Assembly (NCBI GenBank): GCA_965208905.1
Contig: OZ242365.1
Coordinates: forward strand, 672,001-736,000
Direction: 5' to 3'
Origin: Nitrosopumilaceae archaeon
GTDB lineage: Archaea; Thermoproteota; Nitrososphaeria; Nitrososphaerales; Nitrosopumilaceae
DNA length: 64,000 bases
The notes beneath the pieces were generated by a model that saw only the letters and a program-made list of their open reading frames with translations, ran no database searches and had not been told where the DNA came from. Within the stretch, counting starts at the first letter, position 1, and the number at the start of each line of letters is the position of its first letter. The position numbers and the translations under genes are program-made. This document shows positions 1 through 64,000 of the stretch, piece after piece.

Positions 1-588
1 TGGCATCATAGATATATTGGATTTATGCCCCACTCGGCCCGAGACATACAACATGATGGCAGATGATGATGGCTGTCCTGACAGACCATCCCTGAGCCAA
101 GATCCTGACTCGGATGGAGTTGTAAACGGTGAAGACCTATGTCCTCTGCAACCTGAGGTGTACAACCTGTATCAGGATACAGACGGCTGCCCGGACTCTA
201 TAGATGAGACTGTGACACAATTTGTCTTTGCAGATGCTGACAATGATGGCATAGATGACCGCTGGGATACATGTGTCGATGAGGCTGAAAACCATAACGG
301 CTATCTGGACTGGGATGGATGTCCTGATGTGCCAGCAGCCGGCAGTGGTGGCCCGGGCAAGTTGGATTCAGACTCGGACGGGTACACTGATGATGTAGAT
401 ATGTGCCCCGTCAGTCCCGAAACCTGGAATAAATTTAACGATGCAGACGGCTGCCCAGATGTCCTACCCGAACAGTCTAGATTCGTTCACGATGGAGATT
501 TGGATGGTGTTCTGGATGAAGCCGATATGTGTCCTACTGCCCCGAAGACTATGACGGGGATGCAGATAATGACGGCTGCCCAGAATGA
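1..588 (+). CDS. Thrombospondin type-3 (Ca-binding) repeat protein, 5'-truncated by the window, with an apparent 1-nt frameshift at 540-543
   Basis: Repeated DxDxDG...D.CP..PE motifs. Adding one C to CCCC(540-543) restores APEDYDGDADNDGCPE* ending at TGA 586-588. Confidence 0.8.
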
Positions 589-1547
589 GATGCCAGCTGC
601 CCAACTTTGATGGCCGGGCATTTTTGGCCCCCATGGCTGGAGTCAGTGATCCCGCCCTACGACTACTCTGTCGCAAGTGGGGCGCATCCTTGGTGGTCAC
701 AGAGTTTACAAACATACACAGCATAGTAGCGCAGAACCAGATACTGCGCAAGTCTAATCAGAATATCTGTCAATTTATGCAGTACTCGGATTTGGAGCGA
801 CCTCTGTCGGTGCAGCTCTTTGGCTCAGATATTGATGTATTGTCCCAAGCTGTACGCATAGTGGAGCCATACTTTGACATTATAGACTATAATATGGGTT
901 GTCCGGCGCCACACATAACCCGACAGATGGCAGGCGCTGCACTTCTCCAACACGAATCTGTAACCCGACAGATATTCCGTACACTAGTAGAGTCGACAGA
1001 CAAACCTATAACACTCAAGATGCGCGCCGGCGTTACTGATGAAGACCGACATCTATTCCTAAATATCGCCGGTATTGCGCAGGATGAAGGCGTACAGATG
1101 ATCACACTCCACCCACGCACAGCATCTCAAGGGTACTCGGGTAGGTCAGATTGGTCACTAATAAGACTGCTCAAAGACAATGTGCGGATACCGGTCGTGG
1201 GGAATGGTGATATTACAACTCCGCAAGATGCGGCAAATATGATAGAGGAGACTGGTTGTGACTATATAATGATCGGGCGGGGCGCCATGGGAAATCCATT
1301 TCTGTTTCGGCAGATAAACGAGTATCTAAAGTCTGGCTCGTATGGAACATTTACAACCCATGACCGAATACAAGCATTCTTTGAGTACCTAAAGATGTCT
1401 GCGCAATACAAGATAAAACTCTCTTCTATAAAGTCACAGGCCATGAGATTCGTTAAGGGTGTTGATGGTGCGACACGCCTGCGTGAGATGATTACTGCCG
1501 CATCGTCTCTACGAGACCTTGCTGGAGTAATGAAATCAATATCATAG
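585..1547 (+). CDS. dus: tRNA-dihydrouridine synthase (Dus family)
   Basis: LAPMAGVSD, VQLFG, NMGCP, LHPRT, GNGDI and MIGRGAMGNP motifs. Confidence 0.95.
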   Translation: MRCQLPNFDGRAFLAPMAGVSDPALRLLCRKWGASLVVTEFTNIHSIVAQNQILRKSNQNICQFMQYSDLERPLSVQLFGSDIDVLSQAVRIVEPYFDIIDYNMGCPAPHITRQMAGAALLQHESVTRQIFRTLVESTDKPITLKMRAGVTDEDRHLFLNIAGIAQDEGVQMITLHPRTASQGYSGRSDWSLIRLLKDNVRIPVVGNGDITTPQDAANMIEETGCDYIMIGRGAMGNPFLFRQINEYLKSGSYGTFTTHDRIQAFFEYLKMSAQYKIKLSSIKSQAMRFVKGVDGATRLREMITAASSLRDLAGVMKSIS

Positions 1548-1587
1548 TTCTAGTTATGTGATGGTTTTTACTGATCACAAACATATG

Positions 1588-2199
1588 TCAATTATCATAT
1601 GTAAAGTCCATAATATATTCGACAGCGCCATGCGCAACCTGTATCGTGTGTTCGCCAGCAATCCAGCCGTCTTGACCCACCAATATTATGGTGGAATAGG
1701 AACCATCCGACCTTAAAGTGACATCTTCGGACCATACATTGTTGCTGTTACTATCAAGTATATTTACACGAGCAGCCTCCCCTATGTTATAATCAGACAT
1801 TCCTGTGATCAACATAAAGTCCCCTGTTTGATATGTACTTTGATCAATCTCCACATAACCTGATGGCGAACTCACAAGTGTGCCTGGCATCATCAATACA
1901 ACAGATGCTATCACTGCTACAGCAGCGACACCCAAGACTGCAGCCATCAGTGTTGTGCGGGATTTTTTGGGCTGTGAGGCTGTATCCACCTGTTTCACTG
2001 CAGATCTTTGTATTATCGGTGTGTCCATTTTAGGGACAGTAACAGCATGTTTCTCCATGAGGGATGCCACATATTGACGCTCATGATTACTGATTATCTC
2101 CCCATTTACACTGGCCCTATACACCTGCTCTAAAATACGCTTATCGCCAAGACCAAGCCCCAACAACATACGGGCATTTGCTCCTATGTTATCCTCCAT
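1588..2199 (-). CDS. Hypothetical membrane-anchored protein with a C-terminal Ig-like beta region
   Basis: 203-aa ORF with one central hydrophobic helix (AAVLGVAAVAVIASVVLMM). Confidence 0.7.
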   Translation of the reverse strand: MEDNIGANARMLLGLGLGDKRILEQVYRASVNGEIISNHERQYVASLMEKHAVTVPKMDTPIIQRSAVKQVDTASQPKKSRTTLMAAVLGVAAVAVIASVVLMMPGTLVSSPSGYVEIDQSTYQTGDFMLITGMSDYNIGEAARVNILDSNSNNVWSEDVTLRSDGSYSTIILVGQDGWIAGEHTIQVAHGAVEYIMDFTYDN

Positions 2200-2268
2200 A
2201 ATGCAGTATATGGCACAGAGTTATTTATGATTTCACGACTTGAAAACGCTGTGTAGTATACCGAAATC

Positions 2269-2646
2269 ATGCCGCGCCACATCTTGGCCGTCAGCACTAA
2301 ATCATTATACATGTCAGACTCTGATTCTTTGTTTCAATAGTCACCTTTGTAGAATGCCATCTATAAGGACAACTATTCTGTGGCAGGACTGGAAAACGGC
2401 AAGTATGCAATACTTGGTTCGGGTCTGGCGCTCCATGAAGACATTGATAGAGTCACTACATTTGATGAGTTAAAGATGATCATTCAGGCCGCCTTGTCTG
2501 ATGGTACAGTTCGGGACGAACTACCGGGCCCTAGACTATACACTATACTGTCTTCAACCACTTATTCGTGCAATCTCAACAAGTCATGTTACTATACAAA
2601 AAGACGAGACATGTCACTAACAATTTTGCCAACTGGGCTGATGTAG
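2269..2646 (+). pseudogene. Possible degraded ORF with two in-frame TAG stops
   Basis: ATG 2269 is in the same frame as ORF 2380-2646, interrupted by TAG at 2338 and 2350. Confidence 0.3.
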
Positions 2647-2742
2647 AGTTTGGACGGTACCTCCAATAGACACTAGTAAGTCCCATTCCTATGATATCTA
2701 TGAAAGATGTCGCAGTCTTGATGAATCTCCAATAACCACAAC

Positions 2743-2750
2743 TTTAAAAA
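2743..2750 (+). promoter_or_regulatory. Putative TATA box of the P-II gene
   Basis: TTTAAAAA 22-29 nt upstream of ATG 2772, consistent with a leaderless archaeal transcript. Confidence 0.45.
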
Positions 2751-2771
2751 GAACCTAGTCTAAATCATAAT

Positions 2772-3113
2772 ATGAAACGCATAGAAGCTATCGTTCAAGC
2801 GGACAAGCTGAAATCTGTTGTGGACGCACTCGAAGGAAAGGTAGGCGGATTTATAGCCTTTGATGGAAAAGGACGAGGATCCGGCGCTAGACCCACCGTT
2901 AGGATGGGAAGAGGTACAGGTACCATGAAGGCAGACTTCAATACGGTTGCCAGTATTGTATCGATAGTAGATGACTCTGATGTTAAAGCTGTCACAGATG
3001 CAATAACTGAGGCTGCTTATACTGGAACCGCTGGTGACGGAATAATTGTAATCTCTACCATAGACGATGTTGCGAATATCACTACTAAGAAAAAGGGATC
3101 AGAGGCCCTTTAA
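2772..3113 (+). CDS. glnB: Nitrogen regulatory protein P-II (GlnB/GlnK family)
   Basis: MKRIEAIV start, GKGRG, AYTGTAGDGIIVIS and C-terminal GSEAL; 113 aa. Confidence 0.93.
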   Translation: MKRIEAIVQADKLKSVVDALEGKVGGFIAFDGKGRGSGARPTVRMGRGTGTMKADFNTVASIVSIVDDSDVKAVTDAITEAAYTGTAGDGIIVISTIDDVANITTKKKGSEAL

Positions 3114-3270
3114 CTCCTTTTTATTAAATAGAATCGCCCCACGTATGAGGGGGGCACTACTGATCTTGGTATCTGCGCATTAGTAGATAAGCCACTATTC
3201 CAGAAACAATTGCGCCCATGGCTATCATATCGTACATACATACAGTATGATGGCACCCATTAAAAATTAT

Positions 3271-3294
3271 GGGAATTATAGTGATGGGTAGGAT
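3271..3294 (+). repeat. IS1595 terminal inverted repeat (cargo-side end)
   Basis: Reverse complement of 5378-5401 with one mismatch. Confidence 0.92.
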
Positions 3295-3691
3295 CATTTA
3301 ATAATCCCAAACGGTGTAGTATAGCAAATTCAGATCCAAGGAGGTGAACGGGTAAACAGGATGCAAAAAATGCGGTTTCATATGCAAGTGTGCGATTTAA
3401 TCATCAACCGAGGTGTCATGAATGTAAAAGGGAATGAAACCAATAGAATACACGATAGACACAGCCCGTGTATTTGAGGACATGCAGAATCAAACAGATG
3501 ACATCCACACAGCCCTACAAGTTTCATGACACCTCACCTTCCTTTATATTGTATATAGTGGTTTTGATCATTTAGATACCGTAGCATTATATGTCGCGTA
3601 TCGTATTGTACAATGCCATGCGGGTTTAGTAGAAACTTTCACTCGTAAATTCATTAACGATATCCGTATCATGGCCTCTGCGGGTATCATA

Positions 3692-3973
3692 TCATGTCTT
3701 ATAACGCATGTCCAAAACTCGCACTATACTATGTGTTATGTGCAGCATGGTTATCTTGCGTGGAGGCCGTGACTCAAATAAGGCCCTCTCAGACTCTAAA
3801 TCTTTGACTTTCTGCAACAATTCCTTCAAGTATGACATGGTTATATCGTCTGCCCGTAATTGATGTGTGTCTTTTGCCTTGTTGTATGTTGTCCCTCTGA
3901 ATGATGTTACTGTTTCTATGTTGTCCCTGGGATATTCTGGCAAATTCTCTAGTATGTCCCGTTCCAATGTCAT
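3692..3973 (-). CDS. Hypothetical passenger protein (93 aa) inside IS1595
   Basis: ATG-start ORF with TTTATA box (plus 3997-4002) 24-29 nt upstream; amphipathic segment YLKELLQKVKDLESE. Confidence 0.55.
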   Translation of the reverse strand: MTLERDILENLPEYPRDNIETVTSFRGTTYNKAKDTHQLRADDITMSYLKELLQKVKDLESERALFESRPPRKITMLHITHSIVRVLDMRYKT

Positions 3974-4322
3974 AATGCGAGTTGTATGACAGTCTGTATA
4001 AACTCTATCAATGTTTATAATACAACCACAAGGGCAATGATATGTCGCACGGGTTCATTAATGCTCGTTAAATCGTTGCTGCCGTCCATATTGCGACCTC
4101 TGTGGACGGCAAAATCTAAGATATAGCATTACATTTTTGTGATAAAGTTGGTTTACTATGTATTAACTTTGTACAACTAAATGCAAGTAAACATAGAGTT
4201 ATAACCATAATCTAAGTATATACAAACAATGGTATAACAGTTCCATGTTACTGCTTCAGATACCATGAGCGGTAACTGTCGCTGCCCCTGTAGATTGTGA
4301 GCTAGGGGCAGCATCATCCTTT

Positions 4323-4405
4323 GTCGTGGTGGTCTAGTCTGGTAGGGCGGCGGTCTCAAAAATCGCTCATTCACAATGGCGCAGGTTCAAATCCTGTCCA
4401 CGGCG
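4323..4405 (+). tRNA. Class II (long variable arm) tRNA, anticodon CAA (Leu) on a Ser-like body
   Basis: Acceptor GTCGTGG/CCACGGC plus G73; D-arm GTCT-AGTCTGGTA-GGGC; anticodon arm GCGGT-CTCAAAA-ATCGC (CAA at 4357-4359); variable arm T-CATT-CAC-AATG-G-C; T-arm GCAGG-TTCAAAT-CCTGT. Confidence 0.88.
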
Positions 4406-4415
4406 CACTAAACAT

Positions 4416-5366
4416 CTAACTTATCAGTTGCTCATATGTCAACCGCTTGCCAATCATGCCCCTTGCCAAACTTATCATCATGTCTTCAGTGTCTAGATTT
4501 CGTATGTTTAAACGGCCAGCAAACTCATTGACATACCTGTGCAGGTGCTTTGCCGACACATGATGGAATGTACCGTAATAGCCACGCTTTAACAAAGCCC
4601 AAAAGGATTCTATGCCGTTAGTGTGCGCCATGCCGTTGACATATTGACTTACCGAATGATTAACCACTTCGTGATTTGGTAAACTCTTGTATGCTCTATG
4701 CTCATCCGTATAATGGGTACTGCCCGACTTGACATTGTCTTTAATAAATTTGCCAAGTCGAGCAGATGTGGTCTCATTTACGGGTTCGGCTCTTATATCA
4801 CCTGTCTTTCTATCTTTGATACCTACAACTGCGGTTTTGTTTGCACCGCCTTGACTGTGGGGTTGTTTCTTTGTACTGTGTTTGTTCTTTTCCTTGCCAC
4901 CGATATAGGTCTCATCTATTTCGACTGGACCTTCCAGTTTGTCAATACCTGCCAATGTTTGCCATGATTCACGCAAACGCTGAACCATGAACCATGCTGA
5001 ACTTTGGGATATGCCTAAGTCTCTGTGTAGTTTCATTGATGATATACCCTTGACATTAGTCATAAACTGGTATGTTGCGATTGCCCAATGCTGGTATGAT
5101 ATTTTGGATTGTTGCATTACAGTGCCGACTTTGACTGAAAAATACGTTTTGCACTTACTACAATAGTATGGCATCTTTGGATGTTTACATTCTATGGTAT
5201 CATCATGTTTGCAGTTGGGACATTTACGGCCATCTCTCCATATGTGGCTTTCAAACCACTTCATGGATGTATGATTGTCTGGAAACATCTTTAGTAAATC
5301 TATTAGTGTGATTCCTTCCCTGTGTGATTTGCCTGGTGCTTGTTGCATGTAATACCTTAGATTCAT
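4416..5366 (-). CDS. IS1595-family DDE transposase
   Basis: N-terminal Zn ribbon (CPNC...CSKC), KGISS HTH region, EIDETYIGG, TDE, TNGIESFW, YVNEF. True start may be ATG 5348, given the TATA-like sequence at 5373-5378. Confidence 0.95.
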   Translation of the reverse strand: MNLRYYMQQAPGKSHREGITLIDLLKMFPDNHTSMKWFESHIWRDGRKCPNCKHDDTIECKHPKMPYYCSKCKTYFSVKVGTVMQQSKISYQHWAIATYQFMTNVKGISSMKLHRDLGISQSSAWFMVQRLRESWQTLAGIDKLEGPVEIDETYIGGKEKNKHSTKKQPHSQGGANKTAVVGIKDRKTGDIRAEPVNETTSARLGKFIKDNVKSGSTHYTDEHRAYKSLPNHEVVNHSVSQYVNGMAHTNGIESFWALLKRGYYGTFHHVSAKHLHRYVNEFAGRLNIRNLDTEDMMISLARGMIGKRLTYEQLIS

Positions 5367-5377
5367 AGGGCATATAA

Positions 5378-5401
5378 ATCCTATCCATCACTATAATTCC
5401 C
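5378..5401 (-). repeat. IS1595 terminal inverted repeat (transposase-proximal end)
   Basis: Partner of 3271-3294, followed by the AAAATTAT duplication. Confidence 0.92.
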
Positions 5402-5457
5402 AAAATTATCTATGTGTTGTATGCATGAAAAAAAGGTAGAACAGTGAGTTTGAGTAT

Positions 5458-5697
5458 CTATTCTTGTCCTTCTATGCCCATAAGGGTCAATGTAGAACGA
5501 ATTTTTGGTATCTTTCTTACTTTCCATGTTATGGTCTCTCGGAGCTTTTCAACCTGTTCTGACTCTACTTTGGCTAGTATGTCATAAGCACCAAATGTAC
5601 CGTGTACCTCAACTACGTCATTCATCTGTTTAAGTTCTGCAATTACGGACTCTTCTGACCCCAACTCACAATTTATCAATACATATGCAGTTGCCAT
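5458..5697 (-). CDS. Stand-alone Lrp/AsnC ligand-binding domain protein
   Basis: AYVLINCELG...EVHGTFGAYDILAKVE...IRSTLTL; 79 aa. Confidence 0.9.
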   Translation of the reverse strand: MATAYVLINCELGSEESVIAELKQMNDVVEVHGTFGAYDILAKVESEQVEKLRETITWKVRKIPKIRSTLTLMGIEGQE

Positions 5698-5789
5698 TAT
5701 ATCTTCATCTCCATATGGTTGATATCTACTTCAAATATAAAAGTCCTGTACAAGTGATTTTGGGAGTTATATACGAAAGTTGTATAACC

Positions 5790-6120
5790 GCTTCCAGTAC
5801 GATGCTTCATTATGCTCTTCTCATCGACGCGACGCATGAATTCACCGGTACAACTCTTGCGCATCATATAATTCATGTTCCGCTTGTGGTTTACACCATG
5901 TGTGGACATGCTCTTGATGCTAAGATGCTCAACGCCGTCAACATCCGCGCCCCGCATATTGTCAGTCTTTTTTCGGTTTCACCGGTGTGATGCGTACTGC
6001 TATGCGTAACTCAAACAGATGGCCTTTCAACTTTATACGGCGCGTCACATCGACCCACTGGAATGAGCGCATATCTGATGATTCATCTATTACGCGCTTG
6101 GTTTCAACCGTACTGTATCA
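5790..6120 (-). pseudogene. Internally deleted TnpB relic
   Basis: Fragments DMRSFQWVDVTRR..HLFELRIAVRI, MRGADV and VEHLSIKSMSTHGVNHKRNMN..GEFMRR align by eye to the TnpB at 56480-57832 (DMRSFKIVDVTKR..HMFELHIAVRV, MRGVDVG, VESFSVKDMTTHGGNYKRAMN..GEFLRK). Confidence 0.75.
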
Positions 6121-6177
6121 TCACCAAAACTTGTGTGGGTAAAACTTACAAGCGATCACATTACAAACATTTGTAAT

Positions 6178-6747
6178 CTACTCTTTTTGGTCGTATAACA
6201 TAAGGCCCTTCTCTTCTAGAATGGCATGTAGGTTGTGAACTGATCTATATACGTCACTCTCTTTTTTTGCACCCGTGCAGACTAGCTTGCCCGAGGCAAA
6301 GAGCAGTATTACCGTCTTTGGGTCTAACATCCTGTGTATCAACCCTGGAAATTGTTCTGGTTCGTACATACTTCGAGGTAACATTCGGGCGGACTTTTCC
6401 AAATGTATACGTCCACCCAAATTTATGGCGGCGACCATATTTTGTACAGTCACCACCGCATCTTTTTTTATATCTATGCCGCCTTTTCGGAGCCTCTGCA
6501 CTACTGTTCGTACAGCCTCTAAGGACATCTCTTCTGACTTTGCACCAGTACAGACCATCTTACCAGTACGAAATATCAGCGTAGCCGTCCGAGGATTATG
6601 CAGTCTAAAGACAAGTCCAGGAAACTGTTCTGGATTGTACTCTGTCTGAGGAAACTTGTCGTTTATCTCATTGAGATCTATACTTTGATCTACTGTAGCT
6701 GATGCAACTACGTTTTCTACGCTGACGTGAGGTTTTGTCTGTGCCAT
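6178..6747 (-). CDS. tbp: TATA-box binding protein
   Basis: Two TBP repeats (ENVVAS..YNPEQFPGL..LIFRTGKMVCTGAK; YEPEQFPGL..LFASGKLVCTGAK). Start placed at MAQTKP. Confidence 0.97.
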   Translation of the reverse strand: MAQTKPHVSVENVVASATVDQSIDLNEINDKFPQTEYNPEQFPGLVFRLHNPRTATLIFRTGKMVCTGAKSEEMSLEAVRTVVQRLRKGGIDIKKDAVVTVQNMVAAINLGGRIHLEKSARMLPRSMYEPEQFPGLIHRMLDPKTVILLFASGKLVCTGAKKESDVYRSVHNLHAILEEKGLMLYDQKE

Positions 6748-7206
6748 ACCTTGTTTGTATATTAACACCATTATATAGACAAATCTATTATTGCAGAGAT
6801 TTTCTCAAAGTTTATCGTAAAACTGGTTTTTTATATGACTTTATACGCAATTGGTCCCCCAAAGATCTAGACGTTGTGCATAGATGTAGGCTATGTACAT
6901 ATCTAGATTGGTCGTAAGGTCTACAAACCTACTGTGTATCATTTTGCACCATTCAAGAGGAACAACTGGACTGACAGACTATCTCTTGATGTGTAGATGG
7001 TTTATGGGCGGAACCTATAATCATACCGTTGTGGACGCACTCTTCTACACCGCCACTCTGACCATTATAGTAAACAAGGCGACCCCTTCACATATACAAT
7101 AAATGATATCACACACCACACTGCATCCATTAAATTCTGCATTGTATCATTTGAGGCAGCAACTAAGACTTCTATTACAAAACCACATAATCACAGATGT
7201 CTTTCA

Positions 7207-7653
7207 TCAATGTCTTCCTATGTGCTGATACCTGTAATGCTCATCAATAATATCTGATGTTATGACATCATCCGTGAATGATGGTGGATGTACCTCAAAG
7301 AGTCCTAGCTGTCCTCTTTTAGGAATGGGAACTGTAAACCGATGTGGTTCTTCCAGTAGAAAACCGTACTTTTTGCGCTCCAAACCATTCTGCGCCAGAT
7401 GTAGATGGAAGTCATCATTTATCTCGCTTATACTGTGATATCTTTTGACGCCCACCAATGAGACGCGACCCACTATGGCACCGGTGATGGGTTTGCTTAT
7501 TTGAAATCTTTGACACTCGCTTGTCATTATCTTTTGAGGCGCATGAATCAGTATCTCGCCACGATACTTGGTGTTCCATCCTCTCAAATCTATTCTCTTT
7601 AAACCGGATATGATTAATTCCGCAAACGGTTGCGAAACCGATAGGCACTTCAT
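7207..7653 (-). CDS. ASCH domain-containing protein
   Basis: LSVSQPFAELIISGLKRIDLR, YRGEILIHA, GAIVG, RGQLGLF. Confidence 0.9.
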   Translation of the reverse strand: MKCLSVSQPFAELIISGLKRIDLRGWNTKYRGEILIHAPQKIMTSECQRFQISKPITGAIVGRVSLVGVKRYHSISEINDDFHLHLAQNGLERKKYGFLLEEPHRFTVPIPKRGQLGLFEVHPPSFTDDVITSDIIDEHYRYQHIGRH

Positions 7654-9203
7654 CTCTCCAATATGCTCAACACCTTGCGAGGTATATCTTGCAGGCGGCT
7701 AGTAGCCAAAGTACGCTCGTATCCTAAATGGCGCAGGTTGGATGCAATCACAGTGGCACGTGCAGTATTGGGCCCTAACCCTAATGCCACCATTCGTATA
7801 CCCTGAGCTCGTATCGTCTTTATTATATCTCGGACGGCCCCCGAATCTGACGGCTCCCCATCTGTCAGTGTTAGAAATATGTCTGGTAGCTGGGCCTGCA
7901 GATCTGGCAACATCTTTTGGTATACCTGGGCCAATGGTGTGGAACCGTTTGCCACCACCTGCGCAAGACGTTTTGCATGAGTGCGCCTCCATCTAGATTG
8001 GTCATTTTTGATTAGCCAACATACCACTTCTCTCCCCTGAGTACTAAACGCGTATACTGCAAAGCGCACATCCAGATAAGAGAGCACCTCACACAACCCC
8101 AGTGTGGCTTTTTTGTATTCTAGTGCGTCGCCAGATATGCTAGAGGAGTGGTCCAACAGTATCACTACTCTACTTTTAATGGTCCGACGCACATCTGTAA
8201 CAAACGGCTTGTTGCCGTCTATGTAACTCTCTATATCAAATTCATCACCTGCGCTATGAAGCGTTTCGGCATATCCACTCTTCCATAATCGAAATCTTGT
8301 CTTTAGCTTGTTTATCAGGTCTATATCGTATATGGGTGATTCATCTATATCACTTGTAGATGGTACTCTTATACTGCCAGCTAAAGATGACACATCACTT
8401 CTTCTGTTTTTATCTGCTTCCTCTATAACTGTGCGATACTCATCTGATGCTAACTCCCCACGTAATACGGCATCTTTGTCTATCTTTCCAAAGTCACCTT
8501 CTTTGTTGTTTATGACTGCCTTCAAGAATCGTGTTATGTCATCTTGATTTACTGGCGTGTCATGACGTACATAGGGCAGTGATATAGGGACTGTTTGTAG
8601 AGCATCTATATCTAAAATACGAATTATTTCACCGGCCTTCTTCTCCATCCAAATAGTTTGATGGTCTTCGTCCAGTGCTTTTTCAACTGCCCTCTTTGCT
8701 ACCCTTGTTGCTTTTAACGCCTTTTGGAAGTGATTGGCCTGAACCTCGCCCCGAAATGCCCCAAACATGAAATGCTGATAGAATACCTCTAGTATGCGAG
8801 TCCTTCCGTATGTGGTCCCCAATGGAGGCCTGCTTAGAAATCTATACGTGTACGAAAATATAATCTCCGAATCCATACCCTGCCACATCCTTCTGCCTAA
8901 AGCCTCTGTTCTACTCTCTTCTAGCATATCCATTATGAATCCAAATGCATGGTCTTTGCTAAAGATCTTTTGACAGAAACGTACCTTCATGGCCTCATGC
9001 CACAAATCCATTCGAAACTGTCTATATCTAGCAAAGTCATCGCCTACTCGTTTTTTCATGGGGTATAGTATTATGCGGTTCTCTGCAATGCGGGTCCGCG
9101 TGCCAACCTTTTCAGATATGTCCACTGTAATGTCTCGGTTTCCAGACCAGCTTCGGGCTAAGAATGTGGCTAACTCTATAAGGGATTGTTCGGTGTAGGC
9201 CAT
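7650..9203 (-). CDS. vWA domain protein (partner of the MoxR-type ATPase)
   Basis: MIDAS DHSSS, NGSTP, LTLTDGEP; directly follows the AAA gene. Confidence 0.88.
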   Translation of the reverse strand: MAYTEQSLIELATFLARSWSGNRDITVDISEKVGTRTRIAENRIILYPMKKRVGDDFARYRQFRMDLWHEAMKVRFCQKIFSKDHAFGFIMDMLEESRTEALGRRMWQGMDSEIIFSYTYRFLSRPPLGTTYGRTRILEVFYQHFMFGAFRGEVQANHFQKALKATRVAKRAVEKALDEDHQTIWMEKKAGEIIRILDIDALQTVPISLPYVRHDTPVNQDDITRFLKAVINNKEGDFGKIDKDAVLRGELASDEYRTVIEEADKNRRSDVSSLAGSIRVPSTSDIDESPIYDIDLINKLKTRFRLWKSGYAETLHSAGDEFDIESYIDGNKPFVTDVRRTIKSRVVILLDHSSSISGDALEYKKATLGLCEVLSYLDVRFAVYAFSTQGREVVCWLIKNDQSRWRRTHAKRLAQVVANGSTPLAQVYQKMLPDLQAQLPDIFLTLTDGEPSDSGAVRDIIKTIRAQGIRMVALGLGPNTARATVIASNLRHLGYERTLATSRLQDIPRKVLSILER

Positions 9204-9989
9204 CTATCCAAACATCGATACTATGATATCGTTGACCTTTTGATACTCCATCTCGCCCCACTGCGCATATACATTACCAAATACCATCCGCGCAGCTTCT
9301 ATGGGAGGCGTATCCAAGTCCAATAAGCGACCAAACGCTATAGTCTCCCGAATACTTGGTGAGTAAAAGAGCTCTTCTACGGCGGCAGCTTCACGTAATG
9401 TATTGGCTAACCTTACTCCCTGAAGTATCTCAGATGTATTATCTTTTTTTGTGTACTCTTTTATTATATCACACTCTATCTCTTCAGGTGGATACTCTAA
9501 TCGTATTCTAACCGGAAATCTACTTAGTAATTGTGGGGGGAGCTCTTTTGTGCCAGAGTGGGAGAGTGGATTTATGGAACCTATTGCAAACCATCCCCTC
9601 TGCGCCTTTATGGTCTCACCTGATGACTCTTTTAGTACCAACTGTTGCCGGTCATCTAGTGATTCATCCAGTCTGATAAGTACATCTGCTTCGGCGGCGT
9701 TTATCTCATCTAAATATAACATACTGCCACTTTTCATAGAACGTACCAGCAGCCCATCGTTGAATGTAACTGTGCCATCATCTAGAGTATTTGTGCCTAT
9801 AAGATGACTCTCTCGAGTCCGTAGACTAAAATTTATAGAGTCAAGATGTACATTACGACTCTCAGCAAACCGACGAACAAGTGTTGTTTTACCCGTACCC
9901 TTTGGACCTATAACCAATACAAAGAGCCCTGCATTATACGCCTTGTTTAGTATGTCCAAAGAGTTATTCCAGTCTATATATTCAGCCAT
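9204..9989 (-). CDS. MoxR/CbbQ/NirQ/NorQ-family AAA+ ATPase
   Basis: Walker A GPKGTGKT, Walker B LYLDEIN, sensor SINP, LLSRF. Confidence 0.92.
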   Translation of the reverse strand: MAEYIDWNNSLDILNKAYNAGLFVLVIGPKGTGKTTLVRRFAESRNVHLDSINFSLRTRESHLIGTNTLDDGTVTFNDGLLVRSMKSGSMLYLDEINAAEADVLIRLDESLDDRQQLVLKESSGETIKAQRGWFAIGSINPLSHSGTKELPPQLLSRFPVRIRLEYPPEEIECDIIKEYTKKDNTSEILQGVRLANTLREAAAVEELFYSPSIRETIAFGRLLDLDTPPIEAARMVFGNVYAQWGEMEYQKVNDIIVSMFG

Positions 9990-10016
9990 ACATTGTATGC
10001 AAGATATCTACCATAT

Positions 10017-10895
10017 TTAGGAGTTAGAATTTTGCGTTGATGCCTTGTCGTACTTTCGTTGAATGATGGCAGATGCCACCTTGATGGCATCCAAACTTTG
10101 TTGCACATTATGAGTCCTAATGATGTCTGCCCCACTTGCCACTGACATGACCTCGGCGGCTATCGAACCGTACAATCGACCATCTGCACTGCGATCATCT
10201 AATATGCTACCTATGAATGACTTGTTTGATACTGAGACTAAAATTGGCATATCTTCTGTTATCTGTCGTAGGTGCTGTATTATGTCAATGTCTCGTTGAA
10301 CCCAGCTGTAGTCAATTTGGGTGCACCATGGACTGTCACTATCTCGGAAGAAGCCGATACATGGGTCTATGACCATACGTGTCTTGTCGGCTCCGTATCT
10401 CTGTACTTTTTGCATTGTGTGTTCGAGTATTTTTGCCGTATCTTGTGCAGTTCCAATGCTTTTTTGACTACTATGAGCACACAGTACTATATCGGGACTA
10501 TATCGTGATATTACATTTAGCATCTTTTTATCATAATTAAATCCCGTCACATCATTTAGTATGGTGGCTCCAGATTTAATGGCAGCCTGCGCAACACCAC
10601 TTCTGATGGTATCTACTGATATGGGCAAACTAGAAACCTCAGATATGGCTTTTATGGCATTCTGTATACGACTCTTTTCTGTCTCCTCTGATACAATACT
10701 GTCAATATATGGGGCTGTGGACATGCCACCCACATCTATGTATCTAGCACCACCCTCTTCCATTAATTTTACTTCTTTTTTTATATCATCAGCTCTACTT
10801 TTAATTGATTTTTTATAAAATGATTCAGGACTCACATTAATTATTCCCATAACTCTCACAGGATGTAAGTATCCCACATTAACGCCTCCTAACAT
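10017..10895 (-). CDS. folP: Dihydropteroate synthase
   Basis: MGIINVSPESF, IDVGGMSTAP, ISVDT, LNDV, IDPCIGF, SNKSF, IRTHNV. Confidence 0.93.
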   Translation of the reverse strand: MLGGVNVGYLHPVRVMGIINVSPESFYKKSIKSRADDIKKEVKLMEEGGARYIDVGGMSTAPYIDSIVSEETEKSRIQNAIKAISEVSSLPISVDTIRSGVAQAAIKSGATILNDVTGFNYDKKMLNVISRYSPDIVLCAHSSQKSIGTAQDTAKILEHTMQKVQRYGADKTRMVIDPCIGFFRDSDSPWCTQIDYSWVQRDIDIIQHLRQITEDMPILVSVSNKSFIGSILDDRSADGRLYGSIAAEVMSVASGADIIRTHNVQQSLDAIKVASAIIQRKYDKASTQNSNS

Positions 10896-12313
10896 ATAAT
10901 GTGATATTTTAATAGGACTATAATGAGTTTTGCAATTTAAAATTTCTATCTAATAATACATTTTGGTGTTGTTGGGCATTGTTGTAGTGTATAATAAAAT
11001 TGAAGAATTTTTATTGTGTACGAATTACAAAAATTATTGACAGATATTCTATGATACATAGTTATGTATGCAGCTGGCTATGTGCAATAGACTGATTTAT
11101 TGATGATGTGTAGTCCAGTGTTATTCTAATATGAAAAACAGTATTACATACTGGTATAATCTTGTCGTACCAAATGTTGCCCATACTCATCAGTGAACGC
11201 TGTCAAATATTAGATATTTTTTATTCTATTGCAGATAATTCCAAATATAGTAGCAGAACCAGAAAATAAAACAATCAGAGACAACTCAAGACCATGAGAG
11301 ATTATAAGCGAGTTACACCATAAAAAGCGGCTTTTGGAGTAGCAAATTGATATTCATAATCAACAAGTCTGTGAATTATACGTCTCAGAGGATAATTTTG
11401 GTACTACATATTTGGATTCCCGCCAAAGAGATGGAGACAATAAATTCGAAGATTGGATTATAATGATATAGTTAAACCAAATAACACTAATAATAATCTC
11501 GATGACTTGTTAAACCAGAGAACTTTGATATTTTAATTTTAGTTGAAACATTATTAAAAAATCATCAGAATACTAAAGGGTGAGCCCATAACTTTGGAGT
11601 TATGTAACATGATGGATTCGCCTGATTGTTACCTAATGAAAAAATATCCGAATATGTGATACGGAGTTTGTTCGAGTCTAAAAGGTTTTCCAAAATACAT
11701 GTATTCATACCGACACGAGGAATAAACAGAAAAAGCAAGAGAGTGAAAGAGCTCCCCCCACTAAAGATGAAAATGAAATATCTCAAGCTTTGGGTATAGC
11801 AGCACAACGGTGCTGTAAAAATAAAGAATAATCTTGTTTCACTTCCATATATGGTGCGTCATGCGCAACTTTGGGCAATCTGGTATCCTATCTGAATACT
11901 TTCATGGAACCTACAGCAAATTCAACAGATCAGTGACATGCATAATTTGGAGATAGTACAATGTCATAATGACAAGCCTATCTCAACACTGCCATGCATC
12001 AAAACTCATTAATTTTGGGCGGTTCAAGACATCAACTTTTTATGACAACACAATACAGTTACAACACTGAATCAGTCTGCGCACATTTACTAAATAATAG
12101 GTATATGTAAACACCATTATGAAATTATGGGCTTTTTCACATATCATGTGACACATTATACCATATGTTTAGAGTGATTTTGATTTAATCAAGAAATATC
12201 ATTACCACGGCATATTGTCTACAACTTCTATGACATCTCTGCAGTAATTTATTGTGTATGCAGTTGGTATTATTGCGATTAGATTAATTATATGTGAACG
12301 TTTGTAATGTAGT

Positions 12314-13045
12314 ATGATTTCAGGTTGGCCTGTATGGTATGAAAAAATATGTAGACAGTTTGACTATGATCCAAACAACGATCAGACTGCTGCTACCATA
12401 CTGAATGATATACTTGATGAACGCTTTGATACTACCATATTACATAATATAATTAACAACAAGACGGTTTTGTGTGTGGGTGCAGGTCCCTCTTTACCAT
12501 CTGTCATCCCAATCATTAAAAATACATCAATGCCCATAATAGTGGCAGACTCGGCGCTCCAAATGCTGATTCAATCCCAAATAACACCTAATATTGTAGT
12601 GACAGACTTGGATGGACAACCTGACTGTATGATGAGTTTGGCCGACTCAAATATTATATTTGTAGTACATGCGCACGGCGACAACATAGAAAAACTACAC
12701 ATGGCAAGATCGTTTCGTCGATGCTTGGGTACCACTCAGGGTGTACCATTTGGCAGACTGCATAATTTTGGAGGATTCACCGATGGGGATCGTACAGTAT
12801 TTTTGGCTGACCACTTTGGAGCTCACTCTATAATATTATGTGGCATGGATTTGGATGGCCCTGTATCTCCATGGTCTGTACCCGACAAGACTGAGACTGC
12901 AATTGCATCAAAACTCTCAAAACTACGTATGGCTTCCTCTCTATTGGAATGGCTGGCACAAAACTCCCACTCCAGACTGTATACGCTATTATGTGATGTA
13001 TCTGGTTTTGATAGAGTTGCACCGCCTGATACTAAGAATATATAG
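12314..13045 (+). CDS. mptE: 6-hydroxymethyl-7,8-dihydropterin pyrophosphokinase (MptE/DUF115)
   Basis: VGAGPSL, VTDLDG, HAHGDN, NFGGFTDGDR, GMD; divergent from folP. Confidence 0.88.
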   Translation: MISGWPVWYEKICRQFDYDPNNDQTAATILNDILDERFDTTILHNIINNKTVLCVGAGPSLPSVIPIIKNTSMPIIVADSALQMLIQSQITPNIVVTDLDGQPDCMMSLADSNIIFVVHAHGDNIEKLHMARSFRRCLGTTQGVPFGRLHNFGGFTDGDRTVFLADHFGAHSIILCGMDLDGPVSPWSVPDKTETAIASKLSKLRMASSLLEWLAQNSHSRLYTLLCDVSGFDRVAPPDTKNI

Positions 13046-13068
13046 AATCTGATATCATCAACTATACG

Positions 13069-13722
13069 ATGAGACTTAGCGCCGAGCAAGTACAGGGTAT
13101 TGCCGAACTGCGGGAAAAATTGCAGGAGAGATTAGAACAACTGCGCCAAGAGATTGACATGACAATATTGAATATAGATGCCCTTGATGCGGCCCTTACC
13201 CAGTCCAGCTTTACACGCGCCTCTGAGTATACTCCTCCACCCAAAGCCGAACCAGAACCACCCAAAGCCGAACCAGAACCACCCAAAGCCGAACCAGAAC
13301 CACCCAAAGCCGAACCAGAACCACCCAAAGCCGAACCAGAACCACCCAAAGCCGAACCAGAACCTACCGTATCATCGACTGATGATGTATCCACCATAAT
13401 GGTGAATGATTCTGCCATCGGCGGCATAAGCACATCTGCAGATAAAATAACCATAAAATTGTACGTGCCAGTATCAGCCAAGACCCCGCCATTTGAGACA
13501 TTCTTTATATCACGTATAATTGGCGGTATGATGACCAAGGATGCCGTTGAGGTTGAAGGTGGAAGACTCTCTAAAGATTTAGCTATACGATACGAGCTAA
13601 AGACTCAGGATGATACACTTGATCAAATAATAATATACAATTATAGGCTAGAAGCAAGGGCCCGTGAGATTAATAGTACTATACGATGGGCATTATCTAG
13701 GATGCTAGAACATGTCCAGTAA
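13069..13722 (+). CDS. Hypothetical protein with N-terminal coiled coil and PKAEPEP repeat linker
   Basis: 217-aa ORF whose end overlaps the guaA start. Confidence 0.8.
   Translation: MRLSAEQVQGIAELREKLQERLEQLRQEIDMTILNIDALDAALTQSSFTRASEYTPPPKAEPEPPKAEPEPPKAEPEPPKAEPEPPKAEPEPPKAEPEPTVSSTDDVSTIMVNDSAIGGISTSADKITIKLYVPVSAKTPPFETFFISRIIGGMMTKDAVEVEGGRLSKDLAIRYELKTQDDTLDQIIIYNYRLEARAREINSTIRWALSRMLEHVQ
13237..13362 (+). repeat. Perfect coding tandem repeat, 6 x 21 bp (CCACCCAAAGCCGAACCAGAA)
   Basis: Six identical head-to-tail units read directly. Confidence 0.97.
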
Positions 13723-15247
13723 AGAGTCAGATCGAATTGTAGTCTTGGACTTTGGCTCGCAGTATAGCCATCTGATATGTAGACGAATACGTGACTTCGC
13801 CGTTAGAGCTGAACTACTACCCTTCGATACAGATACAACTGAGGTGCTGTCTGCAGACACTAAAGGCGTCATACTCTCTGGCGGACCATCAAGTACCTAT
13901 GCAGAGAATGCTCCGATGCCACAACAGGGCATACTGGACTCTAACATACCCATATTGGGCATCTGTTATGGCCATCAGGTTATAGTGAGCAGATATGGCG
14001 GTGTGGTGAAGCGGGCATCCCGAGAGTATGGTCACTCTACTCTGATGATACATGACTCCGATGGACTATTTGGAGGCTTGGACTCTTCAATGACGGCCTG
14101 GATGAGTCATGGTGATGAGGCAGAGACTATTCCAGATGGCTTTCGTGTAATTGGACAAACCTCATCTGCGGCGGCTGCCGCAATATGTGATGACTCCAAT
14201 CGCATATTTGGACTTCAATTTCACCCTGAAGTAGCTCACACGCCCAAAGGGGTGGACATACTGTACAACTTTGCTGTCAAAATATGCGGCGCCAAACAAA
14301 ATTGGACAATGGAGGCATTTACCTCATCTACAATAAAGAGACTCTCACATACAACAGGGCGTGTACTCTGCGGCGTCAGTGGTGGTGTTGACTCTAGTGT
14401 AGTCGCCGTCTTACTGCACAAGGCTATTGGGGACAATCTCCGCTGTGTCTTTGTAGAGAACGGGCTATTGAGACATAATGAAGCATCTGAGGTTAAAGAG
14501 ATGTTCGCTGATCTTGGCATACCTGTAGATGTTATTGATGCCTCAGAGTCTTTTTTAAACTCACTGTCGGGTATCGATGATCCTGAAGACAAACGAAAGA
14601 TTATCGGTGAGGAGTTTGTACGAGCATTTACTGAGTACTCCAAGAAGAATGGACCATTTCAATGGCTGGCTCAGGGAACCTTATACCCTGATGTTATAGA
14701 GAGTGGAGTCTCTGGAGGCCCGGCAGCCGTGATAAAGTCCCACCATAACGTTGGCGGTCTTCCAAAATGGCTTGGTTTGGGTATAATAGAGCCTCTCCGC
14801 GACCTGTATAAAGATGAGGTTCGCGCTGTGGGAGGAATATTGGGTGTCCCATCTAAATTTTTACAACGACATCCCTTCCCAGGTCCGGGTCTGGCCGTGC
14901 GCATAATGGGCCGCATAACCCCAAACAAACTTCGCATATGCCGCCAAGCTAGCCGTATAGTCGAAGAGGAGATTATATCCGCCGGTCTGTACGAAGATAT
15001 ATGGCAAGCCTACGCTGCCGTTGGGGATGACTTGGCTGTAGGCGTGGTGGGAGACTCCCGTATGCACGGCCATGTAGTGATGATTCGTGTAGTAAAGTCG
15101 ATTGACGCCATGACGGCAGACTGGGCCAGACTGGATCACACACTTTTAGAGTCAATGAGTAATCGTATAACAAATGAGATAGATGAGGTCACATGGGTCA
15201 CCTATGCAATATCCAGCAAACCCCCCGCCACTATAGAGCCTCAGTAG
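13712..15247 (+). CDS. guaA: GMP synthase (glutamine-hydrolysing)
   Basis: LDFGSQY, GICYGHQ, QFHPE, SGGVDS, QGTLYPDVIES, HPFPGPGL, KPPATIE. Confidence 0.98.
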   Translation: MSSKESDRIVVLDFGSQYSHLICRRIRDFAVRAELLPFDTDTTEVLSADTKGVILSGGPSSTYAENAPMPQQGILDSNIPILGICYGHQVIVSRYGGVVKRASREYGHSTLMIHDSDGLFGGLDSSMTAWMSHGDEAETIPDGFRVIGQTSSAAAAAICDDSNRIFGLQFHPEVAHTPKGVDILYNFAVKICGAKQNWTMEAFTSSTIKRLSHTTGRVLCGVSGGVDSSVVAVLLHKAIGDNLRCVFVENGLLRHNEASEVKEMFADLGIPVDVIDASESFLNSLSGIDDPEDKRKIIGEEFVRAFTEYSKKNGPFQWLAQGTLYPDVIESGVSGGPAAVIKSHHNVGGLPKWLGLGIIEPLRDLYKDEVRAVGGILGVPSKFLQRHPFPGPGLAVRIMGRITPNKLRICRQASRIVEEEIISAGLYEDIWQAYAAVGDDLAVGVVGDSRMHGHVVMIRVVKSIDAMTADWARLDHTLLESMSNRITNEIDEVTWVTYAISSKPPATIEPQ

Positions 15248-16091
15248 CACCTAGTAGGGCTGCCCCTATCACACCTGATGAATCTCCTAAACTGTTCTGC
15301 AGTATGGGTGTGTTACATTCGGGTGTCAACTTTTTTACAGCATCCCTCCCTTCATTGTATAGAAAGTCAATGTTTGAGAGGCCTCCACCTAACACTATGC
15401 AGTCGGGATTCAGTATTTGCATGACATTTGAGAGTGCCAACCCAAAGTTGTCGACAAATGTATCCTTCCACTCTGTATAACCCGACGGTTGTTGCTCTAT
15501 GATGTCTGGTATACTCATGTATGTGTGATTTTCCTTGTACCATATCTGTTGCAGTGCTGGACCGCTGATGTATGCCTCAACACATCCTCTTTTGCCGCAC
15601 CAGCATGGTGTACCGTTTGGGTATAATGTACTATGACCCCACTCGCCAGCCATCCCCACACTGCCATAAATTACATCACCATTTACTGATATGCCGCCAC
15701 CAACTCCCGTCCCCATTATACTGCCAAATACTACACTGTATGAGGTACCTGCACCTAGTGTTGCTTCAGCCGCCACAAAGCAGTCTGCATCATTACCCAT
15801 ACTGATACTTGCGTTTAAGTTATCTTCTATGTCGCGTTTCAGATGCCTTCCTCGAATGTATTTTAGATTACTACCAATTATACGTCCGTCTGGACCCACA
15901 GTTCCCGGCGTTCCAATGCCGATTGTATGTGTACCTAAGTCTAGCTGATGTATCATATGTTGTATCGTCTCTAGTATCTGTGTGTATGAATCAGGTGTGC
16001 TTACACGCTGGCGTTTTAGTATGCTATGATTATGATCAAGGATCGCCCCCTCAATCTTGGTTCCTCCCAGATCAACTCCGATATGATACAA
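15231..16091 (-). CDS. ROK-family sugar kinase
   Basis: GVDLGGTK, NDADC, GTGVGGG, GEWGH..CWCGKRGCVE, LGGGLS. Confidence 0.92.
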   Translation of the reverse strand: MYHIGVDLGGTKIEGAILDHNHSILKRQRVSTPDSYTQILETIQHMIHQLDLGTHTIGIGTPGTVGPDGRIIGSNLKYIRGRHLKRDIEDNLNASISMGNDADCFVAAEATLGAGTSYSVVFGSIMGTGVGGGISVNGDVIYGSVGMAGEWGHSTLYPNGTPCWCGKRGCVEAYISGPALQQIWYKENHTYMSIPDIIEQQPSGYTEWKDTFVDNFGLALSNVMQILNPDCIVLGGGLSNIDFLYNEGRDAVKKLTPECNTPILQNSLGDSSGVIGAALLGATEAL

Positions 16092-16109
16092 AAAAATTCA
16101 AAAAAATGA

Positions 16110-17726
16110 TTATCCCATTGGATTATCGCCACCGGGCGCACCCGATACGGCGATAACATCGTCTATTCTTAACACCATGCATACAGTCTCAGTGGCAGAC
16201 TTTATAATCTGCTCCTTTACTATTACAGGCTCAACTATACTCTGTTCTAACATGTTGGTGATTGTACTGTTCTTTGCGTCAATTCCAGTCCACTTTAGTC
16301 CCTGACTGTGTTGAGCTCGTAGATTGGCTATGGTATCGATGGGGTTCATACCTGCATTTTCAGCTATCGTTATAGGTATGACCTCTAAAGCCTCGGCGTA
16401 CTTTTTGACGGCTAGCTGTTCGCGTCCATCAAAGATGTCTGCCCAATCTTTTAGTCGTGAGGATACGTATGCTTCGGGTGAACCACCTCCAGCTACAATT
16501 GCCGGTTTTTCAATTACGTCTTTGACTACCATTAGGGCGTCATGTATTGATCTGTCCGCTTCATCCACAACTCTCTGTGTTCCGCCTCTTAGGAGTAGTG
16601 TGACTGACTGTGGATTACTACATCCTTCGATGAATACCCAGTTGTCCGCCTCTACCTTCTCTTGTTTTACTTGCTGGGCTGTTCCTAGATCGTCTGGTGC
16701 AAGATCATCAACGTTGGATATGACACGACCACCTGTTGCCTTTGCCAGCTTTGTCATGTCGCTCTCTTTTACCCGACGTACTGCTAGTATTCCATTCTTT
16801 GCTAGATAGTGTTGCGCAATATCGTCTATGCCTTTTTGACAGAGTAGTACGTTGGCTCCTGCCTGTTGTAGTTTGTCGACCATCTCCTTTAACATGCGAT
16901 TCTCTTCTTCAAGATACATCTGCATCTGAGCAGGGTCGGTTATGCGTATCTCTGAGCTCATCTCGGTCTTTTCTATCTCCATTGCTGCATTGAGCAGTAC
17001 TATCTTTGCGTTGGCTATCTTGGTGGGCATACCACTGTGTACTACCTCTTTGTCCAAGACTATGCCGCTTACGAGTCGGGAGTTTTGAATTGAACCGCCT
17101 GCCTTCTTTTCGACCTTGACGTTGTCCAAATCTACAACCTGCTGATCACCATCTTTGACTGCCACCCTTAATACGGCCTCTACGATCATGGATGACAAGA
17201 GATCACTGTCATCTGATATCAGTTTTGACTGCATGCTGGTGGCTGCCACCTTTAGGAGACTTTCGGTATCGTTAGAGTCTATCTGTTTAGCAATACTTGA
17301 GTATATGCTGAGAGCCTTATCGGCAGCGGATTGATAACCCTCTATTATAACAGAGGAGTGTACACCCTTCTTTAGTAACTCTTCGGCCTTTGTAAGCAGG
17401 GCTCCTGCAAATATCACCGAACTGGTGGTACCATCTCCGACTTCATTATCTAGAGCCTTTGATATCTCGACCATCATTTTGGCGGCAGGATGCTGTATGT
17501 CTATCTCTTTTAGTATGGTGGCTCCATCATTGGTGATTGTAACATCTCCCAACGAGTCCACCAACATCTTGTCTAGACCTCTAGGACCTAGGCTGGTGCG
17601 TATCAACTCTGCTACTAGTTTTGCTGCAGCAATGTTGTTCTGCTGTGCGTCCTTTCCTTTCTGCTGCAGGGCGCTCTCTTTTAGTACGAGAACTGGCCCC
17701 TGCGGTGTTTGTTGTATTGATGCCAT
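16110..17726 (-). CDS. ths: Thermosome subunit (group II chaperonin)
   Basis: LGPRGLDKM, ITNDGATIL, GDGTT, VLRIDDVI. Confidence 0.97.
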   Translation of the reverse strand: MASIQQTPQGPVLVLKESALQQKGKDAQQNNIAAAKLVAELIRTSLGPRGLDKMLVDSLGDVTITNDGATILKEIDIQHPAAKMMVEISKALDNEVGDGTTSSVIFAGALLTKAEELLKKGVHSSVIIEGYQSAADKALSIYSSIAKQIDSNDTESLLKVAATSMQSKLISDDSDLLSSMIVEAVLRVAVKDGDQQVVDLDNVKVEKKAGGSIQNSRLVSGIVLDKEVVHSGMPTKIANAKIVLLNAAMEIEKTEMSSEIRITDPAQMQMYLEEENRMLKEMVDKLQQAGANVLLCQKGIDDIAQHYLAKNGILAVRRVKESDMTKLAKATGGRVISNVDDLAPDDLGTAQQVKQEKVEADNWVFIEGCSNPQSVTLLLRGGTQRVVDEADRSIHDALMVVKDVIEKPAIVAGGGSPEAYVSSRLKDWADIFDGREQLAVKKYAEALEVIPITIAENAGMNPIDTIANLRAQHSQGLKWTGIDAKNSTITNMLEQSIVEPVIVKEQIIKSATETVCMVLRIDDVIAVSGAPGGDNPMG

Positions 17727-17821
17727 TTGATGTTGTGATGCCTTTTCTCCCTCTTTTTAATATTCCGAGATGGATTTTTTTCATAGAATCTGCGTCAGTT
17801 TAGATCTTTTAGGTGATTTGA

Positions 17822-19579
17822 TTACTTTTCAGATGTAATGACAGGTATTGTTGTATTATTCTTGACATCAATTAATCCATTGCTCTGTATTCGTATATGG
17901 GGCAGTGCCAAAAACGGCAAGAATAACGGTATCAGATGAGGTTCCTCATATGTACATCCTAATTTTTTAAACGACTCTCGTACCTCTACAAACTGCTCAG
18001 CTACATCACCCATCTTCGTATCGGATATTATTCCTGCTATGGGCAATGGCATATGTGCATGGGCATCTCCCTGTATCACTGTGGCTGTACCCCCACCTGA
18101 TCTGATGAGTAAGTTTATAGCTGTAGCCATATCTGAATCACTATTCCCTATTGCAATGATATCATTGTCGTGAAATGTAGCAGTGGTGGCCATGCCGCCA
18201 TACCCTGTACCAAAATTTTCCAAGAACCCTAATGTCTTTTGTGTACCATCGCGCTTGATCGCAGCCACCTTCCACACTGTATCTGTGGTGCATACCCTTT
18301 CATTCTGTATGGGTAATGTGGCATTTCCCAGTTTTGTTATAATTTCGGTCCGCAGTTGTATGGTGTTGACTGCTACCTCATCACCCCGAGCATGAATGGC
18401 TAGGTCCGTCTCGTATAACGTGTCGACACCCACTGTCTCATAAAGCCATTGAGGCACTTTGATGGTCTGATTATGTTTAGCGGGCCTGTGGCCATCTATT
18501 ATGGTGGTGTGTATGTCGAATGACTCTATATTGTTTAGTAATATTATGTCTGCCAGTCGTCCGACCGATATGCCGCCCAACATGTGATCCATCCTGTAGT
18601 ATCGAAAGATATTGAGGCTTGCCATGGAGATGACCTGTACTGGATTTATACCTGCCCTTATGGCCTCTCGAACACAATGGTCCATGTGGCCTGCCTGCAT
18701 GTCTGTTGGATTTAATCCGTCCGTGCACAACATCAGTCTACTTGTGTCTATACCTTTTGATGAGATCTCTTTTAGTATGTCGTAGAGATCTCGTCTTATT
18801 GAACCCTCGCGTGCCATGACGTACATGCCCATCCTTAGTCGTTCTATGGTTTGGTCATAATTGATGGGTTCATGACATGATGCTATTCCAGACGCTGCAT
18901 ACATTGCTAACTTTGTACCTGACATGCCTGCTGTATGACCATTGATCATACCTCCTAACTCTTGCACCTCCGCCATATTTTGTATTGTAGCGTTATCTTG
19001 TTTGGTTACCTTGGTCCATGCAAACACCTCCCCCATACCAAATATGTCATCTCGTCCCATCAATTGGCCTATCTGCTCTGGCGTTATGCCTTTTGCATTA
19101 CTTAGTCTTGGGTCTACTGGCACACCACCTGGTATGCAATTAAAGACTCGAACCTGTGCCATCTTACATATATCCGCAAACCAGACCAAGCCATCATATC
19201 CACATATGCTGGTTATGTCTACCGGGTCTGAAAACAGGGTGGTGGTGCCATGTTGTATAGCGTATTTGGCTATATCATTGGGCAGTACAAACTGATCTAT
19301 GTGTATATGTGGGTCTGCAAGAGCAGGAGCGGCATATTTGCCTTTGGCATCTATTATGCGAGTCTCTCTTCCTGTAACGTGTGATGCATCCGGACCCACA
19401 TATGATATGCGCGATTTGTATATTGCAATATCAATATCAGGTATTATCTCTCCGGTGTACACTGATACCAAAGAGCAACCCTTTATTACAACTTGAGACT
19501 TTCTCTCCCCTGACACTGCTTGGACTAACTCTGAAATTTCAGTTTGCTGCACTATACACTGTTGAGTATCATTATACAA
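17822..19579 (-). CDS. ade: Adenine deaminase
   Basis: DPHIHID, GEV, NGH, CHE, REGS, CTD, GRLADI, C-terminal LPIAG..FLALP. Confidence 0.88.
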   Translation of the reverse strand: MYNDTQQCIVQQTEISELVQAVSGERKSQVVIKGCSLVSVYTGEIIPDIDIAIYKSRISYVGPDASHVTGRETRIIDAKGKYAAPALADPHIHIDQFVLPNDIAKYAIQHGTTTLFSDPVDITSICGYDGLVWFADICKMAQVRVFNCIPGGVPVDPRLSNAKGITPEQIGQLMGRDDIFGMGEVFAWTKVTKQDNATIQNMAEVQELGGMINGHTAGMSGTKLAMYAASGIASCHEPINYDQTIERLRMGMYVMAREGSIRRDLYDILKEISSKGIDTSRLMLCTDGLNPTDMQAGHMDHCVREAIRAGINPVQVISMASLNIFRYYRMDHMLGGISVGRLADIILLNNIESFDIHTTIIDGHRPAKHNQTIKVPQWLYETVGVDTLYETDLAIHARGDEVAVNTIQLRTEIITKLGNATLPIQNERVCTTDTVWKVAAIKRDGTQKTLGFLENFGTGYGGMATTATFHDNDIIAIGNSDSDMATAINLLIRSGGGTATVIQGDAHAHMPLPIAGIISDTKMGDVAEQFVEVRESFKKLGCTYEEPHLIPLFLPFLALPHIRIQSNGLIDVKNNTTIPVITSEK

Positions 19580-19586
19580 AAAGCTA

Positions 19587-20207
19587 TCATTGAAAGTCGT
19601 TGTGAGAGAATATGTATTGAAAACTGCCCTCTTCTTCTAGTGCCATCTTGTGCTCCTTATCTCCCCGAAACAAGACACACATTGTACCGATATAGTCTAT
19701 ATTTTGATCTTTAATTGCGCGTATGGCCTTAAGAGATGACCCCCCACTTGTAATTACATCATCTAGTATCATGACCGGAGGCGCTGGTCTTCCTTCTATT
19801 GTGTTGCCTGTTCCATGACCCTTGATATCTTTGCGCACATAAAACCACTCTAAGGGTGCAGTACTCTTCTGTGCAAGACTCATACATGATGTAGCTACTG
19901 ATAATGGAATTGCTCCTGACTCTAGTCCGCCAATTGATGCTGTGTCTGTTTTTTGTATCATCTTGTATAAGAGGGCGGCGGCTAACGCAAGCCCATCAGA
20001 CCCTAGATTTTTTATATTAAAGTATTCGGAGCTTGTTATGCCCGAGGCCAGCTTAAATGGTTTATCGGATTTTATCCAGACTCGTTCTTTTATTATATTG
20101 TAAAGGCCGTCTTTGAGATCTATAAATTTTGTTGATTTTAAGTCATCAATAAATGGATTCATCATACTCACCAATGTAATATCATTTAAAATAGCTTCCC
20201 ACCGCAA
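19587..20207 (-). CDS. pyrE: Orotate phosphoribosyltransferase (start uncertain)
   Basis: FKLASG..YF, GGLESGAIP, VRKDIKGHG, PRPP motif ILDDVITSGGS. Confidence 0.9.
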   Translation of the reverse strand: MRWEAILNDITLVSMMNPFIDDLKSTKFIDLKDGLYNIIKERVWIKSDKPFKLASGITSSEYFNIKNLGSDGLALAAALLYKMIQKTDTASIGGLESGAIPLSVATSCMSLAQKSTAPLEWFYVRKDIKGHGTGNTIEGRPAPPVMILDDVITSGGSSLKAIRAIKDQNIDYIGTMCVLFRGDKEHKMALEEEGSFQYIFSHNDFQ

Positions 20208-20949
20208 ATATACATACCTCTTGATGATGTTCCAAAGGTCTAATCTGGCTGTAAATAAATTACAATCTTGTCAGAACCAATCTTATCTGTGTTGGCGATA
20301 TTAAAATTACATTTTTGCGTTTTAATTATTTTTTATTTTAACTCTAATAGTGCATGTGTATTACCGAGCCTCCTAAATGAGTACAACAACTGGTATTATA
20401 TGCGCTAAGTTTTTTATAATAATAAATTCTTAGCACGATTATGTGCAATTGATGATCTTAATATTATATATTTTTTTGACTACTGATTAAATTTTCTTGT
20501 ATATGCCGCAATGGATAAATTTGTGTACCAACAATGAACTATTTTTTGTGTATATTAAAATATGCCATTTTTATTGGCATTTAGTAGGATAAGATTATAC
20601 CACTAAATACTAATTTTGTTATAATGTCCAGTAAATAGTGAAAAACGAACTAAGACGTTATTGAACATACTCCTGATGCGATGCTGTGTTTGCTTTTGAT
20701 ACATCATGTATGTGATTACAAAATAAAGCCAAAATAAGCAACAAAAATGTTGTTCAAAAGCAAGTCAATATGCCATAATGTAGTGACAAAAATATTCTGT
20801 AAATGTAGTAGCATGACCTTACATACATAATTTGGACTGCTCTGGCCAGAACGGGATAGGGCCACCTATATTGTATAATTATACATAACCCCACTTTTTT
20901 TATGAGGGATGACTTGTCAACCCCATGAGTGGTTGGGGTATGATATGAT

Positions 20950-22455
20950 CTATTTGCCGTTTGTTATGCCAAAGATACGCCGGAAGTACTCCGAGTTCTC
21001 ATGCGGCTCTTCAGTATCATCAATGCCCGCCAGCTTCTTGGCTAGATTCTTCTTGTAGCCAAGCTGCATCTGACGTTGTATCTGAATACGTTGCGCCTGT
21101 GGGGAGCCAGCACCATGCATAGACTCGGTGAGGTATCCCACAGCGTTTCTGCCCATCGTCATATTCTCTATCAATCTAAGTATCCTGGCGCGACTCTCTA
21201 CATCCACACCCTTGCGCCCAACAAAGTACTTGCGCAAAAGCTTGCCTATCTCTGGATCCTTAAAGTCCTGCTCAGCAGGTAGTGTGACTAGAAGACCTCC
21301 AGCTACATCTTGCGCACGTCGCGCAATCTCGTACGGGAACCGTGTGACGTTATGTTTGCAGACCTGCGCCAACATATCATCATTGAGATATACACCAGAC
21401 TTCATGGGATGCGCCAGAAATGAGGATGACGTGCCACAACCAAATATCGTCTCGTTTAGATGGTTCATCTCTACCAATTTGTCCCGTATATGTGACACCT
21501 TGGGTACGCCATTATAGTCTGCAATGACGCCCGCAGCACCTATCAACACATCCCCCACTCCGGTCTTACAGACATAACTACGTCTATGATAACATGTGAA
21601 TCTCTCTACCAACATCGCGGCAAACTCCCACTCACCATGCATAAACACATACTCCCATGGAATAAAGACACGATCCATAATCAGTGTGGCTTCCTGTCCT
21701 CCATACTGCTCGTTGCCCACATCAATATCGCCACCCTCCATGGAGCGGGTATCACAGGACTGCCTACCGTATACGTATATTATGCCGGGTGCGTCGGCTC
21801 GAAATGCACCCACTATGGCGTAGTCGCGGTCATCCTCGGCGAGCCTTATGGTTGGCATTATTATTATCCAGTGTGAGTTAATGCAACCGGTCTGATGGGC
21901 CTTGGCACCTGTCACGTATATGCCCTTCTCGTCTGCATCTACTACGTGCGTATACATATCCGGGTCGGCCTGCTCGGATGGGGTCTTGCTGCGGTCACCC
22001 TTTGTATCTGTCATGGCGCCACCAATGACCTCATTTGTCTCCTGCACCATGCGCACAAAGTCCAAGAATCGTTTGTGATAGTTGGTGTTGTGCTTCTCAT
22101 CTATCTCATAGGTTACAGAGTGCAATGCATTGAGCGCGTCCATACCCACACACCTCTGAAAACACGTACCAGTATTCTGGCCTAATTTACGCTGCATTAA
22201 ATTCTGTCGTACCAAATCCTGAGCGCTCTCTGCAATGTGTAGAAAGCGGTTCACCCTCTTCCCAGCTATCTTGGACTCAGCAGTGGCTAACTCTTCCTCC
22301 CGAACTGCTAAATCATAAGTCTCAGCGACTGCATTTATGGAGGGGCGTACCATGGGGTGGTCCACAGGTTCATCCACCCACTCTCCCAAAATACGTACTT
22401 TCAGGTTGCGTCCACGCAGGCTCTCTATATAGTCAGCACCTGTGCGTATGCCCAT
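20950..22455 (-). CDS. abfD: 4-hydroxybutyryl-CoA dehydratase (3HP/4HB CO2-fixation cycle)
   Basis: CFQRCVGMD, GAMTD.KGDRS, GAKAHQTG, YHRRSY.CK, ESMHGAGSPQAQ. Confidence 0.95.
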   Translation of the reverse strand: MGIRTGADYIESLRGRNLKVRILGEWVDEPVDHPMVRPSINAVAETYDLAVREEELATAESKIAGKRVNRFLHIAESAQDLVRQNLMQRKLGQNTGTCFQRCVGMDALNALHSVTYEIDEKHNTNYHKRFLDFVRMVQETNEVIGGAMTDTKGDRSKTPSEQADPDMYTHVVDADEKGIYVTGAKAHQTGCINSHWIIIMPTIRLAEDDRDYAIVGAFRADAPGIIYVYGRQSCDTRSMEGGDIDVGNEQYGGQEATLIMDRVFIPWEYVFMHGEWEFAAMLVERFTCYHRRSYVCKTGVGDVLIGAAGVIADYNGVPKVSHIRDKLVEMNHLNETIFGCGTSSSFLAHPMKSGVYLNDDMLAQVCKHNVTRFPYEIARRAQDVAGGLLVTLPAEQDFKDPEIGKLLRKYFVGRKGVDVESRARILRLIENMTMGRNAVGYLTESMHGAGSPQAQRIQIQRQMQLGYKKNLAKKLAGIDDTEEPHENSEYFRRIFGITNGK

Positions 22456-22589
22456 ACTATATCTATATGGAAAGACCTATAAAAATTACAGTGTTGACTC
22501 GTTACAGTGACTTAAAAGTATGCAGAGTTGACTTTGGTATGTGATAGGTTTCATCTATGCTTAAATTACTCTTCTAAACAGAGTGTATT

Positions 22590-22871
22590 ATGAACATACC
22601 AAAGACCATCCGCCGCTACTGTCCTAAATGCGACACGCACACAGAACAAAAGATATCCATCTATAAGGCAGGTAAGAGGCGAGGGTCTGCGCGAGGAGAG
22701 CGACGCCACGCTGAGCGCAAGCATGGGTATGGCGGGCAAAAGTTTCCAAAACTAGCAAAGCCTGCCAAGGTAACAAAAAAAGTTACTCCCCTGTTAACCT
22801 GCTCTATATGTAAAAAGAAGTTCAACACGTATGGTATACGCATTAAAAAGTTTGAGTTGGTGGCCGCATGA
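22590..22871 (+). CDS. rpl44e: 50S ribosomal protein L44e
   Basis: YCPKCDTHT, GYGGQKFP, KVTKK..CSIC. Confidence 0.97.
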   Translation: MNIPKTIRRYCPKCDTHTEQKISIYKAGKRRGSARGERRHAERKHGYGGQKFPKLAKPAKVTKKVTPLLTCSICKKKFNTYGIRIKKFELVAA

Positions 22872-23065
22872 AGAAAGATCATCAACTTATTCCCAAACCT
22901 TCCAGTAAATTTCAGAAGGTGTCATGTCAGGAATGCCAAGAGGTACAAGTGGTATATTCACATGCCACTACGCCGGTGATATGTAACTCTTGTGGCAACG
23001 CACTAACAAAATCTACCGGTTCCAAGACTATTGTATTCGGCCAGATTGTGGGTAGCGTCGAGTAA
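22868..23065 (+). CDS. rps27e: 30S ribosomal protein S27e
   Basis: PSSKFQKVSCQEC..VYSHA..CNSCG; ATGA overlap with rpl44e. Confidence 0.96.
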   Translation: MKKDHQLIPKPSSKFQKVSCQECQEVQVVYSHATTPVICNSCGNALTKSTGSKTIVFGQIVGSVE

Positions 23066-23617
23066 CGCCCAGTCTTGTGGTGTATTTAGGTTGGCGGCTA
23101 CACGCATGTCATTTATTATTATGCGTCTTGTGGGAGTGGAGAATCTACGACTAGGCTTGACCATGGATACTCCTGTGTATCTACATAATGTATCATTATG
23201 TGTAATAGTTATACCCGGCGAGAGACGCAGCATGGCCGCATACTTTTCTGTAATCAGTATCTCTGTCCAGTGACACTCATCGTATAGTTTTGACATATGT
23301 GATATTATCTCCGCATCTATGCACGGCAAGTCTCCAGGAAGTATCATCACTGGATATAACAACTGATCAAGCGCATATGATAAATCTACAGAGTACCCTT
23401 TACCTCTGGTCTCTATGACATCTATGTCATATTTTTGTAGTATCTGATATGTTCTAGGCGAACACTTGCTGGCCGCTACATATATGGTACTTATCTGTGG
23501 AGACTGCATTAGGGCATCAACCACACGTAATATGATGGGCCTATCCTTGGGTACGGATAACTTTTCAAGGTTATTTGTTCGTGTACTACTGCCTCCAGCC
23601 ATTATTAGACCGATCAT
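23003..23617 (-). CDS. cobY: Adenosylcobinamide-phosphate guanylyltransferase (CobY-like NTP transferase)
   Basis: IMAGG.STR..EK, GYSVDL, PGDLP, NLNTPQD; lies in the cob cluster. Confidence 0.82.
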   Translation of the reverse strand: MIGLIMAGGSSTRTNNLEKLSVPKDRPIILRVVDALMQSPQISTIYVAASKCSPRTYQILQKYDIDVIETRGKGYSVDLSYALDQLLYPVMILPGDLPCIDAEIISHMSKLYDECHWTEILITEKYAAMLRLSPGITITHNDTLCRYTGVSMVKPSRRFSTPTRRIIINDMRVAANLNTPQDWALLDATHNLAEYNSLGTGRFC

Positions 23618-24324
23618 ATTGAGACAACCACTGCTATCGAGACTGCCCTACTTGCCTCGTTTATGGCGCCAAATACATCGCCGGTCATACCATGTATGGT
23701 GCGTTTTGCTATGTATAGTATTGTAATAGATGTCAGTACGCCTGCGAGCATGGGCAATACCATATGTGGCGCAAATATGACCGGTACGACCCACCATGCC
23801 GTAGATATGATTAACTGCCGTCTGTTCATATTTGCGCAGAATGTGGCCCCTGAACCTCCAGCTGCAGGCCTTCCCAAATACGATGCTACTATCATGGAGT
23901 ATTTGGCGGCCACCTCAGCTACAATTATGGCTACAAATATCTCCATGCCGCCTACCTGTGATGCTGATGCCAAGAAACAAGCGATGCATAGTATCACTGC
24001 GGTTATGCCACCAGTACCCACCATCTTGTCCCGCATTATCTGTAGTCTCTTCTTGGAATCGCCCCGGCCCATCAAACCATCGACAAAGTCTGCCAAGCCA
24101 TCTGTATGGTGTAGCCCGGTTATTATGGAGAGTGTTGCTAGAGCTGCAACTGCCGCCAAGAGAGGCTCTGCGTACAATGATACTATCCATCCGACGCCCC
24201 CACTTATGACACCTAATAGTAGTCCGACCACCGGAAACCAGTGTTGCGATGTTGATACCTTCTCTAAACTACCATGCCTCACAGGTATTATACTCAGAAA
24301 TGAGATTGCATCTACAAGACCCAT
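23614..24324 (-). CDS. cobS: Adenosylcobinamide-GDP ribazoletransferase (cobalamin synthase)
   Basis: FLSIIP, TGLHHTDGLADFVDG, IMRD, GMTGDVFGA.NE; multi-TM. Start moved to MGLVDA. Confidence 0.92.
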   Translation of the reverse strand: MGLVDAISFLSIIPVRHGSLEKVSTSQHWFPVVGLLLGVISGGVGWIVSLYAEPLLAAVAALATLSIITGLHHTDGLADFVDGLMGRGDSKKRLQIMRDKMVGTGGITAVILCIACFLASASQVGGMEIFVAIIVAEVAAKYSMIVASYLGRPAAGGSGATFCANMNRRQLIISTAWWVVPVIFAPHMVLPMLAGVLTSITILYIAKRTIHGMTGDVFGAINEASRAVSIAVVVSI

Positions 24325-25259
24325 TGCCACACCTGAGCCATTACATATGTTATACCACAGGCTATGCCGCCAAAGATATAGGACGTACACTTCATTATAC
24401 GAATGGAGTCTCTGATATCTTTTACATTAGCCTCCCGGCCAGAACCAACTGAATACTTGCCTGGCTTTTCCAGTGTAATGTTCAGCGCCCCGGCCATGGC
24501 AGAGATTGTATATCCGGAGTTTAGACTATCTGGTTTATTGTGATGTGTACGTATTGTGCTGTACGCGCCCCTGTAGTCGTACCGTAGTATGAGGGCCGAC
24601 AAGACCATGACATATGCGGTTATGCGCGCTGGGGCCCATCCTAGTATTGTATCGCAGTGGGCGCCAAACCATCCTACCTTCTCAAAGATATATGAGCGGT
24701 ATCCCGCCATGGAGTCTATGGTGTTTATGGTTCTAGATATGAGGGCTCCTACCACACCAAAGAGTCCCATGTAGAATAGTGGGGCGGTTGTGCCATCTGT
24801 TGTATTCTCTGCGACACTCTCTATGGTCCCTGAGCATATCTGACTGGCGGATAGATTGGCAGTGTCTCGCTTTACTATGCATGCCAAAGCAGCTTTGGCC
24901 TGCGTATCATTGGTTGTAACACGATTATACACTAGTATGGCGTGCCTCTCCATACCTCGTATTGATATCGTACTCTTCAGTATAAGTATGGATATTATAA
25001 TGTACAAGAATGGTATCAACAACTCGACAATATATACAAGTATGATTGCCGCCGTTGCCACCATACAACACGATGCTACAACTACTATTACGCCCCAATA
25101 TCTCTGCCGTCTGTAGGGTACCATTACTGCTATTATTTTGCCCACCCAGGCAGTTGGATGGTACCTATTTGGCGGATCACCCAGTGTAATATCTAACAGT
25201 ATTGCTCCTAATATTATGCCACATGGTATGGGCCAATATACATCTGGTATTATTATCAT
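24312..25259 (-). CDS. cbiB: Adenosylcobinamide-phosphate synthase (CbiB/CobD)
   Basis: GDPP..HP, VKRDT, ESVAENTTDG, NTIDSMAGY, PARIT, SLNSG. Confidence 0.92.
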   Translation of the reverse strand: MIIIPDVYWPIPCGIILGAILLDITLGDPPNRYHPTAWVGKIIAVMVPYRRQRYWGVIVVVASCCMVATAAIILVYIVELLIPFLYIIISILILKSTISIRGMERHAILVYNRVTTNDTQAKAALACIVKRDTANLSASQICSGTIESVAENTTDGTTAPLFYMGLFGVVGALISRTINTIDSMAGYRSYIFEKVGWFGAHCDTILGWAPARITAYVMVLSALILRYDYRGAYSTIRTHHNKPDSLNSGYTISAMAGALNITLEKPGKYSVGSGREANVKDIRDSIRIMKCTSYIFGGIACGITYVMAQVWQWVL

Positions 25260-26059
25260 GCTATATGGTCCAGAATACACTGCATATTGATATTATCTTT
25301 TATAGTCTTTGATATGGACTTGATGGCCTGCTCTGTGGATACTGTGGTATCATGATAGTCCAGAGAGTCTTCGGAGGGTAGTTGTACGTCTGTGTATGGT
25401 ATTACTCCTATGGTATCAATACTGGTGACTCTTTTGACATGCTGTATCCCGGCATCTAGTATGCTGACATCCCCTCGAAATTTGTTTATTATAAAACCCG
25501 CCACCATTTTGGCGTGATGTTTGGGTAGTAGTGACACTGTACCTATCATCTGCGCAAAACATCCTCCCCTTTCAATATCTGCGGTTATTATCACAGAGGC
25601 GTTGGCTATGTCTGCCATGGTCATATTTGCCATGTCAAATGGTATGTTTATCTCGGCCGGCGAGCCGGCCCCCTCTAATATTATGACATCATGTCTCTGT
25701 TGTAGACTTTTAAAAGCAGCCGTAGCTACCCGTATACCTTCGGCCTCTGCATACTTGTAGTATGTATGCGTGTCCATAACGCCTCTACTCTCTCCCATCT
25801 GAAAGACTTCACTTGATGTCTCATTATATGGTACTAATAGTATGGGGTTTATCTCTGGTGTTACTGTGCAACGCGCCGCCTGTGCTTGTATGGCTTGGGC
25901 ACGAGACATCTTTAATGTATCATACGTGAATGAGGACATGTTCTGTGATTTGAATGGTGCTACATCATAATTCATGTCTGATAGTATGCGGCAGAGCGCC
26001 GTTACCAGTGTGCTCTTGCCGGCCCCAGACATGGTTCCCTGTATCATTATACACGGCAT
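25256..26059 (-). CDS. cobQ: Cobyric acid synthase, short form (synthetase domain only)
   Basis: IQGTMSGAGKS, PFKSQNMS, EGAGSPAEIN, DIERGG, INKFRGD, LPSEDS. Confidence 0.9.
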   Translation of the reverse strand: MPCIMIQGTMSGAGKSTLVTALCRILSDMNYDVAPFKSQNMSSFTYDTLKMSRAQAIQAQAARCTVTPEINPILLVPYNETSSEVFQMGESRGVMDTHTYYKYAEAEGIRVATAAFKSLQQRHDVIILEGAGSPAEINIPFDMANMTMADIANASVIITADIERGGCFAQMIGTVSLLPKHHAKMVAGFIINKFRGDVSILDAGIQHVKRVTSIDTIGVIPYTDVQLPSEDSLDYHDTTVSTEQAIKSISKTIKDNINMQCILDHIA

Positions 26060-27129
26060 GATTCTATCAATTGCTCGCATAGTATTTTGTTTTTGTCATG
26101 GGTCTTTGTGGATATGCGTATATGATACGGCATGCCAAAACTAGTGCAGTCCCGAACCAGTATTTTGCGTTTGAGGAGTTTATTTTGTATTGTAGTGGCT
26201 AGCTGTTTGGTACGAATGACCATGTAGTTTGCATCTGAGCGTATGGGTTCCATGTATGGGGATTCAGATAATATATTATACATAAACGGCATCTGCGTGC
26301 GTATTATTTGATGTGCGTCTGTAATATGTTCTGGATGTTTTAGTGCCTCTTTGGCAGCTGTCTGCGCAACCGTACCTATACACCAGGGTATGCGATACTG
26401 TCGTATCCCTTTTGTTATCGTATCATTTGCAATACAGTATCCGACTCTTAGTCCTGCCAGACCAAATGATTTGGTCATTGTCCGTATTATGACTAGATTG
26501 GCATAACGTTTTACATACTTCAGTACGGATTCATCTCTGTCTGGAGTTAACTCTATGAAACATTCATCAACTACCACTGTACAGTTGGCATCCTTACCTG
26601 CCTTTATTATGTCATGTATGGTGCTGTGGCATGCCAGTCTGCCTGTGGGGGCTGATGGGTTACAGACAAAGACGCAGCCATCTTGCGGTATTGCCTGAAT
26701 AAATTTATCCTTGTCTCTTGTTATGTTGTCTGTCTGTTGTAATATTGTGTTACAGTTGTATAATTTGGCAGCAGTTACGTACTCTCCAAATATGGGGAAC
26801 TGTATCAGGACAGGTTTTTGTGTCATATGTCTACATATGTTGTATATTGTATCGGTGGCGCCATTTGTTGCCGTTACATACTCGGGTTTTATGCCCAAAT
26901 ATTTGGATATATCTTGCTCCAATGATGTATTGTAAATATCCGGATACTCGGTGGATTGATCTAATACATCTCTTAATGTATTGTATATTGTATGATGCAT
27001 ACCCAGCGGATTCACACTGGTGCTGTAGTCTGTGATATCTTCCAGCCCCATACTACGTGCTCCCCCATGTGTAGTCCCTGTCATGATATGTTGTGTACGT
27101 ATTGTATCGGCTTTAAGGTAATTGCGCAT
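26047..27129 (-). CDS. cobD: Threonine-phosphate decarboxylase (class I/II PLP enzyme, CobD/CobC-like)
   Basis: HGG..DYSTSVNP, NGA, CNP, VDECF, TMTKSFGLAGLRVGY. Start trimmed from the over-extended ORF. Confidence 0.85.
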   Translation of the reverse strand: MRNYLKADTIRTQHIMTGTTHGGARSMGLEDITDYSTSVNPLGMHHTIYNTLRDVLDQSTEYPDIYNTSLEQDISKYLGIKPEYVTATNGATDTIYNICRHMTQKPVLIQFPIFGEYVTAAKLYNCNTILQQTDNITRDKDKFIQAIPQDGCVFVCNPSAPTGRLACHSTIHDIIKAGKDANCTVVVDECFIELTPDRDESVLKYVKRYANLVIIRTMTKSFGLAGLRVGYCIANDTITKGIRQYRIPWCIGTVAQTAAKEALKHPEHITDAHQIIRTQMPFMYNILSESPYMEPIRSDANYMVIRTKQLATTIQNKLLKRKILVRDCTSFGMPYHIRISTKTHDKNKILCEQLIESCRV

Positions 27130-27213
27130 GGCACTGTACAGACACTGTACAGGCGCAGATACAATGCTATAGAAAAGAGTAGAATTATTAAACGATTTTT
27201 TAATTACCATATT

Positions 27214-28290
27214 ATGAAGAAACGCGTAGCCATCATAGGTGCCACTGGCGCTGTTGGCCAGGAATTTATCCAGTCTCTGGACGGACATGAATGGTTTGAA
27301 GTAACACAGATTGCGGCCTCTGAACGCTCTGCGGGCAAAACCTACGTGGAAGCCATACGGGATGGCAATACTGGCATAATATCTTGGGATATGGATGGCG
27401 AGATTCCAGAATATATAAAAAATATGAAGGTTAGAGCCGTTGATGAGGTAGATGTCTCGACACTGGACTTGATATTCTCTGCAGTGGAGGATGCATCTGC
27501 CAAAGATATAGAGACAAAGTTTGCTAAGGATTTGCCTGTGATATCTACAAGTTCTGCGTACAGATACGAGGATGATGTTCCCATACTGATACCTGGTATT
27601 AACGATGACCATGCAGAGCTGTTGGAAACACAGAAGAAGAACCGCTCCTGGAATGGCTGGGTTGCACCTCTGCCTAACTGCACAACTACGGGTTTAGTTA
27701 TAACGCTAAAACCACTTTTGGATGAGTATGGCGCCAAGAAGGTGATGATGACCTCCATGCAGGCCATATCTGGTGGTGGTATGACCGGAGTGGCCGCCAT
27801 GGGAATTACAGATAATATACTGCCTTACATACCAAAGGAGGAGCATAAGGTGCGCGTTGAGACCCGCAAGATACTGGGTCAATTAAACGGAGACAAGATA
27901 GATGAGGCTGACATACGCGTGAGCTGTACATGTACTAGGGTTCCTGTACTTGATGGTCACACCGAGTCTGTCTTTGTAGAGACCTCCAAGGATGTAGATC
28001 CTGAATCTGCTGAGCAGACATACGACAGATACAACTCTGATGTATCAACAATCGGACTGCCCTCGGCACCAGAGAAATACTTTGCCGTTCACAAAGACCC
28101 CACACGTCCACAACCGCGTCTGGAGAGAGCCGTGGGTGATGGCATGACAACTACAATTGGCCGCTTGGAGAGAGAGGAACTCTTCGATAAGGGGCTTAAA
28201 TACATGCTCTTCTCACACAACAAAAAGATGGGCTCTGCCAAAGGGGCCGTACTATTGGCTGAGATGCTCTACAAGAAGAACAAAATATAA
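27214..28290 (+). CDS. asd: Aspartate-semialdehyde dehydrogenase
   Basis: IIGATGAVGQ, PNCTT, QAISG, CTRVPVLDGH; start at MKKRVA. Confidence 0.96.
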   Translation: MKKRVAIIGATGAVGQEFIQSLDGHEWFEVTQIAASERSAGKTYVEAIRDGNTGIISWDMDGEIPEYIKNMKVRAVDEVDVSTLDLIFSAVEDASAKDIETKFAKDLPVISTSSAYRYEDDVPILIPGINDDHAELLETQKKNRSWNGWVAPLPNCTTTGLVITLKPLLDEYGAKKVMMTSMQAISGGGMTGVAAMGITDNILPYIPKEEHKVRVETRKILGQLNGDKIDEADIRVSCTCTRVPVLDGHTESVFVETSKDVDPESAEQTYDRYNSDVSTIGLPSAPEKYFAVHKDPTRPQPRLERAVGDGMTTTIGRLEREELFDKGLKYMLFSHNKKMGSAKGAVLLAEMLYKKNKI

Positions 28291-28418
28291 AATCCATATC
28301 ACGTTTGTAATAGAATTACATCAGCGTGTCTCCGCCACCGTACGTCATCTATGAGCAACATTCGCACAGGGTTTTCAATAATAATTTGGATAAGCGTGTC
28401 CAAACTATGCGCCACACC

Positions 28419-31400
28419 TCAACTGTCGGAGCCATCACCCGTGGAAATCTGCAGTATCTGAACTCCCCCGTCCGCATGCGAGGCCACGGCTGCGTAGGTA
28501 TGGCCGTCGGACTGAAATATTACAACATCCCGCGCATCAGAGAGGGGCCGGAACATTTGGTCTGCAATGGCATAAACCGGCACAATACTGTGTGGATCTG
28601 TCAGATCTAGTATCTGCACCCCGTCTGGTGACGTGACGGCTGCGTACGTATGGCCATCCGATTCAAAGACGGCAATACCAAATGCGCCAGACAAAAGCAG
28701 GCCTGAGTTATCAGATATACTGCCAGCTGGAACTATACCATACGGGTTGCTCAGATCCAGTATCTGCACTCCATTATGGCCCAGTGACGTGACGGCTGCG
28801 TACGTATGACCATCCGACTCAAAGACGGCAATACCAAATGCGCCACCATACCTAGAACCAGTATGATGTATTAAACTGCTGGCAAGGGTGATGTTGTATG
28901 GGTCGGTCAGGTCAATTATACATACACTATCGTTGAATGAGACGACCCCCGCATACGTACGGCCATCTATCTCAAAGATGGTAACATCACGAGCACCACC
29001 CAAGAGCGGGCTAGTATCGGCTCCGATACCACCAGCTGAGATTATGTTGTATGGGTCGGTCAGATCCAGGATCTGGATACCCTCAAATGATCCAGTAGCT
29101 GCATATGTCCTCTCGCCAGATACAAAGGTGGTGACCGCCACCACGCCAGATAAGAGCAGTTGTTCATCATCAGTAATGTGGCTTGCTACCACAATCCCGT
29201 ATGGATTTGTCGTATCAAGCACGATCACGGTGTCCGTGTTAGGGAAGGCAGTAGCTGCATATGTACGATCTTTTGATGCAAATGTATCCACACCATATGC
29301 CCCGCCGGGTCTCAACATATGGTTATACATGAGGCTATCTGCAGCGGCAATATTGTATATATCAGTAAGATCAAGCATCTGTATACCTTCATCCGAGGTA
29401 ACCGTAACGTATGTACTGCCATCTGACTCAAAGACGGCCAGGCCGCGCGCACCAGATATCACAGGATCCACATCATCGGTGATTACATCAACTGGAATGA
29501 TGTTGTGCGTATCGGCCAGGTCGAATGTCCAGACACTGTTGGCGCCCAGAGATGCAACCGCAGCATATATGCGGCCATCTGAGTCGAATATGTCAATACC
29601 GCTCCCCACATCCAAAAGGGGTACTGTGCCCCCATCGATACTACCTGCTGGTATGATATTGTACGGATCAGTCAGATCAAGTATCTGTATGCCATCCTCA
29701 TAATAGGATGTGACTACTGCAAAAGTGCGACCATTCGATCCGAAGATGGCCGCATCATGTGCCCCCGATAGGATAAGGGCCGCATTGTCGGTGATGCCGC
29801 TGGTAGGCACAATATTGTATGGATCAGTCAGATCAAGCACCTGTACGCCATCCTCGTAATCAGGAGGACGGAAGCTGCCCGTATCATAGGATGATGTAAC
29901 CAACGCATACGTTCGGCCACCTGTTTCAAAGACAGAGATATCCCATGCGCGATCAAGATTTAGCATTTCATTATCCTCAATAATGCCGGCGGTGGTTATG
30001 TTGTACGGATCCGACAGATCCAGTGTCTGGACATCACCGTTATATCCTGCAACGGCTGCATATGTACGATCGCCAGATTCAAACGTATCAATTGTCTTTG
30101 CAGAATAGATAATGTTACTTGCTCCATAGGCTATTTGGCCAGCCAGGGTTATGTTGTACGGATCTGACATATCAAGCACTTGGACACCCTGGTTTGATGA
30201 TGTAACGGCAGCATAGATATTCCCATCTACTCTAAATACTGCAATATCCTTGGCGTTGGAGACAAGTGCGTCCTCAGTATTGGCTACAATGCCTGCAGGG
30301 ATGATATTGTATGGGTTTGTAATGTCGAGTGCCTGCACCCCGCCGAATGACGTGACTGTGGCCGCATATGTGCGATTACCCGATTCAAAGACCACAAGTT
30401 CTGATACAAACAAACGAAGGCCCGAGTCATTAGATATTGTACCAGCAGCTGTAATGGCATATGGATCAGTCAGGTCGAGTATCTGGAGGCTGCCTTGTCG
30501 ATCCTCGGACAATACGGCTGCGTATGTCCGGTTAGCCATACTGTATACCGCCACATCTACGGGACGGTGTAGGCGGAGTGTTACATCATTAGCCCCACCG
30601 GCAGGCACTATGTTATCTGGATCAGTAAGATCAAGTATCTGGACACCGTCATCCCCATATGCTGCAACGACCGCATATGTGCGGCCAGCCGATTGGAATG
30701 CCATGATACCAAACGGCTCTGACAGAGAGAGGATATCATCGTCGGCTATATTGCCGGCAGGCGTTACATTGTACGGATCAGTAAGATCAAGTATCTGGAC
30801 ACCGTCATCCCCAGGCGCAGTAACGGCGGCATATGTGCGGCCAGCCGATTGGAATGTGGTAATTCCCCTTGCACCATTTAGCAGAGTATCACTCTCGTCT
30901 GCCAGGTCACCAACAGAGATCACATTGTACGGATCAGTAAGATCAAGTATCTGGACACCGTTATCATAGTATGCCGTAACTGCAGCATATGTGCGGCCAG
31001 CCGACTGGAATGCGGCAATTCTTACTGCACCATCTAACAGAGTATCGCCCTCGTCTACCAGGTCGCTAACAGGGATCACATTGTACGGATCAGTAAGATC
31101 AAGTATCTGGACACCGTCATCCCCAGGCGCAGTAACGGCGGCATATGTGCGGCCAGCCGATTGGAATGTCATGACGCCACGCGGCTTTAACAGAGAGAGG
31201 ATATCATCGTCGGCTATATTGCCGGCAGGCGTTACATTGTACGGATCAGTAAGATCAAGTATCTGGACACCGTCATCATTGTATGCTGTAACTGCAGCAT
31301 ATGTGCGGCCAGCCGATTGGAATGTGGCTATATCATATGCGCCAGACAAAAACAGCGCATCATCATCGGCCAGATTGCCGGCAGGCGTTACATTGTACGG

Positions 31401-31913
31401 ATCAGTAAGATCAAGTATCTGGATGCCACCGTCATATTCTGCAACGACGGCGTATGTGCGGCCATCTGCCACAAGTGTGGCAATGGACAGCGCACCGGAC
31501 AAGCGTAAGTCATCATTATCCGTTATACTTCCAAGAGAGGTGATACCATATGGGTGTGTTATATCGAGTATCTGGACACTATTGTCACGGTATGATGTCA
31601 CAGCCGCATATGTGCGACCATCTGACTCAAATAATGCTATGTCAAATGCGCCTTCGAGGGACAACGTATCACCCTTGGAGATGCTGCCCGCATACCCTAT
31701 ATGGATATCACCAGCGAAGATTCCGACATGCAGAGCCTGTGTGACAGATGCCATGTCTGCATAAGCGTATTGGGATGGCCATGTGAATGTAGATGCCTCG
31801 GACTCATGCCCCACGCCCAACAATCCAGTGGTGGGCTCCATTGAGAGTGCCGATACGGTCAATACTACAAGGGTTCCTACTGCAAGCACGTGGGTTCCCG
31901 CACCTACACACAT
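28419..31913 (-). CDS. Large secreted LVIVD-like repeat beta-propeller protein
   Basis: N-terminal hydrophobic leader, then about 20 repeats of ~50 aa (GRTYAAVT..DDGVQILDLTDPYNI). Confidence 0.85.
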   Translation of the reverse strand: MCVGAGTHVLAVGTLVVLTVSALSMEPTTGLLGVGHESEASTFTWPSQYAYADMASVTQALHVGIFAGDIHIGYAGSISKGDTLSLEGAFDIALFESDGRTYAAVTSYRDNSVQILDITHPYGITSLGSITDNDDLRLSGALSIATLVADGRTYAVVAEYDGGIQILDLTDPYNVTPAGNLADDDALFLSGAYDIATFQSAGRTYAAVTAYNDDGVQILDLTDPYNVTPAGNIADDDILSLLKPRGVMTFQSAGRTYAAVTAPGDDGVQILDLTDPYNVIPVSDLVDEGDTLLDGAVRIAAFQSAGRTYAAVTAYYDNGVQILDLTDPYNVISVGDLADESDTLLNGARGITTFQSAGRTYAAVTAPGDDGVQILDLTDPYNVTPAGNIADDDILSLSEPFGIMAFQSAGRTYAVVAAYGDDGVQILDLTDPDNIVPAGGANDVTLRLHRPVDVAVYSMANRTYAAVLSEDRQGSLQILDLTDPYAITAAGTISNDSGLRLFVSELVVFESGNRTYAATVTSFGGVQALDITNPYNIIPAGIVANTEDALVSNAKDIAVFRVDGNIYAAVTSSNQGVQVLDMSDPYNITLAGQIAYGASNIIYSAKTIDTFESGDRTYAAVAGYNGDVQTLDLSDPYNITTAGIIEDNEMLNLDRAWDISVFETGGRTYALVTSSYDTGSFRPPDYEDGVQVLDLTDPYNIVPTSGITDNAALILSGAHDAAIFGSNGRTFAVVTSYYEDGIQILDLTDPYNIIPAGSIDGGTVPLLDVGSGIDIFDSDGRIYAAVASLGANSVWTFDLADTHNIIPVDVITDDVDPVISGARGLAVFESDGSTYVTVTSDEGIQMLDLTDIYNIAAADSLMYNHMLRPGGAYGVDTFASKDRTYAATAFPNTDTVIVLDTTNPYGIVVASHITDDEQLLLSGVVAVTTFVSGERTYAATGSFEGIQILDLTDPYNIISAGGIGADTSPLLGGARDVTIFEIDGRTYAGVVSFNDSVCIIDLTDPYNITLASSLIHHTGSRYGGAFGIAVFESDGHTYAAVTSLGHNGVQILDLSNPYGIVPAGSISDNSGLLLSGAFGIAVFESDGHTYAAVTSPDGVQILDLTDPHSIVPVYAIADQMFRPLSDARDVVIFQSDGHTYAAVASHADGGVQILQISTGDGSDS
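30619..31470 (-). repeat. Near-identical 156-bp coding tandem repeats (about 6 units)
   Basis: GGATCAGTAAGATCAAGTATCTGGA recurs at 30619, 30775, 30931, 31087, 31243 and 31399. Confidence 0.92.
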
Positions 31914-33313
31914 TACACATCACTCCAGAGGACGACGATACATGATGTATATCGTTCCCCAGTCTGTGCTTGACGCTTCTCAGGGGAGCTGATGCAAGAA
32001 CCCTCCACGTCCAGGCGCCCCTCAACATGGGCGCTGCCAGTATTAGCTGGCAATGTTACATCACGTAACTTTAGTTGGCCATGCGTGGCCCCCGGGCCGA
32101 GTTTCTGCAGCCCTGCATCCTCTATGTTTGAGCCCGCATTGCAGTCGGCATGACTCGTATGGCCACACCGTTTACACAAGAACTTTCTGTCATCCCGGTT
32201 ATCCTTGTGTGTATAACCGCACGAGCAGCACCGTTGGCTTGTATACGCCGCTGCAACCCAAATTATCTCTCCAGCCAACTTGTACGCCAACAGTAATGCC
32301 AACAGCCCCCAGCACTGCTCCAGGATGGCCTTGTTCAGCCCAGATTTCTGCGCAACATTTTTGCCGGGTTTTTCTTCCGTACCTTTGGCGGACTGTACCA
32401 TGTTTTGTATGGGAAGTTTCTCCATGGCTGCATGCGTGGCGCTGTTAGACATAACGCGCGATATTTTATGCGCCGTGGTTTTTCGAATGTTTGCAGCTTT
32501 GCGTTTGTTCTTGGCGGCACGTTTGGCGGCTTTGGCCCACCGTCGGGAGCCGGGCTTACGATTCGTATGGTTGGGTTTCTGCCTGCGCGAGGCTATCTTT
32601 TGTGCCTTTGAGGCCGTCTTCTCGGCGTTGTTCATGCGACGTGCGACCTTTTCGGGTACCATTACTATATAGTCAGGTGTGGCCACATTACCAACATTCC
32701 GGTCTATGCCAATAACAGTCTGTTCGGTCACGGTTGGCATCTCGTCTGGTACATCACAGGATATGGTAATTCTCCACCCGCCATCCGGTAGTTGAAATAG
32801 CCGTGCGGTCTTGGAGCGGTAATTCAAGACGGGAAACTCCCGAGAGAGTTTAATCTCACCCATCTTGGCTATCTTGATTGTACGTGTATCGGTGAAGCGC
32901 GCCTGACCAGTAGTGTTATCATGCGTTATTACACACGGGATGGAGATTCGCTCACCGTGTCGTTTAAAGTGCGGTTCACCAAACTCCGCCTTAGGTTTTA
33001 TACCAGCAGCCTTCAGCCTCTCTGTCTCCATATATTGGTCATAATGCCTACCCAAGTCGTATAATACTTGGCGCGTCACCCCGGATATGGACTGACTCAG
33101 CCAACGCGGACCCGAGTGATTGCGCAAGTCCGTATACCACGCGTTTATCCTACCACGTGTAGTGTTGACCCTCCCAGCTCGACGGTACTCCTCCTTGAAG
33201 GTTTCCAATAGTTTGTTATACACGTACCTGTCCATGCCGGCCTGTCTGGCCAACATATCCTTCTTGAACCCTTTACGGAATCTAACGCCGAATGTGTATG
33301 TGCGGAACACCAT
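31913..33313 (-). CDS. tnpB: TnpB RNA-guided endonuclease (IS200/IS605 family, no adjacent TnpA)
   Basis: N-terminal R.VYN, RuvC GIDRN / AMEKL / HADCNAG, YTSQ.CCSCG..CKRCG Zn finger, KSGLNKAIL. Confidence 0.93.
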   Translation of the reverse strand: MVFRTYTFGVRFRKGFKKDMLARQAGMDRYVYNKLLETFKEEYRRAGRVNTTRGRINAWYTDLRNHSGPRWLSQSISGVTRQVLYDLGRHYDQYMETERLKAAGIKPKAEFGEPHFKRHGERISIPCVITHDNTTGQARFTDTRTIKIAKMGEIKLSREFPVLNYRSKTARLFQLPDGGWRITISCDVPDEMPTVTEQTVIGIDRNVGNVATPDYIVMVPEKVARRMNNAEKTASKAQKIASRRQKPNHTNRKPGSRRWAKAAKRAAKNKRKAANIRKTTAHKISRVMSNSATHAAMEKLPIQNMVQSAKGTEEKPGKNVAQKSGLNKAILEQCWGLLALLLAYKLAGEIIWVAAAYTSQRCCSCGYTHKDNRDDRKFLCKRCGHTSHADCNAGSNIEDAGLQKLGPGATHGQLKLRDVTLPANTGSAHVEGRLDVEGSCISSPEKRQAQTGERYTSCIVVLWSDV

Positions 33314-33392
33314 TAGTGTACAGTACCGTCCACATGTTTAAAAAGATAGTTGAGGTGTGATATATGGCACCCGTCCTTGCGGGAGGAACCTA

Positions 33393-35153
33393 CTAGTCCA
33401 AGATTATTTGTCCGGCAGGCACAAATCCGTTCAAATCAGTAACCTTCAGCAATCCTGGTGTAACCGTATAGAGATAGTCCCCTATGTACAGGGAGCGGGC
33501 CCAATCCGTATCATCATGCTTCACTATGCCCCTCTTTACAAGTATATTGTTTTCAATATTGTATACATGAAAGGTAGTTACACCATCGTGTGTGACTGGT
33601 ATGGATATTATGCGTGTAGATATGAGCGCCGCCTTATGATCCCACTGAATCTCCGAGTAGGCGTCACGATCATCTATAACCTCAAAGTCTGACAGGGTAG
33701 GATTGGTAGGATCAGATACATCAAAGACGGTTACTTTTATGCCGTCGATTACAGGCCCCCACTGTGCCTCTATGGTCTCGCGCCCCACTCCTACTACGGT
33801 ATCCTCATCATAGGGATGCAGATACTCGGAGAATCCCGGTAGTTTCAACTCGCCAACAACCATGGGACTCTCTGAAAAGTCGATTACAAAGAACGGATCC
33901 ACCTGACGGAAGGTAACCAGATACAGCGTATCACCATAAAACCTTGCAGAGTGCATCGTCTCCCCTGGTGCGATATCATACACGGCGCCCAGCATATCCA
34001 GATTGCTGTCCAATTTGAAAGCAGAGTTTACGCCAGACCAGGTGGTGGTTGCAATACGGAACGTGTTGTCCTTCTCGGCCATTGCAAACTGGTTTATTGG
34101 ATACCCCGGTACTGTACCTGCACCCTGATATGACAGGCCGGTTCCAGAGAGTCCTATCTTTACAACCTGAGTGTCGGTGGCACATATTGCCCCGCGAGTA
34201 GATTGGTCGGGAGGCCAGCTTGCACCGGACGAATAACCGGTCCCTGGCATAACAAGATACATGTTTGATTCAGAGACATATATCTCCATGTTAAATGGCG
34301 TAAGGAATGAAATTGCATCAAAACCAGACTCCAGACTGACCGCTGTTATCATGGTTCTGGTATCAACCATATAGAATGGGAAGTAATGCGTGTCGGGACT
34401 TTTTGCATCTGATCCATATTTTACAACAGGTATCCTATCTGGGGAGTCCTGAGTTATAACATAGATTGTGTTGTTTATGAGCCGGGCGTCTGTCATTGTT
34501 CCGGTTATTAATATACGATCAAGGATCTGCGGGTTTGTCCTATCAGATACATTCAATATTGTTATTTTTGTATCCCCACCCACATTGAACACAGCCAACA
34601 TGTCCTTATGCAAGAGAGCGGGCCCAGTTATCGGACTGTGCCCTACAACAGATATTCCATCAGGTGGATATGCCTGTATGACGTTCAGCTGACTACCAGA
34701 CAAGAATATGTCGGTGGCCGTGTTCTTTATGATGTCTGGCTCATCAACTTTGGCCTCCTGTATGTTGGTGGTAGAGTATAACGGGGAGGATGTACCTGCT
34801 GTAGACTCTGTCCTTGATGGCGCTATGGACAGCGTCACTGTATCCTGAATGACACCTTCCTGAAAGGACGTACCAAATGTAACTCTATTATTGTATGAGA
34901 GACATGCATGCGCGGGTACCTCGCCTGGCACTACTGTGGGCAGCGGTATGTCAGGTATGTAAAATCCAAACTGTATCATACTTTCGACATAATCCTCATC
35001 AACACATACCGAATTGCCCGTATCATGATGCATGAGCACCATATCTATGCAATAGTTTGCCTCAGCTGGCGGGATTGAGATGACAAGCAAGGCTACTACA
35101 GGCAACAATACGGCCAATGTCGTGCAATTAAACATACGTTTAGCGTATGCCAA
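33393..35153 (-). CDS. Secreted protein with C-terminal beta-propeller domain (Beta_propel-like)
   Basis: Signal peptide; YSTTNIQE..VDEPDIIK, NQFAM.E, FRIATT, YLVTFRQVDPFFVID, GELKLPGFSEYLHP. Confidence 0.9.
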   Translation of the reverse strand: MAYAKRMFNCTTLAVLLPVVALLVISIPPAEANYCIDMVLMHHDTGNSVCVDEDYVESMIQFGFYIPDIPLPTVVPGEVPAHACLSYNNRVTFGTSFQEGVIQDTVTLSIAPSRTESTAGTSSPLYSTTNIQEAKVDEPDIIKNTATDIFLSGSQLNVIQAYPPDGISVVGHSPITGPALLHKDMLAVFNVGGDTKITILNVSDRTNPQILDRILITGTMTDARLINNTIYVITQDSPDRIPVVKYGSDAKSPDTHYFPFYMVDTRTMITAVSLESGFDAISFLTPFNMEIYVSESNMYLVMPGTGYSSGASWPPDQSTRGAICATDTQVVKIGLSGTGLSYQGAGTVPGYPINQFAMAEKDNTFRIATTTWSGVNSAFKLDSNLDMLGAVYDIAPGETMHSARFYGDTLYLVTFRQVDPFFVIDFSESPMVVGELKLPGFSEYLHPYDEDTVVGVGRETIEAQWGPVIDGIKVTVFDVSDPTNPTLSDFEVIDDRDAYSEIQWDHKAALISTRIISIPVTHDGVTTFHVYNIENNILVKRGIVKHDDTDWARSLYIGDYLYTVTPGLLKVTDLNGFVPAGQIILD

Positions 35154-35182
35154 TCCTATTTAAGAGTGATTTGTGCGGATTT

Positions 35183-35310
35183 CTCCCGCAAGGGCAGGTG
35201 ATTATCTAGACGGTCCAGATCCAGACTGCAACACGGCCCAAATCGGACATGCGCGGGCAGTCAGGATGTGTTTTGGGTCGGTTTTTTGGCAAAGTCCCAC
35301 CCGAATAGAG
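35183..35310 (+). mobile_element. Probable miniature IS200/IS605 (TnpB) deletion derivative
   Basis: CTCCCGCAAGGGCAGGTG matches 16/18 the motif upstream of tnpB (reverse complement of 33368-33385), followed by codons for DPDCNTAQI (cf. HADCNAGSNI). Confidence 0.5.
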
Positions 35311-35378
35311 TACTTCAAAAAGCAAAACAGATACCTAAATCGTCAAAAATTATATACGAATTGCCAATATTACACATA

Positions 35379-35846
35379 TTGTCACGCATAGATGATATAG
35401 ACACATTAATTTTGTCTGAATTAGCCAACGATTCTTCAATATCCATCCCTAAACTATCATCAAAGATAAACGTCAATACATCTGTGGTGTACTCTCGTAT
35501 ACGCAGATTACAGTCTCGAGGACTCATACGCCGTTTTACCATAGAGGTGAACAATGCTGCCTTAGGATATACAGTAAAGGTACTGGCAGGTATAAAGATG
35601 GATACAAAGAAACGTAATCATATAATGCAAGAGTTATTCAACATTGATGGCGTCTTTGAGGTGGCTGAAGTGACTGGCCGCTTTGACATACTAGTTACAG
35701 CATACGCCAAGTCTCTGGAGTCGATGCATCACATGGTCTCTGAAAAGATAGGCCGTATAGATGGCGTACTCTCTTCAGAGTCATTTATAGAGATGAAGTC
35801 ACGTCAAAAGGCAATGCCATATATGGCCTCGGGTGGTGCTACTTGA
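35379..35846 (+). CDS. Lrp/AsnC-family transcriptional regulator
   Basis: IDDIDTLILSEL, HTH, SRIRRL..GLIRRF, EVTGRFDI; TTG start inferred. Confidence 0.92.
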   Translation: MSRIDDIDTLILSELANDSSISIPKLSSKINVNTSVVYSRIRRLQSRGLIRRFTIEVNNAALGYTVKVLAGIKMDTKKRNHIMQELFNIDGVFEVAEVTGRFDILVTAYAKSLESMHHMVSEKIGRIDGVLSSESFIEMKSRQKAMPYMASGGAT

Positions 35847-36763
35847 CGTTGCAGAAACAAAAGACCTCCTCTAGGCTTGCCGTATACTATGAGCTGACAA
35901 AACCAAAGATATGGTATCTTTTGGTGTTTACAGCCTTTGGAGGATTGGTGGTGGCATCCAACATACACGGTGTCGAGGTATCAATTTGGACCTGGCTGCT
36001 GGCCATATTTTCGGTGGCTGCCGGTTCTGCAGCGGCCAACACCTTGACCAACTACCATGATCGGGATATAGATAGTATAATGGAGCGCACAAAACTACGG
36101 CCTTTGCCATCTAAGAGGATATATCCTGCCGTCAAGGCGCGAAACTTTGGATACATACTGGGAGGCATCTCACTGTTGCTGGCATGGTGTATATCATATA
36201 CGACTAGTATGGAGCAGGGTATGTGGGCTACGGCGTTTATAGCATTTGGCCTGCTGAACAACATCTTGATATACTCATACGCGCTAAAGCGGCGTTCCCG
36301 ACTCAATATCATACTGGGAGGACTGTGCGGCGGCTCACCACCCTTGGTGGGCTGGGTTGCTGTCACTATGGCCGATTTATGGAGTATGGGACTTGTACTG
36401 GCGGGTCTGGTCTTTGTCTGGATTCCATTACACATATGGTCGCTGACCATGCACTTTAAAGACGACTACAACAAGGTCGGCGTTCCCATGCTCACGGCGG
36501 TCCAGTCTGAGAGTATGTCTGCCCGGGTGATTGCCGCCTCTACCATGGCAATGGTAGCATTTAGTCTGGTTCCACTGTTTCTGTCTGGCGTGTCTGGTGT
36601 AGTGTATGCTGCCACTGCCTTGGCATCGGGCGGCTTGATGCTTGCCTTATCGGGCTGGGTTGTAGTTCGACCATCTGAAAAGTCTGCTTGGACACTCTTC
36701 AAATTTTCAAGTCCCTACCTGGCTGTACTATTTATCGGCATAATGGTGGATACTGCACTATAG
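35843..36763 (+). CDS. ctaB: Protoheme IX farnesyltransferase (heme O synthase)
   Basis: ELTKPKI, NYHDRDIDSIMERTKLRPLP, WIPLH.W.L, DDY..GVPML. Confidence 0.95.
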   Translation: MTLQKQKTSSRLAVYYELTKPKIWYLLVFTAFGGLVVASNIHGVEVSIWTWLLAIFSVAAGSAAANTLTNYHDRDIDSIMERTKLRPLPSKRIYPAVKARNFGYILGGISLLLAWCISYTTSMEQGMWATAFIAFGLLNNILIYSYALKRRSRLNIILGGLCGGSPPLVGWVAVTMADLWSMGLVLAGLVFVWIPLHIWSLTMHFKDDYNKVGVPMLTAVQSESMSARVIAASTMAMVAFSLVPLFLSGVSGVVYAATALASGGLMLALSGWVVVRPSEKSAWTLFKFSSPYLAVLFIGIMVDTAL

Positions 36764-36881
36764 AGTTTGACATGCCCCCATTGATGTGTTTAAGCACGGG
36801 CACTCTTGATCATACATATTCCTTAATAACAGACTTAAACCACCAGGTGCTCTAGTGTATAATGTGGGTGACTGTACTAGA

Positions 36882-39566
36882 ATGAACCAAACATATAGTA
36901 TGATATTTTGTCTGAGCGTTATCGTTGTGAGTATGATGTATGTGCATGCATACGCTGAGATAGCCACTGTATCCCAGATAACTCAGGTGGTACTGAATAC
37001 TCAACTATACGTCGATAATGAGAGGTTTGATGCGTACCCCATATATTATCCAGATAATATACCTGATGAGCCTATAACTGGAGCGCTGATACACTACACC
37101 GACTCATCTGTTGATACATTTAACCAAATAGTTCTAGTGGAGATAAATGCAACCCTCCCCATACATGATGTCCTAAAAGATCTACGGGGCGCCAGTGCAG
37201 TTATAATGTATGGCATACATGACTGGACAATATCTGAGGATGCCCTCACAGAGACCCCTGCCATACGTGTGTCTGGTGACGATGGCTCCTCTTTAGTATC
37301 TCTGGCTGGCTCTGATGCCTTTGTGCTGTATGGACCTGGTATATATGATGCTCTGGATAGGGCTCGGGACGTTGAGACCATTATGGTATCTGAGAGGGTA
37401 TTTGCTATTGTAACTAGTGGGGACGGTGCACAAATAATAGATATCACTGATCCCACTTGGCCGGTACCCGCCCAAACCATAGAACCCATAGATATAGAAG
37501 AGTATCTGGACCTAACGACAGTTACAGTATCTGATACGCCCTACGCTATAATAGGTGGTAAACTAGGCATAGAGATATTCAATATTACAAATCCATACAA
37601 CCCAACACTGGCAAGTGTTATGCTGGACGGCAGTAATTTTGATACACTGCGAGGAGTACAAGATATAGAGACATTTACTCTAGCAGGAGGTACATACGCA
37701 ATAGCGACCAGCTATGATGATGATGGAATACAGCTAATAGATATCACAAATCCGTACAGACCATCGCCCACCAGCAGTGCGACAGATGGTATAGATGGCT
37801 TTGAGGCTCTAGGTGGCGCAAAGGGAGTTGATATAACAACAATATCTGACAGACTATACGCTATTGTGGCCGGGTATAGGGATGATGCCATACAACTTGT
37901 AGATATAATCAACCCTTTCCGTCCACTACCAATTGGAACATATCCCAACTCTACACAGACAGACCTCATGAGTGGGGCAACTGATGTCGAGACCGTAGAG
38001 ACCAATGAGGGCATATTGGCTATCGTAACTGGTCACAACGATGACTCTATTCAAATTGTAAACATAACAACCCCTACAATGCCACTAGATGAGGTTACAG
38101 TTGTGGATGGTACCGGCCGTTACACCGGTTTGGCTGGGGCTACAGAGGTATCCCTAATTGAAATATCCGGAACCACACATGCTGTAATAACCGGAACTGA
38201 TGATGATGCCGTACAGATAATAAGTATTGACAGTCGGGCAAACATCCGTCATGTCAGCAATACGCTGGATGATGAGGACTATGACTTTAAGTTAGATAGG
38301 GCGTTAGGCGTTGATACTGTAACCATTGATGGTACACCATACGCAATAGTTGCCAACCATAACTCTGATGGCATAGAGATAATAGATTTGAGTAGGCCTG
38401 CCTCCCCGGCTTTGGTCAGTGGTGCCTTTGATGTTGATGACACTGAATTGGTAGTGGAAGGCTCTTGGGGCTTGGATGTATTTACAATATCCGACAAGAC
38501 ATATGGTATAGTTGCCAACTATCATGATGATGCTGTACAGATAATTGACATAACAAACCCTCGTGTACCCCAACCTGTAGTTAGCCTACTGGAGGATGTA
38601 GACACTAATGATCTGGATGGCGCCACCGATGTGGAAGTCTTTGTTGTAAATGACAGAACATACGCTGCAGTTGCCAGTTATGAGGATGATGCTATACAAC
38701 TATTAGACATAACAGACCCTGCATCACCTGAGATATTAGAGCCTGCAATTGATGGAGAGGATGGCTTTACGGCGCTGGATGGCGCCCTTGATATTGATGT
38801 ACTGTCTCTGGGAGGTCGAATCTACGCGATGGTCGCCAGCTATGAAGAGGATGCAATCCAGATACTCGACTTGACCAATCCCAACTTTCCACTTCCATTA
38901 AGTGTAGTACAGCGGGATGTGGACTATGTTCGGGATGATGACTTTGGTAGGGAGGAGACTGAGACTGCAATAGGTCTGGATGGACCTAGTGGTATTGACA
39001 TGATGGTTGTAAATGGTCGTATATATGGTGTAATAGCAAGCCAGAATGATGATATCGTTCTAGTACTGGACATCAACAACCCTACCATACCCTGGCCTGC
39101 CAGTTTCATGTATGATGGTAATAGAGGCTTTAATACTCTGGATGGGGCCTCAGATGTGGAGATTGTAAATATTGGCGGTGTACCTTATGGTGTTGTAACT
39201 GCCAAGTGGGATCGTGGAGTACAGATAATTGATCTATCTGATCCGGAGTCGCCCGCCCCCGTGTCTGCCATATCTGATAACACTGATGGATTTGAGGCTC
39301 TAGCTGGCGCCAACAAAGTAGAGATAGTACCCTCTCCCATCGGTACACTTGCTATTGTGTCCAGCATACTTGATGATGCAGTTCAAGTCATTGATGTGTC
39401 GAATCCTGAAAATCCACTACCGGTACAACATGCTTTTGATCGTATAGACGGCTTTGACTCTCTGAAGGGTGCTGATGATATTGCGGCATTTTTAATTGAT
39501 GGTAATCTGTACATAATGGTGGCCGGTGTTGAAGACCGCGCCATACAAATCATGACTGTATCTTGA
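36882..39566 (+). CDS. Secreted LVIVD-like repeat beta-propeller protein with an N-terminal PA-like domain
   Basis: Signal peptide; GASAVIMY..PAIRVSGDDG; repeats of YAIV...DDAIQIIDITNP..P. Confidence 0.82.
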   Translation: MNQTYSMIFCLSVIVVSMMYVHAYAEIATVSQITQVVLNTQLYVDNERFDAYPIYYPDNIPDEPITGALIHYTDSSVDTFNQIVLVEINATLPIHDVLKDLRGASAVIMYGIHDWTISEDALTETPAIRVSGDDGSSLVSLAGSDAFVLYGPGIYDALDRARDVETIMVSERVFAIVTSGDGAQIIDITDPTWPVPAQTIEPIDIEEYLDLTTVTVSDTPYAIIGGKLGIEIFNITNPYNPTLASVMLDGSNFDTLRGVQDIETFTLAGGTYAIATSYDDDGIQLIDITNPYRPSPTSSATDGIDGFEALGGAKGVDITTISDRLYAIVAGYRDDAIQLVDIINPFRPLPIGTYPNSTQTDLMSGATDVETVETNEGILAIVTGHNDDSIQIVNITTPTMPLDEVTVVDGTGRYTGLAGATEVSLIEISGTTHAVITGTDDDAVQIISIDSRANIRHVSNTLDDEDYDFKLDRALGVDTVTIDGTPYAIVANHNSDGIEIIDLSRPASPALVSGAFDVDDTELVVEGSWGLDVFTISDKTYGIVANYHDDAVQIIDITNPRVPQPVVSLLEDVDTNDLDGATDVEVFVVNDRTYAAVASYEDDAIQLLDITDPASPEILEPAIDGEDGFTALDGALDIDVLSLGGRIYAMVASYEEDAIQILDLTNPNFPLPLSVVQRDVDYVRDDDFGREETETAIGLDGPSGIDMMVVNGRIYGVIASQNDDIVLVLDINNPTIPWPASFMYDGNRGFNTLDGASDVEIVNIGGVPYGVVTAKWDRGVQIIDLSDPESPAPVSAISDNTDGFEALAGANKVEIVPSPIGTLAIVSSILDDAVQVIDVSNPENPLPVQHAFDRIDGFDSLKGADDIAAFLIDGNLYIMVAGVEDRAIQIMTVS

Positions 39567-39653
39567 ATGAACGACAGTCTCTACACCAGTAGGCATTGCG
39601 GTACTCTACAGATGGTGTGTATCTGCGACATGGTTGTGCAATTAATACCGCCG

Positions 39654-39678
39654 TAGGCAGCACCGCCTGCCTATTTTT
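39654..39678 (+). terminator. Hairpin followed by a T-tract
   Basis: TAGGCAG-CACCGC-CTGCCTA-TTTTT downstream of the propeller gene. Confidence 0.4.
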
Positions 39679-39855
39679 GGAGACTTATTGAATAATTATC
39701 GAGTTCGTTTAAACTTTCATGAATGTCGTGGGCAACCCACTCGAAGTGGGCAAGAGTAGAATTAAACGGGGCACATGTGTGATGGGATGTCATCCGGACT
39801 TTTAGATTTCAAGGCCCTGACTACCGGATCTGTTGGTAATACGGCAAACGACGCA

Positions 39856-40647
39856 TTACAACCTTGCCATCTCCGTAATTACCCGTGAAATCTCATCTTT
39901 GTCTGTGCCCAGCACCCGCGAAACCAGATTATAATCATGATCAGTGAATCTGGAAACCGTTGAGATGATCTTTGCAGAACCAGCCATCCTATGAACACTC
40001 TGTTTTATATCCGAAAATTCAACATCCGAATACCACACAAGTGAATAGATGTCGGCGATGTCCTTGATCCTCTTGTTCTCCTTGGACCTACCCACGACAG
40101 AATTTATCTTCATGGAAGTTAGTACATCTGGATATGGTATCATCGTCTCCAGCCCAAAATATGCTGAAATGGTAAATAGGTTATCCGCAAAAACATGTGT
40201 AAGCAGTGGCTCGTCTATTGGATCTAGTCCAAAGAGCACTTTGATTTTAGGATGGATTTTGTCAACTATTGGGTCTACGAACAGGTCTAACATTTCATAT
40301 TTGGGGTGCGTTCTAAATTCATCTTCTCCCAACAACCGCCCGGTCCCAACATCATAATGTTGGACAAAACGCGATCCTACTCCGTAATACCCTATTTTCT
40401 CTAAGATTTCAATCGACTTGGCAAACGCAGACTCCTGCAACTGCCTATCAGACCATGTTTCATCCACATGAAAGCCGAGATCAATATCGCGTGAACCGAT
40501 GTAATCCCGGCCCTGCTCATCGCTAAAGTTTTTGTTTACCGTGGCGTACACTGCCCACCCGCCCAGCAGACATACGGGTTCCTTGACATGTGAAACGACG
40601 ATAGACAAGTTTGATTTTGAGATGTCTATTTCATCTTTGGTGTACGT
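39856..40647 (-). CDS. Nucleotidyltransferase-fold protein (AbiEii-like type IV toxin)
   Basis: LLGGWAV..SRDIDL signature and SMK..R..K..KDIADIY. Frame is open to ACG at 40647 behind a GGAGG SD; first standard start is TTG 40608. Confidence 0.75.
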   Translation of the reverse strand, partial: TYTKDEIDISKSNLSIVVSHVKEPVCLLGGWAVYATVNKNFSDEQGRDYIGSRDIDLGFHVDETWSDRQLQESAFAKSIEILEKIGYYGVGSRFVQHYDVGTGRLLGEDEFRTHPKYEMLDLFVDPIVDKIHPKIKVLFGLDPIDEPLLTHVFADNLFTISAYFGLETMIPYPDVLTSMKINSVVGRSKENKRIKDIADIYSLVWYSDVEFSDIKQSVHRMAGSAKIISTVSRFTDHDYNLVSRVLGTDKDEISRVITEMARL

Positions 40648-41272
40648 ATCGACCCTCCTCCCTTTCCATCAACATCTCTGCTGCCTCAATACACGGCCCA
40701 CCATCCATCAAGAGATCGACAACCAGCTGTGGTATGGATACTGTCTTTAGTCCGTTATACTCGACTGAATTGTAAAAAACGTACTCATCCCCGATTAAAA
40801 CCCTAGTGTTTCCTTTACCAACAAGTCCATTCTGCGACAGTATCCCATGCCATTTTGCTTGGTCATTGACATGGATGTAAAAGTCCGTTCGGGATGGAAA
40901 AAGGTATTGCTGTACCAAATTTTCAGCGACATACGTGGTAAGCGCGTATTCCATCCCTGCAGATTTGAGAAGATCAAGCGGTTTTTTAATCATATATTCT
41001 CTTTTCTCGGGAACAACTCGAGAGTCCCTCCAAAGCAAGACGAGATCCCTAAAATTTACTACCCTGGTCTGTTCTACCAAACCTTTGTTCTCTAGGTCCC
41101 CGAGACAATCATGAACCCAAGAATATGCCACTCCTGTCGCTTTTGCCACCTGATATTTTGTATTGTCACCGCTAGGATTGTTCAGCAACGTTCGGAATAT
41201 CCTCTCTCTCTTGTGGCCCCTCTTTCTTTTATGCGTCTGACTATATCGGTATGCTTTAAATAGTTTATTCAT
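40631..41272 (-). CDS. wHTH protein with AbiEi-like C-terminal domain (type IV antitoxin)
   Basis: HTH (KYQVAKATGVAYSWVH..LENKGLV), YALT, VSIPQLVVDLL..GG..EAAE; overlaps the toxin start. Confidence 0.75.
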   Translation of the reverse strand: MNKLFKAYRYSQTHKRKRGHKRERIFRTLLNNPSGDNTKYQVAKATGVAYSWVHDCLGDLENKGLVEQTRVVNFRDLVLLWRDSRVVPEKREYMIKKPLDLLKSAGMEYALTTYVAENLVQQYLFPSRTDFYIHVNDQAKWHGILSQNGLVGKGNTRVLIGDEYVFYNSVEYNGLKTVSIPQLVVDLLMDGGPCIEAAEMLMEREEGRYVHQR

Positions 41273-41289
41273 TACCGATATATCGGTAA
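41272..41289. promoter_or_regulatory. Perfect 18-bp palindrome, candidate autorepression operator
   Basis: TTACCGATATATCGGTAA abutting the antitoxin start; related half-sites near 41243 and 41311. Confidence 0.7.
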
Positions 41290-41473
41290 CTTGTCTAATA
41301 TTTAATCTTGACCGATACAGGCTTGGTTGTCTTTGAGACGGTCTTTTGTTTTGCCATGTCTTCTATTACCAATTGGTAATATAAGGATGATCATTAAAAT
41401 ACGATCATCGCGGGCTGCAGCACTACGCGCAGGCCGGCAGTGGCGTTATAAACATCGCTTTACAATAACATAC

Positions 41474-41647
41474 ATGACCAAATGGGCGGCAAACGCCAAG
41501 GAATTCAGGGTGTCTATAACGCACAACGTAAAGAGGTGCACCAGCTACAACTACATTCCAAAGCCGATTCTTGCCAAACTTGGCAATCCAAAAGGATTGA
41601 AGTTTGTCATACAAGACGACAAGATACTAGTCACCGGTTCGGACTAG
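41474..41647 (+). CDS. Small AbrB/MazE-like protein
   Basis: MTKW..YIPKPILAKLGNPKGLKFVIQDDKILV swapped-hairpin-like pattern; TTATAAA upstream. Confidence 0.6.
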   Translation: MTKWAANAKEFRVSITHNVKRCTSYNYIPKPILAKLGNPKGLKFVIQDDKILVTGSD

Positions 41648-41822
41648 ACCAGACTGCTCAAAAATACACCAGAACACCATCAACCGAATTTGCAAGAGAA
41701 CCGATATTGGTTTTGAATTAGAACACAGTTCCAAATTTTGATACGGATGGTGTAGCGAAAGTACATGTGGTTTAGCTGAAAATAACATAAATTATATATA
41801 CAATATTTTGTATCATATATAT

Positions 41823-42189
41823 ATGGTGAAAGCAGATGCGCTAGCTCAGAAGACGTATGATGCTGCCAAACTCGCAGATTCAATGGGGGCTTCTGATGTT
41901 GCTGAGACTATGAGGGCCGCAGGTGATGAGGTGTTGGAGTTGGCCAGACTTGCCAGAGAAGTCGGAGAAGATATCCAAGATACTATCTCGACTGGGGCAT
42001 GTAGTGAAAACACTTGACCGCGATACTAACTCTGTGATTGAAAACTTTGAAAAGACATCTAAACATTATATAGAATATGACCGGTACATGAATGCGTCAA
42101 GGGAAGGAAAGCAGTTTGTCGAAAATGACATTACGATGATTCGACTCCTTCAGGATGATTTGCAAAAGATTAGGGAAGATGAAGATTAA
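41823..42189 (+). pseudogene. Helical hypothetical protein apparently split by a frameshift near 41970
   Basis: MVKADALA..EVGED continues plausibly as ISKILSRLG.. in the overlapping frame. Confidence 0.45.
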
Positions 42190-42274
42190 TTACGGTACGC
42201 GTGATCTAACGGACATGCGGCCATTCTACAACTCTGATGTGCGGACTGCAATCAGTCACATTTGTAGCAAAGAT

Positions 42275-45200
42275 ATGTTTGTCATAATAATTGTCGCCAG
42301 CGTACTTGCGTATACGATTCCGGATGTCGTACCTGTCGCATATGCGGACAACACATTGTATGTATCTGCCGAGAGTGACATGTTTGAGAACCACTTTGTT
42401 GGTGCTCAGGTCATTGAGGTCATTGTTGCTAATGATCAATACACAAACCGTAATGTGTCATTCATGCCTACCGTGACCGTAAATAACAACCCACTTTTAA
42501 TGGTACAGGCCCAAAGCGGTAACTGGTACGGCTACTTTGTTGAGATGGACAAGGCTAAGGTGGCTAGTGCAAACGGCGCCATATACTATGGCGAAATGAC
42601 CGAGATACAATATGATTTCAGTACCGTCTTGAACCTGTATTTGCTGGAGTGGCCATTTGATGAAGCATATGGTCACTATGCACTCAAAGAGCCAGCAGTC
42701 GGACATCTTATCTTTGGAGAGTACTATTATAGTGGGACGCCAATACTTGCATATAGTTTTACTGAAGGTGATGATGTTGAGGTAAAGCTACACAACGGCG
42801 CATCAACAGAGTCTGTAACTCTCAGATATGATACTGTAGAAGATTACGCTGGCTTGCTACTTGATAGAGGCACATACCCCCAAAATGCTCATGTCCACAT
42901 TGCCATTACCGATACGTGGTTGAATATTGACCCGACATCTGAAGATATCTGGACCATGACTACTGGAGATGACCCTAGTCTATACTATGGTGTAGATAAT
43001 GTTGGTGATGTAGCGGTTGATACTTTCGATTTGATGTGTGATGTTAACTGTGTTTTAATAGTCAACAAAGATCTGCAGAATCAGGGTGATGTGTTAGAGC
43101 TATCACCGAATTTTGATAGGTACAGATTAACTGATACTGATATAGAACAGTTCTCTATTAGATTTGGAGAGGTTTCTCCCAACTCTGGTGTCTTTACAAA
43201 CAGTGATGATTATGGTGGGGCAAACGTAGTGATAACCGATACAGCCAGAAGGGGTACTACTGCTACCATTGACTATAATGATTCCCCAATTGATATTGCA
43301 GTCGCTAACAGCTTTGCTCGTATTGACATACAATTACAGGACGATACATGGAACTCTGGTGAAGAGATTCCAGTAATTATCGAAGATGATGATGCCAACA
43401 GGAATGGTGCTTGGAGTGAAAGTATGGTGGTGTCTGACCCCAAATCCATCATTCCAACACTAGTCATTGGCAGTCCAATCACACTGGATGATAATTCCAT
43501 GTATAGTACTGGCGATGATAACTACATGAGTACTGAAACCACAACCTTCTCAAAGAGGGGTAGTGTCAGTGTTGATGGCAACACCTTGGTCTTACACTAT
43601 GACGGTCAACCATTAAACCTGCTTGACCATGGGCCTGACTTTGAAGGCTTTATCTACTTTAACTATCACTTTGAGTCTCTAACCGAAGATTCGGTTAGTG
43701 TTACATTGACCAATGCCGACAGCGTTGATGCCGTAGTAGCTGATAACTGCATGACCGATAATATTGGTATGACACTAGACTGTCTTGTGGTAGCTGGGGC
43801 TATAACATCCTCACAAAGCGATGACATTCTAGACTTTGACGAGATTCCAGACTTTGGTAGTGATGCATGTAGCGCCACACTTGTGGATGACGGAGATGCG
43901 ATTGGCTACTTGAACGTAGATGATGCTCTTGGTATGTTAGACAACTGTAATGACAATGATGACATTGTCCTTGTGGTTAATGGCATGCTTGAGGGTGATC
44001 ATGCACCTGTTGTAGCCGACTTTATGGCCTTTGGATACACTGATGATGGAGTTCAAGGCAGCGAACGTGTTGCAGACCAAATTATCAGAATAGAGGCTGA
44101 AGAGACCGATGATAACACAGGTGTCTTTGAAGGTTCTCTGGAGTATATCATGGTGAATCAGTTGAATGTCCTAGATCAAGACACTTATGACAGTGTTGAT
44201 CCTATTAGCGATGCACCTATCTTCATAGTATTTGAAGATATGACCGATGAGAATGCACCAAAAGTCACATACCTAGACTTGGGCGCCGATGGCGTTTACA
44301 CACAGATATCTGACAGCCAGGATGTCCCTTCACACTCTGGTGTCGTAACATTTGATTCTGGCAATTACAAGATTGCCGATACTGTCACAGTTACTCTAAA
44401 CGACCCAGACTTGAACACAGATTCAGAACTTATTGATATCTATACCGTAGTGCGTGATAGCGACTCAAGTGTTTTTGGAAAAGTTGGATCTGACTTGGGA
44501 GTTAAAGAGACGTTTGGTGATCTAGGCAGATTACTGGATATTACGTTTGATAATTGGGACTGGCCAAGTGCTAGCAATTGTGATTTCAATGGTAATGCCG
44601 ATGGTCTTCAAGCAACCGGCTTTTCGCTAGTTGAGACCGGCGTTGCAACCGGCATCTTTACTGGTGACTTCCAAATACCAGCAGAATGGTGTTATGACGG
44701 CTGGCTTGAGTCTACTGCTGGGTATGACATCCAAGTCAACTATGTAGACTTTAGAGATGAATCTGGTGACATCATGGAAGTGGGCGACAGCTCTGCTGTT
44801 GGAGCACACACCGGCTCTGTCTCGCTCGACAGAACCGTTTATCCGGTACCGTTTGGTTTGCCTGAGAACTTTGGTCATGATAAAGACCACGAGGCCGATC
44901 CAGACAACGAATCATTCTTCCCCATACACTCTACAGGATTTGATGGTGACAGCGGTTTGAAGTATATCAACGCTGGTGACCTCACAATCCATGTACGAGT
45001 AACTGATACTGACTATGATGTATCTGCCACCAGTCAGGATACGATTAGTCAGGCAGTTGAGGGCACAGATCACACTGGTCCCGTCAAAGTGATGGTAAAG
45101 AGAGGCTCATCCTATCTTGTGTTAGGTTATGCAGGAGGTCCGGAGGAGACCGGCGATAGAGCAGGATTCCTCAAGACCGACTCTGATACTGTAAGACAGT

Positions 45201-48061
45201 TCGGACCAATCCAGGAGATTGCTCCTGATGCAGGAGTCTTTGAGATTGACATTGAGCTTGCGTATACTGACGGTCCCTCTAGTGGTGACTGTCCAATTAC
45301 AGCTCCAGATGGCTATCCAGACTATCTAACCGATGATGGTTATGATGACAAACGATTTGCCACAAGTGCTCACTTCTGTATACTACAAGGCGATACGCTT
45401 GAAGTAGAGTACAGAGACCCACTTGACGCATCTGGTGATCCAAACACTGTCACAGATTCAGCAACCTTCGATCTACGAAATGGTGTGCTACAATCTGACA
45501 AGAGCCAATATGTTATTGGTACTGACATGATACTGACACTCATTGAGCCCGACTTTGACTTAGACAACGACCAAGCCGAGACCTACGACCTTGACCTGAT
45601 TGAATGGGACTCTGATGCTGCTACACTCACCATGGGTGACAGTGGCGGAGAAGACACTGCATTTGATCCGGTACCGATGTACTTTATAGAGACTGGTGAT
45701 AGTACTGGTATATTTCAGACTATAATTCGGATACCTACCGAGCTTGAGGGCGATGCATTGGATAGAGGCGAGGTTATCACACTCGAGTATGTAGACTGGG
45801 GCCCTGCAGACGCTAATTATGTTGGTGATGCAGACAAGAATATACGACTTGTGGTGTCAACTACTGACTTTGGTGCTACCATGGAACTAGACAAAAAGGT
45901 TTACACGTGGACCGACAAGGTCTACATCACTCTAGTATCTTCTGACCACAACTATGACAGCGACTTGGTGGACGAGATTGGCGACACATCAACATATCCA
46001 CTAAAGATATCTACACGTGGTTATGCACTTGATAGATACAAATTGGTTGAAACAGGTACGGACACCGGCATCTTTACTGGTGAGATAGTTCTGACTGGGT
46101 TCTTAGCTCACGATGCGGACGGTGACGGTGTACAGAATGACGCTGATGGTGAGACCGGCGGTGATGGACCCACTGGTGGGAGACTTCAAACCGCCAACGA
46201 TGATAGCCTCTCTGTATCGTTTGAATACGGTGAGGGTATAACCGTCACTACATCTGCCCTAATTCACTGGAGTATCGGTGAGGTACAATGGCTCGAACCA
46301 AGCTATTCGGTTAACGGCGCCGGAGTAGTTCAAGTTATAGACCCGGACATGAATCTACATCCGGAATATGTCGATAACTTTGAGGTCAACGTCTGGTCTG
46401 ATTCGGATGCCGGCGGTATTGATTTGACTGTATCAGAGACAAATAGGGCGACAGGCGTTTTCGAGGGAATCGTACACTTTACAACCGAGGAGACCTCTGG
46501 GAATCACCTCAAGGTTGCCGAGGGTGATACTGTTACCGCTGGGTATGAAGACCGCACACTTCCAGACCCATACGATATACGAGATGATCTTGATGTCACT
46601 GATACCGCACTAATTGGCAGTACTGTGATATCAGCGGTTGGAGAGACCGTAGTGCTTAACACAAAAGGATCATCTGTACCTGGTTGTGAGGTGACCAACG
46701 ACTGCTTTGTGCCTCCTGTAGTCACCATAAATATGGGCGAGAAGATAGTCTGGAAGAATGTTGATACTGCAGCCCACACTGTCACCAGTGGTGTACTGGC
46801 TGATGGTGGCCCAGATGGCGTATTCGATAGTGGCCTGTTTGTTCCAGATACTGAATTCTCTTATACATTTGACACACTAGGCGAATATCCGTACTTTTGT
46901 CTTGTCCACCCGTGGATGGCGGGTATGATAGTCGTCCAAGAAACTGTAGATGATACTCCATCGGGTCAACCATACGTTAACATAGAGAACAACTTTTTCA
47001 TGGAGTTTCCTAAAGAGTGGTCTGTCCAAAATATGTACGGTGCAGATCAGCCAACTGTAGCGGCGGTGGGTTCTAGCATTGGTGTGATACCTCCAAGTAT
47101 CGCAGTATACGTTGAAGAGGCCGGTAGTCGCACGCTAAACACTGTTCGCGAAAGTAAATTGGCAGATTTAGAGACACTGGAGGGCAATCTTGAGATTTTA
47201 AATCATGAATTGGTAAGTATAAACAGTTTTGATGCTTTCGTATTGGATGCCACATATGTATTTGATCCGGGCACTGTACTCACGGATATTAAATATCGGG
47301 AAGCGACCATAGTGTCCTCTGGTAAAATCTACACCCTTTTGTTCAGCACAGCCTTGAGTGACTTTGACTCATACGTACACCATTTTACAGAATCGTTAGA
47401 ATCGTTTGGAATAATTATGCGTGAGAGTGATGAATCGCCCCCCCAGCGTACCATACGGGAGACTGATCTACGACTGGAATTTTACGATTCCAAGGGTAAC
47501 CACTACGTATGGACCCTACCCATATCTGCGTATGAGGATGCTGTGTTTGAAAGTCGTCTGAAATCCACATTCCTGGCGCTAAATCCACTACGACTTGATA
47601 TGGATGATGGGGAGACCATAACCACTACCAGACTAGATGGCTTCGTCCGGGGCAGTTTTGACAACGTAATAGATAACGTGTATGACAACTCATATGATAA
47701 TGCTGACTTTATCTGGGAGGTCTGGCATGTAGTATCGCAGTTGACAGTCTATGATGCGGATGTATATCTGCATAGCGAGGGCAGGTTTGCCACTGAGACG
47801 TTCTCACGTGGAGGTGGGGACTGCGAAGATCTGGCCATACTGATAGCGGACATGCTGGCCTCCTCGGAGCATACTGCGGACTGGAGCATTCAGTATCTGT
47901 ATATGGATACGGACAATCCCAAAGATCCGCAGAAGGTAAATCACGTGATGCTGCATGTAGATGATGGTGTACGTACTTACCTGATAGAGGCTACGGGCGA
48001 GCCGAGCTGGGATTACTATCCGGATGGTGTACGTGGATGGTTTATCGATGTCCAAGACTAG
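42275..48061 (+). CDS. S-layer (SlaA-like) paralogue fused to cupredoxin, PsbP-like and transglutaminase-like domains (start uncertain; frame open from 42155)
   Basis: Collinear with 50565-55418 up to ~46620, then AAHTVTSG..YFCLVHPWMAG, FFMEFPKEW..GKIYTL, and GDCEDLAIL..NHVML..YLIEAT. Confidence 0.85.
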   Translation: MFVIIIVASVLAYTIPDVVPVAYADNTLYVSAESDMFENHFVGAQVIEVIVANDQYTNRNVSFMPTVTVNNNPLLMVQAQSGNWYGYFVEMDKAKVASANGAIYYGEMTEIQYDFSTVLNLYLLEWPFDEAYGHYALKEPAVGHLIFGEYYYSGTPILAYSFTEGDDVEVKLHNGASTESVTLRYDTVEDYAGLLLDRGTYPQNAHVHIAITDTWLNIDPTSEDIWTMTTGDDPSLYYGVDNVGDVAVDTFDLMCDVNCVLIVNKDLQNQGDVLELSPNFDRYRLTDTDIEQFSIRFGEVSPNSGVFTNSDDYGGANVVITDTARRGTTATIDYNDSPIDIAVANSFARIDIQLQDDTWNSGEEIPVIIEDDDANRNGAWSESMVVSDPKSIIPTLVIGSPITLDDNSMYSTGDDNYMSTETTTFSKRGSVSVDGNTLVLHYDGQPLNLLDHGPDFEGFIYFNYHFESLTEDSVSVTLTNADSVDAVVADNCMTDNIGMTLDCLVVAGAITSSQSDDILDFDEIPDFGSDACSATLVDDGDAIGYLNVDDALGMLDNCNDNDDIVLVVNGMLEGDHAPVVADFMAFGYTDDGVQGSERVADQIIRIEAEETDDNTGVFEGSLEYIMVNQLNVLDQDTYDSVDPISDAPIFIVFEDMTDENAPKVTYLDLGADGVYTQISDSQDVPSHSGVVTFDSGNYKIADTVTVTLNDPDLNTDSELIDIYTVVRDSDSSVFGKVGSDLGVKETFGDLGRLLDITFDNWDWPSASNCDFNGNADGLQATGFSLVETGVATGIFTGDFQIPAEWCYDGWLESTAGYDIQVNYVDFRDESGDIMEVGDSSAVGAHTGSVSLDRTVYPVPFGLPENFGHDKDHEADPDNESFFPIHSTGFDGDSGLKYINAGDLTIHVRVTDTDYDVSATSQDTISQAVEGTDHTGPVKVMVKRGSSYLVLGYAGGPEETGDRAGFLKTDSDTVRQFGPIQEIAPDAGVFEIDIELAYTDGPSSGDCPITAPDGYPDYLTDDGYDDKRFATSAHFCILQGDTLEVEYRDPLDASGDPNTVTDSATFDLRNGVLQSDKSQYVIGTDMILTLIEPDFDLDNDQAETYDLDLIEWDSDAATLTMGDSGGEDTAFDPVPMYFIETGDSTGIFQTIIRIPTELEGDALDRGEVITLEYVDWGPADANYVGDADKNIRLVVSTTDFGATMELDKKVYTWTDKVYITLVSSDHNYDSDLVDEIGDTSTYPLKISTRGYALDRYKLVETGTDTGIFTGEIVLTGFLAHDADGDGVQNDADGETGGDGPTGGRLQTANDDSLSVSFEYGEGITVTTSALIHWSIGEVQWLEPSYSVNGAGVVQVIDPDMNLHPEYVDNFEVNVWSDSDAGGIDLTVSETNRATGVFEGIVHFTTEETSGNHLKVAEGDTVTAGYEDRTLPDPYDIRDDLDVTDTALIGSTVISAVGETVVLNTKGSSVPGCEVTNDCFVPPVVTINMGEKIVWKNVDTAAHTVTSGVLADGGPDGVFDSGLFVPDTEFSYTFDTLGEYPYFCLVHPWMAGMIVVQETVDDTPSGQPYVNIENNFFMEFPKEWSVQNMYGADQPTVAAVGSSIGVIPPSIAVYVEEAGSRTLNTVRESKLADLETLEGNLEILNHELVSINSFDAFVLDATYVFDPGTVLTDIKYREATIVSSGKIYTLLFSTALSDFDSYVHHFTESLESFGIIMRESDESPPQRTIRETDLRLEFYDSKGNHYVWTLPISAYEDAVFESRLKSTFLALNPLRLDMDDGETITTTRLDGFVRGSFDNVIDNVYDNSYDNADFIWEVWHVVSQLTVYDADVYLHSEGRFATETFSRGGGDCEDLAILIADMLASSEHTADWSIQYLYMDTDNPKDPQKVNHVMLHVDDGVRTYLIEATGEPSWDYYPDGVRGWFIDVQD

Positions 48062-48074
48062 AAGGGTGGGTTGA

Positions 48075-48290
48075 GGGCAAGACTTGGATAGTTGTGTATG
48101 TATTCGCCCCCCACTGATCAAACACCGTAGTGACCCCTCGCAAATAATAAGATGCGGCGCGGTTCTGACATACGAGTTTGCGCAAGAGTTACAAAGTTCT
48201 GCATTTATTCAAGAACCGCACATGATCTTTGTTGGTTTGAATCGAACACAGCATCGTACATCTAGGTATAGGGCTCCCCGTGGGGGAAAC
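48075..48290 (-). pseudogene. Possible IS200 TnpA (Y1 HUH transposase) relic
   Basis: Fragments TNKDHVRFL and LFARGHYGV*SVG/ANTYTTIQ resemble the TnpA DHVH and W.RGY.V.SVG motifs. Confidence 0.4.
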
Positions 48291-48558
48291 AGATCAACTG
48301 ATTCCAATCGATACAAGATCTCTTCTATATGATGATGAGTGCCATCCATCTAAAGATGATGAACAGCATTGTCCATCTAGAATGACACATTCCGCAACCA
48401 AAATCTCTACAGTATGAGTACTAGAAGCGTATTATTCATGTATAATACACACATTTGACAGTAGATGGCATGTTACATGCAGAGTTGCGCGCCTCAACAA
48501 ATTTGCAAGATGAATCACATCCCTTAAAACATAAAACAGAGGTTTCCCTTATTATACT

Positions 48559-50295
48559 ATGAATATAAAATTACCAGTAATCTGCATCTCCATATTGCTT
48601 GTAGTTGTAACTCCAGCATTTGCAACACATCCAGAACTTGATGAATTTGGCAAGAGTAAGAAGATGGTGGCCCAAGAGATGGTCGAGCAGACGATATTAT
48701 CATTTGAAGATCGTCCTACCGATACAATATCGATGATAAACGATATGGATAATCTACTATTTCGTGATGGAAGTATCTATGCGTTTATAGTAGATCTCAA
48801 TGGTATCATAGTGGCACATGGCTCCACTCCAGACATGGTGGGAACAAATCTATATGATATAGAAAATTTGGAGAGGCTGTTTGCGCAAGCCTCACCTCAT
48901 GGATGGTGGATACAATATGATTGGGAAAACCCCACACACTCTACAAATGAAGTAAATCTTGCATGGATAAAGACAAAGTGGGGCTACAATTTTGGAGCTG
49001 GAATATATCTGGATGACATACCTGAGCACGACATAGAGTTGACCGAAGATGATAGAGAGCGTCAGAGAGTGGCCCAACATATGGTGGATGAGGCTATTGA
49101 GGCTTATACCACACAACCATCTTTGGCATTATCCATGATACATGATACGAACAACCCATTATTTCATGATCAAGAGCTATACGTTACCATAATACACACA
49201 AATGGAACTATAATAGCAGATGGTAACTACCCTACACTGATAGGCGCCGATATAGAGTTCATTCGAGATACTGCAGGCATTCATTTGGGAGACTTGTTTG
49301 ATGCAAACATCTCATTGTACGGCAGGTGGTTTGAGTATAATTGGCCAAATCCATTTTCATCAGAATCTAGCGCATTAAAGGTTGCTTGGATCAAAATCCT
49401 TGGCGAGTATATGTACACAGTGGGGATGTACCCAGAAGCTCCTGATGAGGAGTATGAGGATGTACTAACACAGTTTGATCAAGACCGTATGAAAACGGCT
49501 CAAATGATGCTTCAGAATGCCATAACAATGTTTGGGACAGATATGAGTCTGACTATTGATGTAATACATGACAAGAATAATCTGTTATTCCATGATGAAG
49601 AGTTGTATGTGGTTATAGCTGATCATACTGGAGATATAGTAGCACATGGCTACACCCCTGATATGGTGGGACAGAACCTGTATAACATAACAGATGGATA
49701 TGGTCTTAATCTAGGGGAGTTGTTTGAAACCAGTACCTATTATGGCAAATGGATTACATACCACTGGCCAAATCCAGATGCAGGAGGTGCTGTACAAGAG
49801 ATGAAGACACTACTGATGAATCGAGGAGGTTACACATTCTCTGTGGGTATATATCCGGGCTATAAGGAGCCATATGATGAGCTGACTCAACATGAGGTGG
49901 ACCGCCGCCATCTGGCCCAAAGTATGGTGGAACATACTATATCCTCATTTACAATGAATCCTACTTTGACAATCGACACAATACATGATGGTACAAACGA
50001 ACTGTACAATGATAATGAACTATACGTTACAATAACACATGTAAACGGCACTGTAATTGCGCATGGACAATCACCAGATCTGGTGGGAGATGATATGGAG
50101 AGTGTCAAAGACGGTAGAGGTGTGTCCCTTGGCGACCTATATGATGACAACCAGTCGATATATGGTAGATGGATTGAGTATCACTGGCCAAATCCTACCG
50201 TCCCTGGCTCTGATGATGAGTCGTATCTGGCATGGTTTAAGGCTAACTCTGACTATATATTCACCTCCGGCATATATCCTGAATATGATGACTAG
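48559..50295 (+). CDS. Secreted protein with four tandem single-Cache-like domains
   Basis: Signal peptide; four repeats of AQ.M....I..LF.D.ELY....G.I.AHG..P..VG...G.W.EY.WPNP...G.Y; no second TM helix or output domain. Confidence 0.82.
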   Translation: MNIKLPVICISILLVVVTPAFATHPELDEFGKSKKMVAQEMVEQTILSFEDRPTDTISMINDMDNLLFRDGSIYAFIVDLNGIIVAHGSTPDMVGTNLYDIENLERLFAQASPHGWWIQYDWENPTHSTNEVNLAWIKTKWGYNFGAGIYLDDIPEHDIELTEDDRERQRVAQHMVDEAIEAYTTQPSLALSMIHDTNNPLFHDQELYVTIIHTNGTIIADGNYPTLIGADIEFIRDTAGIHLGDLFDANISLYGRWFEYNWPNPFSSESSALKVAWIKILGEYMYTVGMYPEAPDEEYEDVLTQFDQDRMKTAQMMLQNAITMFGTDMSLTIDVIHDKNNLLFHDEELYVVIADHTGDIVAHGYTPDMVGQNLYNITDGYGLNLGELFETSTYYGKWITYHWPNPDAGGAVQEMKTLLMNRGGYTFSVGIYPGYKEPYDELTQHEVDRRHLAQSMVEHTISSFTMNPTLTIDTIHDGTNELYNDNELYVTITHVNGTVIAHGQSPDLVGDDMESVKDGRGVSLGDLYDDNQSIYGRWIEYHWPNPTVPGSDDESYLAWFKANSDYIFTSGIYPEYDD

Positions 50296-50529
50296 CTTGT
50301 TTGCTAGATGGTTGGTTCGGGTGTGTCCCACTGGTATAAAGCCCCGGGAGGACCTACACCAGCAGTACAATTGGATGCATCCAGATGATGTCATACCACA
50401 ACAAGAGGACGACCAATGATATAAAACACCAAAATCTAAAATGGATGGAAGATGATATTAATGGGTGTTAGCCATGACCAAGCGCGACATGATTTCAGTT
50501 TAATACCCACAGTCGATTGGTTCATTAGT

Positions 50530-50537
50530 TTTAAATA
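50530..50537 (+). promoter_or_regulatory. Putative TATA box of the S-layer gene
   Basis: TTTAAATA about 30 nt upstream of ATG 50565. Confidence 0.5.
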
Positions 50538-50564
50538 CAAATAAGGCAAAGAAAGCGCAATAAA

Positions 50565-53500
50565 ATGGAAAACGAAATAATACGAAAATCAACTAGTATT
50601 ACACTTATGGCGATCATGGTCGCTGGCGGACTTACATTTGCTATTCCAGGTGTCCTACCTGCCGCATATGCGGACAACGCATTGTATGTATCTGCCGAAA
50701 GCGAGATGTTCGAGAATTACTTTGTCGGTGCTCAGGTTATTGAAGTCATAGTTAATGATGATCAATACCGAACTGATGAGAACCGCGGAGATTCATACAT
50801 GCCCATTGTGACTGTGGATGATAACCCACTCCCAATGTATCAGGCAACAAGCGGTAACTGGTATGGTTACTTTGTAGAGAAAGATAAAGCAATGGAGGCC
50901 CAAAATGAGAATCTGTTTGACTTTGGTGATCGTGCCGAGTTAAGTACTGATGAGTGTCCTACAGTGGATGACATTGAATGTACCACGGACAACTTCAAGT
51001 TTGAGTTTTCAGAAACAAGAAATGTACTCGCTGAACCTCCAGGCCGTCCTGCAATCTATGCATTCGGCTTTACTGAAGGTAGTGACATCGATGTAGAACT
51101 AGAAAATGGTGCTGATACAGAGACTGTTACACTAAGTTATGATACTGTAGAAGATTACGCTGGATTGATGCTAGATAGAGGTGCATATCCTCAAATGGCC
51201 CATATCCATCTTGAAGTTACTGATGCATGGTTAAACATTGACCCAACATCTGAAGATGTTTGGTACTTTAATACAGTAGAAAATAATGAAGCCTCCTATA
51301 GAGGTACTAGCAATTACGTTGCCCTGCAAGATACAGGTCTAATGTGTGATGATAACTGTGTTTTGCTGATAAACCCTGATAGACAGGGTACAAACGAAAA
51401 TGGTGTTCTAAAAGTCGCAAGCAACATGGATCATGAGTTTGACGATGATGCTGAAAAGAAATACTACCCAATACGCCTTGAGGAGGGTTCGCCTAACTCT
51501 GGTGTCTTTACCAATACCGATGATGATGATGCAGCAAACTTGATGATAACTGACGATGCTAGAAGAGGTACCACTGCTACCATTGACTATAATGATTCCC
51601 CAATTGATATTGCAGTCGCCAACAGCTTTGCTAGTATTGACATACAACTGGACGATGATACATGGAACTCTGGCGAAGAGATTCCAGTAGTGATTACAGA
51701 TGATGATGCCAACAAGAATGGTGCCTCTGATGAGGACATGTTGGTATCTGATCCAGACACGATTATCCCGACACTAGTCACTGGTAGTCCAGTTACCCTA
51801 GATGATAATTCGATGTACAATGCTGATGGCCAATACGCGGATCGTGAAGCCTACATGGACACTGAAACCACGACCTTCTCAAAGAGGGGTACTGTCAGTG
51901 TTGATGGCAACACTCTGGTCTTACTGTACGATAAACAACCGTTAAGCCTGCTTAATCACGGAGATGACTTTAAGGGCTTTGCCTACTTTAACTATCACTT
52001 TGAGTCTGTATCTGATTCAGTCAGCATTACACTGACTAACCTCAACAGCGTTGATGCTGTAGTGGCAAACAATTGTATAAATAACAATTCTCTTGACATG
52101 ACTTTGTCTTGTCTTGAAGACGCTGGTGCAATAAGCTCAGACGATCGAGAAAATTTTCTGGACTTTGATGATATTCCAGACTTTGGTAGCGATGCATGTA
52201 GCGTCACCCTTGTAGATAATGGCGACGCAAGTGGCTATGTAAACATCGATAAATCTCTTAACATGCTAGGTAGTTGTGACGCAGATGAGAGCATTGTCCT
52301 TGTGATAAGCGGTGATATGCTTAATGGTGATGATGCACCCGTTGTCGCTGACTTTATGTCGTTCGGATATAATGATGACGGCGTTCAGGGTAGCGAGCGT
52401 GTTGCAGATCAGATTATCAGAATAGAGGCTGAAGAGACCGATGATAACACAGGTGTCTTTGAAGGCGCACTGGAGTATATCATGGTAAATCAGTTGAATG
52501 TCCTAGATAAAGCCACTTATGACAGTGTTGATCCTATTAGCGATGCACCTATCTTCATAGTATTTGAAGATATGACCGATGAGGATGCACCAAAAGTCAC
52601 ATATCTTGACTTGGGCGCCGATGGCGTTGCAACACAGGTATCTGACAGACAGGAGGCTCCTTCACACTCTGGTATAGTGACATTTGATTCTGGTAATTAC
52701 AAGATTGCCGATACTGTAACAGTTACTCTAAACGACCCAGATTTGAACACAGATTCAGAACTTATCGATATCTATACTGTTGTCCGTCAAGCAGATTCAA
52801 GCGTCTTTGGAAAGGCTGGTGAGGTCTTGACGTATGGAATGCTAGAATACAATCAGGCTGCACAGAATGTAATTGAGGATTGTGAAGATGATAATAATAA
52901 TAGAGCACATCAGGTAGACTGCGAAGCCATAGAGGTTAAAGAAACGTTTGGTGATCTAGGTAGATTGCTTGACATTACCTTTGATGATGCAGATTGGCCT
53001 AAACCTAACACTTCTGGCTGTAGCTTCGGCGGTGATGGCGATGGCCTTCACGCAACCGGCTTCTCCTTAGTTGAGACCGGTGTCGCAACCGGCGTCTTTG
53101 TGGGTGACTTCCAAATACCAGCAAAATGGTGTGAGGATGGTGAGCCTGAGACTACCACTGGATACGACATTGAAGTCAACTATGTAGACTTTAGAGATGC
53201 ATCTGGTGAAATCATTGAAGTGGGTGACAGCTCTGCTGTCGGCGCACACACCGGCTCAGTCTCACTAGACAGAACCGTTTACCCGGTACCGTTTGGTTTG
53301 CCTGAGAACTTTGGTCATGATAGAGACCACGAGGCCGATCCAGACAACGAATCATTCTTCCCCATACACTCTACAGGATTTGATGGTGACAGCGGTTTGA
53401 AGTATATCAACGCTGGTGACCTAACAATCCATATACGAGTAACTGATACTGACTATGATGTATCTGCCACTGGCCAAGATACAATTAGTCAGGCAGTTGA

Positions 53501-55418
53501 GGGTACAGATCACACTGGTCCCGTCAAAGTGATGGTAAAGAGAGGTTCATCCTATCTTGTGTTAGGTTATGCAGGTGGTCCAGAGGAAACTGGTGATAGA
53601 GCAGGATTCCTTAAGACCGACTCTGATAAGGTAAGACAATTCGGACCAATCCAGGAGATTGCTCCTGATGCAGGAGTCTTTGAGATTGACATTGAACTTG
53701 CGTATACTGACGGTCCCTCTAGTGGTGACTGTCCAAACACAGCCCCTGATGGCTATCCAGACTACCTAACTGATAATGGTGACGACAACCGATTTGCCAC
53801 AAGTGATCACTTCTGTATACTACAAGGCGATACGCTTGAAGTAGAGTACAGAGACCCACTTGACGCATCTGGTGATCCAAACACTGTCACAGATTCAGCA
53901 ACCTTCGATCTACGAAATGGTGTGCTACAATCTGACAAGAGCCAATATGTTATTGGTACTGACATGATACTGACACTCATAGAACCAGACTTTGACTTAG
54001 ACAACGACCAAGCCGAGACCTACGACCTTGACCTGATTGAATGGGACTCTGATGCTGCTACACTCACCATGGGTGACAGTGGCGGAGAGGACACTGCATT
54101 TGATCCAGAACCAACCGACTTTAGGGAGACTGGTGACAGTACTGGTATATTCCAGACTATAATCGAGATTCCTGCAGAGTTGGAGGGTGACAGGTTGGAG
54201 AGAAACGAGGCTATCACACTAGAGTATGTAGACTGGGGTCCCGCTGGCGCTAACTATGTTGGTGATGAGGATGAGGATGTACGACTTGATGTTGTAACCT
54301 CTGACTTTGGTGCTACCATAGAACTAGACCAGAAGGTTTACACCTGGACTGACAAAGTATACATCACTATAGTAGCTCCTGACCACAACTATGACAGCGA
54401 CTTGGTGGACGAGATTGGTGACACATCAACAGATCCACTAAAGATATCTACTCGTGGTCATGACCTTGACAGATACAAATTGGTTGAAACAGGCACAGAT
54501 ACCGGCATCTTTACTGGTGAGATAATTCTGACTGGATTCTCAGCTCACGATGCTGATGGTGACGGCGTACAGAGTGACGCTGATGGTGAGACAGGTGGTG
54601 ATGGACCCACAAGTGGGAAACTCCAAACCACTAACGATGACGGACTCTCTGTATCATACGAATACAGCGAGGATGTTACTATCGTCACATCTGCTCTAGT
54701 TCGCTGGAACATTGGTGAGGTACAATGGCTTGAATCAAGCTACCCCGCTAGTGGCACTGGCATAGTTCGAGTTATAGACCCAGACATGAACCTAAACCCA
54801 GAAGCTGTCGATAACTTTGACATCAACGTTTGGTCTGATTCAGACGCTGGTGGTATTGACTTGACTGTAACGGAGACGAATGAAGCGACTGGAATATTCG
54901 AGGGTACTGTATCCTTCACAATCGAGACGGAGTCCTCTGGACACCGACTCAGAGCTGCTGAGGGCGACACTGTTACCGCCGAGTATGAAGACCGCACACT
55001 TCCAGATCCATACAGTACGAGAGATGATCTCGATGTCACGGCCACCACACTGATTGGCACTATTGTACCTCCACTGGAGAGAGCACCCGCCTCTAACTTG
55101 AGAGTGGTTGACTCGTTCGGAAACAGTCTAGATACTGTCTCTGTTGACCAGCAGGTACAGATAACCGCTGATCTGACAAACGGTCAGAACAGAAACCAGG
55201 CATTTGCATATCTGGTACAGGTTCAAGATGCTAATGGTGTAGTAGTAAGTCTAGCTTGGATTACAGGTTCACTCACTCCTTCACAATCATTCAGTCCGGC
55301 TGAGTCTTGGACTCCCGATATGGCTGGCACATACACTGTGACTGCCTTTGTATGGGAATCACTTGATAACCCGACTGCACTTTCACCACCTATAACGACA
55401 GAAATTACCGTACAATAA
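50565..55418 (+). CDS. slaA: Major S-layer protein (Nitrosopumilaceae SlaA type)
   Basis: MENEIIRK..TLMAIMVAGGLTFAIPG leader, LYVSAE, repeated ETG..TG.F.G motifs, very acidic, C-terminal QVQITADL..SLAWITGSL..FVWESL.NPTALSP; T-rich tract follows. Confidence 0.9.
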   Translation: MENEIIRKSTSITLMAIMVAGGLTFAIPGVLPAAYADNALYVSAESEMFENYFVGAQVIEVIVNDDQYRTDENRGDSYMPIVTVDDNPLPMYQATSGNWYGYFVEKDKAMEAQNENLFDFGDRAELSTDECPTVDDIECTTDNFKFEFSETRNVLAEPPGRPAIYAFGFTEGSDIDVELENGADTETVTLSYDTVEDYAGLMLDRGAYPQMAHIHLEVTDAWLNIDPTSEDVWYFNTVENNEASYRGTSNYVALQDTGLMCDDNCVLLINPDRQGTNENGVLKVASNMDHEFDDDAEKKYYPIRLEEGSPNSGVFTNTDDDDAANLMITDDARRGTTATIDYNDSPIDIAVANSFASIDIQLDDDTWNSGEEIPVVITDDDANKNGASDEDMLVSDPDTIIPTLVTGSPVTLDDNSMYNADGQYADREAYMDTETTTFSKRGTVSVDGNTLVLLYDKQPLSLLNHGDDFKGFAYFNYHFESVSDSVSITLTNLNSVDAVVANNCINNNSLDMTLSCLEDAGAISSDDRENFLDFDDIPDFGSDACSVTLVDNGDASGYVNIDKSLNMLGSCDADESIVLVISGDMLNGDDAPVVADFMSFGYNDDGVQGSERVADQIIRIEAEETDDNTGVFEGALEYIMVNQLNVLDKATYDSVDPISDAPIFIVFEDMTDEDAPKVTYLDLGADGVATQVSDRQEAPSHSGIVTFDSGNYKIADTVTVTLNDPDLNTDSELIDIYTVVRQADSSVFGKAGEVLTYGMLEYNQAAQNVIEDCEDDNNNRAHQVDCEAIEVKETFGDLGRLLDITFDDADWPKPNTSGCSFGGDGDGLHATGFSLVETGVATGVFVGDFQIPAKWCEDGEPETTTGYDIEVNYVDFRDASGEIIEVGDSSAVGAHTGSVSLDRTVYPVPFGLPENFGHDRDHEADPDNESFFPIHSTGFDGDSGLKYINAGDLTIHIRVTDTDYDVSATGQDTISQAVEGTDHTGPVKVMVKRGSSYLVLGYAGGPEETGDRAGFLKTDSDKVRQFGPIQEIAPDAGVFEIDIELAYTDGPSSGDCPNTAPDGYPDYLTDNGDDNRFATSDHFCILQGDTLEVEYRDPLDASGDPNTVTDSATFDLRNGVLQSDKSQYVIGTDMILTLIEPDFDLDNDQAETYDLDLIEWDSDAATLTMGDSGGEDTAFDPEPTDFRETGDSTGIFQTIIEIPAELEGDRLERNEAITLEYVDWGPAGANYVGDEDEDVRLDVVTSDFGATIELDQKVYTWTDKVYITIVAPDHNYDSDLVDEIGDTSTDPLKISTRGHDLDRYKLVETGTDTGIFTGEIILTGFSAHDADGDGVQSDADGETGGDGPTSGKLQTTNDDGLSVSYEYSEDVTIVTSALVRWNIGEVQWLESSYPASGTGIVRVIDPDMNLNPEAVDNFDINVWSDSDAGGIDLTVTETNEATGIFEGTVSFTIETESSGHRLRAAEGDTVTAEYEDRTLPDPYSTRDDLDVTATTLIGTIVPPLERAPASNLRVVDSFGNSLDTVSVDQQVQITADLTNGQNRNQAFAYLVQVQDANGVVVSLAWITGSLTPSQSFSPAESWTPDMAGTYTVTAFVWESLDNPTALSPPITTEITVQ

Positions 55419-55477
55419 TTCTAAATTTTTTCCTTTTTTTGTAAACCAATATTAGATGATACTGCGCATGATATTTT

Positions 55478-56440
55478 ATGAAGTGTTATATTTTGCTGAT
55501 GGTACTGTTATTGGTACCATTTGTATCTATATCGTATGCTGATTTAGAATTATATACTAACAGTAAGGTGTACACTACCGGCCAGCCGTTATTTGTATTT
55601 GGACAAACTTCTCCTCATGATAGTGTAGTAATACGGGTGCTTGGACCTGATGATGCCATTATTAGGTTTGATCAGATAACTGCAGAGCCGGACGGCTCAT
55701 ATCAGTATATTGTATTGACATGGCCCGAGGCCACCGTAACTTTTCCGTATGGGACGTATACAATTGAAGCTATAAGTACACAACAGAGTGATGAGTCCAG
55801 CTTGATTAATGTACGGTTTGCCGAGTCTTCAGAACTGGTAGAGACTCCAGTTGAGCGCAGTATACAGATGTTGATATTTGCCCCCGATATGGCTGCGGTA
55901 GGCGACACATTGCGCGTCTTTGTCCAGACTACCAGCGATGGGCTGTTAGTGGGGAACAATCCTGACTCTTTACTGGGAACTACCCATGTCCATCTACCAG
56001 ATGATACTGTGCATGATATCAGTGATAGCTTTGAGGCTCTACATAGGGGTCTATTCTATGCCGACTATACACCACATCAGGAAGGAACATACGTGTTTCA
56101 TGCCGTTGCGTTTAGCCAGGGCACAATATCGCATGGTTCTGCAGCTACTACAGTCTTGAAGCAAGACATTGGCGATATATCTGATCAAATTATACATCTA
56201 AACACAATACTTGCAGAGACATCTACTGAACTCGAACAACTAAAGGCAGAAGTGTCCGAGTTCAAAGGGACGCTGGAGCAGGCCAGTGATAGAATTGATA
56301 CCAGTGTAACTTCAGTATCTGAATCTGTCTCGAATATAGAGGAGGCATCCTCACAGTTAAACTCAATCTTCTTTCCTGTTGTTGCATTGATAGGTGTGAT
56401 TGTAGCACTACAGATTGCCACACTGGCTCGTAGCCGATGA
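55478..56440 (+). CDS. Exported protein with beta domains, coiled-coil stalk and C-terminal TM anchor (SlaB-like candidate)
   Basis: Signal peptide, heptad region ISDQIIHL..IEEASSQLN, terminal hydrophobic helix followed by ARSR. Confidence 0.75.
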   Translation: MKCYILLMVLLLVPFVSISYADLELYTNSKVYTTGQPLFVFGQTSPHDSVVIRVLGPDDAIIRFDQITAEPDGSYQYIVLTWPEATVTFPYGTYTIEAISTQQSDESSLINVRFAESSELVETPVERSIQMLIFAPDMAAVGDTLRVFVQTTSDGLLVGNNPDSLLGTTHVHLPDDTVHDISDSFEALHRGLFYADYTPHQEGTYVFHAVAFSQGTISHGSAATTVLKQDIGDISDQIIHLNTILAETSTELEQLKAEVSEFKGTLEQASDRIDTSVTSVSESVSNIEEASSQLNSIFFPVVALIGVIVALQIATLARSR

Positions 56441-56479
56441 TATGTTATGTGCGGCGTTTTATATCATTCTTTATGGGAA

Positions 56480-57832
56480 TTATATAGATAAGAACACAGC
56501 CACAGATGCGCGCTTATCCCTTTTCTGACGACTTCGTTGTATGGAGTGGAGCATGGCGGGTGTTGGCTTGTAGCCCTCCTTGTGCCCCGGCCGTCTTAGG
56601 ACGACATTCCCCGCCGCCCGATACAGAATGTTCCAGGCGGCATTGACATCCGCGTGGAATACCCTGGTACAATTAGTGCAAATGAATTTGTCGCGTGATA
56701 TACGCGACTCTGAATCTACGTGATCACACACATGGCACGTCTGGCTCGTATATTTGGCCGATGCCCCCAACAGCGGTATGTTGTGTATCTCACACCACTG
56801 CGCAAGCTTGCGCAGGAACTCCCCAACACGGTTCTCCCGCATTGAACGGTTCATGGCGCGTTTGTAATTCCCGCCATGTGTGGTCATGTCTTTTACGGAG
56901 AACGACTCGACCACAATTGCGTCCACACCATTAGTTATCTGCGCAATCGTCTGATTTATCGTGTTCGCAGCTATGTTGTTGGCCTTCCTGTATAGCCGCC
57001 TTATTTGGTCATTCAATACACACCACTTCCGGCCATGCCGTACCTTGTGGTCACGAAGGTTCTTGAGCGCGTCAATCTCCCGCAGGATTGCTCTATGGCG
57101 TGTGTTGTGTATTGTAACATTGCCATTTGTGTCGACGGTAACTGCCAAGTGCTTGCAGCCCACATCGACACCACGCATTACACCAGTATTGCGGTGCGGC
57201 TCGACCGGGACGCGCACGGCGATATGCAGCTCAAACATGTGGTCTGACGGCTTTGTATGCTTGTCCACCCGTTTGGTGACATCAACTATCTTGAATGAGC
57301 GCATGTCCCATGATACAGCGATGGGCTTGGCGGTCTCTACAATACCATATCCGGGGATATGGATGGTGTGCTCACCTTTTCTTACCGGCGGATTTATACA
57401 GCTAAGTATGATGCGGCCGTCTTTGCGGCGGTACGGCGCGTGGTCTGAGTTGTCATCTATAACCCTTCTACATGCGACGGAGGCATCCTGTATGGCGCCC
57501 CTGCCAAACGATGCGGGGTACTCGCGCAGCCATGTATGTTTGGCGCGCCACCCCGTAAGCTGCTTGAACATGCCATACTTTAATGCCCTCTTTGACGGCC
57601 CAAAATCATATGTATGGTAGTCATCGTCCAACGTACCTGATGTAAAATCCAGCTTGCCCGGTAGTTTGAAGGGCTGCAGGATGTCCACTACCACCCTCCC
57701 CATATATTCACCACCAAACAAATACTCTGATACGGCGCGGTTGTACACATGTCTGGATACATGGCCCATACGGTGCACCCACTCTGCAAACAACACATCC
57801 CTTCGTAGCGGTACCTTGACTATCCGTATCAT
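56480..57832 (-). CDS. tnpB: TnpB RNA-guided endonuclease (second, divergent; no adjacent TnpA)
   Basis: RHVYN, RuvC GVDVG / IVVE / HADVNAAWNI, YTSQTCHVC..CTNC. Confidence 0.92.
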   Translation of the reverse strand: MIRIVKVPLRRDVLFAEWVHRMGHVSRHVYNRAVSEYLFGGEYMGRVVVDILQPFKLPGKLDFTSGTLDDDYHTYDFGPSKRALKYGMFKQLTGWRAKHTWLREYPASFGRGAIQDASVACRRVIDDNSDHAPYRRKDGRIILSCINPPVRKGEHTIHIPGYGIVETAKPIAVSWDMRSFKIVDVTKRVDKHTKPSDHMFELHIAVRVPVEPHRNTGVMRGVDVGCKHLAVTVDTNGNVTIHNTRHRAILREIDALKNLRDHKVRHGRKWCVLNDQIRRLYRKANNIAANTINQTIAQITNGVDAIVVESFSVKDMTTHGGNYKRAMNRSMRENRVGEFLRKLAQWCEIHNIPLLGASAKYTSQTCHVCDHVDSESRISRDKFICTNCTRVFHADVNAAWNILYRAAGNVVLRRPGHKEGYKPTPAMLHSIQRSRQKRDKRASVAVFLSI

Positions 57833-58219
57833 GATGTGTAATACGGTATACTGGTATTTAAGGAAGAATGTGGCGCATAGGCATGAAATCCATGGTGGTT
57901 TAGGCGTTAACCAAAACCTCCACAGGTGTGTTCTAATCTATATAATTCCCTTCTTTATCATGTATAGAATATCTTGCGCAGTCTTTATGCCGCATGTCAC
58001 ATCATGTGTAGTGGGCATATCTTCTATGCTGGGATATCTTGCTACTATCCATGATGAGATTATGTCCCATTCGTATTGTACACGTTTGATATCCCAGCCA
58101 TCAGGTACTGAATCTATTTTGACGAACTCGTCAGTATCTTGACGTGTATTTTTGTATGCGGTTGGAGTGGACCCCATAGAATGTTACTGTTTTCGGCATG
58201 ATTTTACATACATCTTCCA

Positions 58220-59077
58220 TCATTTATTTGTCATCTCCAACTGTTCGGCAAATTCTACTGGTGTCATGTATCCGATAGAGGAATGAATCCTCTCGGTGTT
58301 GTAATCTACAAAGGCCTTTGCAATGATCGTCTCTGCCTCCTGATAGTTCGCAAACTCGTGCGGCCAGATGTATTCCTTTTTCAGCGTCTTGTGAAATGAT
58401 TCGACATGTCCGTTCTGCTCCGGCGTATTCTTGTAGATGAATTCATGTTTGCCGATGCCAAGGGCCTGAACCGCATGTCTAAAGTCGCGGCTCGTATACT
58501 GGTTGCCGTTGTCCGTACGCAATCGTAATTGTGAGCAGTCAGGTTTCTCTGCGGCAACCGCGTTGGTGATTGAGGTGATTGCAATGTCTCGTGTGGCATT
58601 GACATCAAACGCGTAGGCGATCCACTTGCGCGTAAAGCAGTCAATTACGTTGAAGCAGTAGCACCAGCCGTCTATACCGCACCAGATGTATGTGATGTCC
58701 GTCTCCCACAACTGGTGTGGGGCTTTGGGTTTGAAGAGCTTTTGACCCGCTCGAATGATGTCGTTTTTGGTATTTTGTGGCTGGATGTAGCCCATTTTGC
58801 GATATATCCGCTGTATCTGCTTGCGGTTCACCACAATTCCCGTATCGCGCGTTATCTGGGCCGCCATGCGCCGTGTGCCGTACGTGGGCCTCTTTCTGCT
58901 CGTATCTAGCACAGTGCTCAATATATCCGGATTCAATCCCATGTCTCTGGGCTTGGGTTTGTAGTACCATTGGCGCCTGGATACGCCCGCATACCCTAGC
59001 GACTTGCGCAGGCTCAAATGTTGTTCCTGCATGATTTTTACCGCGTTCAATCGTTGCTTGCCTCCAAGGTTTTTTTT
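58220..59077 (-). CDS. IS3 transposase OrfB (rve/DDE), expressed via a -1 frameshift
   Basis: YGTRR, WETDITY, RTDNGNQY, PEQNGHVESFHKTLKKE, YNTERIHSSIGY; A8 slippery run at 59070-59077. Confidence 0.93.
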   Translation of the reverse strand, partial: KKNLGGKQRLNAVKIMQEQHLSLRKSLGYAGVSRRQWYYKPKPRDMGLNPDILSTVLDTSRKRPTYGTRRMAAQITRDTGIVVNRKQIQRIYRKMGYIQPQNTKNDIIRAGQKLFKPKAPHQLWETDITYIWCGIDGWCYCFNVIDCFTRKWIAYAFDVNATRDIAITSITNAVAAEKPDCSQLRLRTDNGNQYTSRDFRHAVQALGIGKHEFIYKNTPEQNGHVESFHKTLKKEYIWPHEFANYQEAETIIAKAFVDYNTERIHSSIGYMTPVEFAEQLEMTNK

Positions 59078-59337
59078 AAAGCGTCGTTTGCGATTGTCAG
59101 ATCCCCTATGATTCGCTTTAGGTCGCCGTTCTCCTTTTTGATGGCCTTTATCGGATCCTTCTTTCCGTGATGGGTCAGTCCGGACTTGCCTGCGTCCATG
59201 AACTTTTGCCGCCAGGCTTGAAACGTTTGGGGATGAACGTTGTGCTTGCGGCACAGCTCGGCCGTGCCAATATTGGTCTTGATTGATTCCAAAACGATCT
59301 GGATCTTTTGGTCTGGAGTAAACTTTGTTCTTACCAT
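59047..59337 (-). CDS. IS3 transposase OrfA (HTH)
   Basis: FTPDQKIQIV..ELCRKHNV..WR..ENGDLKRIIGDL..DALKK. Confidence 0.93.
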   Translation of the reverse strand: MVRTKFTPDQKIQIVLESIKTNIGTAELCRKHNVHPQTFQAWRQKFMDAGKSGLTHHGKKDPIKAIKKENGDLKRIIGDLTIANDALKKTLEASND

Positions 59338-59511
59338 GGCATCATCCCTCCCATTACGACTTTAAGCTGTATGAACGTGAGTGTTCTCATTCTAGCGGGG
59401 TCCCCACCACGGTGTGTGGCAGTTCATTACCATCCTGATCCATGACATAAGCGACACATGAACGCTTTCCTATATCGATTCCAATACATGTTTTAATTTT
59501 TGTTATATTTT

Positions 59512-59709
59512 TCACCTCCTTTTTTCACAATACTGGCAAGCAGGTGACTGCACTGATACATCAGAACTGCCCGCATTATCGCAGATAACCGGCGCCCACA
59601 AAAGTTGCAGCTAAATTCGCCCCATTCACTATTGAGGGCTCGAAGCCCATGTTTATGCAGGGGTCTGCCCACCATACGTGCCTTTAGATGATCTGACATT
59701 TACTTACTC
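59512..59709 (-). ncRNA. IS110 non-coding left end, candidate bridge RNA (copy 1)
   Basis: Collinear homologue of 63777-63971; lies directly upstream of the IS110 remnant. Confidence 0.65.
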
Positions 59710-59804
59710 TCACTAATGCACAACACATCTGTCGTACCATATACTCACATATACCAACATGTCCAGACACCACATATTACAGTGGCACAACTTCATCAAT
59801 CGTA

Positions 59805-60674
59805 CTATTTGTCATCGTCATCATCACCCAAAAAGATATCCATGCCAACTTCAGAAGCCTTCTGATATACGGCATCTAAGGCATCCATAAAGGACTCCTC
59901 ACTTCTCCAAAATGAAAGGCTGCCCAGTTGGCGAGGGAGGGATATGGACACTTCTGGTATGAATGCAGGGTGTGTCGGTACCATGCCATGTACACCTTTG
60001 CCCCAGAATGCATCCATGTCGACTGGAAGATCCTCATTCTTTGGAGCTTTCGGGGCCAGTATGGATACATCGGTATCGTGTTTAACATCTGAGAACGCAC
60101 TTACACCCATCATATCAAGTAAGTCCTTGGGGTCCATGCCCCTCACCCGCAGTATCAGAAGTGGTTCCAGATCAAAGCGCTCGGATACTATCAAATATAC
60201 CGCCGCTATATGTTTACAGGGATTGGCCCAGTCCCAGCAATTACAGTCAGTCTTTAGGTCATCGGGAAAGAGTGAAAGACCCACATCGCTAAAGACACTC
60301 TCCAGCTCTTCAGGCATCTGACCAGCCATCATCTTGGCGGCAATGACAGGTCTTGCCATCAACGAGTCTGCCACTTTCTTCCACTCGTCGGTACCCAGAC
60401 GTTTTACATTTATAGATACCTTGTACGGTTGGGACTCTGAGCCATACACGTCTCCATACACGCCACCCTTCTTCACATCTATTGACTCAACCTGGCCGCG
60501 GCGAGCGTATGAGCGAGCCCGGGCGAGTCGGCTATCATCTATTTTTTTATACAATATATCATTCCATCTCTTACCCCACCAGGTTCTAGCAGACTCACCG
60601 CGCTTTGACTGCAGTTTTATACCACCCTTGACCTTTTTGAGGCTACGAGATGTGTAATAATATCCGCCCCACAC
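59805..60674 (-). CDS. SWIM zinc-finger protein (SNF2 partner)
   Basis: WWGKRW, RL.RARSYARRGQV, CNCWDWANPCKHIAA, DLEPLLILRVRG. Confidence 0.92.
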   Translation of the reverse strand: MWGGYYYTSRSLKKVKGGIKLQSKRGESARTWWGKRWNDILYKKIDDSRLARARSYARRGQVESIDVKKGGVYGDVYGSESQPYKVSINVKRLGTDEWKKVADSLMARPVIAAKMMAGQMPEELESVFSDVGLSLFPDDLKTDCNCWDWANPCKHIAAVYLIVSERFDLEPLLILRVRGMDPKDLLDMMGVSAFSDVKHDTDVSILAPKAPKNEDLPVDMDAFWGKGVHGMVPTHPAFIPEVSISLPRQLGSLSFWRSEESFMDALDAVYQKASEVGMDIFLGDDDDDK

Positions 60675-63667
60675 TATGCCATCGCCTCCCGACTCAATGC
60701 TAGTACCTCGCGCAACTCTTCATTGGACATATTGGCAATCCATCCTTCACCAGTACCAACTACACTTCCGGCTATCTGTTTCTTTTGTTCGATCATTTTA
60801 TCTATCTTCTCTTCAAGCGTACCAATACACATCATCTTGCGCACCTGCACGTTTTTGGTCTGACCTATGCGAAAAGCCCGGTCAGTGGCCTGGTCTTCAA
60901 CGGCGGGGTTCCACCACCGATCAAAGTGGAACACATGATTGGCGGCAGTCAGATTCAGACCTGTTCCGCCAGCCTTTAGAGATACAACAAACACCTGTAT
61001 TGCATCATCACCACTAAAGCGTTCCACCATAATGTCACGCTGTCGCCGCGGCGTGCCCCCATGTAGGAATAACACCTCACGACCAAATGTCTCCTGAATG
61101 TGTTGCTTTATGATGTTGCCCATCTCCACAAATTGAGTGAATATCAGGGCCTTGTCGCCGGTCTCTATCACCTCCTCAAGCATCTGTATGAGTCTGTCCA
61201 GCTTACCAGAGCGTTTTGGTATTGCAGAGTTATCTCTTAGGAAGTGGGCCGGATGATTGCACACCTGTTTGAGTTTGATAAGCGCTCCTAGAATTGCACC
61301 CTTTCGCCCCATGCCCTCGGACTCCAATATGGCATTCTCTACATCCTGTAGCACGGAAGCATATAGTGTGGTCTGCTCCTTTGTCAGGGCGCAGTACTCT
61401 TTAATCTCAATCTTATCGGGCAGATCTGATATTACAGACTTGTCGGTCTTGAGTCTGCGCAGTATAAACGGACCGGTAGCCCGCCGGAGCCTATTGATTG
61501 CCTCCTCGCCTTGGCCAGCCTTTATGGGACGTATAAAGTTCTTTTGGAACTGTTCTAGTCCGCCCAAAAATCCCGCATTCAGAAACTCCATTATGGACCA
61601 CAAATCCGCCACGCCATTCTCGACCGGCGTGCCGGTCAGGGCAAACTTATAGTCTGCCGTAATGGAACGTATCACCTGTGCCTGTTTGGCGTATGGGTTC
61701 TTGATATTCTGAGCCTCATCAGCCACAATACCACTCCATTCCACACCTCGTATTGTGTCAACATCACGTCTTAGTGTGCCATAACTTGTAACAACTAGAG
61801 CATGGCTAGCAGCGTCCTTGGCAAATGTATCAGACTTTGTCCTAGAAGATCCATGATGTATCATGACCGGCATGTTGGGCGTGAAACGAGCAGCCTCCCG
61901 TTTCCAGTTATTAATTACGGATGTGGGACATACCAACAAGGCCGGCCTACCCTCTCTTCCCTCCACATCCCGTTGTATCATGGTCAGTGTCTGAACCGTC
62001 TTTCCCAGGCCCATGTCATCTGCCAGGCATCCGCCCAATCCCAAATCTCGCAGGAATGACAGCCATGCATACCCCCGTCGCTGATATGGCCGGAGCTCTC
62101 CAGTAAAGTGTTTGGGCAGATTTGGTTCTTGTATGGTTGCCTGTCCATTCAATCTTTCTATTATATCAGTAATTGTATCTGCGGATGATACCCCGCCCCA
62201 CTCCAGATCCGCAGGCATATCGCCCATTCCCAGATCCATTTTAATCATGTCTTGCAGAGATCTTTTGTTACCACCCTTCTTTAACAAGCGTATGGCAGAG
62301 CGTATCTCTTTGTGACTCACCACAGCCCATTGACCCCGCATTCTCACAAGTGGTGACTTTAGTGCAGCCATCGCCTCCAATTCCTCGATAGACATAGTCT
62401 GATCCCCCAGTGCCACTTCCCAGTCAAATTGCATCACACTGTCCAATGTCAACATGCCCGAACTTTGATTGGTGGCGCGCTGCATATTGGCCCTGGCGGT
62501 CAGCCGCCGGGTCTTATCACGTCCCATCCACCACGCGGGAAGTATAACTCCATATCCTGCCTTACTGAGGGCCTCGGCATCACGGGTCAAAAATTGGTAG
62601 GCGCCACCTGCGCTGGTCGTATACCCCACAGGCCCATCCTTTGTTATTCCATTTGATATGTCCGGGCAGATGCTGGCAGCCTGTCCCAAGGCAAGCAGTA
62701 TGTGGCCTCGTATATCCGACTCTTTAGAGTTCCATACTGTGTCGGCGGGCACCAGTAGGCTGGGGTCATCGTTGGGTTGCACCAAATATCGCACAGTCCA
62801 TTTACCGTGATCTTTGTCGGGTTCTTCAATACGAAAGCATATTCGAAAGGACGAGCCTGCCATTACGCCTATAGGTGCCTGCCATTCGCGTATCTGGCCC
62901 ACCAGAGTCTGTACTCCCTCGGCAGTACCGGATATCGTGTTGTTGTTGGAGCGCAGCGAATGCAGCCACGCATCATGGTCACTGTCAAAGCGGGCACGGT
63001 GACGTCGATAACTCTTAGAGTCCGAGTGTACTGTGCGTACCAGATAATCAGTCATGTTCGATATTACATTCCACAACACTGTGACCGCGGGCTGAAAGAT
63101 AGTTTCCTTGTCTTCGCCCCATGTCAGGGCGCGCCCCGATGCGGGCATTTTGGCAGCGGCCACATCCATCCATTCGGCATCCTCACCCACAAATGCAGGA
63201 TTCCATACCCCCTTATACTTTTCATCAAAATGGGGTATGGCATCGGGCAGATACTGCTGTCTTGCAACCATTGAGATGGCCTGCCGTAATATGTGTGTCC
63301 ACCACGCCATATCTTCACCCACTATAACGCCATCTTTCAGAGTTCTCTTGCCATATGCCGTGCTCAATATCGCTATACTTTCGGCCATAGAGAGGCTTAG
63401 AGTTGCAACCTTCCAGGGAGCAATACGTTTTGGTGTCGCGCTCATTTCACCAAGCATGCCACTAGAAGGTACCGGGGCATCATCCGCGGTGGGAAGCCAT
63501 GCCACTGCCACTGCATCCTTACTCTTCTTTAGTATTGGAGATGTCTCCCGGAGCTCGTCAGTGGTAGCCGACAAAGGATGTTTGCCTTTTTTGGCTTTCG
63601 AGTCTTTGGATTTTTCAGCCCAGAGTACAAGCGAGTCCAGTATATTGGCCATATGTAGTATTAACAT
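60674..63667 (-). CDS. SNF2-family helicase/translocase with a DUF3670-like N-terminal region
   Basis: LRPYQ, LADDMGLGKT, DEAQNIKN, LTGTPVEN, LKQVCNHP, SGK, DRWWNPAVEDQATDRAFRIGQ. Confidence 0.96.
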   Translation of the reverse strand: MLILHMANILDSLVLWAEKSKDSKAKKGKHPLSATTDELRETSPILKKSKDAVAVAWLPTADDAPVPSSGMLGEMSATPKRIAPWKVATLSLSMAESIAILSTAYGKRTLKDGVIVGEDMAWWTHILRQAISMVARQQYLPDAIPHFDEKYKGVWNPAFVGEDAEWMDVAAAKMPASGRALTWGEDKETIFQPAVTVLWNVISNMTDYLVRTVHSDSKSYRRHRARFDSDHDAWLHSLRSNNNTISGTAEGVQTLVGQIREWQAPIGVMAGSSFRICFRIEEPDKDHGKWTVRYLVQPNDDPSLLVPADTVWNSKESDIRGHILLALGQAASICPDISNGITKDGPVGYTTSAGGAYQFLTRDAEALSKAGYGVILPAWWMGRDKTRRLTARANMQRATNQSSGMLTLDSVMQFDWEVALGDQTMSIEELEAMAALKSPLVRMRGQWAVVSHKEIRSAIRLLKKGGNKRSLQDMIKMDLGMGDMPADLEWGGVSSADTITDIIERLNGQATIQEPNLPKHFTGELRPYQRRGYAWLSFLRDLGLGGCLADDMGLGKTVQTLTMIQRDVEGREGRPALLVCPTSVINNWKREAARFTPNMPVMIHHGSSRTKSDTFAKDAASHALVVTSYGTLRRDVDTIRGVEWSGIVADEAQNIKNPYAKQAQVIRSITADYKFALTGTPVENGVADLWSIMEFLNAGFLGGLEQFQKNFIRPIKAGQGEEAINRLRRATGPFILRRLKTDKSVISDLPDKIEIKEYCALTKEQTTLYASVLQDVENAILESEGMGRKGAILGALIKLKQVCNHPAHFLRDNSAIPKRSGKLDRLIQMLEEVIETGDKALIFTQFVEMGNIIKQHIQETFGREVLFLHGGTPRRQRDIMVERFSGDDAIQVFVVSLKAGGTGLNLTAANHVFHFDRWWNPAVEDQATDRAFRIGQTKNVQVRKMMCIGTLEEKIDKMIEQKKQIAGSVVGTGEGWIANMSNEELREVLALSREAMA

Positions 63668-63776
63668 GTTATGAGATCACACATGTATGATATTTCAAAG
63701 TATCTTTTAATGGACCTGTTCAATCTTCAACTGATCCTCCAAATCACTCAAAAATACCAAAAAACAATCGTACTTG

Positions 63777-64000
63777 AAAGTAAATGTTAGTCCATCCAAA
63801 GACACGTATGTCGGGCAGACCTCTTACTGACAATTGACTTCGAGTCCTCGTACTTGAATGGGGCGAATTGAGCTGCGACTTTTGTGGGCGTCGGTTATCC
63901 GAGAGGATGCAGGCAGCTCTTATGTATCATTGCAGTCGCCTGCTTGCCGGTACTGTGAAAAAAGGAGGTGAGTGTGTACCTCTAATGCTCACAAGCACAT
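63777..64000 (+). ncRNA. IS110 non-coding left end, candidate bridge RNA (copy 2); the element continues beyond the window
   Basis: Homologous to the reverse complement of 59512-59709; ends in AAAAAGGAGGTGA followed by GTG TGT ACC TCT AAT GCT CAC AAG CAC. Confidence 0.62.

What the first reader, a model, noticed from the sequence alone, without database searches (positions are those of the whole stretch)
3263..5409. IS1595 element carrying a tRNA gene as cargo
Seen: 24-bp TIRs (23/24) and an exact 8-bp AAAATTAT duplication delimit a 2131-bp unit. The transposase fills under half of it. The rest holds a full cloverleaf tRNA ending 10 nt from the convergent transposase stop, an orphan ORF and several hairpins. 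Established: IS1595 members make 8-bp TSDs and some carry protein passenger genes. Inference: the tRNA lies well inside the TIRs, so it is cargo rather than an insertion target. I am not aware of a described tRNA-transporting IS1595 in archaea. This is the best candidate in the window for an undescribed system: a transposon that delivers a translation component.
Basis: partly seen in the sequence, partly recalled or inferred. Interest (0 to 1): 0.92.

Follow-up and report, generated by a model that had tools for sequence, protein, structure and literature searches.

The report
Jumping gene carrying an odd tRNA
A small transposon in a sponge-symbiont-type archaeon has recently copied itself together with a spare transfer RNA whose body looks like a serine tRNA but whose anticodon reads a leucine codon, so a mobile element may be spreading a tRNA that can mistranslate the genetic code.

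Summary
Window 3271-5401 is a 2131-bp IS1595-family element with 24-bp TIRs (23/24) and an exact 8-bp TSD. A second copy in the same genome differs at 1 of 2131 bases and has unrelated flanks and its own TSD. Both sites are empty in a sister genome, each with a single copy of the 8-mer. So the tRNA (4323-4405) moved inside the element.

The tRNA is not an ordinary tRNA-Leu. The host has all five canonical Leu tRNAs, all with A73. The cargo tRNA has G73, A37, a Ser-like D-arm and a different long extra arm, and its nearest host tRNA is tRNA-Ser(CGA). It belongs to a family of at least 28 supernumerary class II tRNAs in 10 Nitrosopumilaceae genomes, mostly Cenarchaeum. The family carries 12 anticodons (Leu, Phe, Ile, Lys, Gly, Pro, Arg), shows strong cloverleaf covariation and often lies beside transposases. 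A diverged IS1595 lineage in another genome also holds such a tRNA (GAA) inside its TIR.

The best reading is a transposon carrying an anticodon-shifted, probably Ser-accepting tRNA that reads UUG. Charging and expression are untested. I found no description of this in print.

The parts
3263..3270 (.). Left target-site duplication AAAATTAT
   Evidence: Exact repeat of 5402-5409. The 8-mer is present once at the empty site in G005.
3271..3294 (+). Left terminal inverted repeat (GGGAATTATAGTGATGGGTAGGAT)
   Evidence: 23/24 match to the right TIR here and 24/24 in copy 2. The GGGAATTAT terminus is shared by related IS copies in G000, G001, G003, G004, G005, G006 and G008.
3295..3691 (.). Cargo, non-coding stretch of unknown role, with a perfect 13-bp inverted repeat (3410-3422 / 3523-3535)
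   Evidence: No ORF of 60 aa or more. No Rfam match at E<=1. Inverted repeat. A short stretch (window ~3634-3697) resembles DNA beside the host ORF93 paralogue.
3692..3973 (-). ORF93, an orphan passenger gene of 93 aa on the same strand as the transposase
   Evidence: No Pfam family. Only 3 hits in 5.8 billion proteins: itself, an 89% variant and a 67% host paralogue. tblastn puts the paralogue at G000:C1:2111561-2111833 at 66% identity. 6 of its 11 Leu codons are TTG, against 2 of 10 in the paralogue. The AlphaFold model has low confidence, pLDDT 52.
4081..4127 (+). Distal hairpin (GCCGTCCA, 14-nt loop, TGGACGGC) followed by AAAATCTAAGATATAGC. It matches the hairpin plus TATA-like motif found upstream of other members of the tRNA family, so it is a candidate promoter or operator.
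   Evidence: Sequence read and compared by eye with the upstream regions printed. The promoter role is an inference.
4281..4312 (+). Proximal GC-rich hairpin (9-bp stem, 14-nt loop) ending 10 nt before the tRNA
   Evidence: The same kind of hairpin ends 8-40 nt upstream of 15 of 24 odd tRNAs, 0 of 42 other G000 tRNAs and 2 of 12 canonical Ser tRNAs. It is homologous to the hairpin upstream of G001_TAA3.
4323..4405 (+). Class II tRNA with anticodon CAA, discriminator G73 (4405), A37, a 7/5 cloverleaf, a short extra arm, no intron and no encoded CCA
   Evidence: ARAGORN. Rfam tRNA 47.9 bits. Nearest host tRNA is tRNA-Ser(CGA) at 63/84. Family covariation. Own model R1 gives 84.8 bits against 83.1 for host Ser(GCT).
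4416..5366 (-). IS1595-family transposase (316 aa). The real start is probably Met7 at 5348, giving MQQAPGK as in relatives.
   Evidence: PF12762 at 2.2e-40. PF12760 Zn ribbon at 20.1 bits, below its cut-off of 25.4. C49, C52, C69 and C72 are invariant in 7 relatives. DNA homology to related IS copies starts at window ~4432. The Met7 start is an inference from the ORF starts printed.
5378..5401 (-). Right terminal inverted repeat. The TTTATAT at 5372-5378 is a possible TATA box for the transposase.
   Evidence: The single difference between the two copies lies here, at element position 2114. The TATA role is an inference.
5402..5409 (.). Right target-site duplication AAAATTAT

Best explanation
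This is a passenger-carrying IS1595-family transposon (TIR, DDE transposase, cargo, TIR) that recently transposed as one 2131-bp unit into two AT-rich intergenic sites of a Cenarchaeum-genus genome. Its cargo is an orphan gene (ORF93) plus a complete tRNA module: a distal hairpin/TATA-like motif, a leader hairpin and the tRNA. The tRNA is a structurally intact, supernumerary class II tRNA. It belongs to a family associated with mobile elements that keeps a Ser-type identity set (G73, long extra arm, Ser-like D-arm, G1-C72; A37 in this tRNA) while its anticodon changes freely. I commit to this mechanism: the host's single, anticodon-blind SerRS charges it with serine, and it reads UUG, a leucine codon. 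The transposon therefore spreads a Leu-to-Ser mistranslating tRNA, probably kept at low or conditional expression by its unusual hairpin-bearing upstream region. Shown: mobility of the whole unit, cargo status, the tRNA fold and covariation, redundancy with the canonical Leu tRNAs, the Ser-like features, and family membership. Inferred: serylation, decoding on the ribosome, the expression level and any regulatory role of the hairpins.
For: Mobility and cargo. There are two copies with 1 difference in 2131 bases, different flanks and their own 8-bp TSDs. Both sites are empty in G005, each with one copy of the 8-mer. In the contig graph the element has about twice the depth of its flanks and its right end branches to the flank of copy 2. 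The transposase matches the IS1595 DDE domain at 2.2e-40. Relatives share the GGGAATTAT termini and 8-bp TSDs, and they come as plain ISs of 1.17-1.36 kb and as cargo-bearing elements of 2.0-3.2 kb.

The tRNA is real. Rfam gives 47.9 bits, within the host class II range. In an alignment of 9 family members 96.8% of cells are paired, 19 of 24 pairs change on both sides and 0 of 500 shuffles reach that.

It is not a Leu-type tRNA. The five canonical Leu tRNAs of G000 all have A73, and so do all 25 Leu-type tRNAs found in five other genomes of the genus. The four G000 Leu anticodon loops I read all have G37. All share one conserved extra arm. The cargo tRNA has G73, A37 and a different extra arm.

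It is Ser-like. Its best host match is tRNA-Ser(CGA), with a nearly identical anticodon arm. All host Ser tRNAs have G73. Model R1 scores it like canonical Ser. In the tree the canonical Leu clade (100/100) contains none of the 22 odd tRNAs, and ours sits in a 12-member clade whose anticodons are CAA, TAA, TAT, CTT and ACC.

Identity rules come from the review PMC9976931, passages read. Archaeal Leu identity needs A73 plus specific extra-arm bases. A73-to-G73 changes switch Leu to Ser identity. G73 is the strong element for bacterial-type and archaeal SerRS. Each of the 10 genomes of the genus has one standard SerRS.

Links to mobile elements elsewhere. In G001 a tRNA(GAA) lies between the TIR and the transposase in two diverged IS1595 copies. 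Other family members lie beside TnpB-type, DDE_Tnp_4 and IS6-type transposases and toxin-antitoxin-like genes. Modules of about 330-340 bp occur at different loci.
Against: No aminoacylation or expression data exist. No RNA run holds the element, and that says nothing either way. The minor Ser element G30-C40 is G30-U40 in this tRNA (sequence). UUG is a common codon here, 20.4% of Leu codons and 16.4 per 1000 codons, so an abundant Ser-tRNA(CAA) should be harmful. The linked ORF93 uses TTG for 6 of its 11 Leu codons, including conserved Leu positions where the host paralogue uses other Leu codons (2 of 10 TTG). That fits Leu decoding better than Ser decoding, but the sample is small. The tRNA lacks the TATA-like box that host tRNAs have about 25-35 nt upstream, so it may be poorly expressed or silent. 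Masked-anticodon identity to the nearest Ser (71%) against the nearest Leu (61%) is not decisive, and canonical Ser and Leu themselves reach 72%. The deep nodes of the tRNA tree are weak (61/80). The identity rules come from Haloferax, Methanosarcina, E. coli and human systems, not from Nitrosopumilaceae.
Confidence: 0.45

Rival explanations
1. The cargo is a working extra tRNA-Leu(CAA). LeuRS charges it despite G73, and it simply raises UUG-decoding capacity, in the way phage or plasmid tRNAs supply codons for the element's own genes.
For: The anticodon CAA is a Leu anticodon. The linked ORF93 has 6 of 11 Leu codons as TTG, against 20.4% genome-wide and 2 of 10 in its host paralogue. Most anticodons in the family read Leu codons (CAA, TAA, GAG, CAG, AAG). 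One member, G009_AAG, has both A73 and G37.
Against: G73, A37 and an extra arm unlike the conserved Leu arm. A73 is the key Leu determinant in every system reviewed, including an archaeon. Close relatives of this tRNA in the same clade carry Ile, Lys and Gly anticodons, and these cannot all be cognate. The host already has a canonical Leu(CAA) and Leu(UAA). The transposase itself is not TTG-rich, with 5 of 19 Leu codons.
Confidence: 0.18
2. The RNA keeps a tRNA shape but has a non-translational job. It could be a processing signal or insulator at the cargo/transposase junction, a decoy for tRNA-targeting nucleases or integrases, a regulatory RNA, or part of a small mobile module whose upstream hairpin is the functional site.
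For: [quoted passage not shown] A conserved GC-rich hairpin accompanies 15 of 24 family members, against 0 of 42 other host tRNAs. The tRNA sits 10 nt from the transposase stop here, and 37 nt upstream of the transposase start in the G001 copies. That suggests a role tied to the element's own transcripts. Modules of 330-340 bp recur at different loci.
Against: All four stems, the extra arm, G1-C72 and G73 are conserved with compensatory changes. The anticodon loops are regular 7-nt loops with T33 in 22 of the sequences typed. That is more than a processing signal would need. No nuclease or integrase partner was identified.
Confidence: 0.25
3. The tRNA is a dying hitch-hiker: a tRNA-Ser(CGA)-like gene captured with neighbouring DNA, inactivated by a G35A anticodon change and by promoter loss, and not yet decayed because the element is young.
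For: CAA is one base away from CGA, and the anticodon arm is nearly identical to that of host Ser(CGA). There is no TATA-like box at the usual distance. The two copies are almost identical, so selection within this genome cannot be read.
Against: The closest relative, G001_TAA3, is 77% identical and keeps every stem through compensatory changes. Family-wide covariation is strong. Twelve different non-Ser anticodons on intact bodies are hard to explain as independent accidents. The leader hairpin and about 120 nt upstream are also conserved with G001_TAA3.
Confidence: 0.1
4. The IS merely inserted next to a resident chromosomal tRNA, so the tRNA is a target and not cargo.
For: In G310 a partial second IS copy starts its homology 3 nt after the tRNA(CAG) 3' end, so there the tRNA may lie outside the IS. 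In G001 locus L048 a tRNA-Val lies 49 bp outside the TIR.
Against: For this element the tRNA lies more than 1 kb inside the left TIR. It is present in both copies, and both sites are empty in G005, where no tRNA sits between the flanks.
Confidence: 0.01

Closest known systems
IS1595-family insertion sequences, including members with passenger genes (Siguier, Gagnevin and Chandler 2009; I saw only the title in a reference list, and recall the content. Family features are taken from passages of PMC8101967.)
   Same: DDE_Tnp_IS1595 domain, N-terminal Cys4 zinc ribbon, a single transposase gene, TIRs beginning GG, 8-bp TSDs, and passengers placed between the transposase and one TIR. Five sister elements here carry a DNA methyltransferase-like passenger ORF.
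   Different: The passenger is an RNA gene (a tRNA module) plus an orphan ORF. I found no report of a tRNA passenger in an IS. Searches found none (0 papers for four phrases), and the Thaumarchaeota mobilome paper PMC6563490 has 0 text hits for 'IS1595' or 'carry tRNA'.
Bacterial allo-tRNAs (Mukai et al., PMC5389517; passages read)
   Same: They have a long extra arm and G73/U73, which suggest Ser identity, together with very diverse non-Ser anticodons (including Leu, Ile, Lys and Arg). They are often found beside toxin-antitoxin or transposon genes, and some are active in translation while others are not.
   Different: Allo-tRNAs are bacterial and are defined by 8/4 or 9/3 acceptor/T-stem geometry. 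The family here is archaeal with a canonical 7/5 cloverleaf. Here one member is shown to move inside a defined IS.
Nematode nev-tRNAs (Hamashima et al.; PMC3333845 and PMC4300185 seen as abstract starts in the listing; passages of the review PMC4033280 read)
   Same: They are class II tRNAs whose anticodons are those of other amino acids (Gly, Ile). The charging enzyme follows the body and not the anticodon. They are weakly expressed and supernumerary.
   Different: nev-tRNAs are eukaryotic, Leu-charged, not reported on transposons, and listed as nematode-only in the 2014 review table. Here the discriminator is G73 (Ser type) and the context is mobile DNA.
Ser-tRNA(CAG) of CUG-clade yeasts, and competing Ser and Leu tRNAs in Ascoidea (PMC6041473; abstract start seen in the listing, the rest recalled)
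   Same: A Ser-type tRNA body carries a Leu anticodon, so a Leu codon is read as Ser or ambiguously.
   Different: Those tRNAs are fixed chromosomal genes that underlie a lineage-wide reassignment. Here the tRNA is mobile, present in one of two sister genomes, and coexists with a complete canonical Leu set.
tRNA genes and tRNA arrays carried by phages and plasmids (for example mycobacterial tRNA array units, PMC12803027; abstract start only)
   Same: A mobile element carries translation RNAs that are redundant with the host's set.
   Different: Those are large replicons carrying canonical tRNAs. Here the carrier is a 2.1-kb IS and the tRNA's identity set and anticodon do not match.

Membership tests
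IS1595 family | C-terminal DDE_Tnp_IS1595 catalytic domain | tested here: met
   PF12762 at E 2.2e-40, 138.6 bits, profile positions 1-153 of 153. The individual catalytic residues were not mapped.
IS1595 family | N-terminal zinc-finger (Zn_Tnp_IS1595), present in all groups except IS1016 | tested here: inconclusive
   PF12760 gives 20.1 bits, below the curated cut-off of 25.4. However, C49, C52, C69 and C72 are invariant in the alignment of 7 relatives.
IS1595 family | 8-bp target-site duplication | tested here: met
   AAAATTAT for copy 1 and AAAAAAAT for copy 2. Each 8-mer occurs once at the empty site in G005. Most related elements also have exact 8-bp TSDs.
IS1595 family | Terminal inverted repeats beginning GG, and a single transposase gene | tested here: met
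   24-bp TIRs beginning GGGAATTAT, matching 23/24 and 24/24. There is one transposase ORF. The extra ORF93 and the tRNA are passengers.
tRNA (Rfam RF00005) | Score above gathering threshold, with a cloverleaf supported by covariation | tested here: met
   47.9 bits against 29. Family alignment: 96.8% paired, 19 of 24 pairs compensatory, 0 of 500 shuffles as high.
tRNA (functional adaptor) | Expressed, CCA-ended, aminoacylated and used on ribosomes | not testable with these tools
   No RNA run is listed for this element. No biochemical data exist.
Archaeal tRNA-Leu | Discriminator A73 | tested here: not met
   G at window 4405. All 5 canonical Leu tRNAs of G000 and all 25 in five other genomes of the genus have A73. 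The rule is taken from PMC9976931.
Archaeal tRNA-Leu | Leu-type long extra arm (sequence-specific in archaea) and G37 | tested here: not met
   Host Leu tRNAs share the extra arm T-CT(C/T)T(T/C)AGG(A/G)GTTC and G37. The cargo tRNA has TCATTCACAATGGC and A37.
Archaeal tRNA-Leu | Leu anticodon | tested here: met
   CAA. The review says the anticodon is not crucial for Leu identity in E. coli and lists A73 and the extra arm, not the anticodon, for Haloferax.
tRNA-Ser (bacterial-type / archaeal SerRS substrate) | G73 discriminator and a long extra arm | tested here: met
   G73 and a 4-bp extra-arm stem with a 3-nt loop. 21 of 22 family members have G73. All host Ser tRNAs have G73.
tRNA-Ser (bacterial-type / archaeal SerRS substrate) | G30-C40 pair (weaker determinant) | tested here: not met
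   G30-U40 in this tRNA, against G30-C40 in host Ser(CGA) (sequences).
tRNA-Ser (isoacceptor in the usual sense) | Ser anticodon (NGA or GCU) | tested here: not met
   The anticodon is CAA, so it is not a normal Ser isoacceptor even if SerRS charges it.
allo-tRNA | 12-bp acceptor branch in 8/4 or 9/3 configuration | tested here: not met
   7-bp acceptor and 5-bp T stem in this tRNA and in the 9 aligned members. G396_GAG is irregular and could be read as 8/4, but it was left out of the model.
nev-tRNA | Class II tRNA whose anticodon is for neither Leu nor Ser; nematode-specific; Leu-charged | tested here: not met
   This tRNA has a Leu anticodon on a Ser-type body. Family members do carry Ile, Lys, Gly, Pro, Arg and Phe anticodons, but they are archaeal and have G73. 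Charging could not be tested.

The most novel reading that the evidence does not exclude
Mobile elements of sponge-associated ammonia-oxidising archaea carry and exchange a toolkit of anticodon-shifted, Ser-accepting class II tRNAs. There are at least 12 anticodons, each with its own hairpin-controlled promoter module. When switched on, they deliberately mistranslate chosen host codons. That would be a transposon-borne system for conditional proteome recoding, and it could act as an addiction device, a stress response, or a defence or counter-defence device. This IS1595 element would be the first case in which such a tRNA is caught in the act of transposing.
Probability: 0.3. Interest if true: 0.95.

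Novelty: new variant of a known kind. Interest (0 to 1): 0.85.

Why it matters
Insertion sequences are known to carry protein passengers, and I found no report of one carrying a tRNA. This one demonstrably moved its tRNA twice. The tRNA also pairs a Ser-type identity set with a Leu anticodon, and it belongs to an undescribed archaeal family that parallels the bacterial allo-tRNAs and the nematode nev-tRNAs. If these tRNAs are charged, mobile DNA can spread genetic-code ambiguity horizontally, in archaea, in a symbiont setting where the same IS lineage also occurs in many bacterial phyla. This makes natural, transferable mistranslation directly testable. There is a defined 83-nt RNA, a single SerRS, a sister genome that lacks the element, and a predicted peptide signature (Ser at UUG-encoded Leu positions).

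Tried and rejected
1. Sole source of tRNA-Leu(CAA)? ARAGORN without introns suggested this, but I rejected it. An intron-containing canonical Leu(CAA) lies at C1:1161672-1161770.

2. Are the odd TAA tRNAs the genus's real Leu(UAA)? Rejected. G000 has a canonical two-intron Leu(UAA) near C1:2088745-2088870. Each of G001, G005, G006, G008 and G009 has exactly five Leu-type tRNAs, all with A73. ARAGORN typed 15 as GAG, CAG or TAG and one (G005) as CAA with an intron. The other 9 contain introns and were mistyped or untyped; I assigned them to CAA or UAA only because their acceptor 3' strands match the G000 genes.

3. A dedicated extra SerRS? Not found with TIGR00414. There is one hit above the cut-off in each of 10 of 10 genomes. 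LeuRS was not searched.

4. Expression. No RNA holder is listed, which says nothing about expression.

5. Population polymorphism. The contigs of 4 runs from one sample show no empty-site joint. Contigs drop rare variants, so this is not evidence that none exists.

6. Close relatives of the IS in metagenome contigs. The best hit is only 56% identical, and 0 of 80 loci have a tRNA within 600 nt. In the species-level genome scan, 80 loci gave 7 ARAGORN calls. Two of these are implausible 'intron' calls of 980 and 308 nt. Only the already known G310 and G001-Val cases lie within 150 nt.

7. ORF93 structure. pLDDT is 52 and pTM 0.29 from a 3-sequence alignment, so I ran no fold search.

8. IS ends not found. 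No TIR pair was found around the G310 element, and the far ends of the two G001 tRNA(GAA) copies were not found. For G001, 'inside the IS' therefore rests on one end only.

9. The 327-341-bp tRNA modules show no TIR or TSD that I could see, so how they move is unknown.

10. Masked-anticodon identity and the tree do not place the family firmly with Ser. Deep nodes have 61/80 support and the long-branch warning applied. Only exclusion from the Leu clade is solid.

11. The genus survey with model R1 listed 150 of 400 matches. G004:C3:581796-581874 (62 bits) was not typed. In G003, G004, G005 and G007 only canonical Ser tRNAs were seen among the hits typed.

13. Supplementary files of papers were not consulted. 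The supplementary tables of PMC6563490, which list IS families, could bear on whether this IS lineage was catalogued.

14. Genome G121 was flagged as unpublished.

Full report
OBSERVATION. Window 3271-3294 and 5378-5401 are 24-bp inverted repeats that match at 23 of 24 positions. AAAATTAT flanks them at 3263-3270 and 5402-5409, and the unit is 2131 bp. The only long ORF is 4416-5366 on the minus strand (316 aa). It matches Pfam DDE_Tnp_IS1595 over the whole profile at E 2.2e-40, and it has a weak zinc-ribbon match of 20.1 bits against a cut-off of 25.4. Four cysteines are invariant among seven relatives. ARAGORN finds a single tRNA in the 64-kb window, at 4323-4406 on the plus strand with anticodon CAA. 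Rfam's tRNA model gives 47.9 bits, E 1.6e-8. The host's own class II tRNAs score 39.9-58.8 bits on that model. ORF93 (3692-3973, minus strand) has no Pfam family.

THE UNIT MOVED WITH THE tRNA INSIDE IT. The genome is one contig of 2.21 Mb and 45.6% G+C. It holds a second full copy at C1:1211856-1213986. The two copies differ at one base, element position 2114, which is the TIR mismatch; copy 2 has perfect 24/24 TIRs. Their flanks are unrelated, and copy 2 has its own 8-bp duplication, AAAAAAAT. Sister genome G005 is 95-98% identical in the flanks and has both sites empty. At the first site the two flank alignments overlap on exactly 8 bp, a single AAAATTAT between the P-II and Lrp/AsnC genes. 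At the second site a single AAAAAAAT joins the two flanks. Contigs from four runs of one sample show the element's internal unitig at about twice the depth of the flanks. They also show the right end branching into the flank of copy 2. The tRNA is therefore cargo and not a target.

THE IS LINEAGE. I scanned 98 loci around transposase relatives from the genus and family and paired their ends. A subgroup shares the terminus GGGAATTAT and 8-bp TSDs. The distant members (55-58% aa identity; G001, G004, G006) are plain ISs of 1.17-1.36 kb. The closer ones (64-79%) are elements of 2.0-3.2 kb with cargo downstream of the transposase. In five of them (two in G000 itself, plus G003, G005 and G008) the cargo is a DNA methyltransferase-like ORF with a DPPFNS motif. 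I read that motif by eye and did not run Pfam on it. In some of the five the ORF has an HNH-like tail. One G005 element of 2046 bp has unrelated cargo of unknown function. DNA homology between our element and its relatives starts at window ~4432, 16 nt inside the 3' end of the transposase gene, and resumes only at the far TIR. The cargo module has therefore been swapped. Record titles identify the same-genus genome G008 as a Cenarchaeum sp. MAG and the others as Nitrosopumilaceae. Transposases at 50-55% identity occur in MAGs of Chloroflexota, Dehalococcoidia, Poribacteria, Latescibacterota, Rhodothermales, Nitrospirales and others. That these are sponge-associated communities is my recollection plus what taxon names such as Poribacteria and Poriferisodalis suggest.

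tRNA cargo is rare in this lineage. Among the 80 best genome loci, only two known cases have a tRNA within 150 nt. Among 80 metagenome loci, none has one within 600 nt. The exception is G001. There, two diverged copies (78% identical over about 730 bp) have the order TIR (GGGAATTATATACAT), 54 nt, tRNA(GAA), 37 nt, transposase start. Their mutual homology begins exactly at the TIR. Their far ends have decayed, so 'inside' rests on one end only. In G310 a tRNA(CAG) lies about 90 nt upstream of the transposase. A second partial IS copy there begins its homology 3 nt after the tRNA, so that tRNA may be outside the element.

WHAT KIND OF tRNA. The host does not need it. G000 has canonical Leu(CAG), Leu(UAG) and Leu(GAG), an intron-containing Leu(CAA), and a two-intron Leu(UAA) that ARAGORN missed. 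All have A73 and one conserved extra arm, and the four anticodon loops I read have G37. Five other genomes of the genus each have exactly five such Leu-type tRNAs, all 25 with A73, and the reversed-pattern control found none.

The cargo tRNA has G73, A37, a D-arm like that of the host Ser tRNAs, and a different, shorter extra arm. Its best match among all host tRNAs is tRNA-Ser(CGA), at 63 of 84 positions. The anticodon arm is nearly identical, with CGA changed to CAA and C40 changed to U. Both have G1-C72, U2-G71 and C3-G70, and the other stems differ by changes that keep the pairing. Every host Ser tRNA has G73.

The review PMC9976931 (passages) states three things. Archaeal Leu identity rests on A73 and specific extra-arm bases. 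A73-to-G73 changes switch Leu to Ser identity. G73, followed by G30-C40, is the strong element for bacterial-type and archaeal SerRS. Each of the ten genomes of the genus has one standard SerRS and no paralogue above the cut-off.

A FAMILY OF SUCH tRNAs. I searched the family with the tRNA sequence and the genus with a covariance model built from nine members, then typed the hits. This showed at least 28 genes in 10 genomes (G000, G001, G002, G006, G008 and G009 of the genus; G023, G310, G396 and G398 of two other genera). They are class II tRNAs whose anticodons are CAA, TAA, GAG, CAG, AAG, GAA, TAT, GAT, CTT, ACC, CGG and CCT, plus one with an irregular anticodon loop. Of the 22 trimmed and checked, all pair 7/7 in the acceptor stem, and 21 have G73; the exception, G009_AAG, has A73 and G37.

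On the nine-member alignment 96.8% of cells are paired. Nineteen of 24 pairs change on both sides. No shuffle out of 500 and no slid register comes close. G1-C72 and G73 are invariant. The model scores the cargo tRNA at 84.8 bits, host Ser(GCT) at 83.1, Ser(UGA) at 79.2, Ser(CGA) at 71.6 and Leu(UAG) at 69.3. In a maximum-likelihood tree with anticodons masked, the canonical Leu tRNAs form a 100/100 clade that contains none of the 22. Our tRNA falls in a 12-member clade (85/87) with anticodons CAA, TAA, TAT, CTT and ACC. The deeper nodes are weak. A body that stays constant while the anticodon changes is what one expects if the charging enzyme ignores the anticodon.

CONTEXT OF THE FAMILY. Pfam shows TnpB-type (Cas12f1-like TNB) genes beside the G396 and G310 tRNAs. 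Two DDE_Tnp_4 transposases lie beside a G009 tRNA(TAA). IS240/IS6 fragments lie beside the G023 and G398 tRNAs. Nucleotidyltransferase and HicB-like genes lie beside the G396 tRNA. Two TAA copies at different loci of G006 share only 341 bp: 192 nt upstream, the tRNA, and 58 nt downstream. The ACC copies of G001 and G006 share about 327 bp with unrelated flanks.

A GC-rich hairpin ends 8-40 nt upstream of 15 of 24 family members. The same is true of 0 of 42 other G000 tRNAs and 2 of 12 canonical Ser tRNAs of G001, G004, G006 and G009. In most members a TATA-like box follows the hairpin about 25-30 nt before the tRNA (by eye). Our tRNA has the hairpin at 4281-4312, ending 10 nt before the tRNA, with no TATA-like box in between. 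Nearly every host tRNA has one at about -25 to -35. A second copy of the hairpin-plus-TATA motif lies at 4081-4127. The closest relative of our tRNA, G001_TAA3, is 77% identical over 102 nt and has the same tight hairpin arrangement. The homology runs about 120 nt upstream. The IS therefore captured a whole tRNA module.

HOW IT MOST LIKELY WORKS. Shown: the DDE transposase element moves the whole 2131 bp. The cargo tRNA is intact, supernumerary, Ser-like in its identity positions and a member of a selected family. Inferred: SerRS charges it, it reads UUG, and Ser goes in at Leu codons. The hairpin-bearing upstream region would keep it weakly or conditionally expressed.

The evidence against is real. 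UUG makes up 20.4% of Leu codons and 16.4 per 1000 codons, so strong expression should be harmful. G30-C40 is weakened to G-U. ORF93, the linked passenger, has TTG at 6 of its 11 Leu codons, including conserved Leu positions. Its chromosomal paralogue has 2 of 10, and the transposase has 5 of 19. That fits Leu decoding better. My hand calculation of the binomial against the genome frequency gives about 0.013, for a single comparison chosen after the fact. No expression data could be obtained.

I put the full statement at 0.45, Leu supply at 0.18, a non-translational tRNA-shaped RNA at 0.25, a young pseudogene at 0.10, and target-not-cargo at 0.01.

COMPARISON WITH WHAT IS KNOWN. The element meets the tested IS1595 criteria (PMC8101967). 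Only the zinc-ribbon profile score falls short. The closest RNA analogues are the bacterial allo-tRNAs: long arm, G73/U73, many anticodons, neighbours that are toxin-antitoxin or transposon genes, and 8/4 or 9/3 geometry (PMC5389517; review PMC7609411). The other analogue is the nematode nev-tRNAs (PMC4033280). Our family fails the defining geometry of the first and the taxon and discriminator of the second, so it works like them without being a member of either.

I found no report of an IS or transposon with a tRNA passenger, or of such tRNAs in archaea. The Thaumarchaeota mobilome paper has no text hit for IS1595 or 'carry tRNA'. Supplements were closed, and subscription journals are largely missing from the library, so 'not in print' is limited to those searches.

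VERDICT. The cargo turns out to be stranger than they proposed. Novelty: a new variant of known kinds (a passenger-carrying IS; anticodon-shifted class II tRNAs). Interest 0.85.

Noticed in passing
G000:C1:1770047-1772736 (L096 2548-5237) and G000:C1:1043578-1046414 (L097 679-3515): Two more cargo-bearing IS1595 elements in the same genome, 2690 and 2837 bp, with exact 8-bp TSDs. Each carries a DNA methyltransferase-like ORF (DPPFNS motif read by eye) in place of a tRNA. The 2837-bp element has the same TSD sequence, AAAATTAT, as the element studied here.
   Followed up: partly
G000:C1:79490-79851 (L005/L098): A degraded third copy of a closely related IS. It keeps the transposase N-terminal part (90% aa identity over residues 3-109, with a stop) and a TIR with 3 mismatches. 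The C-terminal part and the cargo are missing.
   Followed up: no
L140/L160 (G006) and L148/L181 (G001); L170 (G006) and L176 (G001): tRNA(TAA) and tRNA(ACC) of the odd family sit in modules of 341 bp and about 327 bp that recur at different loci. I could see no TIR or TSD, so how they spread is unexplained. Just upstream of the TAA tRNA there is a copy of its own 3' acceptor strand (CCTGCGCC).
   Followed up: partly
L169 (G001:C1:42800-48300), 2493-2581 minus strand and 2870-2958 plus strand: Two class II, G73 tRNAs with the Ile anticodon GAT face away from each other about 290 nt apart.
   Followed up: no
L266 (Alphaproteobacteria MAG, genome contigs), 2925-3012: A bacterial 88-nt class II-like tRNA with the Gly anticodon ACC, A73 and an encoded CCA lies 489 nt upstream of an IS1595 transposase that is 53% identical to ours. 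It may be a bacterial counterpart of the archaeal family.
   Followed up: no
Loci L209-L267: The same IS1595 lineage, at 49-57% aa identity, is present, often in several copies, in MAGs of many bacterial phyla whose names suggest sponge-associated communities. This points to cross-domain exchange of the IS within one habitat.
   Followed up: no
G000:C1:~2088745-2088870: The host's canonical tRNA-Leu(UAA) carries two introns and is missed by ARAGORN even in intron mode. Its orthologues in other genomes are mistyped as Phe(AAA) or left uncalled.
   Followed up: partly
G000:C1:1664528-1664679: Two adjacent low-scoring tRNA-like genes (38.7 and 37.9 bits on Rfam tRNA). ARAGORN types them as Ser(ACT) and as Arg(TCG) or Pro(CGG). 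Their T-loops (TTCGATTCC) are unlike those of the host's other tRNAs, so they may be foreign.
   Followed up: no
G000:C1:2111561-2112046 (L128 5553-5846): A chromosomal paralogue of ORF93 (66% aa identity) sits between large ORFs that look secreted. About 100 nt of its upstream DNA resembles two separate places in the IS cargo (window ~3634-3697 and ~4016-4112).
   Followed up: partly
window 2772-3113 and 5458-5697: The element lies between a P-II family gene (PF00543) and a small Lrp/AsnC ligand-binding-domain gene (PF01037). A TATA-binding protein gene follows at 6178-6771. Whether the insertion alters their expression was not examined.
   Followed up: no

Follow-up and report, generated by a model that had tools for sequence, protein, structure and literature searches.

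Natural tRNAs in which identity and anticodon disagree are rare; both changes of the genetic code and deliberate mistranslation draw on them as raw material. In the CUG-Ser yeasts, a tRNA-Ser(CAG) reads a leucine codon as serine, with proteome-wide replacement of leucine by serine; these organisms are eukaryotic, the tRNA is chromosomal, and the change of code is fixed and accompanied by adaptation of codon usage. Passenger genes, for their part, are known from the IS1595 family of insertion sequences, some members of which carry them (ISfinder). The bacterial allo-tRNAs combine serine identity with diverse anticodons, UAU being the commonest, and lie near transposon and toxin-antitoxin genes; tested members insert serine at leucine codons in E. 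coli, and their induction is toxic (PMC5389517, PMC7609411). Serine identity is conferred by the variable arm and G73, and the anticodon is ignored (PMC9976931, PMC7609411). Archaeal leucine identity requires A73 and specific variable-arm bases, as shown in H. volcanii; a change of A73 to G73 turns leucine identity into serine identity, and the G30-C40 pair is a weaker serine determinant in M. barkeri (PMC9976931).

The locus described here lies in a 64-kb stretch of archaeal DNA (the window; C1:672001-736000) from a genome that consists of one 2.21-Mb contig. The genome encodes archaeal AmoA (386.7 bits), a single SerRS of bacterial type (TIGR00414, 491 bits; G000:C1:208945-210192) and a single, archaeal LeuRS (G000:C1:908352-911138). 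The window contains an intact class II tRNA gene with anticodon CAA. This gene is a passenger of a 2.1-kb IS1595-family transposon with two insertions in this lineage; the gene is also one of a family of tRNAs with long variable arms, mostly G73, and non-serine anticodons. The body of the tRNA has serine-type recognition features and lacks leucine-type ones.

The tRNA gene and the element that carries it

The only tRNA that ARAGORN reports in the window is a tRNA-Leu(CAA) at 4323-4406; the Rfam tRNA model (RF00005) matches 4323-4405 from end to end with 47.9 bits, against a gathering score of 29. The acceptor stem pairs as G1-C72, U2.G71, C3-G70, G4-C69, U5-A68, G6-C67 and G7-C66, with the discriminator G73 at 4405. 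The D-region reads CUGGUAGGGCG and is followed by G26; within it, the D-stem (G10-C25, U11.G24, C12-G23, U13.G22) encloses the D-loop AGUCUGGUA. The anticodon stem (G27-C43, C28-G42, G29-C41, G30.U40, U31-A39) carries the loop C U CAA A A, in which 4358 is A35. After U44, the variable arm has a 4-bp stem (CAUU/AAUG) with a 3-nt CAC loop, a single unpaired G and then C48, and the T-stem pairs as G49.U65, C50-G64, A51-U63, G52-C62 and G53-C61. The arms thus have the canonical 7/5 arrangement, a 7-bp acceptor stem and a 5-bp T-stem. There are no signs of a pseudogene: the stems are unbroken, and U8, A14, G18G19, U33, A37, TTC and A58 are kept. An initial annotation, made from the sequence alone, had singled out G73, the first three acceptor pairs, the D-region, G26 with U44, and a variable stem followed by one unpaired base before C48; each was recovered when the sequence was read again. 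It had also counted five non-Watson-Crick pairs in the four stems, all of them G-U, and our recount from the sequence and the ARAGORN drawing gives the same result, with exactly five G-U pairs and no mismatch. Base 4358, which it had flagged for confirmation, gives CAA in both genomic copies of the tRNA, and contigs of four DNA runs cover 3269-5256 with no other letter at any position (the runs come from one sample, probably the source of the assembly, and are therefore not independent).

Table 1. Features of the transposon and its cargo, in window coordinates
Feature	Position	Strand	Basis
Target-site duplication, left copy, 8 bp, AAAATTAT	3263-3270		Flanks; single site in the sister genome G307, where the flanks meet over 8 nt
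IS1595-family transposon with cargo, 2131 bp	3271-5401		Repeat, terminal inverted repeats, target-site duplications, empty sites; second copy at G000:C1:1211856-1213986
Left terminal inverted repeat, 24 nt, 23/24 complementary to the right one	3271-3294	+	Comparison of repeat ends
93-aa ORF in the cargo, of unrecognised family; may not be a gene	3692-3973	-	Pfam and NCBIfam scans without a match
GC-rich hairpin, 9-10 bp stem, loop of about 14 nt, ending 10 nt upstream of the tRNA	4281-4312	+	Homologous to the hairpin before most family members
Class II tRNA, anticodon CAA (4357-4359), G73, Ser-type D-arm and variable arm	4323-4405	+	ARAGORN, Rfam, alignment, covariance models
IS1595-family DDE transposase, 316 aa, intact, convergent with the tRNA, stop 10 nt past G73	4416-5366	-	Pfam
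Right terminal inverted repeat	5378-5401	-	Comparison of repeat ends
Target-site duplication, right copy, 8 bp, AAAATTAT	5402-5409		Flanks

The mobility of this tRNA can be read directly from the genome. The 2144-bp stretch at 3262-5405 recurs at C1:1211847-1213990 with 99.86% identity; the copies differ only at 3267, 3268 and 5384, and their tRNAs are identical. The 8-bp direct repeats that flank the two copies differ, being AAAATTAT at one and AAAAAAAT at the other. In the sister genome G307, both insertion sites are empty, and the flanks, 95-98% identical to those of the host, abut with a 7-8-nt overlap. Further, the element has about twice the depth of its flanks in the contigs of the four DNA runs (again one sample), and loose contig ends match the flanks of the second copy. 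The transposase matches PF12762 (2.2e-40) and, at its zinc ribbon, PF12760 (6e-4). The IS1595 assignment thus combines a DDE_Tnp_IS1595 transposase with terminal inverted repeats and an 8-bp target duplication.

The closest named relatives of the transposase are in Cenarchaeum and Nitrosopumilaceae assemblies; together with the AmoA gene, they suggest that the host belongs to that family and oxidises ammonia. The host genome has two further full-length relatives, 75-77% identical, whose match to the element is confined to its transposase part, and the ARAGORN list places no tRNA near either of them. Near the remaining IS1595-type transposase genes of the host, an exact 14-mer search gave no terminal inverted repeats, a crude test for which the ends are too diverged. 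In one Acidobacteriota locus retrieved with the transposase, a class II tRNA of 95 nt with anticodon UAU lies about 860 nt from an IS1595 transposase. The remaining 1.1 kb of cargo contains no gene recognisable to Pfam, NCBIfam, PHROG or Rfam, and it went unmatched in 200 other genomes of the order, in which a DNA search with the whole element matched the transposase part only. At E <= 1 over 3200-5450, Rfam reports the tRNA alone, and the hairpin thus matches no described RNA family. The 93-aa ORF has one weak PHROG match (E 8e-4). Its possible reading as an ISL3 fragment, suggested by a sub-threshold Atlas score of 0.84, was discarded when a PF01610 scan of the genome came back empty.

Serine-type and leucine-type features

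ARAGORN lists 48 tRNAs in the host genome, and the Leu covariance model adds an intron-bearing tRNA-Leu(UAA) that ARAGORN missed. The five canonical Leu tRNAs (UAG, CAG, GAG, CAA, UAA) all have A73, among them an ordinary intron-bearing tRNA-Leu(CAA) at C1:1161672-1161769, and the four canonical Ser tRNAs (GCU, UGA, CGA, GGA) all have G73. In a structure-guided alignment, every canonical Leu tRNA (5/5) has a CAAA-type D-loop insertion at 20a/20b, a variable arm made of a 3-bp stem and an NNAG loop, and two unpaired U before C48, whereas every canonical Ser tRNA (4/4) has a D-loop without that insertion, a 4-bp variable stem and a single unpaired base before C48. The window tRNA follows the serine pattern at each point compared, namely the discriminator, the D-loop, the variable stem and the base before C48, and it has none of A73, the 20a/20b insertion, the NNAG loop or UU before C48. 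[quoted passage not shown]

Genus-specific covariance models also place the tRNA nearer to serine, with 64.5 bits for Ser and 51.4 bits for Leu. The latter is well below the 74-110 bits of the canonical Leu tRNAs, which are in the training set of that model or identical to sequences in it. On the Ser model, however, canonical Ser tRNAs score 81-103 bits and canonical Leu tRNAs 45-64, which counts against a simple serine reading. The 64.5 bits of the window tRNA are no higher than canonical Leu tRNAs reach. It thus represents a third type of class II tRNA, which shares identity elements with tRNA-Ser but is no typical member of that group. Position weight matrices with the anticodon loop excluded give log-odds of +18.6 bits towards Ser, compared with +49 to +87 for left-out canonical Ser tRNAs and -39 to -75 for canonical Leu tRNAs. 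The variable-region term in this figure is -18.4 bits, towards Leu; it reflects gap pattern and length and not stem geometry, and we give it little weight. A further point against the serine reading is that the weaker determinant G30-C40 is replaced by G30.U40, although many family members retain G30-C40.

The window tRNA is 67% identical (54/81 aligned positions) to the host tRNA-Ser(CGA) (G000:C1:102673-102755) and 52-60% identical to the other class II tRNAs of the host. It shares with tRNA-Ser(CGA) G73, G1-C72, U2.G71, C3-G70 and the one unpaired G before C48, and differs from it in the D-arm, the variable stem and the T-stem. The gene for tRNA-Ser(CGA) is chromosomal, holds a conserved position across the genus and has a TATA box and no hairpin upstream, whereas the window tRNA is mobile and preceded by a hairpin. 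The two anticodon stem-loops are only two transitions apart (G35A and C40U), and an origin from a Ser(NGA)-type tRNA is for that reason plausible. The initial annotation was right that CAA is one transition, G35 to A, from the serine anticodon CGA. If its suggestion of a drifting tRNA-Ser(CGA) is understood as a host-gene duplicate in decay, it does not suit a tRNA that is only 67% identical to the host gene, is transposon-borne and belongs to a structurally conserved family with many anticodons. Its central claim, of serine identity elements on a tRNA with anticodon CAA, stands at the points where it was exposed: G73, the lack of the 20a/20b insertion, the one unpaired base before C48 and the lack of a Leu variable-arm signature were all found; the Leu model gives a lower score than the Ser model; CAA recurs in the second genomic copy; and an ordinary tRNA-Leu(CAA) exists elsewhere in the genome.

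A family of class II tRNAs with non-serine anticodons

Relatives were sought by a DNA search of 401 genomes of the class, followed by ARAGORN and Rfam, and a covariance model built from seven members was then run on the genus (10 genomes), the family (151) and the order (151), with matches fetched. We define as odd those tRNAs that combine class II shape with a non-Ser anticodon, so the lack of serine anticodons among them is by definition. There are 30 such loci in 11 genomes, which belong to three genera of one family of ammonia-oxidising archaea: seven of the 10 genomes of the window's genus, two of genus g8, and two of genus g3, whose members came from a separate genome sample. At strict thresholds, under which weaker members would be missed, odd tRNAs were confined to genera g1 and g8 when the model was run on the family (151 genomes), and in the 151 genomes of the order its top matches outside the family were all ordinary tRNA-Ser. 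A degenerate D-arm-to-T-loop pattern returned from viral contigs one ordinary tRNA-Ser(UGA) in a tRNA array, the pattern being too loose, and from metagenome contigs no clear family member among the 80 matches listed. ARAGORN finds 83 tRNAs of at least 80 nt at those 80 metagenome loci, of which 43 are ordinary tRNA-Ser and most others are class I tRNAs with introns (Gly, Thr, Val).

The anticodons of the 30 loci correspond to Leu at 13 (CAA 3, UAA 7, GAG 2, AAG 1), Ile at 10 (UAU 5, GAU 5), Phe at two (GAA), Gly at two (ACC), and Arg (CCU), Lys (CUU) and Pro (CGG) at one each. A35 is present in 25 and G73 in 28 of the 30, and a single G35-to-A transition would convert the serine anticodons CGA, UGA and GGA to CAA, UAA and GAA. 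The initial annotation had surmised that the fold is being maintained, and the family bears this out. Among 27 distinct members, pairing holds in 95.4% of stem cells, and both partners vary at 19 of 24 pairs; none of 500 shuffles reached this level and slid controls gave 42-60% pairing, although the alignment was fitted to the covariance model, which favours structure. U33, R37, A38, A14, G15, T54-T55-C56, A58 and G1-C72 are invariant in all 27, as is the combination of a 7-bp acceptor stem with a 5-bp T-stem; U8 is kept in 26 and G73 in 25. Anticodons with A34 (ACC, AAG) and anticodon loops of 8 nt (the latter in two of the five GAU members) also occur in the family; both are odd for archaeal decoding tRNAs and argue against a decoding function.

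Family loci sit in small mobile modules or beside transposases in these related archaea. A member with anticodon UAA occupies a sharply bounded 341-nt module that is found at two unrelated sites per genome in G276 and G433. A GAA member of G433 sits on the same strand as an IS1595 transposase, 46 nt from the transposase start, with an IS1595-type terminal repeat on its other side; this is an independent cargo arrangement, in a second and differently arranged IS1595 element. Of the odd tRNAs, 16 of 30 have a homologue of one of eight query transposases within 1.5 kb, compared with one of 22 canonical class II tRNAs, a contrast that is overstated, since the eight queries were drawn from odd-tRNA neighbourhoods and related genomes are not independent.

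Most G73 members have a GC-rich hairpin upstream, variable in stem sequence with pairing kept, and many share a motif in the hairpin loop. A hairpin with a dG of at most -14 kcal/mol within 70 nt upstream precedes 15 of 24 odd tRNAs and four of 22 canonical class II tRNAs (again, related genomes are not independent). The hairpin sequence of the window occurs in the host genome only upstream of the two tRNA copies. Most members also have a TATA-like box between hairpin and tRNA, about 25-30 nt upstream of the latter. The window tRNA has no such box 25-35 nt upstream, where canonical tRNAs of the genome have one; the hairpin occupies that place instead. The same short-spacer form, with a similar spacer sequence, precedes a UAA member in G433 and a GAU member in G385, two other species, and it is therefore an inherited variant and not a fresh deletion. 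Members of this form are perhaps transcribed from further upstream.

Possible functions and relation to known systems

We give about even credence to the reading that the window tRNA is a mobile, probably serine-accepting missense tRNA through which UUG is read as serine. The tRNA would be transcribed, perhaps from a promoter upstream of the hairpin, and then processed. It would be serylated by the host's only SerRS, of bacterial type and blind to anticodons, and at the ribosome Ser-tRNA(CAA) would compete with the canonical tRNA-Leu(CAA) for UUG, placing serine where leucine belongs. UUG is common in this genome, at 16.4 per 1000 codons and about 20% of Leu codons (crude ORF set), and an active Ser-tRNA(CAA) should therefore be harmful, which counts against the missense reading; given this frequency, expression would have to be weak or conditional to be tolerated. 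The transposon, meanwhile, would spread the tRNA whatever the benefit to the host. A further consideration against the missense reading is that the two copies are nearly identical and have left no time for selection within this genome.

It is possible, if somewhat unlikely, that mobile elements keep a tRNA-shaped RNA for a task other than decoding: to serve as a processing signal for RNase P/Z, to form a promoter or an insulator jointly with the hairpin, or to give rise by read-through to RNA antisense to the convergent transposase mRNA. The conserved hairpin upstream of most members is consistent with such a task, as are the convergence of the window tRNA with a transposase that ends 10 nt away and the neighbouring transposases of 16 of 30 odd tRNAs (one of 22 canonical), with the sampling bias noted above; the same-strand G433 tRNA, between repeat and transposase start, would suit co-transcription and processing. 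Mukai et al. take a similar view of the inactive allo-tRNA(UAU) group (PMC5389517). Neither processing nor promoter activity, however, needs U33, R37, A38, G73 or a Ser-type variable arm, all of which are kept; A35 in 25 of 30 anticodons is left unexplained, and the arrangement of tRNA and transposase varies between elements. That the tRNA is instead a neutral hitch-hiker without a function today, a relic, silent or almost so, of a mobile tRNA module once taken up by the transposon, we regard as distinctly unlikely. The lack of a TATA-like box at the usual distance, a cargo otherwise without a recognisable gene and not found in 200 other genomes of the order, and two copies too young for selection to show would all suit such a relic. 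A relic, though, should hardly have zero stem mismatches or belong to a family that is structurally constrained as a whole, nor should its hairpin-tRNA spacing and spacer recur with other anticodons in two other species (UAA in G433, GAU in G385).

A genuine extra tRNA-Leu(CAA), charged by LeuRS and boosting the decoding of UUG, is very improbable. ARAGORN does name the gene Leu, a call made from the anticodon; 13 of 30 family members have Leu anticodons, and the variable region totals 14 nt, as in canonical Leu tRNAs. Against these stand G73 in place of the A73 of all five canonical Leu tRNAs, A73 being the key archaeal Leu determinant (PMC9976931); a D-loop without the Leu insertion, a variable loop other than NNAG and a single unpaired G in place of UU before C48; a Leu-model score of 51.4 bits compared with 74-110; and sister tRNAs that have the same body with anticodons for Ile, Phe, Lys, Gly, Arg and Pro. 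An assembly or sequencing artefact that hides a true CGA anticodon is hardly conceivable when both genomic copies have CAA, the contigs of the four runs (same sample) have no other letter at 3269-5256, and relatives from other genomes also have CAA or UAA.

Beyond the missense reading of this one tRNA, there is a broader proposal, which we think unlikely but worth stating: the genus may carry mobile, diversifying "mistranslator" cassettes, that is, serine-accepting tRNAs under the control of a hairpin, with anticodons switched, mostly by G35-to-A, to those for hydrophobic codons (Leu, Ile, Phe). Once switched on, such a cassette would put serine into protein cores and poison translation, and could thus act as a tRNA-based toxin in mobile-element addiction or in defence of the abortive-infection type, spread by IS1595 and other transposons.

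The points added here are the proof of transposon cargo for one copy, the family-wide pattern of anticodons a single step away from Ser NGA, almost all with A35, and an upstream hairpin, and a sister genome with empty sites that serves as a natural control. The empty sister sites, the conserved family pattern and the cargo proof together make testable the long-standing question of whether a missense tRNA can persist and spread in a wild genome, and at what cost. There is also a consequence for annotation: callers that rely on the anticodon label every member of this family as tRNA-Leu, tRNA-Ile, tRNA-Phe and so on.

A search of full-text literature, supplements excluded, found no description of tRNA cargo in IS1595 elements or of transposon-borne missense tRNAs. 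Neither the full texts nor the tRNAscan-SE 2.0 paper, in their accessible parts and again without supplements, describe an archaeal counterpart, though the supplementary tRNA lists of Mukai et al. might contain archaeal sequences. Natural tRNAs with mismatched identity and anticodon and with ties to mobile elements were already known in bacteria; what appears to be new is an archaeal form of them with a 7/5 cloverleaf. The element that carries the window tRNA has the DDE_Tnp_IS1595 transposase, N-terminal zinc ribbon, terminal inverted repeats and 8-bp target duplications of other IS1595 insertion sequences, and differs from them in that its passenger is a tRNA gene whose identity and anticodon do not match. 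The tRNA resembles the tRNA-Ser(CAG) of the CUG-Ser yeasts as a serine-type tRNA with an anticodon for a leucine codon. The yeast tRNA is fixed, however, whereas the window tRNA is a recent mobile insertion in a host that still uses UUG heavily for leucine.

By analogy, the bacterial allo-tRNAs appear to be the closest known counterpart. Both groups combine a long variable arm and G73 with many non-serine anticodons, UAU and Leu anticodons prominent among them, and both have links to transposons. Allo-tRNAs are defined by a 12-bp acceptor branch in an 8/4 or 9/3 arrangement, whereas the archaeal family is 7/5, and they are bacterial (Clostridia, Proteobacteria, Acidobacteria). Compared with the allo-tRNAs, the window tRNA is set apart by a cargo status that follows from terminal inverted repeats, target-site duplications and empty sites, and by the conserved hairpin upstream.

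A second tRNA-carrying IS1595 element

The two class II tRNAs with a Phe anticodon in the related genome G433 each have an IS1595-type terminal repeat about 45 nt outward and, 46 nt downstream on the same strand, an IS1595 transposase. These transposases share 64-66% identity with that of the window, and one copy is apparently truncated and the other apparently frameshifted. The arrangement is a second tRNA-carrying IS1595 element, built differently from the window element. The latter lies in an intergenic position, after the P-II-like gene and among ordinary host genes.

Features discussed in this part, with the locus or contig to which the positions refer
Feature	Positions	Strand	Genome
Class II G73 tRNA, Phe anticodon GAA, 90 nt	L224:3978-4067	+	G433
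Class II G73 tRNA, Phe anticodon GAA, 90 nt	L225:3881-3970	-	G433
341-nt UAA-tRNA module, four sites	L074:3939-4279, L048:1439-1779, L081:3808-4148, L056:1308-1648		G276 and G433
Odd-tRNA family member, 8-nt anticodon loop	L079:4001-4082	-	G417
Odd-tRNA family member, 8-nt anticodon loop	L084:4001-4082	+	G417
GAU family member	L080:4001-4084	-	G433
GAU family member	L080:4375-4458	+	G433
Class I tRNA-like sequence	C1:1664528-1664600 (L353:3029-3100)		G000 (host)
Canonical tRNA-Leu(UAA)	C1:2088737-2088857		G000 (host)
Dihydrouridine synthase (Dus) gene	window 585-1547	+	G000 (host)
P-II-like protein gene	window 2772-3113	+	G000 (host)
TATA-binding protein gene	window 6178-6771	-	G000 (host)
Class II tRNA, 95 nt, anticodon UAU	L127:4788-4882		Acidobacteriota MAG
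Class II tRNA, 93 nt, Asp anticodon GUC	L166:1804-1896		Dehalococcoidia MAG

A repeated UAA module and unusual tRNAs

The 341-nt module has sharp boundaries and occupies two unrelated sites in each of its genomes. It comprises about 190 nt of upstream sequence, including the hairpin, followed by the UAA tRNA and about 60 nt downstream; neither inverted repeats nor target duplications were seen at the module ends. In the 8-nt loops of the G417 family members, an additional A stands between position 32 and U33-GAU. The GAU pair of G433 is divergently oriented, with 290 nt between the genes, where a third, weak tRNA-like match (29.4 bits) is found.

Two further sequences belong to the host itself. 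The canonical tRNA-Leu(UAA), which has two introns, is absent from the ARAGORN calls and was recovered solely by the Leu covariance model. The class I tRNA-like sequence is a weak match (Rfam, 38.7 bits) with ACU (A34) in its anticodon loop, and ARAGORN also called an overlapping, adjacent “Pro(CGG) with 3-nt intron” there; the sequence probably represents an odd tRNA or a degenerate one.

Bacterial relatives of the window transposase

Among loci L102-L181, the top relatives of the window transposase come from three Nitrosopumilaceae/Cenarchaeum assemblies (64-67% identity). Because the next closest (44-57%) are from many bacterial MAGs, including Acidobacteriota, Binatia, Dehalococcoidia, Thioclava and Poriferihabitaceae, these sequence relationships suggest an IS lineage common to both domains within one habitat type. 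Mismatched tRNAs near bacterial IS1595 transposases occurred at only two of the 80 loci scanned. The Dehalococcoidia tRNA combines its Asp anticodon with Leu-like features (A73 and CCA), and the Acidobacteriota UAU tRNA looks like an allo-tRNA.

Follow-up and report, generated by a model that had tools for sequence, protein, structure and literature searches.

RNA guidance has been demonstrated experimentally for DEDD/Ser enzymes of the IS110 family (PMC11208160, PMC11208158, PMC11187229), and the elements in question fall into two textbook types. The IS621 bridge RNA is described as carrying its left guides at nt 50-58 and 123-130, within the 5' strands of its loops, and its right guides within the 3' strands, with a CT core (PMC11208160, PMC11208158). 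Within the IS110 type, the ISEc21 seekRNA likewise belongs to an element with an upstream NCR, and its relative ISMch6 is reported to have been naturally redirected by few changes to its guides (PMC11187229). The IS1111 type has a downstream NCR, with the exceptions of ISMtsp17 (upstream) and of ISHvo10 and ISAcp5 (long, on both sides); the host of ISHvo10 is a haloarchaeon, and the main-text account describes no RNA, guides or targets for these three elements (PMC11187229). Recombination by bridge and seek RNAs has so far been worked out in bacterial elements, and the elements considered here belong to mesophilic ammonia-oxidising archaea.

The window, by which we mean the whole 64-kb stretch of DNA analyzed, contains two related loci, referred to as copies 1 and 2. 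From their sequence and that of their relatives, these loci of a Nitrosopumilaceae archaeon are in all likelihood the non-coding left ends (LEs) of insertion sequences of the IS110 family, which has DEDD/serine recombinases, each with a gene for a bridge/seek-type guide RNA of ~144-145 nt. The features of copy 1 are as follows.

59711-59718, minus strand: left target (CATTAG) plus TG core; flank and guide (AATAG+TG) agree at 4/5 bases plus the core
59516-59710, minus strand: left end, from homology to the other copies
59532-59675, minus strand: bridge-RNA-like gene (covariance model R1, 89.9 bits, E 4.9e-23), which holds the next five features
59649-59659, minus strand: right-target guide
59636-59648, minus strand: target-arm hairpin
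59625-59635, minus strand: left-target guide
59601-59605, minus strand: donor-loop 5' strand
59553-59563, minus strand: donor-loop 3' strand
59410-59515, minus strand: recombinase remnant, first 35 codons, with GTG start and IGIDIGK catalytic-Asp motif
58163-59409, minus strand: IS3-family element (orfA/orfB) inside the recombinase remnant (Pfam HTH_Tnp_1 and rve/rve_3)
58142-58162, minus strand: recombinase frame resuming (TAYKNTR) past the IS3-family insertion, by comparison with copy 3 (..HTKYKNTR..)

Those of copy 2 lie at the opposite end of this region.

63768-63776, plus strand: left target (TCGTACT) plus TG core, abutting the upstream edge of the element; identical to the target-loop 3' strand at 63848-63856 and assigned by the family rule
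63777-63972, plus strand: solo left end, IS110 family; homology to the other copies ends after the Shine-Dalgarno-like GGAGGTGAG
63808-63951, plus strand: bridge-RNA-like gene, outer stem P1 around a target arm and a donor arm (covariance model R1, 75.4 bits, E 9.7e-19)
63824-63834, plus strand: target-loop 5' strand, the right-target guide, degenerate (AA where relatives have CA), from alignment
63835-63847, plus strand: target-arm hairpin P3 (TGACTTCGAGTCC), from alignment and a compensatory change
63848-63858, plus strand: target-loop 3' strand, left-target guide plus TG plus AA, from identity to the left junction
63878-63882, plus strand: donor-loop 5' strand ACTTT, reverse-complementary to LE bases 1-5 (AAAGT), from alignment
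63920-63930, plus strand: donor-loop 3' strand (TTATGTATCAT), with TC replacing the TG core of relatives, from alignment

The original prediction held these stretches to be collinear homologues ending in the same Shine-Dalgarno sequence, with a compensatory hairpin flanked by their most divergent segments, and the alignments agree. Positions 63777-63971 (plus) align with window positions 59512-59705 (genome 731512-731705, minus) at 81% identity over 194 nt, and both stretches terminate in GGAGGTG. From GGGCTTCGAGCCC in copy 1 to TGACTTCGAGTCC in copy 2, the hairpin exchanges G-C for A-U and stays paired; 39 relatives show five pair types at this position (alignment columns 33-62), and the two most variable alignment segments sit on either side of the hairpin. 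The first hairpin pair is broken in copy 2 when aligned with its relatives. The claimed identity between guide and junction in copy 2 also stood: the window contains TCGTACTTGAA at two places and no others, 63768-63778 and 63848-63858, against a chance expectation of ~0.01 occurrences, and none of 100 shuffles contained it two or more times. In copy 1, CAATAGTGA (59626-59634) matches its flank CATTAGTGA (59710-59718, minus) at 8/9 positions, as had been stated. The distance from the flank match to the conserved GTAAAT differs between the copies because of a 4-nt deletion at the start of the copy 2 LE (AAAG[CGAG]TAAAT). The (T)GA core originally suggested needs correction, as the shared core is TG and the AA that follows represents the first two bases of the element.

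An IS110 ORF and a right end had been expected beyond position 64000, an expectation the prediction had set as its own test, and here it failed. In the sequence read past the window end, no recombinase ORF lies downstream of copy 2, which is thus a solo LE; a Peptidase_S8 ORF begins ~35 nt past the window end, and the right edge of copy 2 coincides with a synteny breakpoint in comparison with genome G083. The recombinase similarity of copy 1 stops at the end of the 58142-58162 segment, and a Pfam search with the remnant (~43 residues) gave no match, the remnant being too short. CGGT borders the IS3-family element on each side, and copy 1 first lost its recombinase after ~43 codons and received the IS3-family insertion afterwards. 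Because no recombinase follows copy 2 and ~43 recombinase codons are left in copy 1, both copies are relics rather than working elements; given their absent right ends, which also leave their right guides without a right flank for comparison, they are most likely inert.

It is improbable that such solo or truncated LEs are instead alive as non-autonomous or domesticated guide-RNA genes, whether MITE-like and mobilized in trans or as orphan bridge RNAs with which the recombinase of copy 3 or 4 drives host rearrangements. LEs lacking a recombinase do recur (copy 2 and several in related genomes, genome G018 having three model matches and no recombinase match at E <= 1e-20), copy 2 falls exactly on its breakpoint, and the structural model still gives copies 1 and 2 scores of 89.9 and 75.4 bits. 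Yet the solo copies lack a right end, and their truncation points differ (~43 codons in copy 1, the start codon in copy 2, ~75 codons in L090 of G018, inside P1 in L092), each is single-copy with no amplification, and the apparently solo LE of G083 is an element split by a 7-kb insertion. Moreover, copy 2 has degenerate positions, and in both window copies the donor-loop 3' strand has TC in place of the TG core of other elements and fits no right end in the searched genome. We retain the reading of the two loci as ordinary IS debris, part of a small IS graveyard in this genome, that marks a rearrangement breakpoint.

The family assignment can be made on copy 3, which resides in the same genome and whose LE is 72% identical to that of copy 2. 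Its recombinase matches NCBIfam NF033542 ('IS110 family RNA-guided transposase') at 210.4 bits (cut-off 140) as well as Pfam PF01548 (83.5 bits) and PF02371 (72.8 bits), and carries D, E, D..D and SG motifs (GIDIGK, CEST, KTDKLD, QSG). This is the domain arrangement of the IS110 family sensu lato, a DEDD (RuvC-like) N-terminal domain and a Transposase_20 C-terminal domain with a conserved SG. The recombinase relatives constitute one archaeal family, one named relative being a Nitrosopumilaceae MAG, which agrees with the archaeal origin given in the prediction. Toward described enzymes the similarity is low: the comparison that bears on kinship with IS1111, against IS4321/IS5075-family transposases, spans 95% of the protein at 19.2-19.9% identity (E 2e-5 to 8e-5), and PDB matches to ISCro4 and IS621 are equally weak (IS621, PDB 8wt6, E 1.3e-11).

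The predicted RNA consists of an outer stem P1 around two arms, each with a closing stem, an internal loop and a hairpin. All five helices coincide with RNAalifold's own prediction and are supported by compensatory changes: helix cells are paired in 93.7% of cases, versus 34-52% with partners slid, and 18/27 pairs have changed on both sides, a number reached in 0/500 shuffles. In the 2.2-Mb genome, the covariance model matches at five places only, all of them LEs, scoring strongly for copies 1 to 4 and weakly for a truncated fifth copy. In 55/55 aligned elements, the gene precedes the start codon by 15-60 nt, so that at the level of gene and structure, as judged from DNA, a structured RNA gene occupies a long non-coding end beside the recombinase gene, as in bridge and seek RNAs. 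A search of Rfam 15 returned no match at E <= 1. Support for the structure is purely comparative, since copies 1 and 2, folded as single sequences, did not surpass shuffles (z -0.91 and +0.45) and the minimum-energy fold of copy 2 departs from the consensus. A tally from the pair tables of the alignment gives ~68 G-U pairs against ~15 A-C pairs, and the recombinase-sense strand is therefore favored.

Across the family, each of the four loop strands follows a rule. The target-loop 3' strand equals the left flank plus the TG core plus the first two LE bases, and its 5' counterpart is reverse-complementary to TG plus the right flank; in the donor loop, the 3' strand equals the final 5 right-end bases plus TG, and the 5' strand is reverse-complementary to LE bases 1-5. 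Permutation tests cover the two target-loop rules and that of the donor-loop 5' strand. At a fixed register, flank positions -1 to -4 before the core equal the left guide in 43, 44, 43 and 40 of 46 insertions (background 0.21-0.45), with position -5 matching in 28/46. Among 31 distinct guides, the mean match was 4.26/5 versus 1.43 when permuted, and a register-free sliding test over 55 insertions gave 6.76 versus 5.14; neither value was equaled in 20,000 permutations, although the sampled elements are kin and these counts overstate their independence. On the right, the guide agrees with flank positions +1 to +6 in 38, 35, 36, 31, 28 and 24 of 48 cases (background ~0.25), with a mean of 3.91/6 versus 1.62 permuted (0/20,000 as high). 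Agreement is thus weaker on the right flank than on the left, and poor fits include copy 4 (right target GTTTTT, predicted GAAACA), L056 and L061.

The second loop matches the element's own two ends at the family level, as expected of a bridge/seekRNA. The donor-loop 3' strand locates the right-end terminus at 7/7 in 38/52 elements scanned, with covarying cases that include ATGGATG, ATAGGAG, ATGAGTG and ACAGATG, and the ends so located fall within -2 to +7 nt of independent copy-to-copy BLAST ends in 24/32 loci. The donor-loop 5' strand, which stops short of the core, agrees with LE bases 1-5 at 3.88/5 versus 2.74 permuted (0/20,000 as high). The TG core is present at 45/55 left and 44/48 right junctions; a short core at both junctions of elements whose ends are defined from multiple copies, with tips that lack long terminal inverted repeats, is the pattern of IS110-family site-specific insertion.

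The clearest single case is the pair L036 and L044, which are 97.3% identical over 1,682 bp and have 9/46 of their differences inside the two guides, with flanks that track them (AATTG|TG..TG|CAAC versus CTAC|TG..TG|GAAGG). The guide-flank correlation that the original prediction proposed to seek in further copies is thus present, and it is strongly supported, on comparison of the elements, that these IS110-family LEs encode bridge/seek-type guides whose target specificities have been naturally reprogrammed. One might ask whether the structured region is a mere 5'-UTR regulating recombinase translation, the flank identities stemming from a protein-set target preference or from mis-set boundaries. 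The 3' strand of P1 does end ~15-25 nt before the Shine-Dalgarno-like GGAGGTG with no terminator-like T run between them, but a site set by protein would not shift with two loop strands in 97.3%-identical elements, nor would it produce right-flank complementarity and left-flank identity in register with a shared TG. Furthermore, the boundaries were fixed independently, from multi-copy alignments. We regard this explanation as very unlikely.

Guide RNAs, as we prefer to read them, have a further rival in guides that act as single-stranded DNA, comparable to the sub-terminal hairpins and target-pairing guide bases of IS200/IS605. Covariation in DNA is the whole of the evidence and by itself cannot separate the two, but the enzyme is of the IS110-family DEDD/Ser class for which RNA guides have been shown, the bias of G-U over A-C fits a recombinase-sense transcript, and a target loop and a donor loop are both present, as in bridge RNAs. 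There is accordingly very little probability left to guides of DNA. For guide RNAs, the loop segments covary with both target halves, one per DNA strand and overlapping in the core, in the manner of bridge and seek RNAs. By analogy with IS621 and with ISEc11/ISEc21, the recombinase would use the RNA to join a circularized element to a 13-bp site, N5-TG-N6, and the 2-nt run of the target-loop 3' strand into the first bases of the element may be handshake-like.

The archaeal elements resemble IS621 in having the RNA gene within the left end, ahead of the gene for a DEDD/Ser recombinase, in two internal loops for the target and the element's own ends, and in a dinucleotide core common to all guides with handshake-like extra bases after a guide (PMC11208160, PMC11208158). 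Unlike IS621, they have right guides 5' and left guides 3' in both loops, an outer stem round both arms, a TG core, guides of ~5+2 and 6+2 nt, a donor-loop 5' strand without core, an archaeal host and an only distantly related recombinase (PMC11208160, PMC11208158). An IS621-type (IS110 group) bridge RNA is thus rejected on the reversed strand order in both loops and on a core of TG, not CT; the prediction had rightly placed the flank-matching guide 3' of the internal stem.

That order, with the top-strand match 5' of the bottom-strand match, is the one found in IS1111-type seekRNAs (ISEc11, ISPa11, ISKpn4), and the recombinase, which measures ~350-365 aa and carries a G[LM]xPxxxxSG motif, is also IS1111-like (PMC11187229). 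Sub-terminal inverted repeats of 9-24 matched bases, 3-12 nt from the tips, occur in 17/28 distinct elements; those of one archaeal sub-clade, at 10-26 bp, may correspond to the ~7-17 bp sub-terminal repeats of the IS1111 type (PMC11187229), and the sub-clade of the window copies has a terminal inverted repeat of only 4-6 bp. The IS1111 placement of the RNA downstream of the recombinase gene is rejected, the RNA being upstream, not downstream, in all 55 elements (PMC11187229). ISEc21 shares the upstream NCR, and through its relative ISMch6 the natural redirection, and differs in having the opposite guide order (PMC11187229). The best haloarchaeal relative found (34% identity, on a Halobellus plasmid) gave no match to the RNA model.

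We tentatively suggest, at slightly less than even odds, that the Nitrososphaeria clade represents a third configuration of IS110-family RNA guidance, in which the bridge RNA sits in the left end as in IS110/IS621 and has its strands ordered as in the IS1111 type, with TG as core and both arms enclosed by an outer stem. Seen in its own frame, the RNA may resemble that of IS621, down to a handshake of 2 nt behind the top-strand guide, the difference being that the genes of the element occupy the other strand and the other side relative to the recombination site. The position of the RNA and the order of its strands would then be combinable otherwise than in the two textbook types, which bears on how, over the family's history, the RNA gene moved from one element end to the other. 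All four guide-DNA relations, together with natural reprogramming in archaea, can be read from sequence alone, and the system is compact (recombinase ~350 aa, RNA ~125-145 nt, site N5-TG-N6), making its rules directly testable. Lastly, the DNA of the left guide (left target plus TG plus AA) would constitute a built-in copy of the left junction, usable as a false excision site. We propose such use as the cause of an LE stub (genome 1703697-1703778) that stops precisely at the TG of the guide and is followed by the predicted right target.

The two IS110-family left ends (LEs) in the window, copies 1 and 2, are relics. That they are collinear homologues with a common SD end, as the original prediction held, is borne out by their 81% identity over 194 nt and by GGAGGTG, the 3' end that they share with a third homologous LE (copy 3, at 72%) elsewhere in the genome (G000), a single contig of 2.21 Mb with 45.6% G+C in which the window is C1:672001-736000. 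The features concerned are listed here.

Features of copies 1 and 2 in the window
59710 to 59516, minus strand: LE of copy 1
58163-59409, minus strand: IS3-family element, after 35 codons of the copy 1 recombinase, with CGGT on both sides
59047-59337, minus strand: orfA of the IS3-family element (Pfam HTH_Tnp_1)
58220-59254, minus strand: orfB of the IS3-family element (Pfam rve/rve_3)
63777-63972, plus strand: copy 2, a solo LE with no recombinase downstream

The copy 1 LE leads into a GTG-started frame (MKNITKIKTCIGIDIGK...) that is the N-terminus of an IS110-type recombinase. Sitting in this remnant is the IS3-family element, complete-looking and with imperfect terminal repeats; past the insertion the frame resumes as TAYKNTR (HTKYKNTR in copy 3) and similarity then ends, so that copy 1 retains about 43 recombinase codons. 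An IS110 recombinase had been expected to follow copy 2, but nothing recombinase-like lies downstream; instead, a Peptidase_S8 gene begins about 35 nt beyond the window end. In a related genome, G083, the region of this S8 gene (G083:C1:1278972) is 97% identical from 14 nt past the last homologous base of copy 2 (L001 1696-1709; window 63972-64000). There its upstream neighbour is a different one: the sequence preceding that point is found elsewhere in G083, as is the SNF2 helicase gene that flanks copy 2 on the left here, which is 1.25 Mb away. Because the S8 and SNF2 regions are separated in G083, copy 2 is placed at a rearrangement (synteny) breakpoint.

A covariance model of the predicted RNA, built from relatives, matched five places in the whole genome, four strongly and one weakly.

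Matches to the RNA covariance model in the genome
Copy 4, 110.9 bits: recombinase frameshifted near residue 244
Copy 3, 94.7 bits: recombinase full-length
Copy 1, 89.9 bits: about 43 recombinase codons remaining
Copy 2, 75.4 bits: solo LE
Copy 5, 22.3 bits: partial LE stub

The copy 3 element runs from genome position 1781624 to 1779942 (1,683 bp plus TG) and encodes a recombinase of 350 residues that matches NF033542 at 210.4 bits (cut-off 140) as well as PF01548 and PF02371. At the codon where relatives start with ATG, copy 3 carries ATA (about 1491-1489 of its locus, L003), and no in-frame ATG, GTG or TTG follows the upstream stop. An inactivating mutation was considered and dropped: the same ATA, again with no alternative start in frame, occurs in the element of genome G065 (L036 and relatives), which is present in at least 20 copies, and so need not inactivate copy 3. 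The ATA may serve as a non-canonical start, or it may keep recombinase levels low.

Of 401 genomes from the same archaeal family, 56 contain relatives of the copy 3 protein, a tally that includes the unpublished genome G227; a search of genome contigs with this protein gave 2 loci only, and a named relative is a Nitrosopumilaceae MAG. Among 151 genomes sampled from the class, 20 gave a match to the RNA model: 15 of the 80 that belong to the same family, 4 of the 70 from other families and one unpublished genome (G077); no sequence of either unpublished genome was used. Since the best haloarchaeal relative found, on a Halobellus plasmid (34%), gives no match to the RNA model, the model extends no further than the class Nitrososphaeria as sampled. 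One locus from a contig labelled as a Gemmatimonadetes MAG (L005, VXML01000086.1) has the same flank and LE as copy 4 (..TTTGGCTAAGAGTG|AAAGCGAG..) and a recombinase N-terminus with 85% identity to copy 3; the contig is probably archaeal DNA that was placed in a bacterial bin.

To these loci were added 40 further copies from multi-copy genomes, all loci being oriented and the ends set by copy-to-copy alignment. The resulting layout is (left flank)-TG-[AA...element...A/G]-TG-(right flank), with TG present at 45 of 55 left and 44 of 48 right junctions. The (T)GA core originally proposed thus gives way to TG, and an AT core is likewise ruled out, since multi-copy junctions carry TG on both sides. 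Two loci of genome G006 (L055 and L057) have an LE without its first 8 bases (AACACATG), so that the element begins at a second TG.

The LE set consisted of 71 upstream segments, reduced to 60 distinct and 55 aligned sequences; a motif filter left out five (G0c4, L007, L034, L050 and L075), of which G0c4, identical with copy 4, later proved to be a true RNA-model match. In the 55 aligned LEs, two hypervariable strands flank a hairpin, as the original prediction had noted for the window pair, and two more lie in the second arm. These four strands stand in four relations to the DNA at the junctions.

In the first relation, the 3' strand of the target loop equals the left flank, TG and 2 nt more. 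Matches at positions -1 to -4 number 43, 44, 43 and 40 of 46 insertions, falling to 28 of 46 at -5 and to background at -6 and -7. This fixed-register test used 46 of the 55 LEs, the nine left out (copy 2 among them) having alignment anchors that do not end in TG or AG. Across 31 distinct guides the mean match was 4.26 of 5, compared with 1.43 when guides were permuted among elements, a value reached in 0 of 20,000 permutations; the predicted guide-flank correlation therefore extends to further copies. A register-free sliding test gave 6.76 versus 5.14 (0 of 20,000). In 38 of 46 cases the 2 nt after the guide TG repeat the two bases with which the element begins; they are mainly AA, and the GA and AC cases track the element.

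In the second relation, the 5' strand of the target loop is the reverse complement of A/G, TG and the right flank. The right-side test began with 50 elements with a donor-guide match of at least 6/7, representing 48 distinct right flanks; matches at positions +1 to +6 were 38, 35, 36, 31, 28 and 24 of 48, the background being about 0.25, with a mean of 3.91 of 6 versus 1.62 (0 of 20,000). The core complement in the right guide is CA in 40 of 55; a further 12 have UA or CG, each of which can still pair with TG via wobble. In the third relation, the 3' strand of the donor loop equals the last 5 bases of the right end plus TG, at 7/7 in 38 of 52 scanned elements, covarying variants included. Right ends located by this guide fell within -2 to +7 nt of the BLAST-defined ends at 24 of 32 loci, the rest being duplicated or truncated loci. 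In the fourth, the first 5 nt of the donor-loop 5' strand are the reverse complement of LE bases 1-5 (for example GCCTT/AAGGC, GCTTC/GAAGC, GCTTT/AAAGC and GTGTT/AACAC), with a mean of 3.88 of 5 versus 2.74 (0 of 20,000).

Two nearly identical element types, L036 and L044 (97.3% identity over 1,682 bp), illustrate these relations. The two target guides account for nine of the 46 differences between these types, and the sites of insertion vary in accord with the guides; by its sequences, the pair is a case of natural reprogramming. Copy 5, a truncated LE outside the window (G000:C1:1703697-1703778, plus strand), has the usual left junction (CTAGAG|TG), after which LE bases 1 to about 82 remain. 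The break coincides exactly with the TG of the left-guide sequence in this same copy, and the next bases are GAAACAGG, the right target predicted from its right guide GAAACAAA; it looks like an excision scar in which guide-encoding DNA was used as a false left junction.

Copies 1 and 2 were held against the same rules. The guide segment of copy 2, GTACT+TG+AA, reproduces its own junction, flank GTACT+TG and an LE starting with AA; the identity happens to extend two bases more, which accounts for the 11/11 match originally seen. The predicted match of the copy 1 guide to its own flank likewise stands, at AATAG+TG versus ATTAG+TG. The donor-loop 5' strand ACTTT fits the LE starts AAAGT (5/5) and AGAGT (4/5), and thus both copies. 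The donor-loop 3' strands read ..GTA-TC.., against ..AGG-TG.. in other elements. A BLAST search of the genome, for which copies 3 and 4 supplied the right ends, turned up no orphan right end for copy 1 or 2, and copy 2 has a degenerate right guide with its first hairpin pair broken. A complete element of the copy 1/2 sub-type, split by a 7-kb insertion, is present in G083; its flanks fit its guides at 6/6 on the left and 4/8 on the right (bases 1-3 and 8). Solo LEs ending at GGAGGTG were also considered as mini-elements in which the SD had served as a false right end. This was rejected, since the sequences that follow copy 2 and the G083 LE disagree with the respective right guides; in G083 the element was interrupted by an ordinary insertion of 7 kb, accompanied by an 8-bp duplication. 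The reading of these loci as IS110 ends with reprogrammed guides is upheld by the covariation in relatives, but the window loci themselves are a solo LE and a remnant of about 43 codons. The observation is confirmed and its interpretation right in substance, the recombinase after copy 2, the core and the relic state being the three details in which it was wrong.

The proposed RNA fold has an outer stem (P1) around a target arm (P2, P3) and a donor arm (P4, P5), and RNAalifold alone predicts the same. In the structure alignment, comprising 39 of 43 distinct RNA segments (L051, L057, L060 and L073 were excluded as near-duplicates), 93.7% of cells are paired, compared with 34-52% with slid partners. 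Changes on both sides occur in 18 of 27 pairs, among them the G-C to A-U hairpin change first noticed between the window copies, and 0 of 500 shuffles reached any of the five measures. In our tally of the pair tables there are about 68 G-U pairs and about 15 A-C pairs, an excess that would fit RNA transcribed in the same sense as the recombinase gene. When copies 1 and 2 were folded as single sequences, on both strands, no z-score went beyond -0.91, no better than shuffles, and the result was discarded as evidence either way; an Rfam search of three loci (9,545 bases, E <= 1) returned no family. Support for the structure is comparative, and we infer an RNA-guided mechanism from covariation together with homology to experimentally studied elements. 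Among variants of the fold, L019/L058 (G286) carry a 17-nt G-rich insertion directly after the target-arm closing stem, and in L025, L069 and L071 the target-arm hairpin is extended by 20-30 nt. An A/T-rich octamer (AGTAAATT, AGTATATC, ATGATAAC or ATGTAAAC), read from the alignment, lies at about +7 to +14 of the LE in all sub-clades (63783-63790 and 59697-59704 in the window copies), about 25 nt before P1 begins, and within the sub-terminal inverted repeat in one sub-clade. Such a distance would be right for an archaeal TATA box from which the RNA is transcribed inside the LE.

In IS621, the target loop is described as a stem, a left guide (nt 50-58), a stem-loop, a right guide (77-80) and handshake bases, with left guides pairing to the bottom strand and right guides to the top strand (PMC11208158, PMC11208160). 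ISEc21, of the IS110 type, has its top-strand match 3' of the bottom-strand match, whereas four IS1111-type seekRNAs are reported with the reverse order (Siddiquee et al., PMC11187229). The predicted archaeal RNA resembles IS1111 in order, the top-strand guide being 5' in both loops, and the IS110 type in place, upstream of the recombinase gene; the suggestion that the flank-matching guide lies 3' of the internal stem, unlike in IS621, was therefore correct. Were target and donor seen from the other strand, the RNA would have the exact IS621 plan, down to the pair of handshake bases that follows the top-strand guide, and the difference would accordingly lie in the place and strand of the element's genes relative to the recombination site. 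Matched bases in the sub-terminal inverted repeats number 9-24 in 17 of the 28 distinct elements, and only 4-6 in the sub-clade of the window copies. Protein similarity does not settle the group (IS110 versus IS1111): identity to IS4321/IS5075-family genes, two named IS1111-group references, is 19-20%, and the recombinase matches ISCro4 and IS621 chains alike at E ~1e-11. Upstream non-coding regions are described for a few IS1111 members (ISMtsp17), and long regions on both sides for ISHvo10 (Siddiquee et al., PMC11187229). Archaeal IS110 recombinases are already known, 662 being reported by Vaysset et al., and the Evo-PIN 2026 preprint lists 32,190 predicted bridge RNAs and 86 models (10.64898/2026.10.21.760802). 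The main texts consulted from the bridge/seekRNA literature mention neither Nitrosopumilaceae elements nor a left-end RNA with the IS1111 strand order; the layout or clade may already appear in Extended Data Fig. 10 or the Supplementary Data of Durrant et al., Supplementary Fig. 2 of Siddiquee et al. or Fig. S12 of Evo-PIN.

The surroundings of the window copies hold several further genes. Adjoining the IS debris is a TnpB-like ORF of 450 aa (56480-57832, minus strand; Pfam OrfB_IS605 and a Cas12f1-like TNB domain). Between it and the IS3-family element lies a 79-aa ORF (57938-58177) with no Pfam match, whose start continues the broken recombinase frame. The interval 59805-63667 (minus strand) encodes a 997-aa SNF2-family helicase (SNF2-rel_dom, DUF3670, Helicase_C) and then a 289-aa ORF. 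The latter has no Pfam match at E <= 0.001 and carries a CxC...CxH motif (CNCWDWANPCKH), which may be a SWIM zinc finger.
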